This document shows, one piece after another, positions 1 through 64,000 of a DNA stretch of 64,000 nucleotides. Every line of letters begins with the position of its first letter. The stretch's first letter is position 1. The stretch comes from Trichosphaerium sp. ATCC 40318. Its lineage: Eukaryota > Protista > Tubulinea. The position numbers and the translations under genes were made by a program. The stretch spans positions 46,897-110,896 of the forward strand of contig JALMLS010000035.1 in NCBI GenBank assembly GCA_038496445.1, written 5' to 3'. The notes below the pieces were generated by a model. That model saw nothing but the letters and a program-made list of their open reading frames with translations. It had not been told where the DNA came from and ran no database searches.

Positions 1-1410
1 CACAAAAAGTCGTATACTGGTAGAAGAAGAGCACCAAATGGATTAGCGCCTATTTAAACATTTGTATTGAATAGAAAAGATGTACTAACCTTCATCTTCA
101 TCAGTAGTCACAGCACCCTTAATGCAAATGAGTTATTGTTGTAAACAGTAAACAAAATAAAAGTTTATACCTTAAGATCACTTGCTGATAGATTACCAAC
201 TAGTTTACCCTCATCGTCAACAACTATGTTTAAAATTAGAATTCACCTAATAGCGTATATTACAAACCTGCGAATGCGGATCTCTTCTGCTCATACAATT
301 TCTTGAAAGCGTGAATAGCCTAGCAAAAAGTTTTAGCATTTTCTGGTACATTCCATCATTGTAGCGCACTTGTTCGTCCTTGTGCACTGTCTGAGGTTTT
401 ATTGTACCAATTACTAGCTCTCTTGCAGTCTTTGTAAAGATGTCTGAGAACTGGCCAACCTTTGTAACAAGGAATCGAATTATATCTGTCTGCGAAACTA
501 TATTAATGATACCACCTTTTTCATCTATAACAGCGACCCTTCCAACGCCAGTTAGCTAGAAATTACGTACAACACCATCTCAAAGGTTTGTAAAAATGGT
601 TTTCGCATGATATCTTAGAAAAACACGTGTACGTACCTGTGAATACCTCTTTGAAAGATACTAATTGTTTCAAAAATAGGCGATGATTTTCTAACCTCAC
701 AAACAGGATTTTTATGAGATGCGTCTATAAAAGCGAACAAGTGAGCGCTCATGAAAGAAGACACGGAGATCAAAAAACAATTTGGTACCTATCAAGCATT
801 TTATAGATTCGTCTCCAAACTTTCTGCGTGTGAGTTAGTTACAAGCACGTGTACACTCGATCAGGTGTTTGTTAAACACAATAAAACACAATTTGTACCT
901 GTAAAGTGCGTAAAGCGTGTCATTTGATATCTCTGCCGCATTGTCTCCTTTAAAGTACATGTCTACAACAAAGTATACGATGTCAAGCATGTCAACAAAC
1001 CCAAGAAACTTGTGTGACTACAAAAATACAACTTGTAAGTTCAGCGGTTGACATGTGTTGTTCGCGAATAATGCGTACGGAAACGTCAACTACTGGGATA
1101 GAGAGTATTTTAAAGCTGCTGAGAGCTTTTAGCGCATCAAGTACTGAGGCTGTATCTACCAGTACGTTGACTTTGCGTTTAGGTAGTACGTGCTCAAGCT
1201 TAGTGTCTTGTAGAAACTTTACAAACGGATTTTCCTAAAAGCGGTTAATTCCAGCTTGTGTTAGCGAAATTAAACGCCCACCTGTGGTACACCACCTTTG
1301 CCAGCCCTAATTATGTATTAATTACATAACATAAGTTTAACGGCGTATCCGCACCTCGAATACCCTGGTGCTCCGCCTCTACGTCTTTTTCTAGGAGGCT
1401 CTTGTGTCAT
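1..1410 (-). CDS. CBS-domain protein (SNF4/AMPK-gamma/Sds23-like), multi-exon, 3' end outside window
   Basis: ATG at 1410. Spliced exons give CBS-type segments: ILSIPVVD, FLGFVDMLDIVYF, RVAVIDEKGGIINIVSQTDIIRFL, VVDDEGKLVGNLSASDLK. Confidence 0.8.
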
Positions 1411-1533
1411 TGCGCCGTTTGGTAAGTTTAGATGCTAAAAAAACAACAAAACCGGTCAAAGTTGGTTCGGGTGCTACTGCCAACCAAATTCTACTGATAG
1501 GAGCATGGTATAGGCTGCAGTATATAATTTGCA

Positions 1534-4500
1534 ATGGGAAACAAGGCTACTAGTATAGATGGTGGTGGTACAACACTACTTCAAGATATTAACGGCGTGC
1601 AGCATTTGAGTACGTTGTGCTTGCATGTCTGTTCAAAATGAAAAAAACCGACTTACAAATGTAGTAATTCCATGGAAAGAGTTAAAACTATCAAGTACGA
1701 GCAACGTAGACGCAAAAACAGCGTATTAAATATGTTTAGGTTACGTACTCGGGCGTGGCAAATATTGCAAGGCTGAGAAGGTTACCTGCCACCGTACTAA
1801 GAAGGCATGATGACTTCTTTATTGTTTTATTGGACCTTGAAATTGTTAATCTCAAATTAGGAACCGGTAGCGTTGAAGTTATGGAAAGAGCCTGTAGACG
1901 CCAAGAGATTTTGGAATGAAGTGCTTGTGACGAGGTACTCTATTTCTTTTTACGTAATCGAAAAAACGTACCTACCGGATTCAATCGACTAATTTTTGCT
2001 TACCAAGGCGCTTATGTCATCCTAATATAGCAATGTTCAAAGGCTACGTATACGATGAGAAGCATTGTGGGTTACTTGTAGAATACACGGACCTTGGTAA
2101 CTTTTTCAAAAAAACAGAAAATTGATCGCTACAACTCCTTGTTATTTATCTGGTCTTACTTACTACAAGGTCTTCTATCTGATGTGTTACATAAGAGTTC
2201 GTCAGCACTTCATAATATCAAAGACACGCTTATTGTCAAGTTTGGAAAGGTAAAAAAAGAACCATCGAAAGTTTCGATTACAATTGAATTTCTTTCGCTT
2301 ATTTATTACCTCAGGATATTGCACATGGTCTAGAGTACCTACATACTGAATTACACCTCATTCACCGTGATTTACGACCTCATAATATTGTGGTATGATT
2401 ATTAACATTTTCAACGAATGTTTTGTTGTGTAGTTGTAGAATTTAATTATTGCAACATAGGTCAAGTCTATAAATCCAAATGATGAAATACACCTGATGC
2501 TTACGGACCTTGGAACAGCTAGAAACTATAAACATGTTGAAAACAAAGGTAATGACATCATTGTAGTATTGTAAATAATCTTTTAATGTAGCAAACCTTG
2601 TTACACGTATTGATACCAGTGAATGGTTGGACGGGCATCTTAAAACAGGTAATAATTTTCCCTGTCAAAGTCAAAAAGAAGCTAAAAAAAATTGTCTTCT
2701 TTTTTAGGCGATTATGCAATGTACACAAACACAATAGATATTTATTCGTTTGGTATTGTGATGTGTGAGATTATTTCAAACGAAATCCCAGAACATGGAT
2801 ACCTTCCTCCAGAATTATTACTTTCTATTGGAGCCAAGTTGGTGCGTTACACATTGTTTTCAAGACTGTTTTTTTAAGAGCTTATACAAAAAAAGGCCGA
2901 TATGAAAATGAAGACACATGATGCTGTTGGTAGTGTTCAATCTCTTATGGAATCACACTCTAAGAAATCAAATCATCCTGTTACATTCCCTTTACCTTCC
3001 AATTGCCCTCCAGGCCTTGGTACTATCATACAAAAAGTACTTTGATGTCACTCGAAGAAGCCCAACCTAACCTTCTATAGTGTTGTAACATGTCACCTAT
3101 GGAGCGACCAAATCCGAAAGAACTCCTCAATTTATTACTGGTACGATTGAATTGTTTTCGGTCAGGCCTGTTAACCTTTGTATAAAGAGATTTGAACATT
3201 CTGAATCAATTGATCGTGCAAATGATGTTACAAGACGAGTTGTTACAGAGAGATTGTCAAGGTATCAACAAGGAAAACGTGATGTATGTTTAAGCATTTT
3301 ATAGGAGGAAAATTGCTTTGATAAAACAACTAGCTCACTTGTTGAGTTATTTGACGACTCTGGAGGCTGATACAAAAGTATTTGATAAATGCTCGTTATT
3401 ATTTTATTTTTGCTAAGTTTTTGCATAGATTGATGTACAAGACTTGTTAATTGTATTAAGACAATCTATTGTTGCTTTAAAAAATAGTGACATGCCAATG
3501 GGAGGCCATTTGAGTAAGTGTCACGAACAAAGAATAACTAGATTGAAAATTGGTTACTTATTTTTTTGTTTTTTAGCTCAACTGGAAAACATTGTGAGGG
3601 AGTATGATGCGTTGATTCCAAAAGAAGTTGGTCCTGAAGGTAGAATTATAAAGAAATCAAAGTGGTTTTGGACGCGGTGGACAAGAAAAAAGAGGTCAAG
3701 GGCAAACTTGGAACGTATAAATGGTTTACTTCAACATAAAATCCAAGAATTCACTGATCTGTACCCTTCTGCTCCTCAAAAACGAGCTACTTCGTCTATG
3801 AGCACACCTTCAGATTTGGATTCACCAAATAGGCTAACAGCAGACTCATCTGGATCTCCATTGAGTCCACGTGTTAACCCATACTTGACAAATTCAGGAC
3901 TTGTCCCAGTACGGCCTAATGTGTACGGCTATTGCGTTTTCTCTTTGTCTAACATGTTTTTAAAAGAACTACTGGAAGGCCTCTAGCGAATAGCATTAGT
4001 GTACCTAACACTGCAAGGCGCCCTCGTAAGTGGTTAATTTGAATATAGAGAATGTTAACCCCTTTAAAATAGCGCCTGCTATTTCTACTCCAAACAAACG
4101 TACTCAATCAATTATTCCTGAAGCGCTTGGTCAAGGATCTACATTTTTCTTAAGGCGAGTTACATCACCTGCAGGAGAACTACCAGCAATGGAAGGCGGT
4201 CGCCCTTGTACGTACTTTACACCAAAGCTAGTTTTTTTATAGTTTCTTCAACACCCTTTATTGTACTTACATTAATATTTAAGCTGGTGGCCCTCGTGTC
4301 CTTGCCAAGGGAATGGGCGTAGGTGCTAGTTTTGGTAGTACGTTTATCTATCTATCTATGTTCAAGTATTTCGTATTGATGTTGATCTCTGCTAACAAGT
4401 CGCTTCAGTGAACGTTGGTATGGGAGATGTACCTAATGTACCAACAAAAACAACAATAGATCCTTCTCGTACTATTAGTATGCCTCCGAAACTAGAAATG

Positions 4501-6705
4501 CGTGTTCAGAGTAAACAGAAGAAAGACAAAAAAACCATAAAACTTGGTAGTCTTATTCCTCTCAACCTCAGTCGTGGAAAGAAAACAGGAGCTGATAGTG
4601 AACCAATTAATCAGCCTTCTATAGAAGAAGCTGGTGGAGACAATGTAGGATTTAATGTGAGACCCAGAGTGGAGTCTGTTGCCGCACACGTACACAACAG
4701 CCCACTTCAGGATGCACCACAAGTACCTAGTAAACAATTCGTACGATGATAATATTGGATGTTTGTCTTTCTAACCGTAGATGAAGGTATATGATGACAC
4801 TGGGAGTGATGGAACTGATGCTACTTTACAAGACACAGATTCTTATAGTGATAACTATTCTGATTCTGAGGTACCCTCTTAGAGCTTTTTGTGTACTATT
4901 CATGTTGTTTATTCTTTTTTTAGGCCGAGGAGAATACTTTCGGTGTTGATACTCTTTCGTTCCCTGTTGAGGAGTTGGAAAAGATGCGACAGTTCAATAC
5001 AGAGCAGTCTCGTTTAGAACAAGTCCATGAGAGCGAATTAGCAGCTTTACGAGCTGATCTATCTACTCAAACACCTGATGCAGCCAGAGCTGAAGCTCAT
5101 ATGCTTCAACAAGAGGAGCAAAGGAGTTTGATGTTAAAACAAAATGCTAAAGAAGAAAAACTCTTCAGAGAGCTAGTCATAGCAGAGGAGCAAGCAAGTG
5201 CCAAGCATACATGGCAAAACGGTAAAAAAGATATCATAGAAGGAGATGAATACGTTGATTTACATACTGGAGCACTGGAAGAGTCATCTACACAGTATAC
5301 AGAGATTCCGCGTGTAGTAGAGGAGAAATCTGAGGCTGTACGTCTTATTTATCTACTCTTAGTTTTGTTTTCATGCTTATGGTTCTTTTAAAGCAACAAC
5401 GTGAAGAACACGAGTTATTTGCTGTTATAAATTCTATTGCTGAGCAGAGCGTTGACTATCTAAAGATGTTATGGGACGTAGATGCTAAGAAGTTTTGGAA
5501 AAAGAACTTTGGCAATGTACGTTACTTTAGTAGTAATACCTTGATGTTACGTCTCGTGGGCGGCTTGGTTTGCCTTTTCCTTAACTTTTTTGTTTTTTGT
5601 AGACTGGCTGTATTGCATGGGATGAGTTCATTGGTCCTATGACAAATCATTTTAACCTACAACCAGAGGATATTAATAACTTACAGAAGCTGCTAGGTAC
5701 TTTTTTTTCTTTGTAAAACCAAACACGTTGAAACAATGAGACGCTTCCAAAGCTCAACTGCTTTGCAACTTGAACCCGGCAAAGATAGTGTTTTTATTGT
5801 TTATATTTTTTTGTAGATTACAACAAAGCTGGTTATGTTACCATGTACTCTTTTGCTTCTTATCTAGAAGGAAATGGACCATTCTCGGAGTGTATCGAGA
5901 AAATGAACAGTTATTGTACAATGCCTTGGTTTCATTGGTTCGTTACACACGATGAGTGTGCTTTCTTCCTACAGCCCTTCCCTGTTGGTATGTTGTTATA
6001 CAAAGCTATTTACATTACGTAACATCGATTATAACGTCGTTTAGGTGGGTTTGCTGTACGATTTAGTAAATCGAATCCAGGACATTTCGCCTTGTCCGTA
6101 AGGACACCAACAGGAGTAGAACGTTGGCTTGTTGTTTCTAGCAGAGGTACAGCTATTTTTTTTTTGTGAAAAATACTTGGTTTTACTAAAGAACTTAAAG
6201 GTACTGTTCGTGGCCGCTTCCAAGATGCCAACACGCCTACATTTAGTAATGTTGGTGCTTTTATTGATTTCTATATCAACGAAAAGCATTATCTATCACG
6301 TCCATTTGTGGAACCTGCTATACAAGAAAGGTACAAACCAAGAATCTGTTTGGACACGTGTTTCGTGTTTTTTTTTCTGGTTTTTTTCTGCTTTTCCCTT
6401 GTTCGAAAGAATGGTTGGTTGATTATTTCTTTAGTTACTTCCGTGGGTTCCTATCTTCACAAGAGACTATTGATCTCATTAAGGATGAAACTTATGGTAC
6501 TTTTATTGTACGTTTATCTACTAGAGGAACGTACTATGTTATTGCATACAGTGATGCCAATGGTGTCATACAAGAGAAGATTCATGTTAAAGAAACAAAC
6601 AGATATGTCTTAGAGAACCCTAAAGGGTTAAGGACTTTCTATGTTTCTTCTCTTGCTGAACTTATTGCAAATCGTACTCAAAGATATCAAATACCTTTCC
6701 AATAA
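1534..6705 (+). CDS. TKL-type protein kinase with C-terminal EF-hand-like region and two SH2 domains (SHK-like), multi-exon
   Basis: MGNKATS start (myristoylation-like). Kinase motifs GRGKYC, VALK, HRDLRPHN, DLG, DIYSFGIVMCE. SH2 motifs WFHWF..GGFAVRFSKSNPGHFALSV and YFRGFLS..GTFIVRLS. Stop TAA at 6703-6705. Single-gene continuity across the low-complexity middle is inferred. Confidence 0.8.
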
Positions 6706-6964
6706 ATAAATGTATAACCCTTTGTAAAACAAAAACAATTGCATTCAATGACAATGAAATAGATAAACTCTGTAGTGCTGGTTTTCTTGGCAGAATAGAG
6801 TCCTGGTTTATGTTAATCCAGTTTTCAGCTTTCCAGAAAATAATCAGAACGGTTGCCGTTTCCACGTGAGAAAATAATTCTTTCGCAATCTGAGCATTAG
6901 CAACGCTGAAGATTATACAGTAGCCTGAGCGAGCCATGCTCGCAGTAGTTTCCTTATTTAAATC

Positions 6965-7120
6965 AACGTGATGTATCAGTCAATTGGTAGAGCATTAGAC
7001 ACAAGATCTAACGGTCACGTACTCAATCCACAATTACGTTACAAGTCACCGTGATGAATCAGTTGGTAGAGTGTTACAATAAAGATCTAACGGTCATGTG
7101 ATCAAACTGTCTTCACGGTC
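6965..7120 (+). pseudogene. Tandem pair of degenerate tRNA-like sequences (tRNA-Phe-like): 6965-7041 and 7048-7120
   Basis: 7-bp acceptor stems (AACGTGA/TTACGTT; ACCGTGA/TCACGGT), TTGGTAGAG D-loop, TTAGA..TCTAA-type anticodon stem and CGGTC variable loop. T-arms are broken. Copy 2 is exactly 73 nt. Confidence 0.7.
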
Positions 7121-7515
7121 TATACAAGTTATAATCTTGTTTATTTACAATAAGCACATGATAATAAATAAACAATATTTGTAGTAAGCAAGGTAAGAAC
7201 AATTAGTGTTCTTGTATTAGTATTGGATTGTTTGGATTGTTTGTAAGTCAAACGTCTTTGGAAGGATTTCAGTCCTATTGTGAGTCAAAACACTCAACAA
7301 TGGCGCTCACAGTTGTCTCGTGACCATTTTGAGTATCACAAAAGTCTTGTTAAGTACTCCTCAAATGATGTGATGGTGATGATCCATCAATGGGTGATGC
7401 TGTATGCCGATCTTGTGGTTGTGAATGAAAAATTTGCTATGGTAAATAGTGAGCTTGGTTGAAAAACCCTTGTTTATGTTGTGCACCTTTCTCTTTTTTT
7501 TTTTTCACTGGCTAT

Positions 7516-9840
7516 CTATTTTTTGAGCATCTCTGCAATCTCTAGTACAGTGATACGTTTCTTAGGGTCAGGATTTCGACACTGCTCCATGAGATACTAC
7601 AGAAAGTAAGTCATGGTAAAACGCAGACAGAAATTAGTGGTTCACTTAAAAAAAATGAAGCACACGATAGGATTTTGTTAAAAAGGAGCAAAATTTGGTG
7701 TTTTTTCAATACAACAGTTGGGCTTGCAAGAAGAATAAATATGAAATCGGAAAGACTTTAGATCATGTATCTAAGTAAGTGAACGTGACAGCTCAACCAG
7801 TTGAGCTTTAGAATGAAGATCTAACGGACACGTGATCAACTCAGCCGCACTGCATTATAATAACGTGATAACTCAATCGTGTGAGTGTTAGAATAAGGCT
7901 CTAACGCTCACATGACCAAGTCGGCCACAACTGTTTAAACAGTCCAAGAAAGACTAATATTCAAAAAAACATTTGCGTTAACAAACCTTTAGTATCACAG
8001 GTGAATCATCCGGCATCTCTAATGTTGGTAAAGTACCAACTTTTGTAGCCATAGCTACATCTATATTATCCATTCTGGATAAGGTTCATGTAACGTAACC
8101 TAAAAGAACAACAATTAAAAACTCATAAGCCTTGGTGCTAGTAAAAAAAAATTACGTACAACTTCGTAAAGCATTGTACCGAACATATACACATCACTAG
8201 CTTCAGAATATTTCTTTTCTAGTATTGATTCAGGCGCCATGTACTTAAATAAGTGTTAGCGCCGTATGAAAAGGTGAACAAACACATGAGTTGATGTAAG
8301 ATTTAGGCGCTGTAACAACGAGAGTTGTAGTGAAGCACTACCCTACTAATTGTGGAAGAGTGATTATATTATATCAGGATTACGTGTCTATTTCGTACCA
8401 TTGCCATATATCTGTTTCATTTAGAGTACCCCAGTAATTGTAAGGCATAGGTGCTTTCATGGATCCATTTGTTGATACCAAAGGAAAAGAACAATTTGTA
8501 AGTGAGTTATTTGCAAACCTAGCATAACTATAATCGATCCTGTCCAACCCTTGGGCATTATAATGTATTTTATTATAGCTTATAGTTGTCTTCGAAGAAT
8601 ACGAGCTATCTTTAAATGCCTGTTGAATTTAAATGAGAGATATATGTATAAATATTATTGTGGATGTTATTCATTTCCACTTGTTTTTTAATGCATTGTC
8701 ATACTCTATCCACTGAAAACAGAGTCTCGAAAATGAAGAAGACTTTGTGTCAAATGGTAGAGAGTTACGTAGAACATAGAATGAGGAAAAAAACTGTAAA
8801 GAGAATTTCAATAATTCAAAAAAAATACAAAATGACGTCAATGACTTTTTAACCAATGTGCGCGAAATACTCGCTTTTTATCGTGTCTGTTATTTTTCAG
8901 GAACACAGTGTTGTGTTGCAAAAACAATAAAGTGAAAATAAAGGAATTAGAATGGTAGTACGTACTGCAAAATTCCATATAATCAGATTTTCTGTAACAT
9001 GAACATCATACGTGCCACAGGAAATACCAACAGCATTGTGACTCAAGTAGTTACCAACTGTATTTACTGCGCCTCCAAGAATAGCATAATCATTATTAAA
9101 GAATGCATTATTAGTGACATTGATGATAATACCGTCACTTATAATACCGGAATGAGAGTTAAAAAAAATATTATTTTTAAATGAAGTGCTCCGATATTTG
9201 AATCTAAAGGCTTCCTGCGTATTTTAATATCGAATTAATCACTTGATAAGGGCAACCACCAATAGACTCTGACTTGTCGATACTGATAAACAAAGAAATA
9301 CGTAAGTGAGACATAGTTTTTTGGGAAGAAAGGAAAGAAGAAAACAAAAACGCCTATTTCTGATCACAACCTGGACTTTGACGTACATTGATACGCCATC
9401 AAATCGCATACGTTATAGATACGTCACCGTACATATCTAGCGGTTTACAATTAGGAACTCCTAAAAAGGTGCGTTAGGATGAAAAAGATACAGAAAAAGC
9501 CAGTACTACGCACTAATAGTTTAACTGGCTTCTGTTTGGTGCCGCGTATTTCGAGGTCCTTTGTGACGAGATGATGACATTCTAACGATAGTTCCAGCTT
9601 CAATGAGATGAGCTTGTCGTAGATCATGTCGGTTGTAATAACAGTAATTGGGCTATCAGCTGCTGTCCACTATTATACGCTATCAGCAATTGTAATAGGT
9701 GAAATAAGCTATTGTAGGCGCAAGTAAAAGAGTTCAGGAAGTTGATGCATTGAAAAAGCGGCTATTTACGCCTGTAACCGTTCCTAGTATGACGTACTGT
9801 AGTTTTAACATTCCTTGCTGCTACCCAACTACATGTTGCT
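7516..9840 (-). pseudogene. Fragmentary receptor-kinase-like gene: kinase C-lobe exons plus a beta-helix-like ectodomain fragment
   Basis: Exons YMAPESILEKKYSEASDVYMFGTMLYEV, LPTLEMPDDSP and LMEQCRNPDPKKRIT..* (7516-8243). Asn-rich parallel-beta-helix-like segment FKNNIFFNSHSGI..VTNNAFFNNDYAI..GNYLSHNAVGI at about 8970-9200. No kinase N-lobe found, and all frames stop near 9400. Confidence 0.55.
7782..7934 (+). pseudogene. Second tandem pair of degenerate tRNA-like sequences: 7782-7854 (GAA anticodon) and 7862-7934
   Basis: 73-nt tRNA spacing, D-stems GCTC/GAGC and ACTC/GAGT, anticodon stems TTAGA/TCTAA. Acceptor and T stems are decayed. Confidence 0.7.
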
Positions 9841-9972
9841 ACAAAAATTATAACAACATACAGAGGTGTCATAGATGCACTTGAGTCAACGCCTTGATGT
9901 AAAGGCTGAAGAATACTGATTGTACCAACTTAACTTCAAGCCACTTGAACGACATCGCACGTTATTAATACA

Positions 9973-12399
9973 ATGCGCTACGCTGGTGGGTGTGCTATTA
10001 TTTTGCTATTATCATGCATAGCTCTTGCCCAAGGAGGTGTAATAAAGTATAAACACAAAAACGCACGCTATCTTACTCTCATAACCTGTGGTAACATAAA
10101 TATAGATGCCGTTAAATTTTGAAACGCTGTATCAAACTGTGAGCATGTGGAGCCTGGAAGATTCTCCGTCTGGACACGAGGAACCTTATATACACCTCTC
10201 GTGTGCGTGTAAAAGAAAAAAAATCCCTTGAACTGAACAATATAACAAGACACGATCAACAAGCGTCCAATGACGCGTGGTGAGGGCTTAGTTCAATTTT
10301 GGCTGTTTACAGAGCAAAACCACATGGACTTTACTGTACGGCAACTACAAATACTCTAGGCACCTAGAAGGCACTTTTTAACACAAAATAGCTTGAATGG
10401 ATGTTCAACAGAAAGGAATGCCCACCAAACTCAATGGCTTTGTTTCCAGAGACAGGAAGGATAAACGAGAATACATTATTTTCATGGTTTTACAATTACA
10501 CCGATGATTCTGCTGCGGCCATAGCAACTGTAGAAGAGGTACGATATACAGTTTCTACGCACGCTGTTTGCGCCCAGACCACTAAAACGTGGTTTGAAGT
10601 AATAAATTATTAATTCGTTTCTGTTTCAGCGTATTTTGGTAACAGAGTCGTCTCCTTGGAACCTTGTTATCATTCATTGTGGTCATGATGAAGAAACTGA
10701 AGGAGTAGTGTTAGATGGGTACTCTGAATGGAAGAATCCTTATGGTTATGTTGAAGCAGACTCATACCCGCTGTTGATTGTACTACCATCTTTTTTTTTC
10801 TTCTCAAAACAATCAAACCGAACACTTTTCTTTGTTTACCATCGATGCCAAATATCTTGCTCTCTTTTACTAGTTTTTTATTTCTTTCATTAAAATTGAG
10901 AGCCCTGGGATGTGCTTAGTGTAATTAATGGTATGATTTAGGCTTGGCCGATTCTTGCTGTTAGTTATTTAGTAATGCTTGTATTTTTGTTATATTGGCT
11001 TTGCATGAGAAGACATAACTACTATTCGGTGACAAGAGAAGTTCGCTTGTATATATTTACTACTGTTATAATTGGTGTTGTATGTCTTTTGTTACTCAGT
11101 ATTAACATACACATGTACAACAGAAGTGGAGAAAACAGTACGTTGTTGATTTTCGCTCAAAACGAAATTACCTTCAGATGATTTTTTTCTTTCTTCTTAT
11201 GTTCTTACTATTTAGTGTCTATCCTTTTGGTCATATCTGGTATTTGTTTTGGTATACAGAGGACAATTTTCCGTTTATTTACGATGATCTTTGCCACTGG
11301 CTATCCACACCTAAGGTAACGTACTCTTGAATAAACAAAATCTTTATAGCTTTTTGATATCTGACTTACCCTTATTAGCTCTCGGCTATCTACGAAGTTT
11401 AAGTTCTTTGTAACTGTATTATTGACCCTGTATTTTGGTGGAAGTACCGCTATGGATTTGATGGATACTATATTGAAGCAACAGATGCCAAGTGTTACAG
11501 AAATTACATTACCATTCTTGCTTACAGCAATTGATATTATCATTGGCGTTTGGGTACGCACAACTTGACTATTGTCTGGATTTTTCCTTTGTTGGTTTTA
11601 GTAGTTCCTAGCTACTCAACTTACATCTTATAACGCTATTTATAATGGTGTTATGGTTGATGTGTTGATAGATGTAGTTATTTGACAAAACCACGTGTTT
11701 TTTTTCTCACTTACTTAGGTATATTTTGGCCTCTACCGAGGTTATGGAGTTTTGAAGAGATTAGGAAATGATAAGTGGGTAGATTTTTATAAACACTTTT
11801 CTGTATTATTTGCTGTTATCATCACACTTGGCCTTCTAGCAACATATGGTCACGCGTAAGTTGACACTTCACAACACGTGTTTACTGACAGCTTTCTCAT
11901 TTTTTTATCATTTTTTCCGTTTGCAGTCAATTGTTATTTTAACTGTGACCATAGTATATGGACTGTATTAGATACAGGAACATTATATTGGCAAATGTGG
12001 TGGGTTGTTGATGCATATTGGCATCTACACTACCTGTTTATTGCAATCAGTTTGTACTATTTGTTTCACCCAACACATCCAAAATACTGGCTAGCTCAGC
12101 CAATACAACTTGATAGTACGTTTTTAGCCTCTCTATTACCCTTCTCTATCATTTCTTCGTTTACTTATTTCTTTCAGTTCTAGATGATGAAGTACGTGAG
12201 TCTCCTTTAATAGATGAATCTCAGAAGGTCATTGAAGTGCGTTAAAGTTTTCTTAACTAAACTGAACCAACAACTATTGACTGTTTACAAATTTCCTTTG
12301 TTTTGTTTTACTGCTGTACTGTTATTAAACTTTTTTATTTAGGCTGTAATAAGTAGTGATGAGCTTGATGATATGGAAGATTTCGATATTAGGTCATAA
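9973..12399 (+). CDS. LUSTR/GOST family 7TM protein (GPR107/108-TMEM87-like), multi-exon
   Basis: Signal peptide MRYAGGCAIILLLSCIALAQG, family motif WKNPYGYVEADSYPLL, multiple TM helices, WQMWWVVDAYWHL and an acidic tail. Confidence 0.8.
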
Positions 12400-12913
12400 A
12401 TGGATTTCGGGTTTTCTAGAAAACCAAGTAGTGTAACATACATAGTAAACGTTGTTTCTTTTGAGAGTGCTTAGAGAATAATAGTGGTTTACGTAATGTT
12501 AAGCAATGGATCACAAAGTTTATCAAAAAAAGTGCTAGTTTACGCTGATCACGTGTTAGGTGCGTTTTCCTGTTTTCTGCGTTTAAGACTTCTGCGAGGT
12601 CTTATACCTACCAATGGACATATAAAGGTGGGTAAGGATGTTTTTAGAATAGTTTAAGCGCCTAGTGTGAGCTGTGTGAAAGTAAAAAACCGTAGGACGG
12701 AAGTTGACTTCGCCAGTGATGGCATCAAACAATCATATTTTAATTTACGCGGCACACTGCCTCGCTGGAATACATCCCGTTTTTTGGTACATTAGGTATG
12801 GTTTTTATTTTCTAAAGTTGTAGCTAACGAAAGCCAGCAGACCTTCAAATATAATGTACTCACGTGCTACCACACCATACAACTCTCCACGGGCGCGCTT
12901 GCCTTATTTTGTA

Positions 12914-14912
12914 ATGCTTGCTCGCGCACTTATTACATTGTATTTTGCGTCACAAGTGTATTGTCTAACAGTAACAGGTCCTTCAGGGGACAGGTACAAA
13001 AATCAGATTTTCACGCTACACAAAGAACTTTCACAGCATTGTCCGTTTCAGTCAGTTAGTCAGTTATTTTCGCTCTGGAAGCGCTTTATTTGTTGTAGTA
13101 TTCTTGGATTGGTGCACTTGTAACAAAAAATTAAGCGACGAAAGAAATAACTAGCTGACTATGTTGACTGAAATAAATTTTTTTTTCATCAAAATAACTT
13201 AACTATGCTGCATACTAAGGAAAACGCTGGTTCATTCTGATAATAGTAATTAAATACCTTCTTACGTATGTTACAGAGATTCTTTTAATAGGCCAACGTG
13301 GAGTTTTGGAGGCGATGCGTACCAACAAGCAAGACAAAAACTTGGTATTCATTTCAAAAACCCCAGCGTAAAACTCACTGTAGTTTTAGCAGATGAAGGC
13401 CATATGGTTAATACAAGCGATATCATATCGCAACAGTTTTTATCCACTTCAGATATATTTATATCAGGTGTTATGGATGATATGAATGAAGAGAATATTA
13501 TTTTGAATTGGGTTTCTCTAGGTAACTTAGCATACTTAATGTGCGATAGGGCTGAGCAAAGCTATTGTAATAAAATCTTGCCAGGTATGATGACTGTTAT
13601 CTTGCTATTATGATATGTAACTTAAAATTTCAGAAATACTCGCTAGCGATAACGAGTTTTGTGATTGTGTTTCAGACAGAGAAGTACAGCCAATCTTTAA
13701 ATTTGCTGTTTTTAATCTTGTTTTCGTAGAACGTCTACGTTTTGGTAGATCATCCTTTATTTGGAAATATCACAGTAGATAACTCTATTCCTATAGAAAC
13801 GAGAACAGGTACTATTAAAAGCACATTGTTTCAAGTGTAATAAATTTTGAGTAAGTTCAATTTAATGTCGACTCAACACGTTTGACACTTGTGGTTCTTG
13901 CTTCTTATGAACGAGATTCTGTTGTTCCTGCAATAATTGAAGTCACATGGGGTTTGGGCAAAGTGATACTTATTGGAGACGGTGGTATATTCTCAGATGA
14001 CTTTTTTGGAATGCCTGTAACACAACACGTTTTCGACAATGCTATTAGCAACGGTACTCAGCAAACAAATACGTAACTCTTCTCACAAGCAACATAAGCG
14101 CAAGAAATTATATCATGGCCTCCTACTAAAACAATTCCTACTCTACCTCCAACTACAGTTTCACCAACTACAACAGCACCAATGGCTCTTTTTAATGTAC
14201 AAGTTAAACATCGAAGAACCAGAACTGATCATTTAATAGGACAGTTTGGTTGTTACTTCCGATATAGTGATTGCGGAAACAACAACTATTATAGGCAATC
14301 TAAAAATAATTAATAACAGTACTCTACGTATCAGTCAAGATACTGTTGTTACAGTTATAGGTACGAAAGAACCAAAGAATTAAAAGATGGTTGGAAAACT
14401 GTTTCAAACCAAACTTACCAAAACCGGGATAACACATTTTAAACAAATAGCCGTATTTCTTGTGACAGTTTTTAGCTAAATGACCCTTTGTCAGATTCTA
14501 CGCTCCTTTTAGAGCAAAAAAAAGCCGAGTCAGATTCTTTTTTTATTAAAATTATGATATATTTCACGTTACCACACTTCTACAAAAACAACACGTTTTA
14601 CTAAAATGTTACAAAGGATGTTTGGAAACTGGGGGCGGAAATCTTGAAATACAATTTGACAAAACAAGTCTTGCTGATGGAGAAAAACGAGAATTCATCA
14701 AATACAATTGCCTTCTTTCTACATTTTCAGATATAAGTGTAGTGACAAGTAATCAATGCAAGGATGTAGGTATTGCCAGTTCAGAGTATAGTGCAACAAG
14801 TCTTTTTCTTGTGTTTTCTGTAAAAGACACTTGCTCTCAGAGTAGTTCTGGACATGGTATCACATGGTGGGGTGTTCTATTAATAGTTATTGTAGTTGGG
14901 TTGATTAGGTGA
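12914..14912 (+). CDS. Hypothetical type I surface protein, multi-exon, possibly 3'-truncated
   Basis: Signal peptide MLARALITLYFASQVYC, P/T-rich linker, Cys-containing juxtamembrane domain and TM helix GITWWGVLLIVIVVGLIR* with no cytoplasmic tail. Confidence 0.55.
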
Positions 14913-15243
14913 AATAAAAATAGCCTGTTATGAGACTTTACAAGTGTCTTATGTTGTTCCACGCTTATCACGCCAAGTAAATGTGCTTGAGATGCTTTTT
15001 GTGCTATAGTAACTCAATTAACACTTACTGTGGTAAAAGTTACAAAGTATATGACTTTCTATGCGTGGAAATGGTTTTAGACTTGAAAGTATAAATTGAG
15101 ATGCCTTATTTGATGAAGTCCACGCTCAGAATTCTTTTGTAAAACCCTAGAACTAGAAATAGCAGCTAGAAGTTATTGCTTTAGGCAGCCTACAAGGGCG
15201 CTCAGGACAGAGCAAACAACTGTTCTGTATTTTAATGGCAGAA

Positions 15244-15533
15244 ATGAGGTGCCAACAAAAAAGACCTTTATTATGTATCCGTTGGACAGTATGTAGAGTA
15301 TTATAACACTTTTCTGTACTATTCGCTGTTATCGTCACACTTGGCCTTCTAGCAACATATGTTCACGCGTAAGTTGACACTTTACAACACGTGTTTACTG
15401 ACAGCTTTCTCTTTTTTTTCATCATTTTTTCCGAGTGTTTGCAGTCACTTGTTTGTTATTTTAACTGCCCATAGTATATGGACTGTATTAGATACAGGAA
15501 CATTATATTGGCAAATGTGGTGGGTTGTTGATG
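15244..15533 (+). repeat. Patchwork of local duplications: 15244-15296 matches 16960-17012, and 15301-15533 matches 11787-12013
   Basis: Near-identical sequence by direct comparison. The second piece retains the intron of the LUSTR gene. Confidence 0.9.
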
Positions 15534-15659
15534 TAATACCTTTTTATTGCAAGCAGTACTAACGTAATTTGTTGAAGCGTTAAGCCGCGTTGACTTGACC
15601 GAAAGGTATTTTCTCGCAGTTACTTGACCTCGTTAGACTACCTTTACTACTCACCGCAC

Positions 15660-16781
15660 ATGGAAGACACTGAGCCTTGTAATATGCTAGCACTTCCTTT
15701 TGAATTGCTATGCTTAATACAAGAATTTCTTAACGATACTGACCGACAGGCGTCTGCCCTTACTTGTGTAGTATTTAAACATATAATTTACGATGAAATT
15801 GGATACTCAACTGTTTTCGTTTCAAAAACAAACGCTGAACAAGTAACAACATGCAGAGGTATTCTCAAACACTCTAGAATTGAGTTTTGCTGCCCACTCC
15901 CCGATACAGAAACACTTCTCAAATTTTCAACTTGTAGACACGTTTCTCTTTATCGTACACGTGCATCAACAATAGATGACCTCATCACAATGTTTTCTAA
16001 ACACGTGTATACCATTGATATCTCAGGATGTAGGTTTTCAAAGAACCAGCTATCGAAGCTTTCAGGTATTCACACAATATCTCTCGAAAGCTGCATTAAT
16101 GTGACTGATGAAGGTGTTAAACACCTTGCTGGCGTACATACTATCAACTTGGGACGTACAAAAGTAACAGATGAAGGTATAGAAGCGCTTAAAGGAGTTT
16201 ATTCAATAAACTTAAGAGGATGTTCAAATATAACAGATAAAGGCATTAAATCTCTTGCTGGCGTTCATACAATTAATCTAAAATCAACAACAGTAACAGA
16301 TAAAGGTGTAAATGCGTTGATTGGTGTACATACTATCAATCTTAGCCTGTGTACTTATATAACATCAAAGTGTTTTAAAACGCTTTCAAAGGCACACAAT
16401 GTCGCTTTGATGTCATGTATGTGCGTCCAACAGACTTGTATTCATCTTCTTAATGGTGTTCACACCTTAGATATAAGGCGGTGTGATGTTACTTCTGATA
16501 GCCTGGCAAAGTTAACAAGTGTCAAGGTAATCATTACAGCAGTTAGTTATCAAATATCATTGTCTATGATAGAGGATATAAGCAAGTTTGTACCAACAGT
16601 ATATGTGTATCCACACGTACCACTACAAGTATTTGATGATGGACAATACCTAATTGTGGCAAATCCAGCATTACGCTTAAGAGCTAAACATGAAAGACTT
16701 CCATCTTTTATTAATGGCAAGAAACAAAACTTTTCTTGTCCAGCTTGTAAAGTTAGAACACTCAGACAAAGTTATCGTTAA
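15660..16781 (+). CDS. Intronless F-box/leucine-rich-repeat protein
   Basis: F-box-like MLALPFELLCLIQEFL, then repeats of GVHTINLxxxxVTDxGVxxL. First true ATG at 15660. Confidence 0.9.
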   Translation: MEDTEPCNMLALPFELLCLIQEFLNDTDRQASALTCVVFKHIIYDEIGYSTVFVSKTNAEQVTTCRGILKHSRIEFCCPLPDTETLLKFSTCRHVSLYRTRASTIDDLITMFSKHVYTIDISGCRFSKNQLSKLSGIHTISLESCINVTDEGVKHLAGVHTINLGRTKVTDEGIEALKGVYSINLRGCSNITDKGIKSLAGVHTINLKSTTVTDKGVNALIGVHTINLSLCTYITSKCFKTLSKAHNVALMSCMCVQQTCIHLLNGVHTLDIRRCDVTSDSLAKLTSVKVIITAVSYQISLSMIEDISKFVPTVYVYPHVPLQVFDDGQYLIVANPALRLRAKHERLPSFINGKKQNFSCPACKVRTLRQSYR

Positions 16782-16986
16782 TTTAAAGAGTCGACATTGA
16801 GGGATGCTATCACATTACGACATTTTTTTGTAGATTGTGTATAATAGCTTTCCAATAAACTTGCTTTCTGGCATAAACCACAAGATCCAAAAACTCTAAC
16901 AAAAGACTACAGCCATACTGTATCAGGTATACCTCTAATTTGATACGTGTTAAGAATGGATGAAGTGTCAACACAAAGACCTTTTA

Positions 16987-19203
16987 TTAAGTATCTGTTG
17001 GACAGTATGTAGGTAATATTGTTACATACCCATGTGGTTCTTTTTTGTTCTTTCTTTTTGAGTAAAACTCTGATAGAACCTTGTCTTTGTTTTCAACACT
17101 GAAAACCCTAGATCAACATCAGTTGTGCGTCTGAAATATGGGTTTTTACTGCCTTACCTTTGAGCATTTGATTTTGTTGTTGATACAATCACCAAGTAAA
17201 GAAGGGCAGGTTGGTTACGTATAAAATCTGGTAGAGTTCTTTTTGAGCCATTAATATCGAGATTGTTGTCTATGAGGTAGTGTTTAACCTTGGGTAGCAT
17301 AAGTTAGTTTTAACTACCTAAAGATAGCTCTGATACCTTGTTTTCGGAAGTGTTGGCATCACGTGTCACAAAGGCAATTGCAGTGCGGCCAGGGCATTGC
17401 TCTGAAAATCGAAGTAAAAAAGAGCCTGGACGTTCAGCACGTAGAATTGAAACTGCTTCGTCTCTTGAAAGGAATCCACAGCAATATCCATGTACCCATA
17501 ACTCACGAAAGTGTCTTTGGCGTTTTATCTTATGTATACATAAAAGGTACCAGTTTGTGAACTCATCAACAAGTGCTCTTGAAACGGCTTAGAAAGGAAA
17601 GTAAGAAGCCACAAAAAAGAACTATATTTTGGCGTACAGCCACTGCCGTCAAAGTAAAGCTGTTTGAAGTAGTCAAAGTCCTGGACATGTAATGGTCTTT
17701 CTGGAGAATTCATATCCTGGTCTAAAGCCGAAAGATATCTGAATTGTATGACATTACAAAATTTATGCCATGATACATCATTTTCTTTTGCGAAAACTAG
17801 AGTGGTATTTTGTAAGAAAAAAATGAGATTACTAGTCAGTGCACGTCTACTTACCTTGATGTGTTAAAAGTATTTTTTCTGACTGATGCCATTGAAACCC
17901 ATTTGTATTTACAATGAATTGATTATTCGTTTCAGCTTGGAGCAAAAGGTTATTACAAGAGGTGCTTGTATTTTTCATTGAAAGTCTGACATCAAAATTC
18001 AATTTAACTACTTTTTGACGTGTTCCTACAGGGAAACGCAACGACTAACGGCGCTTGATTAGTTGAAGAATATTAAAGCATACTTACCTTAAATTGTGCT
18101 TCGAGCTTGTCGCTCATTGGAACGGCATTGTTCTGTAAAACGGGTACTTTTCTAGATCTCTTTGTTGGCCGAGAGAAGACTTCACCAGCAACACTAGCTC
18201 GCACCAACCCTAAAGCATAAAACCTATTAAACTACATACTTTGGTGTCAAGTTCAGAAAACGAACGTAATTTTATGTTGGGAACCAGTACGTACCATTGA
18301 CTTGAATTTGAGTATCAGGATCAGCGCCTTTAAAAATAGCTAGTTTAATTGGAGTTGCCATCTGTTTATCTTGTTTGATGCAATCAGATTGCGGTTGTTG
18401 TGTTAACAAAAGTGCAACTGGTGGACTAGAGAAAGAAATAAAGTATTAAAACGAGCTCATTGATCATAAAAAGATGGGGTACTTTTGTGGTTGGTTAATC
18501 TCCCGTTCATATAGCCGTAGTTGGGTTTCGTATTCATGTAGTATCTGCTCCAAATAAAACCATTCTTTGATATCCCTCCCACTTAACATGGTTGTACTAA
18601 AAACATCATAAAGTGATGTAATTACTCCTTCCAGATTTTTTCTTGTATTATTATGCAATCGCTTAAGAGATTCTATTGTACAATCACGTGTTTTAAAAAA
18701 ATGACATTGTGTTTCTTTGATTTCTCCAAGCTGTACCTGTTAAACCTCGATGTTAGGAACAAGTATAGAATAACACATCTATCTAAATACTTACTGAGAC
18801 AAGTCCCGTGTCATTTCGAACGACTTGGAGAGGTGATGGGGTATGTTTATGTTCGATAAATGAAGCAATACTTTCAGAATTTTGTTCACTTTTTTCAACC
18901 AGCGAGCGCCCTGTCGTTTCGGTTTCCACGAATGAACCGTTTCCCCTATGGTTATTTAGTATTCAAGGTATGACGTTATCTCTTTTGCACTTACTCTGTA
19001 GAAGTAGGAAAATTTAAAAACGATTCAACTTCGTCCCATCCGCTAGTATCGCTTATTGATGTTTTTGGATACGCTAACTGGTCAATAACGCCTTCTGAGC
19101 CAAAATTAGCTTCAGGGGGCCAAAATAACGTGGGAACAGCGTCAACGCTATCTTCAACGTGTTTTCGTTTATTAGGCCTGCTCATATCGTCTTTTCCTTC
19201 CAT
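16987..19203 (-). CDS. STAT transcription factor, Dictyostelium type (coiled-coil, DNA-binding, linker, SH2, C-terminal Tyr), multi-exon, N-terminus uncertain
   Basis: Spliced translation: ALLLTQQPQ, LRFPVGTRQKVVKLNF, FIVNTNGFQW, VSWHKFCNVIQ..PERPLHVQDFDYF, RQRHFRELWVHGYCCGFLSR..PGSFLLRFSEQCPG, VKHYLI..KRTLPDFI, KDKVLSEFYSKR..PHGYV. Confidence 0.88.
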
Positions 19204-20760
19204 GTTGGAAACAACTGCACATTTTATCTGAAAAAGTTGTTAAAAACTGTAAGCACTGGTTAAGCGTTCTACAACAATAAACTATGTCTCGTATTCTACA
19301 ACATCAGTACGAAATATTAAGCTATTATTAGTGCTGTTCTCAAGTATTTGGGCGATTTCGTTAAAATCTGAAGTGGTTTGTTATTAATAATGTGTCAAGG
19401 TGTTTTAGAACTAGTTGTTGCGCAGCACAGTCTATGTTTTGAAGGCACTTCTTGTTCTTTCTGAATTGAAAAATAAATCTCCTATGGCTTACATTTCATT
19501 GAACGGCCGACCATTATCACTCAACGCTAGTTAATAACATCAAAGAGCTCAACTCTATCTACATACTTTTGATAATTGGACTCATGTATTTTTACTTTAG
19601 TAACCTTGAAATGCACTTTTCAAGCTTTTTAGCCCAGCAGTTGTCGCCAAAAGACAAAGCAATTCAATGTGTCTCTCGCTTTTGGTGCATCACCCAAACA
19701 TAAAATCAAAAAAGTTTAGGAGCAGGATAACACACCGGAAGGAAATCTCGTGTATTTCGTTCCATCAAGGGAGCTAATCTTGTGGTGTGAAGTTTCTAAG
19801 CCTTCCTGCAATCGACTACCCGAGTGTCCATACCGAGCGGCTGTCATAGGCTGGTGAACTATATAGTACACGACCCCTACTACACAGAATAGAGGTGGTT
19901 TGTCAAGCCACTTTTTCGTATTACACAACAACAGCCGGTTTCGATTTGACGTTTTCGATCAACTGTGTTTTCAAGATGTAAACTATCTATCCTCTGATGT
20001 AAGTCACAACCAAAATCAAGTTTATAAACTGACAATCCATGCTTGGAAAAAAATTATGGGTAACGCAAAACACCTCATACTGCCTTCTATGAGACCTCAG
20101 AGAAGCATCAGTAGGTTTTTTTACAAAAAGTGTCGTTTCGACATCAATCATCGAAATCAAAAAATTGACGTACAATGGTTTCAATCGCCTTACCTCTTCG
20201 CGTAGTATCGTTTTTAAGGGTTTGCAACTAAATGACAGCATTCATGAAAAATTGGCTCCAGAATTTTATCTTACTTTTCAAAATCAACTACGACTTATAA
20301 GCTATGACTTAATAAAAAAACTGGCTTCTATGGCTTGCTACGCTTGTTTCAACTCAGCGACGGTCTATAGTTTGCAATTTGAGAGCTGTTTGGCTGTTTT
20401 ATGACACTTGATATGGACCACACGCTGAGAGTAAATGTGTGTTTAAACAGGCGCACGAGATCAACCTACATTGCTAGATCATTTGTCAGAAATCGCTTAG
20501 AGAGCGCGAATTCTGACCTTCCTAGAAAAGAAACTTAGACTCTAAAGATGTAAGGACAGCTGATTGTCACACCGCACAACTGTAATATTGAAAGCACCGT
20601 GGCATGATAAACTGCAAGTGATACAATAAACTAGTAACTGCTATTCCTAGTCGACTACTAGTAGACTTGAATGGTTTAACAGTATTCCTACTCGTGTACT
20701 ATTGTGCTACTGAGTGTTACGTAAACGCAAAAAAAAGCTGGAGCTGACAATCGCTACATG

Positions 20761-22057
20761 CGACTATTAACGACACGTATGTATTCTCTGCGCGTAGGAT
20801 AGGTTATTGGAATTGTTAAAACGTTCGTACAATGTACTGACGCTCGAAGAAAAACTCAAGTTATCTGTCCTTGGCCCTCGGCGCAAAGCTCATGGTATTT
20901 TAAGCTCTGTTTTAACTTCTGTGTAGTTGTTGTAGTTTTTGAGAATTGAGGTTACCGTTCGTTACATCCGCGACCCTGTTTGAGCATGTGGGCGCGTGTA
21001 AAGGCTAAAAAAGAAACATAAAGAAAAAGCGCCAAATTTAAATATTAGCGCGCTTTACAAAAAGGTGATAGAACTGAGAAAGTTGGTAATATCGTTGATC
21101 CAGTGCATACACGTTGTGTTGTTTGTCGTGTGGGATTATTTCTGACTTTTTTTAAAATGCAGTTTCTTATTTCCCTTTTTCTCCGAGATGTATGTAACCC
21201 ATCTCATATACGTTCATATTGGCGCTACAGCGTGTTTGGCTACGATATTAAAAATGGAATCTGAGAAAAAAATACAACAACTCATTGAATGTGCTATCAT
21301 TAGCACGCCTTCTTACCCTTCCTTCACAAAAACTACACGAGTTTCAAAAACGCACAACCCATCTACTCAAACGAACTAAACACCTCATCCAATGTTCGAC
21401 TCCATCAAACAACGTTTCAACACATTCTGCGGCATCTTCAAGAAGAAGAACGGCAACGGCAAACCTGAGAAACAGAAGTACACCATGAACAACGACAATA
21501 TTCATGGAGAAGAGGCCAGCAGCACTGTATGTACTTGCACGAACAGCTGTAGTCAAGAGACTATGGCGAAGGAAGTAGTTCGCGATGACCTCCTCAAAAC
21601 CGAAATCAGAGCTCACAACAAGATCCTCCGACGTGAAGTGAAGAACCAGAGCAAGGCAGGGTGTGAAAACACTAAGCAACCAGCAAAGGTTCTAAAAATC
21701 TCTCCAAAGGAGCCAACCGTCACATTACCAGTGGTTACAGGCAATGCACTCATTTTGGCGATATATCAGCAACCCTCTGTAGAGGATCTTTACAAAGACG
21801 CTGTTGAGGACTTGTTTTGCAGAGTGGTTGAAGAGTGGGCTCTTGAGCAAGGGATTTCTCTCGACTCAAGTTCATAAACCTCTATCAAAAGCTTCGACAA
21901 CGCAATGGTATCATCTACAAGCGATGAATTTTTACTCGATTTTGCAAGATGTGAAGAGCGCTTGCATAATACGGATGAGTTCTTTGGACCATGTTCTAAA
22001 AAACAATCAAATAAAATATAACTTGTACTTTATCCTTGACTTTGTTTCCTTATTTCG
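20761..22057 (+). repeat. Left arm of a ~1.3-kb inverted duplication (partner 24792-26087)
   Basis: Reverse complement of 24792-26087 aligns throughout with scattered substitutions. Confidence 0.95.
21392..21877 (+). CDS. Intronless hypothetical protein, 161 aa (copy A)
   Basis: Open in both arms, 152/161 aa identical to copy B. No recognisable domain. Confidence 0.55.
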   Translation: MFDSIKQRFNTFCGIFKKKNGNGKPEKQKYTMNNDNIHGEEASSTVCTCTNSCSQETMAKEVVRDDLLKTEIRAHNKILRREVKNQSKAGCENTKQPAKVLKISPKEPTVTLPVVTGNALILAIYQQPSVEDLYKDAVEDLFCRVVEEWALEQGISLDSSS

Positions 22058-22246
22058 TGACGGGTAGATTCTCTTCTTTACTTGCAACAACCGAACAACC
22101 CTTACAGATAGTATTTCGCATTTGTTCTTTTTGTAGATCAACCTGCGTTAACAAGGAATGCACGCGAAATACTACAAATCACACGTGTTTTTCATAGTTG
22201 TGGTAAAATTAACTTTTGGTTTATTTTTTTAGTGACATGCCTTATT

Positions 22247-24359
22247 TTACTCTGATGTTGACATTTGTTCTTTTATCCATTTGGTTGAGGTATTGTATGC
22301 GCACATAGCCATAGATTGAGCACCTTCTAAAGAGAATAGATCTGAATCCTCACTAACTTTGGATTGAACATAACGCAACCATTCGCTATCTCCGTGATTG
22401 TACAAACTAGCTGCAAGGAGTGGGAAAAATACATATCGTTGAGTACCGAGTAAAACCAAAGCACCTATTAACACGAAAAGATTAGGATTAATTTGTCACT
22501 AAATAAATTCTAGGGTCTGTTCTTTTGTATTAAAACTACGTACCTGCACCAAACCAGAAGGTTTGTTCCATAGCCCATAATGTTCTTAGAGGTAGTTTAA
22601 GATCAACTCCAGGGATAGAGAGGTCGCTATGTTATATATGAGGTGATATATTTTTGAATAAACGAAGAGAACAAATTAAAGGTTTGGCTTTTTTTTGACG
22701 TACAATTTGTGGTTTTCTCTCTCAGGCTCAATAGCATCGATGATTGGTCTTATTGCGAGTGCAATGTCAGTAGGTTTTTCTCCAACATAGTTATCAAGAT
22801 CGATAGACATATCTAAGTCAAAAAAAAAAACGTGTCAAGATTGCACATTTTGACAGGTCAAAAAAAACCCTTTTTCAGTAATTTTCTTACCTGTAGCAGA
22901 GGCGTATTTTAATAAACTGGCGCCAAGTAAATCCATCAACATAAAAGCACCAATCCACATACCAACACGTCTTGATTTAGAGAATTTCTTTATCATGGCG
23001 CCTAAAAAGTGTTGTTATTTTTATTGACGAAGCTCGACTGCTCGTGTATCGATCGTACTAGGGTAGTTGTGTAGTGAACGAATCGTGACACGGGATGCCC
23101 ACATTGTTCTTCCCCATACAGAAGCGCCAGCAGCTACAATAGAACATAAGACAGGGATTCTTCTTCGGAGCGTTCTTCGTACCGAAAGCAAGACAACTCC
23201 AAGTGCTGGCACCACTATACGTTGGACCGCGAAATGTGAGAGGTTCAACCTCGCGAGCAGCTAGAGCTAGTACACGACTATTTAGATTGTCATCGGATTT
23301 TCCAGCCCTCTTTTTAAAAGAACAAGTCAGAAGGTGTTATCCCATTTAACTTTGTTAACGTACTGCGTTTTCAATCTGTTGTTGGGCAATCTGTGCTAGG
23401 TTATTGTCAGCTTTGCTTAGTTTCTTCAGAGCAGTGAATAAAGCGTCTTTTGCAGTCTTAACATTTTCCATATGTTCAACCAACTAGGACAGTAAGAACA
23501 GATGAATACGCAAAAAAAAACTTAAAAAAAGACTAAATTAACCTAGTGTACCAAATTTGTTGTCATAGCGGTAAGAAGCCATGTTGTACTGTCTTGATAC
23601 TCTTCTGGTTTTTCAGGGAGAGTGCTGAGTATCTTTTCTAAGCGAGGTGCCTTTTAAACGTGTCAATAAATAAATTTTGTTCAAAAATATGCAATAAAAA
23701 GAGTGAAATTACTAGTACTGCATACATGAGCCAATAGTGGTCTGATTTCAGGGTATTGTACTGCTAATTTATATAACCAAGTTATTGCTTGCTTTTGTAC
23801 GCCTTTATCTTCGTGTAAGCTTGCATTGATCTACAAGAAGTTAATTTAAAACGTTAAAAGTTTTGCAGATTTTTTGGATCTAAACTAAAATATGTAACTT
23901 ACCAAAGTATCCAAGCACTTCACGTTAATTTGCACGTTCGTAGGGAGAACTGATAAAGAGTGTGAACTTTTTTTTTGACGTATGTTCCATAAACGTACCG
24001 ACACTTCCCGAGAAGAGTTTTTGTGTTACAAATTGTGATCGCTCTAGCTCTTTGAAGCCTTGGTTTATTGTATCGACGCTAATCTTGTAAGAATAGAGCT
24101 AATTTAAACGGTTTCGCGTTTTTTAGCTTCTAAAGGTATAGAATATGTGTTGTTCGAGCGTTTTAGTGTGCGAATAAAGATTAACTCACTCTTCGTTGTT
24201 TATCATGTTCAAAGCAGTTTCCATTTGTTTTTCTGGCGTTTCTTCCAACTCTTGGGTCCGTTTAGTAAAAGATAGCACAAAACTTTTCGTACCAAGCCAG
24301 TGTTTCACTAGGAAGCCAGCAGTGGTAGCGCCTATTACAGCAGCGGCTAATAGAGGCAT
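22247..24359 (-). CDS. Hypothetical multi-pass membrane protein, multi-exon
   Basis: MPLLAAAVIGATTAGFLVKHW start, canonical short introns, several hydrophobic helices. No family recognised. Confidence 0.6.
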
Positions 24360-24791
24360 TCTGCCTTTTAATTCTTTTTTCACATCAGAGTAAATGACAA
24401 CGTCGTCTGTAGATTGCCGCGTGGTATTGGATCGTGTGTATTTTGTACGGTGTTTGCGCTGGCGCGTTGTGGCTGTTTGCGACAGACCTCTGTATAAACA
24501 GATTCTATTCATCCTTTATTTACGTTACCTAGACGGCCAGTGAAAGAGACTCTAATATAAAGCGATTTTTCTAGTCTAGTCTGCTGAAGTCCAGCAACGG
24601 TTTTTGTGTCAAGTACCAATAGTTTTTCAGCAAAGGCTTGACAGCCTGGCATAAAGTAGTTTCACGTACTGGCATAAACAGCCTCGGGGGGATTCTTATT
24701 TAAGTCTCGAGATTATGCATTTAGTCCTTGACAAGTACAGCAACGCTTACAACATTACACTCGCTAACAGCAATTACTTTGGTGAACAAAC

Positions 24792-26087
24792 AAAATAAGA
24801 AAACATACATCTAGGATAAAAGTACAAGTTATTTTTTTATTTGATTGTTTTTTAGAACATGGTCCAAAAAACTCATCCATATTATGCAAGCGCTCTTCAC
24901 ATCTTGCAAAATCGAGTAAAAATTCATCGCTTGTCAATGATACCATTGCGTTGCTGAAGCTTTTGATAGAGGTTTATGAACTTGAGTCGAGAGAAATCCC
25001 TTGCTCAAGAGCCCACTCTTCAACCACTTCGCAAAACAAGTCCTCAACAGCGTCTTTGTAAAGATCCTCCACAGAGGGTTGCTGATATATCGCCAAAATG
25101 AGTGCATCGCCTGTAACCACCGGTAATGTGACGGTTGGCTCCTTTGGAGAGATTTTTAGAACCTTTGCTGGTTGCTTAGTGTTTTCACACCCTGTCTTGC
25201 TCTGGTTCTTCACTTCACGTCGGAGGATCTTGTTGTGAGCTCTGATTTCGGTTTTGAGGAGGTCATCGCGAACTACTTCCTTCGCCATAGTCTCTTGACT
25301 ACAGATGTTCGTGCAAGCACATACAGTGCCACTGGCCTCTTCTCCATGAATATTGTCATCGTTCATGGTGTACTTCTGTTTCTCAGGTTTGCCATTGCTG
25401 TTCTTCTTCTTGAAGATGCTGCAGAATGTGTTGAAACGTTGTTTGATGGAGTCGAACATTGGATGAGGTGTTTAGTTCGTTTGAGTAGATGGGTTGTGTG
25501 TTTTTGAAACTCGTGTAGTTTTTGTGAAGGAAGGGCAAGAAAGCGTGCTAATGATAGCACATTCAACGAGTTGTTGTATTTTTTTCTCAGAGTTTTATTT
25601 TAATATCTTAGCCAAACGTGCTGTGGCGCCAATGTAAACGTATGTGAGACGGTTGCATACGTCTCGGAGAAAAAGGGAAATAAGAAACTGCATTTTAAAA
25701 AAAAAGTCAGAAATAATCCCACAAGACAAACAACACAACGTGTATGCACTGGATCAACGATATTACCAACTTTCTCAGTTCTATCACCTTTTTGTAAAGC
25801 GCTAATATTTAAATTTGGCGCTTTTTCTTTAGTTTCTTTTTAGCCTTTACACGCGCCCACATGCTCAAACAGGTAGCGGATGTAACGAACGGTAACCTAC
25901 AATTCTCAAAAACTACAACAACTACACAGAAGTTAAAACAGAGCTTAAAATACCATGAGCTTTGCGCCGAGGGCCTAGAACAGATAACTTGAGTTTTTCT
26001 TCGAGCGTCAGTACATTGTACGAACGTTTTAACAATTTCAATAATCTATCCTACGCGCAGAGAATACATACGCGTAGTTAATAGTCG
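24792..26087 (-). repeat. Right arm of the ~1.3-kb inverted duplication
   Basis: See 20761-22057. Confidence 0.95.
24974..25459 (-). CDS. Intronless hypothetical protein, 161 aa (copy B)
   Basis: Paralog of 21392-21877. Confidence 0.55.
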   Translation of the reverse strand: MFDSIKQRFNTFCSIFKKKNSNGKPEKQKYTMNDDNIHGEEASGTVCACTNICSQETMAKEVVRDDLLKTEIRAHNKILRREVKNQSKTGCENTKQPAKVLKISPKEPTVTLPVVTGDALILAIYQQPSVEDLYKDAVEDLFCEVVEEWALEQGISLDSSS

Positions 26088-26224
26088 TACTTTTGTTGTA
26101 TGTAAAGAATATACCTTCACAGCTTTTTTCAGCGTTTGTAACGTTTGCCTTGGAAACGTAAGCGACTTTCTCTCAGAATTTAAACCAAACGTCATAGAGG
26201 TAGCTTGTTTTATTATCTTATTCT

Positions 26225-28118
26225 TCAAAGTACAAGAGCGATCAAAAAGTACAAGCAAATCGCCACTGAAGTAACGAATCCAGCGCTTGTGTTGGAATCA
26301 GACAAAGGAGGATCAGTTGGTGCAATTGTTGTAGGAGAACTTGTTGTTGGAGGTCCTGCTGTTGGTAATGTAGTTGGTGGAGACGTTGTTGGTGGTGGCG
26401 GACAAGCAAAGATACCTAGTGTATCATCCAAAACTAGAATTTCAGTTGTTGTGTTTGTCGCACCTTGCCTTCTTGTTTCAACTACAACCTGCCATAAATA
26501 ATTAGTTAAATCACGTGATGAGAAAAACATCGAAGAAAATAAAACTACTTACGACTGCAGCGCCACAGTTTGAGGATGGTTCGTTTATCCAAGCTACATC
26601 TGGGCGTGATGGGTTATTATTTAGGGTAGCTGGTAAAGCCTTGGTTACAAAACCATTGCTACTATCTATTGCTGCCATTTTTAGTGTTTCTTCACCATTT
26701 GCTGTAGTTGTGTAAACTGCGATAAAGGAGCTTTCATATGCTGTTGTATTATCAATGCTGAAAGTAGGCGCATCAGTCGCTAGGAATTCAGTTTCGTTTG
26801 TTATTGCTACGTTAGACAAAATCGTGAGGCCTGGATTGTTAAAGCAATCAAGTTTGAATTGTTGGACACGAAGTGTTACTCCTGAGACTGTTCCATTTCC
26901 ATAAAGCAATGCAAACTGTTTGGAAATAGGATCGTAAGATAGATCTCCATAATCTATCACGTGGGTGTCATTGAGAAGAATATTGTCGTAGAGAATCTAT
27001 TTTAGTTGATTAGTTTTTTTTTCATTTTTAGCGAGTTCGTACTTCGTCTCCAGCTTGTGTAAGTGCAGATACAAATATTCCATTGATGTTTTCTTTTTTG
27101 TAAGCAGAAATATAACATCCTTCTACCGCAGTTGCTGTTCCAAAATCTATTCTATCTTGGGTAACTATAAAACAGTTAGATGTTTTTGCGCAAGCTGTTA
27201 TTTCCGTACAATTGACCCCATATCTAGGTGACATTGTTTCGTTTCTGCTGATTTGATCAATAAATACCGGGATTAGTCCATCCACGTTCTTGACAATCAT
27301 GTATGTATTGGTATCTAGAAGAACAAATGAGCGATTGTTGTCAATGATGCTCGGTTTGCCGACCTGCAAAAAAACCGCTAAAAACTAGTTTTTTTAACGT
27401 GGTAGTAAACGTACCGGAGTCGTAAGTGAATCCATACTCAGCGTTGTATTGGCTAAAAGTGGTGATGGTTTGAGCCGACGAGACTTCGAAACTCTGGGAA
27501 AGCAAGCTCATTAGCAATTCGTTTCTGAGTTGTGTTTTTTGCGTACACCATTATTTGACGTTACAAAACGCACTACACAAGGGATTTCTACTACCCGTCT
27601 TTTGAAAGCTCCAAAAGTGGTCGCACAGTATAATATAGCAAACTCGTTTTTACCATATACTACACTCACAGCGCGATGGCCTGTCCCGTTGTTAAACCTA
27701 AAGGTAGTACTACTGTTGCTTTGGATATCTACAGATAAACTTAGTAAAAATATGATGACGGGTGTTTGGTCATACCTTGAAGTGATCCAACTGTTACTAG
27801 TATACCTGCCCCGCCTCTAGGCGTAATTATTCGCTTATCCTGTAAGAGGTCTGCCACAACAGTTGACACGGAGCAAACTACAAGTCCTTTGTCCTCAATA
27901 ACTCCAGTTGCGACTACTGGTTCTTCTAGACCTTCCTGGCTTCTTGTAACCAAGAACGAGTCCAATCCTTTTTGGCGCATATCAGTCCAGGTATTGAAGC
28001 TTGCGGCTAAGAAGAGGAGTTAGAAGAGCGAACTTCTTTTTTTTTTTGATTCCGACATACACGAAGACGTGAACAGTATTGCGATTACACAAACGGTAAT
28101 ATAAGTTAGCTTACTCAT
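26225..28118 (-). CDS. Secreted, probably GPI-anchored surface protein, multi-exon
   Basis: Signal peptide MSKLTYITVCVIAILF, beta-rich body, PPTT repeats, terminal hydrophobic tail SAGFVTSVAICLYFLIALVL*. Confidence 0.7.
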
Positions 28119-28580
28119 TTGTTGCGATACAGAAGTAGATAATTAATAATGAACACAAGGTTTTGGTTCATATTCACTGAAAAAACGGTTCTTCTCATGA
28201 ATTTTTGAACAAGTGTGGATGATAGTGGTAATCCAAAGTACTTCTCATGAGAAACTCGACAGTGTGTAGAACACCTGTGTGAACCTATTAAAAACATTAG
28301 CAAAGCCAACAACAAACGTCCAAACGCTACTACACCACGAGAACTTAGATTGTTTGCTCCATTTCGTTATGTACGAAAACCACTTTTGTGACCTCGTGAG
28401 AATTGTACAGCGACTGACAACAAACTTTGTTGGTAGTTTATCATACTTTCGAAAAGGAGGTGGTTAAAAGCAAAAAACAGAAGGCGTTTAGTTTACTATA
28501 TTGTAATTCTATTGTATATTTATTTTTTACTAACTTTTGTGTAATGCAGCATAAAATCTGGCTTTACGTATTATGCAGAT

Positions 28581-31111
28581 TTACAACAAGCTCAAGATTG
28601 CGAATACAACTAAGAGTAATAAAGATGGTGCGTATGTCATGGCAGCCTAAGAAATACCGTCAGCATGAAGCTAAAAATACGCTAAAAAAAGCCTTCGTCT
28701 TCAAAAAAAGTAATTAAAAAAAGTGCGTACAGAGTTAGCTGATCTACTAGCTGTAGCAGGTACAAGCTCAACTTGATCAACATATACAACAGCATCGCTA
28801 CTTCCAGGAGTATTACGTTGCATCATGAAACCTTGCATTCTATTTTGTCCGCTTGAGATATCAGCGACATGGATCTCGTACTAAAAAAAAGGGGTAAGAA
28901 ATTGTACTTGGTATTACAGAGAGAAACAATCGCAAACTCGTACTTTTCTCCATGAGTTTGTCAATGTTCCTCCATTGACGTTTTTGATTTCACTAGCGCC
29001 TGATACGACATTACCATATCTGTACATTCCCATTTTGAATGCGAATGTCTGTGAAGAGCGTGCCCAGAACTCGATTCTGATGTTTCTATCGATACATTCA
29101 TCGTCATTCTGAATAGGAAAAAAGTAAGTATTTACAAACGCTAACACTCCAATACGAACGTACATTACAGACAAATTTAAGACCAGCCCAAGCACCATGT
29201 GGTTTCCATTCCATAGAATGAGAACCAAATTTTTTGCGGCTGGAAACAGTATCGCTGTGAAACGAAGTTAGCTTCAAAGATCATATTCAAAGACAAAAAT
29301 ACTTACTAGTCAGATCCCCAGCTTTGTAAGTAGAATCCTGGTTCCATCGAATCAGAAAAGATAACTTGACCCGTTGGTGGAGGTTGTGTAGTTGGCTTTT
29401 CTGTAGGTGGAGGGGTGTTAGGTGCAGCGGTACCTGAATTACCCAATTTTTCTGCGAAGATTGTTGTTAGTCTTTTGTAATAAACAACGTTTAGCTGTTG
29501 CGTACTCATTTCACCAGTCATAAAACCAAGTGCCATCACGTGAAGAATATCAGCAAAGTAATCAGCGTTGTTACCACCAGTATCATGACTATTAATGTAG
29601 TTCCAGATGGCAGTTCTGAAAGAGTCGGAGGCAGAGTCGATGGTAGCACCTTAAAGTCAATACTAAGTCGAAAACCGTAGAAGAGAAGTTTTTAAAGCTT
29701 CTACGTACAACAAGCGGCTGGTGAGACGAAAGCTACATTTCCGTTGTTCCAGCAGTTGTTTGGAGAAGCAGCATCACGTGCACATTCTCCAAAAGCAGAA
29801 GGGTTCATACCAACGAATGAGTTCATTTTGCTGCAGATCTCAATAGCTCTTGCCTACAAGCAACAATTAACACTGACTGCGTTATGATAAGTATCATTCA
29901 ATGACGTACATCATTAAACCAAGCAGCGTCCATACCCAAACGGAAAGGAATACGGGTGGAATCCCAGTCGTAGTGTTGATTCTTACCGTGATTACAAGCA
30001 CCACCGTCAACGTTGGTCCAGCCCTTAATAAGACCAGTTCTTGAATCCATTGATTTGTCCATAATAGAGTAAGAAGTATCTGTTAAAGAGTTCCAGAACT
30101 GAGCATTGCCGTCCCAAGAACCGCTCTTAAACTCTTTGTAGTATGCTTGAGCAAAGTATGAAGGGTTTGTACAATCTCTACCACCCCATGTGTCACCGTT
30201 CTTAAGAACTCTTGTGTTCTGGTTTACAGTATCAACTTCTGCGACACGGATAGTCTCGATCATCGCTTTACCGTCTGTCTCATACTTAGAATCGCCCCAA
30301 ATCTCAAAGGCCTTCATTAATGCCCAAGCCTAAATGGAAAAGTTAACACAACAACTAGACTGCAAACAAAAAAGAAAGTCGGTTTTTCGGGTAACTACAG
30401 GTCAAAGTAGTAAACGCACCATATCTTCTTCAGCATCTGTGGCGCAATCGATACCGATTTTTTGACCAGCAGAGTTAATTTGCCAAGACATACATCCAGG
30501 TGGATTCTTCAATTTAGCAGTACCGTACGTCCACAAGCCATCAAACAAATCCCTTTCGGAGTATTAGAAATACCGCAAATCACATGAAAAAAAAAATCCG
30601 TTGAAAAGTTCAAAAAAAGAGAATTTGAACGAATGAACTGTTACAGAAACCACGTGATTTTTTTTCGTTTCAAAAACGTACTTGTCCTCTGCTACTACGG
30701 CTATTACCATACCATAGGCGATACCTTCGCTTACAGTATCATCCTAAATAAAGCGAACCAATTAGCATTTAAACTATTTTGTAACAGCTCAAGAAAAAAA
30801 AACTTGCGTTTCACGTACGCCATTGTTGTTGCGGATAACGCGAAGACCTGGGTTGCCAGCTGTAACATATCTCTGCTTCCATTTACCAAACTCGCGAATG
30901 AAGTCAGCTTTTGTGCCGAGAGGCTTGAAGCCTATAAAAAGTTAGAACGAGCAAAAGTTTACTTTAGTTGGGTTTTTTTTGGGTGGTCGTAAAGTGACGG
31001 AGAAACGTACCATCTACGAGAGCAATCGTAGCAAAAATCGCTAAAAGTACAAGCCTACGTATGTGTTAATCAGCATAATAATACATCTTCCGCTTACGTT
31101 GCTGCTTTCAT
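28581..31111 (-). CDS. Glycoside hydrolase family 8 with C-terminal CBM-like domain and GPI-type tail, multi-exon
   Basis: GH8 motifs DTVSEGIAYGM, ATDAEEDMAWAL, NPSYFAQAYY, WDSTRIPFRLGMD. P/T linker, beta-sandwich ending VVYVDQVELV, hydrophobic C-terminus LLLLVVFAILSLL*. Confidence 0.88.
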
Positions 31112-33012
31112 GGTGATTTGGGCGTTGTGTGAAAAAAAAATTGTGTAAAGAAACAGTGAACGAATGTGCTACAACGATGCACATAACGTAAAAGAAAGGA
31201 TTACTCAGTTGTCGTTTCGTTCATTTTCCACGTGAGAACAACTAGGCCTACTTGTTTGATTGAACGGTGAACTTACTTTTATGCTCGAAGTTTCCAGGTT
31301 GTAAAACAAAGCAAGCTGAAAGCATTACGTTATTTCTCAACGTAATAGTAAACGACGTAAACATACTCCTCGTTCCCAACATCGTAAAATGTTGTCGTAT
31401 TTCTTGTACTGGTAAGGGTACTGAGTACTTACCACATTGTTAACTTTACTTTCGGACACGCTTAGGACGCGTCGTCGCTCATTTTGTGTCCGTTGACACA
31501 TTACTTTTCGCTGCGCTTGCAATGGCGCTAGTAAGAAAGAAAAAAAAAACAACTTTAACCTCTATCACGTGGGTATATCCATTCAGGTATTTATAGGCTT
31601 GTAAAGTTTAAAACTGCCCTTCCCTTTTTAAAGCCCAAACCCTTTTTAATCCTAAAAACGCCTTCCACAGCGCATACTCTATTGAAGCGCTAGCTACCCA
31701 TCACAGATTTTCTGTAAATCTTAACAGACAGGACGTTTATTTAGGCTCACAACAATTACTGCACGTCCACTTCGTGCCTAACCATCCATTACAGCCAACC
31801 TGGCGCCAACATGATCACTAAACCAGCTACTGAGCGTCAAGGACAAACTAACTACTCTACTACTCTTGTGTGTACAAACATCACTGTCTGTGGTCGAGTG
31901 AAGCTTGAAAACAATAGATAGTATTATTACAGTGCATAACGGCTTCTTATCACGTGGTGAATCAAAAATTGTTTTAACCTCCGCAACAAACTTGTCTCGC
32001 CCAGCCTAGAAATACTCTTGCGTACGTTTTATTGAATTTTGAACATTGCAGTACTTTCTCACCGAGCACAAAACTGTGCTAGACGGCAAAAAATATAGGC
32101 CGAATAAGCCTTACATTTACACATTTACCAACAGCGTAATCAACGTACTTGGCTTCTCTTTGCATTCACAAAATGCTTTTTGCTACAACGCTAGTTGCTG
32201 TTTGTGGTAAGACTGCGTGTAGCGCTACTTCTCATTGTGACCTCGCTCTGTCTATGGAAAGTTTTTGCAAGGTTTCTCCGCTTGTGCTTGGCTTGTGCTG
32301 AAGCTTGAGTATCTAGTAGAATCAGGTCCATTGCGCTTAGTTCGCAAACGCAATGGCGGCATACAGTATAACCCAAAGTAATTAGCAACTACCTATTCAA
32401 GACACAGAATCTACTCTGAGCTAACGTTTTAGTTATCTTTTCCTTGACCGAACAGTATCCAAACTAGATGTCACATACGTGCACGCGTATTGCAATGATC
32501 TTTACGATAGATTGTATGTATGGACCGTTTATGTAACAAGTCGTGTACTCTCGGATGTGAAGTGCAAACTTTCACAACGCAAGAGTGCCACTTTTTTTTT
32601 TCAAAAGAATTTCGTTGTAAACGCTGTCTACCTTGGTCCACCACTAGCGGTTTCTGGCCCCATTCTGGTATTAAAACAAAAAGATATGATCAAATACAAC
32701 CTATTCAGATATGTATTCTGCTGATGAATAAACAACTAGTGCCTTTGATGACTCAAAATTTTTTCGAATTATTTTAATTTTTATTGTTTTTGACTTTTAA
32801 GTCGTTTACAGTTTTCTCAACATCGTAGTGCTCCGTTACTTACGCTGTTTCACCAACAAAACCAGCACTACATCATCTCTTACACTTGATGTCCTATACA
32901 TACGTCACGTGATTTCCACGTGACTTATACTGATATTTTCATTGGCTTATTTGACATTCAGTTATTAGTCCCGTTCTGCTACCCGAAGTCATTCATTTGT
33001 ACTCTATTTAGG

Positions 33013-33783
33013 ATGTTTCATACACTCGCAGTAAAACAAGATACTTGTCACCTATTACACCTCCCACCCGAGATTCAGCTCGATATTATAGATTTAGACG
33101 CATCAGTGTACCTGTGTTATCCACTGCTTTCAAAGAGTACTGCAAAGAGCACAAGGTACAATAAAGAGTTGAAAAAGCATGGAAAATGGCTGCGACGAAG
33201 GCTCAACAACACTGTGGTTAAACAGTATTGGAAACATGGCGTAAAACATGGAGAATTCAAGAAGTGGCATAACAATGGCGAATTGAAGCAGCTGTGCCTC
33301 TTTATCAACGGTAGCCTTAATGGAGAGTACAAGAACTGGTATAAGAACGGTCAAATACAAAAACAATGTACTTTTGTCAATAGTAAAATAGATGGTAAGT
33401 ACAGTATGTGGTATGATGATGGCCAACTCAACAAAGAAATTTCCTACATTAATGATAAGCGAGAAGGAGAAGCAAAGTGGTGGCATACTAATGGCCAATT
33501 GGAAATGCTGCATAACTATGTTAATGATAAACAAGAAGGAGAAACCAAGCGGTGGTATGATAATGGTCAGTTGAATGAATGTTATAATTATGTCAATGGA
33601 ATACAAGAGGGAGAGTGTAAAAAATGGTGCATCAATGGTCAATTACGTACTCAGTGCAATTACATCAAGGGTAAGCTACATGGAGAGTACAAGAAGTGGG
33701 ATTTCAACAGGCTTTTGGTGAAGCATTGCAAGTACGTCAATGGTAAAAAAGTAGGAGTAACGTTCTCAAACTCTGAATATTGA
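33013..33783 (+). CDS. Intronless F-box-like + MORN-variant (YwqK-type) repeat protein
   Basis: LLHLPPEIQLDII N-terminus followed by about seven 24-aa repeats GEYKxWYxNGQLxxxCxYVNG. Confidence 0.9.
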   Translation: MFHTLAVKQDTCHLLHLPPEIQLDIIDLDASVYLCYPLLSKSTAKSTRYNKELKKHGKWLRRRLNNTVVKQYWKHGVKHGEFKKWHNNGELKQLCLFINGSLNGEYKNWYKNGQIQKQCTFVNSKIDGKYSMWYDDGQLNKEISYINDKREGEAKWWHTNGQLEMLHNYVNDKQEGETKRWYDNGQLNECYNYVNGIQEGECKKWCINGQLRTQCNYIKGKLHGEYKKWDFNRLLVKHCKYVNGKKVGVTFSNSEY

Positions 33784-33874
33784 ATGCAGTGTAAATATGA
33801 ATAAAATAGAACGACCAAAAGTGCTATTTTGGTATGCAATGAAAATAAGGATTGTATTACTTTGTTTTTTGAGT

Positions 33875-36790
33875 GTTTAAACTCATTCCTTCAAATGGTA
33901 CCAAAAATACGTTCTGCAACAATTTTTCTCTATGATTGACCAAGCTGCCTTGCTTCCATTTTTGGCAAAAGTTTTAACAACCCTTTTTGAAGGCTTTGGA
34001 CCCATACATGTGCACAATAATGACATTTACAGTGATTGAGGGTATACATGGCAATATAAACACATGTGGGGTCACGGAAAAGCACAAACAAATGCCAACT
34101 TTATTTGAATCTTTTTGGTATTCAAATTGATTTTTTTTTTTTTTTAAGTCTAGGTTTACTATACAAGGACGGCTCACCGAGCCAACGATTACAAGCAATT
34201 ATTTGCATACAAGATACATAGTTCCTTCGATCGCCAACAGAGCACCAAAAACGCGAAGCTACGAACTTCCGCCCAAAATGTTAAAAGGGATTTGAACCCT
34301 TCCCATCCTTTCCACCTGACTATTAGAGGAGAAAACCAACTCCCAGTTGACCGGACAAGTCAAATGGTAATTGTAAGGTTGTAGCGATAAATGTAAGTTT
34401 TGTTGAATATGTGTTGAATCTGTTTCCATGTGTCATCGAGCTCATCTTTAATTACTTTTCTATGAACCGAAATTGGCAACAGACCTTTCGAATGTGTAGC
34501 GTTGTTGTAAATCTTCCATGTCCATTTGATCAGTATAGCCATAGCTACCTGATTATACAAGCTTAAGGAAGACAGTTTGTGAAGTGTGTCAGAATTATAA
34601 GGGAAAGCTAACTGTAACGACTTAACCGTCAGACGAGCTAAATCAGCCGGTGGCGATTTAAAAAGGATCCAAGAAGGATGGTCCTGTTCGGACTTGAAAC
34701 TGCAGTTTAACATACGCAAAATAGCACGCAGAACATAGTCACGCAACAGAGGAAACTTTGCAAAAATTTTGGAAGAGTGTAATTGTGTGAAGGTTTTACG
34801 AAGTGCCTCACCATGGACCTTAAGCATCTTTTTGATGGTAGGTGTGAGGTCATCTTTCACTTCATCTAATGTGAAAGCATACAGATCACGGGCGCTTCTA
34901 GGCCCTTTGACAACTTTGGCAAGAATCTGGGCCTCAGTGAGGCCCTTGAAAGGAGCATTTAGGGACTGCCACGCATTGCGGCATTGAGTGTAATGGTATG
35001 AAGCCACGTCCTTCGACCAATGAGAACCGTGGTAATTAAACCACAGATTCCACAGGCCGTGGTATGGCTCAGAACCATAACTAAAAATAAATTTTTCCCA
35101 AGTGGAGGCTAAAAGTGCTAGGTTAAAACGTTTAGGTTGTAACAGACTGAAGCCACCGGAATGTATAGGGTTGAATAACCTAGAGGGCTTACGATAAGTA
35201 GCTTTGGAGGGAAAAAACAGCGTCGAGGCTGCCCTCTCAATAGCAGCTATCTGCCACTGGTTGGCTAGAATAAAGCGGAACTGATATAAAAAGAGAGATA
35301 GTATAAGAGGAGTAGATGGTTTTTTTGGAGATGAGGGTACGCGTCATTGAATGCCAGCGGCTAACCTTAGTATTCATCTTGCTAACAACATCCCAAACGG
35401 TATTTTTGAGACCTGTAGACTTGCAAAAAGATGTACCAAGGTACCTAACCTCGTTAACAGACTGAAAGGCACAGCCGTCAAAATTGGAAATAGAAAAACA
35501 CTTAGAGCGGTTGGCAATTAAACCTATGGTTGCTTTAGCTCCTCTGAGAACGTCCTGTATAATGAGAGACTCCTCAGGTGATATGCTAATGGCAGCTACA
35601 TCGTCAGCAAAACCAAGGGAAGAAATGTGCTTTTTGTGGAGAGCTATACCACTAAGCCTCTCACGAAACTTTACCAGAATGGGTTCCATAGTGAGAACAA
35701 ATAATGTAGGAGAAAGAGGGTCTCCTTGCTTTACACCCCTAGTAATCTGGAAGGGTTCTGAAAGCGTGCGATTTACAACGATTTGGAACCATGTGTCACT
35801 TAGACAGGCTTGGATTAGTCGCATAAATGGCCTAGGAACTTTGAAGTGTGATAGTGTGCGTATGATAGCCTTATGGCATACAGAGTCAAACGCTTTTTGA
35901 AAATCTAGAAAGGCAAAATCGTACATAGGTACTGCTTCAGAGATGATAGCCTGGTGGATAGTTTCCTCCAAGGTGATGATGTTAGTGGCAATATCCCTGC
36001 CCGGTACAAACCCACATTGTGTGGAGTCAACAACATGTACCAGTATTGGGAGGAGTCGCTTGTTAAGAAGAGTGGTGAGGAGTTTGTAGTCGGTGTTAAG
36101 GAGAGCCAGAGGTCGACGGTTACGAGGATCACGGACATCGCCTTTGCCTTTATAAAGTGTGAGAAGAAGTCTTTTTTTAAATTGGGGAGGCATGGACTTA
36201 GGATGCCGCAAAAGGTGATTAAATATTCTACGGAACATGGCCGTGAACGTAGCATTATTCTTGTAGAAGAAAGCAGGAATTCCATCTATCCCGGGAGATG
36301 AGAAAGACTTCATACTTTTGATGGCAGTAGTGACTTCTTTGTCAGTGAAGCTATCAGCCATCTTTTCTAATAGTTCAAGAGGTATATTTCTAGGAGCATT
36401 ACGGAGGAACCTACCATGACGTCGGGGTTTGGTAAGTTTAGCAGCAAACAAATTCTTATAGAATTGGGTGAGTATGAATGATATATTAGATGTACCGGTA
36501 CGAACTTTACCGGCAGAATCGCGCATGCTCATGAGCATTGCGCTTTTAGAACGTGCCTTTAAACGTGCTGTGAGGAGTTTTTGTGGCACTTCATCAATAG
36601 TGAAGTCACCTAGGCCAGTTTTAAGCATTCGCGCTTCAGTAAAGAAATTGATTTATTCATAACTGCTAATATTCATAGTTTGAGAATGTTAAGAGGGAGT
36701 TTACAAAAGATGGTTTGAAAATGGCCAACTACGGAACAGATGCAGGTATGCAAAAGGTGATCCAGATGGAAAGTACAAAGTGGCAATCGT
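33875..36790 (+). pseudogene. Decayed second F-box/MORN paralog split by the LINE
   Basis: Left flank carries frameshifted LQQFFSMIDQAALLPFLAK and HG/KHMWGHGKAQTNANFI. Right flank (about 36693-36785) reads EGVYKRWFENGQLRNRCRYAKGDPDGKYK. Confidence 0.6.
34131..36644 (-). mobile_element. 5'-truncated non-LTR retrotransposon (L1/Tx1 group, Dictyostelium TRE-like ORF2)
   Basis: RT motifs SSPGIDG, NRRPLALLNTDYK, QCGFVPGR, LDFQKAFDSV, GVKQGDPLSP, FADD. One frameshift near 35290, then frame open to 34360. Poly(A) at 34131-34145. TSD AAATTGATTT at 34124-34133 and 36645-36654. No endonuclease or ORF1. Confidence 0.93.
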
Positions 36791-36986
36791 AAACTGTTGA
36801 AAAACAGTACATACAAAAAAAGGTACATATCATTTTTAGGTTTTTATTGTAATAGCTGTTAGGACTGTGGTTAGAACCTGGTTCTAAAATAATAATCAAA
36901 ACTACCTGACTGATTTAAATAAAATACGATGTGTTGCTTAACAATAAAATGCAGCAATAGGTATTTTTATTTTAGTTGTAGTTCTT

Positions 36987-39247
36987 TTACTGGTTGTTGG
37001 CTGCTTCTTGGAGTTTCTTCTTCCATATTGTAATTTGTTCATACAATTCCTTAGAGATTGGGTCATGAGCCTTTGGACAAGCGTTCCATTCAGTCTCAAC
37101 ACGTTTCTTGATAGTATCGAAATCATCCCAAGTGTGACCCTTAATAGGACCCTACAAAAGAAGTCAGTATCTGAGAAAAAAACACTACAAAACGCAAGAG
37201 CACGTACACAATCATAGACAACTTTGAGGAGGTTCTTCTCTGGGTCTACTTTTTCATCTGCACCGCAAGGGTAGATTACTGGAGCGCCCTTATCGTTACG
37301 GATAACCTTAAGAATACCTGGGAAGCTGATTTTTCCAGAATCTGTTTTTGGACATTTCATGACCTTTCTCTCATCTCCATTGGCGTAGCGAATGTAGCAC
37401 AATTTTGTAGCGAATGACATGGTGTCACGGTTGACCTTCATTAGGAGTCCACCACCCATACCGAAACCGACCTATCAACAAAAGATAAGACACAAAGCAA
37501 CTTAAACTCCGAGCAACTTTGTAACGTACACATTGGACAGAGAAGCCCTCAGCAACAACAGCCTTCAAGATTTTTGCGACAATTGCGTAGTTGATACCAT
37601 CACCTTGAATTACGTTGTATCTACAGAGTAAAACAAAATCGTCAGTAAAGATAAAAATGTGAAAAAAAAAAAGATATTCTTACCCTTTTACAACCTTGTA
37701 ACCCTTTGAGTTAGTTTCAAATCCGCCAGTCTTAGCACCTGCCTTCAAAGCAGCAACAACACAATCTGTTGGATCACCAGAATCTGGGCGAATAACCATG
37801 ATCGATTTACCACGCTCCTAAAGGCTGTGAGAAAAGAAAATACTCGCCGAATTCAAAAACCAAAAAAATAGTTTCAATCAGGATTTGGACCTCTATTGCG
37901 TACCGTCTTGTAAGTATGTAAAGCAGGCAAGAGATTGTCAAGCGCGTGGTTGTAATCATATGAATCGAAAACAACAGAGAAGATGGCATTATCGTTACCG
38001 TAAAGGGTCTGCATCTTCTTAATTGCTTCCTTTTCAGTACGGAAAGATGTCATAACGGAGTGTTCGCTAGCAGGTACACTAGTAGCAACAGGTTTACCTC
38101 CATTGAGAGTAAATTGAGCGTAGTAGCAAGCGCTCATTGTATCAGATCCTTCAAAGTTGATCAAATGAGCTGTACCACCCAAGATGGATTGTTCTACGCT
38201 TGAGCAACCTACGAGGACAAAAATGATCAACAACCAATCGAGTTACAAAGAAATAAAATAAAAACAAACGTTTCGCTCCAAACCAAGGAAAGAAGCGATT
38301 AGAGCATCAACGCCTTCGTTTTTCAACGGAAAACGGTTCTTTTTCTTTTAATTGAAAAGTTTTTTCGTTACGCACCTCTGAAGCCGAAATCGTGAAGGCG
38401 GGAGTTAAGCAAAAATCTTGCGCTATCATCTACAGTTTTATCAAAAGCCTAGGAGCAACTTTAGTAAAAGATTGATAAAAATAAAGCATACTTCTCCAAT
38501 TAGCGCCTTTGTTCTTCTGGAGAGGGTAGCTACAGTTGTAGGATACCAGACTAAACATAACTGTTAGCTAAAACACTTTTGAACCAAAACTATAATTAAG
38601 TTGTCGAAAACCAGACAGTGCGTCTGGTGCCACCCATAGCAATTTTTTCACGCTGGTGAATCAATCTAAATATTCTTTTTTTGTTTTTAGCGTACTGTGA
38701 GTTAAAATAGTCTCCAAAAAGGTTACAAGGCGTGAATACTCTCCCTTAGCAGTAATTTGATAGACTGGGACGTGAATATTGGCAACAGTTCCTAAACGTA
38801 GCGTTAGAAAGATGTTTGTGCTTTGTTTTTGTGCGTACCCTCTGGCAAGGCTTCTATCTTTACAGGAAAGTAACCATTATTCTCTTTAACCTAACCGTGG
38901 TCAGTTTGTGGTTTTTTGAAAGCTAAAAGGCGTACAAATTTTTTAAAGAGGTCAGCAGGGAATGGGTAAGGCGTATGGCCTACGTTATGAGTGGAATAAA
39001 ATTTAGCTGCGTTATTAACGGCCTCTTCTGTCCACTGCTTGCAAAGATAGTTCTCTACGATGTAACGTATACCGTAAAAGACAAATCGAGTGTCTTCCGT
39101 ATCCCTCTTGCCAGATTTTGGGTCTTTGAAAGGTGCTCTAAACTCGCCGTAGGCAACCATTTGCTGAGACTCTGGGTATTGCTCAAAATGCCCAGCTTTG
39201 TAGGAGTCAGTAAGTACGGAGATTGGTACACCAAACTGTGTGGTCAT
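36987..39247 (-). CDS. NAMPT: Nicotinamide phosphoribosyltransferase, multi-exon
   Basis: LTDSYKAGH, LHDFGFRG, AHLINFEGSD, SVPASEHSVMT, SVVFDSYD, VIRPDSGD, IQGDG, FGMGGGLL..VNRDT. Confidence 0.93.
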
Positions 39248-39424
39248 GATGGTCGTTTAACGCTTTGTGGTAAAAATAACTACGAACGCCGTTGACTTTA
39301 CAACGGTACTTTTAGCTGAAACGGCCAGGCTGTGTAATGTGTTCAAATAAAGGTACCACGGCTACGCACTTCTGAAAAGTCGCTCACTTTTGCAAATCTC
39401 TGAACCTTCTCCAAGTTTTTGTTT

Positions 39425-40685
39425 ATGTTTTGTCTTAAGAACTCCCTGAGATACCACTATCGGTTGTAGGGCAATGCGAAACGTTTTGCTACATAAAAGA
39501 GTGTTCAGAGCGTATACGCATCAGAGATTACAGCCAACGGTTCGAACAGGTAACATAGCGCTAATTTTAAAGCTTAACGGATTTACAAGACAAACAATAA
39601 ACCAGACACAACAAAGTTCTTTTCAAAATACGTTAGACCGCGTAACAGACGACCTTCGGCACTTAGAACACCAAAGACGCTTTCGGCAGCCACATCCGAG
39701 TTACTACTGCTGTTTAGAAAGCTTGTTTCTACAAAAGACGCTCATACTGCGTACTTGTTTGTCGCAGGTATATTGGCTTATTCCTAAGTGAACTCCTGAT
39801 CGAATTCGACAATTAACGTTTGCAGACAGATTGCGAATGATACGGCAAGACCTAACACAACAAGGGTGTAAGGACGGAAGAGCACTCGATATCACAGAAA
39901 GCCATGTGACATTCTGTATGACACGTGAAACTATTCTTTTTTTTTGTTGTTTCCATTCAACTAGTTTTTACCAAACTACTGACACCTATCATCCAGATAT
40001 AGAATCTTTGCACTTATTTTCACGTATGGCAAAATTTGAGGTGCAACCATTACAGAAGATGATATCCGATTGTTTGATCACGTGCCGGTCAATTTGTATC
40101 CTCCTAACAAAACAAAACTTTTTGTTTTTATCATATCTTTTAACTCGATAGATAAGTACTACAGGACGCTAAATTTGCGATGTGTTAATGAGGCAGAATA
40201 CCTGGGTTATACTCTACTTCTTTCCCCAGTTATTGATCAAAACTTCTTGATCTCATTACCACTGGATGTTTTCGAAACGGAGACCTTTAACAATGTCCTA
40301 TCGGTGAGTGTGCATGTTTATTGTGGCAATGTTTAATCGTACAAACTTAGACTTGCCTTGCTCGCGATACACACAATTATATAGCTTTTTTTAGATGCCT
40401 ATCCAAGCTACCAAACCATGCATCTTGGTTGGCATATCAATATGGGCCTCAAGTGCGCACACAAGCCTTCCGATCAATGAACAGAGCATATGTTAAAACT
40501 GTACTAATTGACTAACTTATTGTTTTTTTTTCTAATATTGATTTCAGGAAGTCATATCTTATATTGATCTACAAGAGTTGCTTGGATTTATAAGTAAAGA
40601 TGAATTGTATGCGTTTTGCAACCTACGAGGTGTTTTTCAAACGAGGGATGGTGTACAATTCAGAAAAAATCCTTTGATCTTGTAA
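39425..40685 (+). CDS. SAC3/GANP-family PCI-domain protein (SAC3D1-like), multi-exon, start uncertain
   Basis: VVGQCETFC..E..ER, KYVRP..PSALRTPKTL, LRMIRQDLTQQG, VRTQAFRSMNRAY..LQELLGF..FCNLRG. Confidence 0.7.
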
Positions 40686-41044
40686 AATACAAAATAACTA
40701 GTTATTTCTAGCAACTTCACTTTCTCCCCGTTAGCCCCTTTAAACCAACATCATTTGAACTGTGTGAAACTATTTTTGCAGGTGTCTCAATAGCTGTGGT
40801 GTCACTTACGGGTAGTTTCAACTGGCTTGTACTGATTCTGAAGTCCACACATACTCAGTTGTTTTAACGTACAATACTTCTTGTTGCAAGATGTAAATAC
40901 CTCCCGATAAAAAAATAACAGCAAAAAGTTCTTTGATTTCACTCGGTAAGTTTGTTGTTTTACAGACACAGAAAAAAAACTGGACGAACTTGATAAGGTT
41001 CTCAGCTTTTTATGATTGATTTTTTTTTTTGAGTTTTTTTGTAA

Positions 41045-41181
41045 TACAGTTAACCTGACCTTTACGCCTGTTAGACGGCAGAACTGTAGTTTGTTTTTTC
41101 GGATAAATCCATCCACCTTTGTGCAGAGTGTAGTTATCCTGACATTTACGCCTGTTTTGAGACGGCAGGACTACAGTTGCA
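41045..41181 (-). ncRNA. Candidate structured RNA: two related hairpins (41045-41088 and 41122-41181)
   Basis: Conserved core CTGCCGTCT-loop-AGGCGTAAA(T/G)GTCAGG with compensatory basal stems. G-U pairs form only on the minus strand. Confidence 0.4.
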
Positions 41182-41229
41182 GTAGAAGCTTAATTCCTTG
41201 TTATATTTCAGCTCCCTCACATTTTTAAA

Positions 41230-44200
41230 CAACACATGTTTCAACTGAAAAAAAATGTGGTAAGCGAACAACGAAATCTCGCTTGTAGAGGGTTGCAAAC
41301 AAAGCCAAACTGAGCGACTCAATGCGTCTTGCTAGAAAATGATTTTTGAAAGATTAGGTTGATACTTGTACGTATTAATTACGCACACCACCGAGTAAGA
41401 ACCTCAAACAGCTTAAATTGAGGGTCAGATCGAAAAGCGTTTCCTGGAAAGCATCAGTTTGTCATTTCACTGAAAACAACCTTGTTTTTTAGCTGATTCC
41501 CAACGCAGGTTTCTAAATATCGAAACATAAAAAAATTACATTGGGGTACCACGATTTACACAAATTGCAGTTTGTGGGTTTCAAAAAGCTAGCGCTTGAA
41601 GCATCAAACTTAATGAGTTAACAACCCAGACATTTTACTTAAACAATCTACACTTGCATCTTAGAGACCTCCTCTTGTACCACTTTAAGAACTTGACAAA
41701 CTTCGAGTAGCCTTCTGTTACCTTCTCCAGCGAATACAACAACTATGAATAAGGTAAGTCAGAACACGTTTTGTGGAAACCAATGAAACGTGCCTTTTTT
41801 ATCAAGATCGTCCATTTCCTGTGTAAGAACGGATAGTTCCTTTATTATTACTGATTTAAATTGCTGATTAACATCTTGTTCTTCGCTTCGAACAGGATCT
41901 CGTGCCCTGGGTTGTACCAGATCTGAGATTGTCGCCATTTTCTTAAAGAAAAACAAGAGTCAGCAGCTAAGAAAAAAAACTCAGTTTCTTACTTTTTTAA
42001 TAGCAGCTACTGATGCTCCTACGGTCCTTAGTTGTTGAATAGTAAAGTAGTTTTCCTCAAGTCGTAGGTGGGTTTTCTTAATCTTCGGTCTAATGTCGGT
42101 AGCAGTCAATCTTGAGGCCCAATTACATAAAGTATTCAACTTTCTTTGAAGAGCTGGATCGACTCCTTTAGCAGGTTCTGTTGTTTGCCTTTTTACACTA
42201 ACTACGACCCAGATGTATTAGATCACACTCGCCTAGTGCTTTATTTGTTTAACGTACTTGCTGAAAAGCGTGCATTAGGTGTTGGCCTTATTTGTTGTTC
42301 AACTGTGTATGTAGGTCCAGAAGGTTTTGGTTTTGCTCTTGGTTGACTCGTGTTCACATTACTCTTTAAGTTTACCTTTGAATTTGAGTATTCCAAGTTA
42401 GAAGGAGGTGGTTGTGGTATTTTGATTAATCCTAAAGCTATCTTGTCTTCGTCATCAAGCTCATCTTCAATCTTTTTTCTTCTTGCAAAAGCTATAACGA
42501 AATTACTTGTCAATGTCCACCAGGGTGCCTATTGGCTCGGGTTGAAGGATTAAAGTAACGTACATTCTCTGGCTTCCATTGTGTCCGTTCTTGGTTTAGT
42601 TACAACCTCACCTGTTGGTGTTTTTTGAGCACCTTCATCCAAAATTGTAAATCTATCCAACAACGCAACAATCGCTGGAACTGTTGTCATGTCCCTCGCT
42701 ACTTCGCCCTATATCTCACCTGTTAGAAATTGATGTAATTCTTAATACGATTATAGTTTCGGATTACACTTGCCTTTTCCTACAGAGAAGAAACAAGTTA
42801 GTTATAAATGTATAGACAAAAAAAAAAGATGAAGATTAAAAGAATGTAACTGTAGCATACGTTCGGAATAGATTTATCAGCCTTCTTCTCCAATAGCATC
42901 TCAACGGTATCTGCACGTCTCCAGAAAGTAGCATAATGAAGAGCAGTCCACTAAAAAAGAAGTAAATCGGGTTGAATAAACTTGGCAAGAATAGTCGTAC
43001 TCCAGCCTTTAGTATGATGTCACGTGAGAGATAGCTTGATAGAGTAGTAACTTAAAATTAACAAAAAAATACGCACCCCCTAAAGAGGAAGAGTCAGCTT
43101 TCTAAAGCGGGAAATATATAAAAAACCAACTGTATCATTTAATGGGGTACCAAATTCACGTGCTTCGCAAAAAAAAAGCAAAAGAGGGTTTTCGGTCGTA
43201 CATCCTGCTTGTTGATATCTAGTCTTTCACATTTTAACATAGCCAAAATAATATCTGGACTGTGTTGACTTGCATAATGGAATGGTGTCTATATAGTGAA
43301 TGTGTTTGACACTATAATAATAATGAAATATGACGTACTTTCTAGCAAAAAGGTAAGTACAATAAAAAAAAACCAAACCTGTCATATTGTCAACGTACGC
43401 CTTCAATCTACAGTTAATAGTTAGTAATGGTTAATAAATAAATACAATCACGTGTGCGTACATTAGCTATATTAGGATCTGATCTGTTTTTTAATAGAGC
43501 CTCAGCAACACGAGTATAACTTAGTTCCGAAGCAAAATGCAAAGGTGTCTGAAAACAACCACTTAACAACCAAAAAACCAGAGCAAAACAACAACTGAAC
43601 GTACCCACTACCAAAGTATTTATACAATAACCAAATATACACATTGTCGTTATTTTTACACTCAAGGAATCGACGTACCCCTTTCTAAAAATAAAGTAAG
43701 ATACCAGAAACTTTGTTTAATTAAAACACAACTGCTTACTGTATCTTGAGCGTCCACTTCTCCTTTGTACTGACAAAGCAACTCTATGGCTTTTGGCCTA
43801 TTACCAGATGCCGCTGCATGCATTGCAGTCTATTTAAATTCATTTAGCATGTCAGATGTTTTGTTTCCGCACCAACTACAAAATGTTAGAATCATTTAAC
43901 TGGTGTTTGCTAATTTGTACATTTGATGGAGCTTTGGCGTTCACTTTAGCTCCTTCGTGTATCAGAAAACGCATAGTCTCCACGTGCCCCCATTGTGCTG
44001 CTACAGATAATAGAGGCTTTTTTGTTAACGTTAGGACACTAACAGAAGTACGACAGAGTTAACCACGACTTACCTTCTGTTGTGTAATCGTTAATTGTAG
44101 TTTTTGAATACCATTGTTAGTATCAACATCCTACAATCATACGTACCCCTTCCTATATTTAAAACGTACTTTAGAGTTACAACTTCAAAATAATTAATAG

Positions 44201-44556
44201 CGTACATACTAAAAAAAACCCGCATTAGTAACAAAACAACACTCAATTTCAAAAAAATTATGTAATCACGTGCGTCCTGAACTGTATTTACTGGATCGTA
44301 ATTTTTAGACCATAACTTTAATGTACTCTTTAGAGCACTTGTCCTTCCTGCCTTAGCTTGCGCAACAGCTACTTTAGAGTTCCCTGAAGTAATGTTGATG
44401 TTAGCACTAGCGTAAGCAAGCAACTTCGTAACTGGCTAACGTGGATTTTCCTCCAGTCCCTGCAGGATTGCCTGAAACGAACTTTTGGCTCTTTTTCAGT
44501 CTCTGAGGCTTTGGATCCTTATCCTTCTTTGATTTACCCCAGAATAACGATGCCAT
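41230..44556 (-). CDS. Ankyrin-repeat protein with 11 microexons and a coiled-coil C-terminal part, 3' end uncertain
   Basis: ATG at 44556. Five full ankyrin repeats reconstruct to 33 aa each once 3-9-nt AG|exon|GT(GC) units are included. Confidence 0.85.
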
Positions 44557-44819
44557 TATGTATTGTCCGTTGTAACCGCGAGTATGAACTGAAAATACAC
44601 TAAGAGCGCTTAAACTTTTTGTTTCTCTGACTGAACCTCTTCTCAAGAATACTTACGGAGTATACGGACTTAGCGCACCGAGTGCTCAGGCTGTTGTACT
44701 CTTATACACCAGCAAAGATCAAAGAAAAGCGTCTGTACAACAGAATTTTTACGGTTTCAAATTCAGTCAATAGCACGGTTATTTTCTAATTGTTTGAAAT
44801 AAACATAGAGTGGAGCCGA

Positions 44820-47800
44820 ATGCTCCAATAGGCGCACCTATTCAAAGTATAATAGGACTCTCGATGGTATGGTTGTGAAACCAACTCTCCAAGTACGTAA
44901 TCTAACGATTTCCATAGCAGGATAATATAAAGTACACTGTACAAGTACTGTACGCTTTCAAGACCGATAAAGGCTTCTCAGTTGATGCTGGCGATGTTTG
45001 CAGTGTAACCGATGACAATGTACATAAGACGACCGCAAACTAGTTTATATCATCAAATTATTGGCTTCAAGATGTTTAACATCAAATTAGAACGATTGGA
45101 TGCTAGTATGGAAAGGAAAAGGCGCTGAACGCGCTGGTTGGGTGCCTAGAACTTATTGCAGGATACTAAAAGGCAAACAAAAAATACTGCGTTAATGCTA
45201 ATTTTGACAAAGGCTTCAGTAAAGCACCAACAAGCGCGCCCAGGAGGCTAGGTATGGCATTTATTGTTATTCTAAATCTTGTCATTAACGTGTGACAAAA
45301 GTGTGGACGCATACAAAGAAAGTGACCCTAAGCGGTAAGCGCCAAACGGCGTCTAGCATTGTATCCATAGGAAACGACGTTTGGGTTGGGTTGTCGGATG
45401 GAATGATTAAAATCTTCTCAAGAGAGGTACATGATACGTATTTAGTTATAAAAACACTCTCAAACGTAAAGTAATACCACTTTACGACTTAAAATGGAAA
45501 AAGACTGCAACATGCTTTTTTGAGCCTTTTTTTTTCTTGTGTTTTTTTCGGAGGAATCTTGTTTTTGCGTCTCTTCAGCGCGTTTACACTCTATAGGGCA
45601 CAGAGCTTAACGAATTTCGAGTTCACAACTCAGCTATCAGTAGTATGACTTATGTCAATGAAATTGTATGGGTAGTGACAGATGATGGATCATTATTCCT
45701 GTATACACCTGGAGTACGTCTCATGAAAAAAATATGTTAATTACGGAATATTTTTTTGAATAATTTCCTGTTTTAGCATTACAAAAAAAGAAAGAAACTG
45801 AAGGTGTCTAATGGGTTGATAAGCGTAGTTATACCTTCAAGAGATAGTGGTGGTGTTATTGTCGGCGATTCTTCGGGTACCATCACATGGCTTTCGGAGG
45901 TACCTTTTTTTTCTGTTTTTCTTGCTTCCTTCTTGTTTTTTCTCTTTTCTCTTCCTCGTTCTTTGCTGGGAAAAAAATCCAGACTACATAAACAACAACT
46001 ATACGCATAATTACAAACCGGAAAAGAATCATGATCTATTTCCTATTTGCAGCGCACCTGAAGAACAAAAACCATTTTGATTTCCTTGCTAAGCAACTAT
46101 TTGTTATTCACGTTTAATAATAGAACTACGAAAGTGTGGCCATCACACATGTCCAGGATGAACAACCTGTAACTGCATTAGCAGTTAAACAAGTGAAAGA
46201 CTTTAAAAAGACGGTCCTATGGGTAGGATCTAACTCTGATATTTACGTATTTAATTATTCAACAAAACAAATCCTTTTCAAATTCGTAGCTCACAAAGGT
46301 AAACAATCAACTTCTTTCAATCAAAAAAATCGACTAAAAACACTTGATAGGTATCGTAAATGATATAGTGATAATGGGTGACTACTTCTGGACGTCAGGA
46401 GACAACTCAATTTTGGTGTGGAACTCAGGGGTATGCAATCTTTTCTCTTCTGTTTTTCAGAATAGTAACGCCCTTTCTTAACTCTTATTAGGCGCGAGAG
46501 ATAGCACATTTCAAAGACCATAATGGTCGTATAACTAGCCTTGCCGCCATTGATGATCACCACGTCATCAGTAGCTCTGCAGATAATAGTATGATAGTGT
46601 GGGCTGCTCAAGTATGTTCTTTTTTTTAGCTGGTATTACAAGAACTCACATCGCTCCTATTAGTCCCGTAAAAAACTCCAAACACTGAAGAACACTGATC
46701 ACGCTGTAACTTGTGTTACTCTCAACGATGAAACTATAATTGCTTGTACGTATACTGAAGGGACAAGAAAAAAAAAACCTCACATTCACTGTGCTTTCAA
46801 AGTAATGTTTGCATTCACCATGTTGTTTACCATCAACTTTGCAACAATTTTAGGACTCTTGCTACGTTGAAGTCTTCTTTTGTGCTAATGTTTGTATACC
46901 AATAGGTCATGCTAACCAAACTATTTCTTGGTGGAATACCCCAGATTCTCTTCTAAGGCGTACAGATGAGGAAAAGCAGATTGTTGCATTGGCAATAACA
47001 CCTAAACGCAAAAAAAAGCACAGAAAACAAAGGTCTGTTGTAAGTCCCGTAGAAGATGCTGAACAGACCCAACCAAATTCATATAAGAGATCCTCAAATA
47101 AAAAGAAGAAATCAAATGAAGCACAAGATAAGCACTTACAACCAAAAGACGAAGCACACCGTAAAAAAACTAGCAAAAAAGAAGTGAGTTTTTTTCTAGT
47201 CAAGCACTCTCTTTTATTCTTCTTTCATGCTCTTTTTTCGCAGTGTCTATTGTTTTTCTTATTTCTAATATTTACTTCAGGATAAAACGGACCTTCCACC
47301 AACTCTACCACCTAAACCAAGGTAACTTACTCAGCACTCTTGTCGAACTTTGTTGGCAGAGTTTTTTTGTTTTTTGACTATCCACCCTTATTGAACAAGT
47401 GTTTGACTTTTTTTTCAGTCACTTGCCTGCTCCTGAAATAGTAAAGGTTAAGGGTAAACAAAAGAGAAAGTCAAAACAACTAGTAAAACAGCAGCAAGCA
47501 ACGAAAAACAACAACGAACCAAAACACCAAGATTCTTTAGTAGCAGTGAAATCGGACACTGTCAAACGTATTGATTTATCACGTGATAAACCACGTCGTG
47601 CACTTGATAGTGTATTCAACCTAGTCGATCCCAAAAGCCTTGATCCAGCACTCTTAGGTGCGCCAATACCTAAACAATTCGTTCCTGGCGCAAAGCGTAC
47701 TGGTGCACCTGAGGGAGGTCTTGCATCAAAAATGCATCATAGATTTACATCCAAAGCGGAGCAAAAATGCGAAGAATCTTCATCTCATTCTGTTCCAAAG

Positions 47801-49015
47801 GTAGAACGCGAGATTCATCAACATCCTCGCTTAGGTTTCTCTAAGAGTATGGAAGAAGCTTCAGTAACATCTCTAGAAGATATGTCATCATCTCATTCTA
47901 GTGATGAGCTTAGTGATCCTACAAGCAGTGAAGAGATTATCACTGTTGTTAGACCTGTAACTCGTATACCTATTCCACGTATGACTGTTTCAACACGACC
48001 AAAGTCATGTCCTCGTACTATTGGAGATGTTCTCTCTGCTGCAGCCAAAACTCCAAGGAATTCAGTAAAACGAAATATACCACCAAGACATGCACCACCG
48101 CTACCACCGACAAGTCCTGAACCTGAAGTTGAACTGACTCTTGCAGAGCTCAACAAGGTTCTATGTGCTAACTTGGTACCACCGCCTTCAAATGAAGTCA
48201 AGCAACCACCTAGCTTAAGTATATCAAGTATATCAAGTACTAGTAGCTCGATGAGTAAGCCTAAACCAATTGTGGTAGATCTTGAAAAGAGTACGTCAAG
48301 TTAACTATTTAAACCACCTTGGAACAAAAAACACCATTTCACACAAAAAAAAAGTCACGTGAATCAGAATGCTCACCACCATTTGTTTTTATCACTAATG
48401 TCGTTTACTTCATCACTTTGGGTTTTTCCTTATAAATACACGTGTGTTTCAAGTGAAAGTTAACTGGATTTTTTTAGTAGGTGCTCGGCCAGCACAAAGG
48501 TCAACAAGTGTAAATCTAAGAAATATACCTTTGTATCAAACAGCACCTGTTGAAGATGACTCCGATGAGGTTTATATACCACAAATGATGCTAGCTGGTC
48601 CTCCTGAACTTGCAGTGCGTATGGACCTTGCAGATTATACTGTACGACACTTTAAGGTGTTTGTGGAGTATCAAAGTACTACACATAACCTAGAGTTTAA
48701 GTGTAAGGACCTACACACATTTACCAATGAGGTACGTTCTACTAACTCTACCTTGTTGAATTTTTTATGAAGCACCCTGCCTGCACCGTGTGAAGGTTGT
48801 TTTTTTGTTTGATGACTTCAAATAGTTGCTATTACTTTTTTTGAACTTGTGCTTGTGTCTTATTGCTTGTATTTTTTTAGGTTGCGTTAAGACTTGGTCT
48901 TATGGCGAAATTTTCTATGGAGTATTATGATGATGAAAGAGGCGATTGGCCTTCTTTGGTTGTGCTTAATGAAATACCAAATAAAGTACGATTACGTGTC
49001 GTACCACCCATGTAA
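44820..49015 (+). CDS. SH3 + WD40 beta-propeller protein with Lys/Pro/Ser-rich middle and small C-terminal domain, multi-exon, start uncertain
   Basis: SH3-like VLYAFK..GDV..DWMLV..GWVPRTY. WD-like VWVGLSDGMIKIF and HNGRITSLAAIDDHHVISSSADNSMIVW. Stop at 49013-49015. Confidence 0.72.
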
Positions 49016-49348
49016 TATAAAAATAAAATAATAAAAACGCGTGCTTTGTACAAAAACAAAAAGGTACTCACAATACACTCCAGATAAAAATATGCGACAG
49101 TAGGCGAATATAACGTTGTTCAGTGGTAAATGTGTTGGGCATTACACGCAATCAATAAGTCAGTGGACTAGCTATACACGAATCAACCTATGCTAACTAT
49201 GGACGCTTTGGTTAGTATTGCACAATCTAAGGAAAAGAAGAATACTGTTGTCCTTCAATGTCGTTTTTTTGTGAATCAAAAGAAAAAGTCAACCAAAAGT
49301 CTGTAATTGTGTTTAGTTTTACATAAAATAGTAAGCCTATAAATAACG

Positions 49349-50488
49349 ATGCACGCCTGGGACTCCATAACAGACCCTAATGAGATACTACCGAAGCATT
49401 TATACTTGTCTAATGCACGTACTGCGTCCTGCAAAGACACTTTGAAGAAATACAACATAAAATACATTGTAAATACAGCAACAGAGATACCTAACTACCA
49501 TAAAGACGACAATACGTTTGTTTATCTTAATTTACATCTGGAGGCACGTTTTCCAACACAAAATCGCTTTACGCGTCTAAAACGCGTATTGACGCTATAA
49601 CCTAACGATTGCGATGGTTTTTAATATCTCTGCGTCAAACTTCGCCGTTAACGTCTTGCTTTATAGGATGATGAAAACGAAAGCCTAAACAGTCACTTTG
49701 ACAAGGTTTGTGCACTGATTCAAAAAGCTAAGGAAGAAAACGTTGGCGTTCTTGTACATTGCCAAGCTGGGATTTCAAGGTACGCAACAACTGTAGACTT
49801 TTAATAAACAATGTCGTCTATTGATGGCGTAAAACATACCTTCCGATTCGTCGTTGGAGTTCCTGACAAATGATAAGACTGTAATCTTGTTTTGACTTAT
49901 TTGTTTGACTAGATCCTCATCATTTGTTATCGTTTACCTCATGCGCCACAATAATATGAATCTCAAAAAAGCTTACTTACACACATTGGAAAAAAGATCA
50001 CAAATCTCTCCTAACCAAGGTACCATACCATTGACTCTAGAATTTGCATTATATTTTGTGTGAAATTAATGAGTTGTTTTGTGCAACACGTGTAAGAAAG
50101 TGGTCTTGACTGCCTTTTGGCATGTATTAAGCTAGACTTCCGTATACTAAAGGCACTTAATCACGTGATTACTTAGAAATACAACCAAAACAAATTTCAG
50201 AAAAAGTAACACATTCTTTCTCTTTTTTTTTCAACATTACTAAATTCTTGTCACAATAGGCTTTTGGAAACAATTGTGTATCATTGATAAATCACTCTAT
50301 GGTGTTGAGTCTTTCCAGTTGAAGGATTATCACGTGCAATACTTGGTATGTAGTCACTTGATTGTAGTAAACTAACCAGTACGCAGATTGACATGGGCTT
50401 TTCAAGAGATAAAGTAGAAAAAGCGCTTAAAACAAGTCAAGGCAATGTGAATTTGGCGCTAAACGCATTACTTAGTGGACAAATGTAA
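49349..50488 (+). CDS. Atypical dual-specificity phosphatase with C-terminal UBA domain, multi-exon
   Basis: PNEILPKHLYLS, VLVHCQAGISRS, ISPNQGF. UBA: LIDMGFSRDKVEKALKTSQGNVNLALNALL. Confidence 0.9.
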
Positions 50489-50874
50489 AAACAATACTTT
50501 TTGTTCTTTGACATCGCTGTAATAAATACTTTCATATTAACACCACTGTTGTATATTATTCAAACAATATCTACATGTACAAACTGTATTTAACATACCC
50601 ACATGTTAGTCATTACGTCTATCATAAGGCTTACATTGTGATATTAGAAAATTTGTATGTCCATTACATACCAAAAACTATTTGTTGAAATAAAGTCACT
50701 AGGTGGAGCATCATTTGATGATAGTAAAGGTAACAATGCGGTGAATTTACACGAGGAATCTAGTACATTTATTTTGGACTACATTACACTCATTTTGTGC
50801 CATCTAACGACGGGACCAGAAATACGGCACTATATGAAACACATTTTTGATTTCATCAAACAGTTAAGCAGAAA

Positions 50875-53800
50875 TCAGGAGCTTTGGTTTGAACCAAAAT
50901 TAGGGAACATAGAAGAGAAAGAGCCATTGAACAATGAGGAATCATTTCGCTCTTCCAATACAGTAGCATTGGAACCTTGCTGCATATGAGGAGGACTTTG
51001 AGCCTCTTGCCTCTGAGACTGATGAGAGAATAGTCTATTACCAGTACCAGAGAACAGATCATAAGAACTACGATCTGGCTGGGTAGGAGAAGAAGATTGG
51101 CGTATGGAACCAGGTGCTCTACTACAAGAAAAATTAGCAAGGAGACCAAGCGCAGAAAACCAAAGGGTGACACATGTCGTTGGTTTAAACAAAAAAAAAG
51201 TTCGTCTACTTGTACGTACTTTACGTATGGAGCACCTACTCTACCACTGCCAATAGGAGCTGATGGTGGAGAAGAACGGAGGGGCTGTTGGGTAGGTTCT
51301 CGTGAAGGAAAGAAACGGTTTGGGAATGAGAACAATGAGTTCTGGTTAGAATCATCTTGAGGAGGAATATTTGGGCGCTCATGTCCATGACCACGTTGTA
51401 CATTGCCATAAGCTGTTGGTCTATTTGTAATTGCTGACAAACGATCCCAGTGAAGCGGCGAATGGCTAGAAGCACGTTGAAGTCCATCACCAATTGTACC
51501 AACTTGACGAGAGGCTAAAAAGGACGTGAGAGGTTAATACTAAGCAAGTAGCGGTAAGTATCTACTTACCATTAAAAGGATCGAAATCGCCCATTCTGCC
51601 TAAGGCTGGCATTTGCTGAGGGATTCTAATGGGTCTCTGTTCGTGAGCGTTATGATCTACAACATATGGTTCTTGTCCGTATTCTCCATAAGCGTAGCTA
51701 GTAGCTCTGCGCATCGCGGGATTCTCAAGAAGCTGTGGTTGTACATAACCGGAGTTCATTGAACCCAAGTTAACGTCCGGTGAAACACCAAAACCAGTAC
51801 TCTGAGAAACATGTCTCTGAGGTGGGTACGCTTGCGGTTGTTGCTGATAACGTTGAGAGTCTGCGGAGGTATGTAAAGAAGGAGGAGAACGCTCACGTCT
51901 AAGCACATCGGTTAGTGGCGGGTTTTATCGAAAAGGAGTTTTCCACAGTTGTAGTTCCGAATTAGTTGAAGTACCTTGTAGACGCAAATGTTGGCCTTGG
52001 TCCTTCCTCGGAATGCCTCCGAAGCACAGCTACCGGTTCCACCTGAGGATTTTTAGGTTTCTGGGCTTTTGGAGGTTCCCTTCTAGGCTTAACCTTTGGC
52101 TTGAGCTTCTTCGGTGGAGAGCCAGGTGGTGAAGTAGTAGGCTTCTTATCCCTAGACTTTCGCAGCTTCTTAGACTGAACCGAGTTAGATACAGTGGCGG
52201 AAGGTGTAGTAGTAGCCTAAAAACAAACGATAAGTATTCAACGAAGAAAGAAGAAAAAAAAGGTCACCAATCTTTACCTTGGTCAAATCGACAACTTGTC
52301 CTCTCTTTGGTCTTACAACAGACACTGTCGTGTTCTCAGGCTTCTTAGCCACATGTCGCTTTGTCACCTTGGCAACCACAGGAGGTGATGTTACCTTCTT
52401 AGTAATACCTGTCGTAGTTGTAGGCTTTGGCGACCTACGTTCACGCTTCACTGGTTTGGTTGGTAACTGAGCGACTGCTATCTTCTCTATAGACTTGGTA
52501 GTCTCCTTCACTACAGGCTTTACCTTCGGCTTCCTTTGCTTCACTGCACTAACGACCTTGGGCTTACGCCTAACAGGTTGCGCTGTGGACTCTACTTTGG
52601 TATCTGGTTTAGTGCTAACAGCTGGCTTCGATTCTGCCTTTGCGGGGACCTCCTTTGTCACTTGAGGTGATCCACTTGACTTAGTAGCAGACGCCTTGTT
52701 CGATTTCTTGTTGGATGATGATGACTGGTTTTGCTTTTGTTGCTTCTTTGATTTTGTATTCGATGCATTAGGTGGTGAACGTGTTGTACGTTGACGAGGT
52801 TCCTTTGGTATAGCTCGGAGTCTAACATTAGGGTTTTTCTTCTTCGCTTTCTTCAAGGTTTCGACAACAACAGGTCGTTCTATTGGCTCCGGTGTTTTGA
52901 TGTGTAACTTATCTGGTTTGGAAGAAACAAATCGCCGTGGCCCTCTTATACCTCTATTACCCTAGAAACAGTGTAAGAAAAAAAACGGAATAAAAAATTT
53001 GCTTGCTTTTGATGAAGGCTAGCTAATTTACCTTTGAAAGGGGTGTCAAGAACTCATGCAGTACAAAAACTGCCACAAAAAAGAAAACAGCAACAGATCC
53101 CATCATTATTAAGTTATGCATCGAATGACTCCATGGAGGCGCTGAGCGTCCCTAAAAAGAGAATAAATGAGGTTGTACTATAAACTAGTATATTTTGTCA
53201 TAGCATAGAATGAGGGCAAACTAGTCCATAATGACACTTACCATAATGCTCATACATTTAGTCAGCGTTGCAGACGGTGCTTTCAAGAGCAGGTTAAACC
53301 GCTGAACTCCATGTGAAGTAGATACATATAAATCACGCTTCACAAGAGCCTCCGAAAAATCGGGTTTCAAATGAAACGTAATAGATACATTAATGAACTT
53401 TCCAGGAGCCAACGTAAATCCATTACACTGATTAATGGTGTAGCCATAAGCAGAACTAAATATAGCATAAGTACAGCAATAAAAAGCGATATGAGATCGT
53501 CCAACACCATAAGTGATTGGTTTTTCTTTGCGGAAATATTTGAATGACTTGATAACTTACCATTTACCGTTAATGGTGAGTGCTTCTACTGTTAATGGCA
53601 TGTTTCCCAGGTTATGTGCGCGGAATTTATGAACTATATCCACTCCTCTCTTGCGATTACTTGTTCCAACAGTTTGAGTTTCGGTGTCTGGTGAGATACT
53701 ACAAAAGGGGGAAAGTTGTGCTGTTGTCAAGTTAAACAATAGAAACTTTTCTGTTACATCAAATACAAAGTTGCCACTACCACCCTAGAATTACAACATG

Positions 53801-56800
53801 TGAGAATTTAAATTATATGGCAATATGGCGTTAACTACGTACTTCTCCAGAGAGCATAAGAGGTTCCATTATAGTAAGATTGTTCTTTACAAACAATGTC
53901 GCATTAAGCTTATTGTATGTTGAAGGATTATAATAGATCGGTCCAAGAGACGCATTAGCTCGAGGTTGAACAGTTACAACCTGTTTAAAAATACATTAAT
54001 AAGCTTGGCTCGCATAGTAAGGAAAAAAAGGAAGGAAAAGAATTTCACTTATCAATCAACAGAAAAAGTTCAAAAAAAAAAGAAAGAAAGAAATGTACCT
54101 TAGTTGCGCCTGGTACTAAATAAAACGCAGAGCTATTACGAGATGGAAGGTTACAATTATCAGCTTCCTTAAAATCAACCAAACGCGCAGCGATGGGTTT
54201 ATTCGAAGGATTGTATATCCACACTTCCCGAGGAACAGAAGACTCAATCTACAAAAAATAGGTAAACTGTAGTAAAAGAAATCAAAACAAACCTGTGTCA
54301 AGCCAAAATCAATATTCTTATCAACGATAATAGAAGGTTCGGCTAATGCTGCAACTGCTGCAAAGCTACTGTACCCCATGGCTATGTTTGTATTTACAGT
54401 TAGGGTAGCTCTAATATCGCTTTGGCTATCTTCAATATTCTACATAAAGCGCTTAATAAAATAAATCGTGTTCACTGAATCCTGCGTGTCAAAATGAAAA
54501 ATGAAATTACCTTCCATAGTTCTCTACGTTTTTCTAATATATCCAAGTCACTCAATAGCAGGGGATCAGCAACACGTGACAAATCAGTAGTATCTTGAGG
54601 AACCATATCTTCACCAAAATCTTTCTTGTTTGGATCAAACACAAGTGTACCAAGAACACCTGCACAATGTGTTAGTGTTACTCAGAAAATGAGATAAAAT
54701 AGCGCAAGTTATTGACATACTCATGGTGTTAGGTGCTATTGTTGCATTCTCTATTTTTGCAATGAATCTAGGATCCGATGATGTAATAGAAATTACTTTA
54801 ACAGCATTGGAGTATGTAGATGTTACGTTAATACCTACACAAAAACAAGTGAGAAAACTTAACAATACTAGTTTACTGATATCTTACGTTTCGCCTCAGT
54901 TTTACCAGGGAACGCTGGTGGAAAGTGAGTCACAGCTGGATTAATTGTAAGTTCTCCAGCCATGGCTTGGTAATGAACAGAAATAGTCAAATTCTCAAAT
55001 GACGTAGAAATCAGAATAAACCCATCACGTTCCTCCTGTTAATGACGTTAGTTTACCAAAACCACAAAGGATGTTAAAACCTACCTCCTCATCCACTCTC
55101 AATTCTAGAGTAAGTATAGCAGAGTTGCCTGGCGCCAATGAGAAAATATCCGTTTTATCATCACTATCATCAACTGTTGCATCCATGGACGATGTTATTT
55201 CCTGACCACGGCTCCTACTCATTGCGTATCCATTTGAACTCCAAATACTATCAAGTTTCACACGGAGACCAGGTATATCTGTAATAACAGATAATACAGA
55301 GAGAGTTACAGGGTTATGATTTGTAATATTTATCGATTTACTTTGAACATCCCTTACACCTACAAAAACACAAAGAGATGAGTAAAACAACAAAACAAGG
55401 GTTTGGTTTTTTTTGAAATCTTTTCCCGCCTGGAGTATTAATTAAAAGGTGATGTGTACCTGTTACACCATAATCTATCTTATCACGCGGCTCGTCAATG
55501 TGACCAGCAACCGTCCAGTTTAATTTTCCGTGGTAGACGTGAAGAGGAATAGACAATGTTGTAGCATTTGTATAAAAATTCAAAGCAACGCTGTACATCA
55601 TATCTTCCGAATCTGCAGTAAAACCAATAGCCATAGCCTTCCATGTCTCACCAGGACCAACCTAAAGCAATACATCAGAGATAACTCTACGTAACAAATA
55701 GGTGAAGAAATAGAAAAAACAGCATACCAAGGTACTAGACGTGAAATTATGAACAGAAAAATGAGAATCTTCTATTTCGGCTGCATAAAATACTAGAGGC
55801 ACAGAAAACTTGTTTGTAATAACAAGATCTTGATACTTGGTCTCAAAAGGAGGTCCCTCTACCGCAAACGTTGTAGCAGATAAACTATGCCATCAGGTCA
55901 GTATTGAGAATATGAAAAAAGAAGCAAACACCACCAGGTAGAAATAGTTTAATGTAATGATGTTGAGTGGGTTGGGTTTTTTTTTGTTTGAGTACGGGTG
56001 TTGCAAGAACAGCTGACGCACCATCCAATAGAACCTACAACTACCTTGCCTTTATACAGGATTTCCTAGAAACGAAGTATCAGTATAATAGGTCCCCTAC
56101 ACACGATTTCCCGCGTACCATACGCCTATTTATTGGTTGACTGTGGTTTGTCCTTACTATTACTTTACCCCTGAAATCACCCTTAGTTAGCGCTGTATAA
56201 CTCACATTGGCTATCAATTCTTCCTTGCCCGCCGCCAGTAACATTGGTTTAAAATCAATAGATACTGATTTGTCGTCATTTACAAGCGTTTCAAGATGCT
56301 CCAACTAATAGTAAAGTACGTTAGCAACACAGTTGAAATCGTGCACAATTTTTTCACAGAACACAGCTCGCAAAGTAATGGTTGATTACGGAGCTAAAAG
56401 AATCATAAAAACTACAAGCACCTACCATAACATTGCGTTGTCCAGAATTCAATAAGTAAAGCGGAATAGTCTTTGTTTCACCAAGTGACGTTAATGTACC
56501 ATAATCAAACTCTTCGGGCGTACGGTGAATGCCACCTATAGGATCTGTCAATACAAAGGGACAGTGTCGAAACACGTTTAAACCAAAGAGAAAAACTAAA
56601 ACAGAAAAGAAAACATAGCCATAACTGTACCTTGCATAACAACAACCTCCACGTGTATGATCAACTTGTCCTTGTTTGTAATCACATTCACGAAACCCTG
56701 GTATTTACCAGGCACGTGTGGACTATCCGAAGAGAAGTTGACGTTGATGATAGTCTTCTTCTTGCGTGGTGGTATAGTCCACAAAGATTGCAAAGCAGTT

Positions 56801-58616
56801 TCATCAGGTGGTAGAGATAAATGTAAAAACCCTCCTGAAGTGTAAAGCTATTTTTAAATTAACAGTAAGTACTCGTATTACGTAATCTTGGTCTTTTTGA
56901 AAAGCAGAAATTAAAAGGAAAGCATAAAACGCGCTTTCTATAAAATTTTTTTGATTTGTTCACAAACCTCTTCTACTTTAAGCTCTTCTGAGTGCGGGTT
57001 ATATATCTCGATGACAGGGTTGTAAGATCCAGTAACTGGAAGTTTAGCTCCAACAAGAGGCTTTACTTTATACGGATTGCGAATACCGCGCCTATTAATA
57101 ACACATTACGTTAATATAGATATTATGCCAGAATATGCGATCAATAGCAGGAAATAGTAATAGCTCCTTTATCTAGCTCGTAGATGTAACAAGTAAAATA
57201 ATAAAAAGATGACAAAAGCCAACTAAAAAAAAAATTGACAAAAAACTGCTGGCGCTTAGTTTGAGTTCCTATGTGGTATTTTTTTTTTGATGAAGGTGTT
57301 CAAAGCGTACCCTTTTACAGTGTATGTTACGCGACCAATATTGGTTTGTATTACTAACTCTGCGTCTTTGATGCTTCCTATCGATCGCGGTAGAAACACA
57401 ATACGTACACTGGCATTGCCTCCAGGCGGTACAACCTGAGAAAGTATTGAGCAATGCAGTACTAACGGCGGGTTTTTTTTTAATTCTTGGTTAATTGAAC
57501 GTACAGACTGCTTTAAAAACGTCTGATGATGGAAATGCGGGCTGTCAGTACTAATTTGCATCAAATATAAATCTTCTTCCTCTGAAGTATTTATAATCTC
57601 TATATTCTCTACAGCAGGAGTGCATATAGGCCTGTCGAAAAAAAAACGCCATAAGTACAAGACCGAGAATGGATAGTTGGATTGTGGTTCTGAGTATTCT
57701 CTGAAATCTCAATTTTGTTCGTTGTAGTAATTCAATTGCGAACCTACACACGCCAATGCGTTGGACAGCGAGGTTTTTATAAAATTATGTAATAATTCTT
57801 TTTTGATTTTTTTTTTTGTAGTCTTTGAAAACGTATTCTGTACCTCTCTTTAAAATCAAGTTCAGCTGGTTCTATGCGTATGAATACATCTGATGGAAAC
57901 TGTTTGGCATTGTTACCAAGCTCACGCGGTTTAATAGGCCTGCTATAAGTGGGGGTGAGGCTATTTTTTTTTTTTATTTGATTTAAAAAAAGTGACGTTG
58001 ACAGGTCATAAAAGGACATACCCAGCCTTTGGAAATTCTTTAATGATGTCCACGGTGATGGTGGACGTTGTAGAAGCGGTAGCCTAGCAAGGTTTTTCAG
58101 TAAAGCCAAGATCAGCGAAGAAGGAAGGTTTCTAGTTTGCTTTTTTTTGTTTATTGTTGTTTTTTTTTTTTTTTTTTCGTACCTTGGGCTGTTGTTTGTT
58201 CACCCTGCGTGTTAGCGGTACAGGACCAGAATTCGCATCTTCCAGAATGTAGTGATTATGAAGAGAAAGTGTGGTCTCCTCTATATTACGCGCAACATAT
58301 TAGTAATCAAAAGATGGACAAATTGGAACCAAAAAAGAGTGTTTAAACGAAAGAACCATCGATAAAAAAGGAGGGTTTGTTGGGTTCTTTCGGCAATTTA
58401 TACTGAACAACCGACATCATACAGCGTATTAGCTCTGTATTTCATTGTTACTGGTATACACAACACGCCCTCCGCTAATTTAAACAAAATGAGGTTTTTT
58501 AGCTTACCAGACCAACCTATAGATCCCACTTCTCCGTTTACGTTGTCTATGCACGAAATCGTGGCAATAAAGAGGCCAAGAAGAATGGCCCCATACAGAG
58601 TTGCACAGCATGTCAT
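50875..58616 (-). CDS. TMEM131: TMEM131-family protein, multi-exon
   Basis: Signal peptide. IEPAELDF..IVFLPR..GIRNPYKVKPL..IEIYNPHSEELKV..GGFLHLSLP..LWTIPP. Tandem Ig-like PapD/ASH-type domains, VRNNLT motif, TM helix, Lys/Pro/Ser-rich tail. Confidence 0.85.
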
Positions 58617-59250
58617 CGGGCAAAACCTATTTGGATTATTGGTTTTTTGACGTGCTGCGTTCAACTATTGATGGTATTTTTTTTTTTTTCTGGTTAGGCC
58701 GATTTCTGAAAAGAACCGAACTTAAAAACACCTACAAAATGTATGCATTTTCAGAGCACTAAACGAACGTATATGCAAATACTACGGACAGGCAAAAGAG
58801 GCTGCATACTTTCAAGTTTATGCCAAAAAAAAAAAAGTCCGGAATGCAATCAGCGGACTTGTGCGTTTAACCTAGATATCGAAGGAATAACTTGCGTTTA
58901 TTAGCGTGACGAAGTCAGATATTCGAGAGTTACACTTGTTTGTACTTAATAAAATTATTATCGTACAGCATGTGCAAAACTGCGTTTTTTAGTGTGCAAG
59001 CTATTGTTCGCTACAGCAAACACGCAATACAACTAGCACGTTCGCCATAACTGGCTGCGAACCAAAAAAAAAACCGTTACTTTAATTGGCCCTTGATCAA
59101 TATCGAACGTAGTAGTTACGCTCGTTGAAGCTTAACTCTTTTTGTCTTCTCTGGAGTTTTTGTTATAAAAAAAAAACAGTATTTGGTTCAAGAAAGCCCT
59201 TAAGCGCCGTAGTTAGCTTGAACGCGTACTTGTGTGTACAATCTCGTAGC

Positions 59251-60560
59251 ATGGAGGTACTGCAAGGTATTGGTCTAGTTCTAACTGAACTGGTAACAGC
59301 AGGGCCAGCAGCAGTGTTTGCTTCGCGTTCTACTCCAGAAGACCTAGGTACGTCCTTTTTCTGAATACACAGCGTCACCCTTTGGGCTTTGTGTCTGTTT
59401 TAAAATGAAAATTTAATTCTGACGTCTACTGCTGCTCTTCGTTTAAAAGCCAACATCTCTCTAGGCGATATAGATGCAAAATTTAACAAATGTTGTCAAT
59501 TCGTCAGCGAAAACACAATGGCGCTCATGTACACATCGGAGGAAGATTTGTTGTGCGTATACGCCCTCTACAAGCAAGCTTCAGAAGGTCCTTGTCCAAC
59601 AAGTTATTGGTGGTCACTCACAGGCATATGGGACGTATCATACTTCATAAAACAGTACGTTTTACAAACAATGGGGTTGGCGCAACGTATTTTTCTTTTG
59701 TTGGTGAAAATAATAATTATTTGTTTAAAAATCAAACGTCACATTCGTGGTCTCATGCTTATAATGAACCAAGGAAGGCATGGCGAAGCTTAGGAAATAT
59801 GGAGAATGACATAGCCAAGTATCACTACGTCCAGTACTTTGAAGATAATATGCCAGGGTGGGAAGACGCTTTAGAAGATAAAGGATCAAATTCTTTGTTC
59901 AGTAGAATGGAAGAAGAAGAGTGCGTTGTTTTTAAAAAAAAACCCAGCTGTCAAATCAAAACAAACAAAAATTGGACAACTTTTCTTTCAAACACTAATA
60001 CGTATTCTTCCCTAGCACTGCTCCATCTACTAGCCTTTTCGATTTTGCACGTGATGGCACATTAGAACCCCTCAAACAGTTAATAAAAATGGGAGCAGAT
60101 GTAAATGAAAAAGATGAAATGGAAATGACGGCATTACATTGGGCGGCTGACAGGTAAGTAATCAAAAGAAACCATCGCGCTTTGTACCAACTGAATGCCA
60201 CAGGGGATCTTTGCCTGTTGTCAAAGAGTTAATAAGCGCGGGTGCTACTGTAAATGCCCAGGTGAGAGAATTTTTTTGTGTTTTTTTTTGATATCCAACA
60301 CATGACATGTCAAGTAAATATTTGGCCACACATTATTAACTTGTCTTCAACTCGCTAGGACGACTGTAAACAAACCCCATTGCATGTAGCTTACGCTCAA
60401 GGAGACGAACGCCAAGACATTATTGCCTATCTTATAGAACATGGAGCAGATGAAACTATGGAGGACGAAGAAGGTGCCATATTATAACACAACTGCATAA
60501 AAAATAAAAATTAATGTGTTCTTAGGCAAAATTCCAAAGGATATGATGAACGACCAGTAA
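59251..60560 (+). CDS. Acyl-CoA-binding protein with ankyrin repeats (ACBD6-like), multi-exon
   Basis: LLCVYALYKQASEGPC..KAWRSLGNM..AKYHYV, followed by MTALHWAADRG and QTPLHVA. Confidence 0.88.
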
Positions 60561-60699
60561 TTGTATTTTACACCCAATCCGTACAAGGCACACTACAAAA
60601 ATCCAAAAAAAAAAAAAAAAAGGTTTGTCTCCTCTTACGCTCTAATTTGTAAATAAAACAACGAATACGCTACAAGCCTGTATTTGTAATCATTTCTGA

Positions 60700-63650
60700 G
60701 TGTTTTCCGCTTCCCAAAAACAGCGCGGTCAGCGATATTCGCGGTTCAGAGGAAAGGGCAGAGAGGGGCATTTAGCGATTCGTTTGCAGAAAAAACGTGG
60801 TTGTTGAAGGCGAAAAATGGAATAGTGTGGATATTAAAAAAGAAAATTTTTTTTTTGGTTTTTTTTTTTTTTCTTGTTGTGAAGATAAGAAAGAGCGTAC
60901 GCGACGAACGGACCCTAGAGCGCAATAACCAGCGAAAAACGGAGCTCTAGAGCGCAAAAAAAAATGAATAAAGCGATTTGTACCAGCGCATCAGCCCCAA
61001 ATACAAAAAAAACTGAAAAGTTTTCGCGGTTTTAATTTTTTTTTTTGTGGATAAAAGTGGATACAGCGCGTACAAAAGAGTTACGAAAGTGATGTGAGGG
61101 CTACGAAAACTCGATATTTTCGGGAAAGGGCGCTAGTCTTACAACCGTGTAGCCTAATGGCGGCGTAAATGGAGAAAAGACTATGAGGCACAAACCGAAA
61201 TCAAATTCCCCTAAAACGCCAGGGCAATTTGCCTGCGCAGAAGGACAGGGAAAAATTTTGAGCGGCACGCGCCTGCAGAAATCGTATTCTCTTTCCCTTG
61301 GCACAAATCGAGAAAACAAAAAAAAGAATCGGGTCGAACGCAAAAACAGCATTTGAAGAAAGTGCAACAAATGCGACGTCCGCAAAGCCCCTTTTTTTGT
61401 TATACCCGATGAAACAAGCCCACAGGGAGTGCACGGTGATGTGGGACCGCCCATCGTGCAGCACATTTACGGTGACTGGCCGTCACGCCTTGATCAACAC
61501 TTCCAAACACTAACACAGGAGTGCAATCGGGTGTGTGTGACGGCAAGCGCGAGGACCTAATGAGCTGTTGTCTTCTACCACCTAAGCGCCCTATGAAAAC
61601 ATGTGTAAAAAACATTAGCACAGGCAGTGGTAATCGATTTCTGGCCAGAAGCGTTGTGAACAGGTGGTACACTGTAACTACAGAACAACTACACGACCCC
61701 AACCTTCCACACACAAAAAGCAAGAGGGTAGCCTGTATTCTTCTATCGTGGCGAGAACCATACTCACAAAAGTGTTTATAGTTTTAGCGCGTTTTAGAGC
61801 ACAATGGCTGTAAGTCCTCTTGATTTTTTGTACAAACAAACCCATCCTTTTGTATTATTTACATTGGAATGGGATTGCATAAATAGCATGTACGCGTTAC
61901 TACGTATCGCACACAACACCCCACGATTACGGCTACTCTAGCTTTTTTTTATGTGATAGAACAGGGCTTGCATAGACTCGCACCCAAGTATATCCATCGA
62001 TGACGATGCCCGTTGGTGATGTGTGTGTGTAGCTAGCTCAACTTGCTGGTTTTTTTACAAATCATGTTCTTATCTGCGCTCTTCTAGCATTATAACACCC
62101 AAATCGAGGTGTAGAAATGCTAATCGAGTTCTATGACCAAGACTTTGTTTCTCTTCTAGCATTATAACACCTCATTTGTAGTGTAGAAATGCTAATCGAG
62201 TAGCAAGTCAAGAATTGTGTTTCTTCTAGCATTATAACACACACTATTTTAGAGGTGTAGAAATGCTAATCGAATTACAAGTCATGCAAATACATACATA
62301 CATTATACCCAAATATGTGCAAGTCACATCATTTGAGTACAATAGTAATTGAAGCCCTTAGTGGGCAACAACTGCACATGTTTATGACACTAGTTCCTCT
62401 TCTATCATTATAACACCCCACCATGAGGTGTAGAAATGTTAATCGAGTAATTGGTTGGTTGTCACAACAGCTTGATTCTCTTCTTTCATGAGTAATGCAT
62501 TACAGCAATGTAGTGTGGTCATGTTAATCGAGGCATTAGGTACTAGAGTGTTTATGCGATCCCAAGTGGGGTTAACATAACCATATCTAAGTTGCTTGAG
62601 TAATCAAAGTATCAACACACTTCAGTTGAAGTTCCACAGTGAACAGCAACAGTAGCAGTTGTACACCTAGTTGATGCCCTTAGTGGGCAAAAACGAGAAA
62701 GTATTGAACTCTTCTGCTCTTCTAGCATTATAACACTACCTCAAAAAAAAAGGTGGTGTAGAAATGCTAATCGAGTACCAAGACAATACTACCAAAGATT
62801 GTGTGTCATGCATATTCAAGGTATAATATGTTGAAGCCCTCAGTAGGCAACAACTACCACATGTATGAACTTTATTATATCTCTTCTATCATTATAACAC
62901 TTCCATAAAAAGGAGGTGTAGAAATGCTAATCGAGTATAAGAGTCTCACTATACAGAAAGTACAGTCCTAAGTTGTATGCAAAGTCATATATGCTCAGGG
63001 TTGGACGAAAGGAATCTAATGTATTCCAATTAGTTCAATTAAACTGTAAAACCACATATCCAAATACCCAATGGAAAGACAAGTATCAAGTACTTGGGTA
63101 AATAGATGTGAGTCCAGTTGATGGAAAGGCACACAAGCCAAGTACATGAACAAGGTTGAAGCTCATCAAGGAAAGGCAACAAGTCCGAGTACTAGAAGAG
63201 TAAGTAAGAGCCAAAACAAAATCAAAAAAAAAAAAAAAAGAGTGTATGAAAAATGATGCAGTTGCAAGCTATTACCGACGATGCCTCAAGGGCTACTCAG
63301 TAAAAATAGGCATGACTCATCAAGAAAAGTAGTCCTTTAAAAAGACACAACCCTATGCTGTTGTGGCAATGTGCTCTATGAGCATCTCTTGCCATAAAAA
63401 CCATAACCAAGACACATCAGCTTCTTCTCCAACAAGAAAGGCTGATGTTGTCCGGCACCAGGTATTTGTGATGTTCATCAAAAAGACCTTCATTTATATA
63501 TCCTCCTTGAAAGAGAATAGGATTGTAGATTGAATGGTTTCTTATGAAGTTCATTCTTCAAAAAACCACCTAAAAACCTCAACCACCTTTGGTCTGATGA
63601 GAAATTATTTTAAATGCAGCTATCTGCTTTAAAAACTCTGATGCAAAAGG
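60700..63650 (+). other. rDNA intergenic spacer / 5' external transcribed spacer
   Basis: No spliced gene recognisable, composition differs from the genic region, internal repeats, and it directly precedes the SSU rRNA 5' end. Pol I start not located. Confidence 0.7.
62079..62935 (+). repeat. Array of structured repeats: motif A x7 interleaved with motif B x4
   Basis: A: CTCTTCTAGCATTATAACAC-variable-GTGTAGAAATGCTAATCGAG at 62079, 62151, 62221, 62397, 62478 (divergent), 62717, 62881. B: GTTGAAGCCCTTAGTGGGCAACAAC-like at about 62348, 62625, 62670, 62830. Confidence 0.95.
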
Positions 63651-64000
63651 TACCTGGTTGAGCCTGCAGGAGTGATAAGCTTTCTCGAAGGATTAAGCCA
63701 TGCAAGCTCAGCAAAGAGGTATCCTCGGAGCCGCAAACGGCTCCTTAAAACGGTCGTAACCCACCCGACAAGACTAATAATGGTCACGTCATTTTGCACA
63801 CAGGAACTTGTTTCCTAAACGCACTATAACCAAAACTCGTGGCCTCCCCCGCGGATAACCGGGATTAAAGGAAACCTGCGGCTAATACGTAATGCGCCTA
63901 GCGCTGCCGATGGGCCCCTCTGCTGCAAGGACCCATCGGTCGCATCCAACGCTCAGGAGCGGACGATCACCCGATCCCATCCTTGGTTAGCCAAGGGAAG
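63651..64000 (+). rRNA. 18S (SSU) rRNA, 5' 350 nt, highly divergent
   Basis: TACCTGGTTGAGCCTGC, GATTAAGCCATGCA, GCAAACGGCTC.TTAAA and GGATAACCG..GCTAATAC occur in the order of eukaryotic SSU conserved blocks. Confidence 0.88.

Follow-up and report, generated by a model that had tools for sequence, protein, structure and literature searches.

The minus strand of the window (the whole 64-kb stretch of DNA analysed here) carries an ankyrin-repeat gene in which codons of six β-hairpins are encoded by 11 microexons located at 42774-44208 (seven of 3 nt, three of 6 nt, and one of 9 nt). It is probable that an intron-rich marine amoeba has here an intact, expressed gene specific to its lineage, that the constitutive microexons of this gene are the result of extreme intron accumulation, and that the introns are spliced singly by intron definition. 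Most likely the microexons are a side effect of intron crowding that is tolerated, and do not serve to produce variants. The main features of the gene are as follows.

41555..44690, minus strand: transcribed gene, from spliced transcript alignments, the JGI contigs L001 and L002, and sequence reading, with a 5'UTR exon whose 5' end at 44690 is provisional
44600-44656, minus strand: 5'UTR intron within the transcribed gene
41648..44556, minus strand: coding sequence for 521 aa in 23 coding exons with 22 introns, from the ATG at 44556-44554 to the TAG at 41650-41648
after 41555, minus strand: poly(A) site, where L001 and L002 both end in poly(A)
42861..44016, minus strand: ankyrin helical-core exons at 43921-44016, 43740-43829, 43462-43548, 43202-43288, and 42861-42950 (96, 90, 87, 87, and 90 nt)

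The gene is expressed and, in the spliced model, its 521-aa open reading frame is intact. The two JGI poly(A)+ contigs, L001 and L002, are polyadenylated and have no mismatches to the gene model. Two proteins called from JGI transcripts, P0003 (425 aa) and P0001 (289 aa), occur in the model as exact substrings. Transcript contigs from four public sequencing runs also cover the gene. Those of X1 and X6 agree with the window at 99% or above and have no differing letters, and those of X2 and X4 have few letters that differ; X2 comes from an environmental relative with approximately 10 differences in 1,100 aligned letters.

Searches of the spliced protein against Pfam gave scores of 92 bits for Ank_2 and 82 bits for Ank, both exceeding the curated cut-offs. 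These scores and a near-33-aa periodicity bear out the earlier assignment, made by a sequence-only reading of this DNA, to the ankyrin-repeat genes. That reading also described helical-core exons of 87-96 nt, and this is the size of the five that we measured. Its statement that each repeat is exactly 33 aa does not hold, since the spacing of the repeats is 34, 33, 33, and 33 aa. Four of the five core exons match the Pfam Ank profile individually at E-values from 7e-4 to 4e-6 the exception is the fourth exon, with a weak match (E 0.15). The core exons cover positions 4-32 of the 33 profile positions (two differ, at 3-32 and 6-31), leading us to conclude that the microexons supply positions 33 and 1-3. 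Judged from the sequence, the microexon residues are thus ancestral ankyrin residues. Of the 15 variable hairpin positions in repeats 1-5, 11 are encoded by microexons, as are four conserved glycines. The proposal that binding-loop residues come from microexons is therefore upheld for the hairpin tips; it does not extend to the helix-1 positions, which are also randomised in DARPin libraries and lie outside the microexons. An AlphaFold single-sequence model, of low confidence (pLDDT 57), places the microexon residues in loops between paired helices. The N-terminus of the protein is a lysine-rich, non-hydrophobic segment. Pfam searches with each exon and with P0003 identified only ankyrin repeats, leaving the C-terminal half without a match, and a search of the ESM Atlas for the function of this half gave no match above 0.68.

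The microexons, listed below in the order of transcription, are each preceded by AG (11 of 11) and followed by GTACG, GTAAG, GTGCG, or GCAAG. Ten of them are supported by splice signals, mRNA, and unique placement.

44206..44208, minus strand: TAT (Y), hairpin 1; spliced to the upstream exon in L002
44147..44152, minus strand: GAAGGG (EG), hairpin 1; in L002 spliced to the upstream exon and followed by its own retained intron
44074..44076, minus strand: AAG (K), hairpin 1; the sole canonical solution, present in L002 between two retained introns
43873..43875, minus strand: TTG (L), hairpin 2
43679..43684, minus strand: AAAGGG (KG), hairpin 3; in P0003
43605..43607, minus strand: TGG (W), hairpin 3; in P0003
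43399..43407, minus strand: ATTGAAGGC (IEG), hairpin 4; in P0003
43339..43341, minus strand: AAA (K), hairpin 4; in P0003
43077..43079, minus strand: GGG (G), hairpin 5; in L001 spliced to the upstream exon and followed by a retained intron
43001..43006, minus strand: GCTGGA (AG), hairpin 5; in L001 preceded by a retained intron and spliced downstream
42774..42779, minus strand: GAAAAG (EK), hairpin 6 (the capping repeat), with a GC donor; in P0001 and P0003

All 11 microexons are symmetric, with phase 0 at both ends and a length that is a multiple of three, and together they contribute 51 of the 1,566 coding nt (3%). An exhaustive search of decompositions that obey GT/GC-AG rules with introns of at least 20 nt yielded a unique solution in each of the six gaps between larger exons, identical to the placement by the sequence-only reading. 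Sequence, mRNA, and unique placement thus all confirm the 11 phase-0 microexons and their AG and GT/GC flanks. The measured lengths of the flanking introns, 43-122 nt, are also those given previously. Motifs of the form AG-N3/6/9-donor occur 14 times in a 1,580-nt region compared to a mean of 1.3 in dinucleotide shuffles (maximum 6 in 500). Their density in the rest of the window is 0.86 per kb.

The contigs of X1, X2, X4, and X6 omit every intron cluster and contain extra letters between the 87-96-nt core exons. Read on the minus strand, these letters are TATGAAGGG at hairpin 1, TT(G) at hairpin 2, AAAGGGTG(G) at hairpin 3, ATTGAAGGCAAA at hairpin 4, (G)GGGCTGGA at hairpin 5, and (G)AAA(AG) at hairpin 6. 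At hairpin 1 the aligner set the AAG letters of the run contigs on an identical intron tail at 44017-44019. The inserted letters were read in X1 and X6; for X2 and X4 we used the count of letters between aligned pieces, which agrees, and the lengths of the microexon segments are identical in the X2 relative. Absence of these codons from cDNA had been proposed as the observation that counts against the microexons. Instead, the transcript contigs carry the microexon letters, matching exactly in X1 and X6. All microexons of a cluster are present in every assembly that covers that cluster, and the only variants are intron retentions. No exon-skipping isoform was found in the six transcript assemblies (four runs and two JGI contigs), which, being assembled contigs, lose rare isoforms so that low-level skipping would escape. 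Within this scope, microexon inclusion looks constitutive.

The two JGI contigs are partly spliced and retain the following introns.

43007..43076, minus strand: 70-nt intron between GGG and GCTGGA with a GTGCGT donor, retained in poly(A)+ L001, where both neighbouring introns are already out
44017..44146, minus strand: the two introns around AAG (44077-44146 and 44017-44073), both kept in poly(A)+ L002, where all others have been removed

Because these introns lie beside microexons, the microexon letters come from these genomic triplets, and their presence in genomic context argues against letters being added other than by splicing. The contigs also reveal that the introns are not all removed together. 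Retention in L002 leads to an in-frame stop soon after GAAGGG. In addition, record 5 of X4 appears to retain the intron upstream of TTG. The order of removal is based on three assembled intermediates and not on counted reads. In record 5 of X4, three letters are present compared to the four predicted by simple retention.

Every intron of this gene has strong signals of its own: its donor is of the G(T/C)ACGT type and it ends in AG. In about half of the introns, a branch-like YTRAY motif lies 8-23 nt upstream of this AG. The donor consensus GTACGT is common to hairpin and non-hairpin introns. At 43-122 nt, the introns are probably short enough to be recognized across the intron. An exon of 3-9 nt would be too small, on steric grounds, to hold the 3' splice-site complex and the U1 snRNP simultaneously, which suggests sequential removal of neighbouring introns. 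After one intron leaves, the microexon would become the end of an exon of normal size. Steric interference and splicing by intron definition have been described for microexons that have short flanking introns (PMC8378409), and microexon-flanking introns are removed in order (PMC10250204). It had been suggested that this spliceosome handles 3-nt exons serially; the mRNA and the intermediates confirm this for up to three microexons in a row (3-6-3 nt).

Where the introns fall is highly non-random. Across the six hairpins, seventeen introns occupy a set of five adjacent codon boundaries, all 17 in phase 0 and none in a helix, so that hairpin introns are confined to a 5-codon window of the 33-codon repeat. 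The phases of the other five coding introns, which lie outside the hairpins, are 1, 1, 1, 0, and 1. In hairpin 1, four introns split 12 coding bases (3-6-3 nt). Overall, the hairpin region has 17 introns in approximately 0.5 kb of coding sequence, or about 33 per kb, and the gene is an extreme case of intron crowding. Intron-rich genomes have 6-7 introns per kb (PMC3174169) and Trichosphaerium has 8.7 introns per gene with a mean intron length of 75 bp (PMC10521059).

We propose that 17 short phase-0 spliceosomal introns accumulated in the six hairpin regions and that the hairpin codons of the ancestor (x-x-G-x ahead of TPLH) were thereby cut into 11 constitutive microexons of one to three codons each. 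Each repeat may have gained its introns in parallel, or an ancestral repeat may have gained them and then been duplicated, with later losses. In introner-type proliferation, likewise, many introns are gained within one lineage. Unlike introners, however, the 22 coding introns have no mutual similarity beyond splice signals: their mean local alignment score was 13.0 compared to 12.9 for shuffled introns and the maximum was 24 compared to 26. Pairwise identity among the repeats is only 1-12 of 33 residues. An introner or duplication origin was rejected on these two observations. Two features of these introns count against our preferred reading of intron accumulation. No exon-side proto-splice consensus was seen at the junctions, and placement this non-random is not predicted by neutral, unguided gain. 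It is possible, though we hold it only tentatively, that in this amoeba lineage phase-0 introns accumulate at ankyrin hairpin codons as at a true hot spot, with the same boundaries used in six diverged repeats. If so, it would suggest that intron placement is directed or selected and that the spliceosome routinely handles chains of single-codon exons. This would be an undescribed gene architecture and a natural system for studying the lower limit of exon size.

We considered three other explanations for the hairpin microexons. That there are none, and that the mRNA joins the core exons directly across a chance AG/GT pattern, an assembly artefact, or a pseudogene, is hardly conceivable: the mRNA contigs carry the extra letters, L001 and L002 contain the microexons in genomic context, the 521-aa reading frame is intact, and 14 motifs occur where 1.3 are expected. 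The run contigs together with L001 and L002 already refute it. The sequence-only reading favoured a function in diversification, with the microexons as frame-neutral specificity modules that regulated skipping or swapping would combine into different binding surfaces, as in the micro-exon genes (MEGs) of Schistosoma. The symmetry of the microexons, any of which can be skipped with the frame preserved, and their share of the variable hairpin positions of repeats 1-5 (11 of 15) are consistent with this. Against it, none of the six assemblies is a skipped isoform, all microexons are included, the introns of the region hold no spare AG-N(3k)-donor cassette, and the X2 relative keeps the same segment lengths. 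Judged from what is known of the ankyrin fold, skipping should also destabilise the stack by leaving a repeat of fewer than 33 aa that lacks the conserved hairpin glycine. Moreover, microexons account for 3% of the coding nucleotides, and the N-terminal segment of the protein is lysine-rich and non-hydrophobic. Combinatorial diversification is thus unsupported and we consider it very unlikely.

Somewhat less improbable, but still unlikely, is that the clusters act as a kinetic gate in which slow, ordered splicing yields polyadenylated, intron-retaining transcripts with premature stops, so that the output of productive mRNA would vary with splicing capacity or conditions, in the manner of detained introns. 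Two poly(A)+ retention forms were abundant enough to assemble from one transcriptome, the introns retained in L001 and L002 are exactly those adjoining microexons with all others gone, record 5 of X4 apparently retains the one before TTG, and the L002 form reaches an in-frame stop soon after GAAGGG. However, intron retention is commonplace in transcriptomes, and such a gate leaves the preference for hairpin codons unexplained.

Several known systems resemble the ankyrin gene in part. Plants have constitutive, conserved microexons of 15 nt or less, including 1-nt exons in APC11 and VPS55 and adjacent 5-nt and 12-nt exons in rice (PMC8831610), and CYP621A of Fusarium has a 1-nt exon (PMC12940212). 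Like those of the ankyrin gene, these are tiny, have canonical splice sites, keep a conserved domain intact, and are usually missed by ordinary aligners and annotation. They occur singly or occasionally as two adjacent exons per gene, whereas the ankyrin gene has 11, as many as three of them consecutive, at homologous positions in tandem repeats. Schistosoma MEGs encode secreted proteins mostly from micro-exons, with long introns (up to 5 kb) and alternative splicing (10.1101/2023.06.21.545858; PMC4015677). The ankyrin gene shares with them symmetric exons with lengths that are multiples of three, so that the frame survives skipping. It differs in that microexons are 3% of its coding sequence, its introns are 43-122 nt, its protein start is non-hydrophobic, and no alternative forms were seen. 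The analogy drawn earlier to MEGs thus fails, given 51 of 1,566 nt in microexons, short introns, and no skipped form in six assemblies. Neuronal microexons of animals are 3-27 nt and depend on SRRM4 or PRP-40 (PMC8378409, PMC10250204, PMC7821500). They too encode loops at the surface of protein-interaction domains and fall below the size needed for exon definition, and the introns on either side of them are removed in order. By contrast with the apparently constitutive microexons and very short introns of this unicellular amoeba, they are alternative, tissue-regulated, and flanked by long introns. Recursive splicing uses zero-length exons at AG/GT ratchet points (PMC6110457), where, as in the ankyrin gene, a 3' splice site nearly touches a 5' splice site and forces stepwise removal. 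Recursive sites serve long introns and leave no letters in the mRNA, whereas 3-9 coding letters stay in the mRNA at every microexon site here, and the introns on both sides of them are short and independent.

Single microexons of 1-3 nt are already known; for chains of single-codon exons, we found no description in the literature searched. The ankyrin gene offers a natural substrate for studying the definition of 3-nt exons by the spliceosome and the order in which it removes crowded introns. It also poses a puzzle in intron evolution, in that homologous codon boundaries of the repeats were struck repeatedly and always in phase 0. Annotation with standard aligners and gene finders will produce wrong models of this gene, with ankyrin repeats of 29-32 aa or broken frames, and the same probably holds for many other genes of the genome.

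Searches for orthologues or paralogues with HMMER, using the 69-aa C-terminal exon against 1.84 billion representatives, returned only the gene's own transcript and one spurious repeat protein. Word-indexed searches with P0001 and P0003 returned nothing but the gene itself and, confined to the repeats, generic ankyrin matches of at most 42% identity. In JGI metagenome contigs, neither an exact 24-nt exon pattern nor a scan based on P0003 found anything related. These searches gave no orthologue by which the introns could be dated. Rfam had no match at gathering thresholds across the whole window. Scans of the window for donor spacing and for AG-N3/6/9-donor motifs flagged only the gene at 42774-44208 as a microexon cluster; a second cluster of GTACG motifs, at 57310-57504, proved on reading to be ordinary coding sequence. 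The window contains a further ankyrin gene that served as a comparator.

about 59450-60560, plus strand: ACBP-ankyrin gene, with hairpins inside ordinary exons, from sequence reading

As claimed previously, this gene appears on reading to be without microexons. Their absence from its hairpins is a further point against our preferred reading.

The sequence-only reading placed 11 microexons of 3-9 nt in a minus-strand ankyrin-repeat gene, and this placement agrees with the splice signals. In the region 42774-44208, all 11 short segments are preceded by AG and followed by a donor-like GTACG, GTAAG, GTGCG or GCAAG. The gene's 1,580-nt region contains 14 AG-N3/6/9-donor motifs compared with a mean of 1.3 and a maximum of 6 in 500 dinucleotide shuffles of that region, and the density of such motifs in the remainder of the window is 0.86 per kb. 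Scans of the whole window found no second microexon cluster. GTACG motifs also gather at 57310-57504, but the sequence there reads as ordinary coding and we rejected it as a second cluster. The neighbouring gene at 56400-58700 (minus strand) has ordinary exons, one of which codes through an internal GTACGT, so that the donor motif is by itself no proof of an intron.

Contigs of four public RNA runs (X1, X2, X4, and X6) were aligned to 41700-44600. The X1 and X6 contigs matched the window at 99% or more with zero differing letters, the contigs from X2, an environmental relative, differed from it in a few letters, and X4 contributed three further short contigs. In all contigs crossing a hairpin, one core exon (the 87-96-nt helical exons between hairpins) was joined to the next with additional letters in between, which on the minus strand read TATGAAGGG; TT; AAAGGGTG; ATTGAAGGCAAA; GGGCTGGA; and AAA. 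The other 1-3 microexon letters per joint were taken up by the aligner because they are identical to the adjoining intron-end letters; the AAG microexon has the same letters as the final three bases of the intron ending at 44017. Joint letters and absorbed letters add up exactly to the 51 letters of the microexons. The joint letters themselves are visible for X1 and X6 only, and X2 and X4 were compared by letter number, which equals that of X1 at each hairpin crossed cleanly. An exhaustive genome-to-mRNA derivation search, which allowed GT/GC-AG introns of 20 nt or longer, yielded a single derivation per gap in all six gaps, and every one was the placement read from the sequence. A search of cDNA for the microexon codons had been named as a check; they are present in transcript contigs, and the microexon observation is confirmed.

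The resulting gene model has the following features:

Gene model features
44556, minus strand: ATG of a gene with 23 coding exons and 22 coding introns, encoding 521 aa
41650-41648, minus strand: TAG stop codon
44600-44656, minus strand: putative 57-nt 5'UTR intron between a noncoding exon ending at 44657 and the ATG exon, from the loose end of an X6 contig and the GT...AG sequence
44273, minus strand: GC donor (GCACGT) of a coding intron
42773, minus strand: GC donor (GCAAGT) of a coding intron
41793, minus strand: GC donor (GCACGT) of a coding intron

GC donors thus occur in 3 of the 22 coding introns (14%; 41743-44432, minus strand), and two of the three are directly backed by transcript joint ends. 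GC-AG introns usually make up about 1% of introns, and the share in this gene is far above that. The donor consensus GTACGT is common to hairpin and non-hairpin introns. Its use instead of GTAAGT suggests that the 5' end of the U1 snRNA carries matching changes. About half of the introns have a YTRAY motif at a distance of 8-23 nt from their AG.

Searching with the 69-aa C-terminal exon against 1.84 billion protein representatives returned no homologue but led to P0001 (289 aa), whose 90% cluster includes P0003 (425 aa). Both proteins are exact substrings of the spliced model and were called on poly(A)+ transcript contigs (L001 and L002) from one JGI transcriptome sample. These contigs consist of the spliced model plus particular retained introns, without a single mismatch, and are polyadenylated after 41555. 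L001 retains one intron only, the 70-nt one that separates GGG from GCTGGA, both neighbouring introns having already been removed. L002 retains both introns flanking AAG with all other introns of the gene out, and TAT and GAAGGG are already spliced to the upstream exon. Because the microexons are seen here in their genomic setting, any source of the letters other than these triplets is excluded. The contigs also show that removal of the crowded introns is not simultaneous. A contig of a relative (X4 record 5, organism C; 43830-43920, minus strand) appears to retain the 45-nt intron upstream of TTG with the downstream intron gone. Its joint has 3 letters versus 4 expected; one explanation may be that the acceptor of this intron differs by 1 nt in the strain.

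Because the introns are short and have strong internal signals, recognition would be expected to occur across the intron. Steric interference is reported to prevent definition across exons this small, and short flanking introns to lessen the need for helper factors (PMC8378409). The introns on either side of a microexon reportedly follow a preferred order of removal (PMC10250204). From these findings and the short introns with their strong signals we infer stepwise removal. Once either neighbouring intron is removed, the microexon would become the end of an ordinary exon, leaving the second intron to be spliced like any other. L001 and L002 match the intermediates that stepwise removal predicts. 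The order is not plain 5' to 3': hairpin 5 loses its middle intron last, and in hairpin 1 the two introns on the 3' side are the last to go. The letters in mRNA and these intermediates support a spliceosome that handles 3-nt exons serially, as the sequence-only reading implied. Intron retention could instead be regulatory, a kinetic gate producing premature stops, which we consider possible and rather unlikely.

It had also been proposed that the microexons encode the binding positions of the repeats and permit combinatorial diversification by skipping or swapping. In the DARPin numbering D1 x2 x3 G4 x5 T6, microexons code 11 of the 15 x2, x3, and x5 positions in repeats 1-5, and positions 13, 14, and 33 are not coded by them. 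The structural part of the interpretation is supported, with the binding positions largely rather than fully covered. Diversification is unsupported and very improbable. Six transcript assemblies contain no skipped isoform, although contigs hide rare isoforms; no spare cassettes were found in the region; the microexon segment lengths are the same in the X2 relative; and skipping would shorten the repeat, often with loss of the structural glycine.

The core exons correspond to positions 4-32 of the 33 in the Pfam Ank profile, with two exceptions (3-32 and 6-31), and in the spliced protein the match reaches position 2, the hairpin glycine. The six hairpins were aligned on the T of TPLH as column 0.

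Introns at each hairpin boundary
-5/-4: repeats 1, 4, 5, 6
-4/-3: repeats 1, 3, 5
-3/-2: repeat 6
-2/-1: repeats 1, 2, 3, 4, 5
-1/0: repeats 1, 2, 3, 4

Of the 30 slots available, 17 are occupied by an intron, in every case in phase 0. The other 28 codons of each repeat, which code for helices and loops, are free of introns. Outside the hairpins the gene has five more coding introns, with phases 1, 1, 1, 0, and 1. The repeat region has approximately 33 introns per kb of coding sequence; 6-7 per kb is quoted for intron-rich genomes (PMC3174169), and Trichosphaerium is reported to have 8.7 introns per gene and a mean exon of 154 bp (PMC10521059). We found no sequence similarity among the introns and saw no exon-side consensus at the junctions, and the repeats have merely 1-12 of 33 residues in common. 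Strict phase-0, hairpin-only placement is not predicted by unguided gain. It is the most interesting unexplained feature of the gene, and an evolutionary pattern that can be tested.

The microexons code ancestral hairpin residues. Four contain the conserved ankyrin glycine and the 33-residue register is preserved, which argues for introns inserted around pre-existing codons and against an origin of the microexons within older introns. The introns could have been gained in one ancestral repeat before the repeats multiplied and then lost from some copies, or gained in parallel at homologous sites of each repeat. Protein, exon-pattern, and metagenome searches found no orthologue and no relative's genomic sequence. 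The ACBP-ankyrin gene in the window reads, from its sequence, without hairpin microexons, as had been noted; thus, such microexons are not universal in ankyrin hairpins.

In the literature searched, we came across neither single-codon exons in series nor microexons that lie in ankyrin hairpins or come from Amoebozoa. The nearest known cases are the constitutive microexons of plants and fungi, which are single or paired, whereas those in this gene are serial. Constitutive microexons are already known and this gene is a new, extreme form.

The predicted protein begins with a basic segment of about 80 aa, followed by five ankyrin repeats and a capping half-repeat. Matches to this ankyrin part are confined to generic ankyrin proteins, with no more than 42% identity. 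The C-terminal half (about 270 aa; 41648-42708, minus strand) gave neither a Pfam match nor a detectable homologue and looks lineage-specific and partly low-complexity or coiled-coil. No Rfam family reached its gathering threshold anywhere in the window. Just past the poly(A) site of the gene, the intergenic stretch contains two copies of a 25-nt direct repeat (41048-41072 and 41132-41156) that are 92% identical and 84 nt apart.
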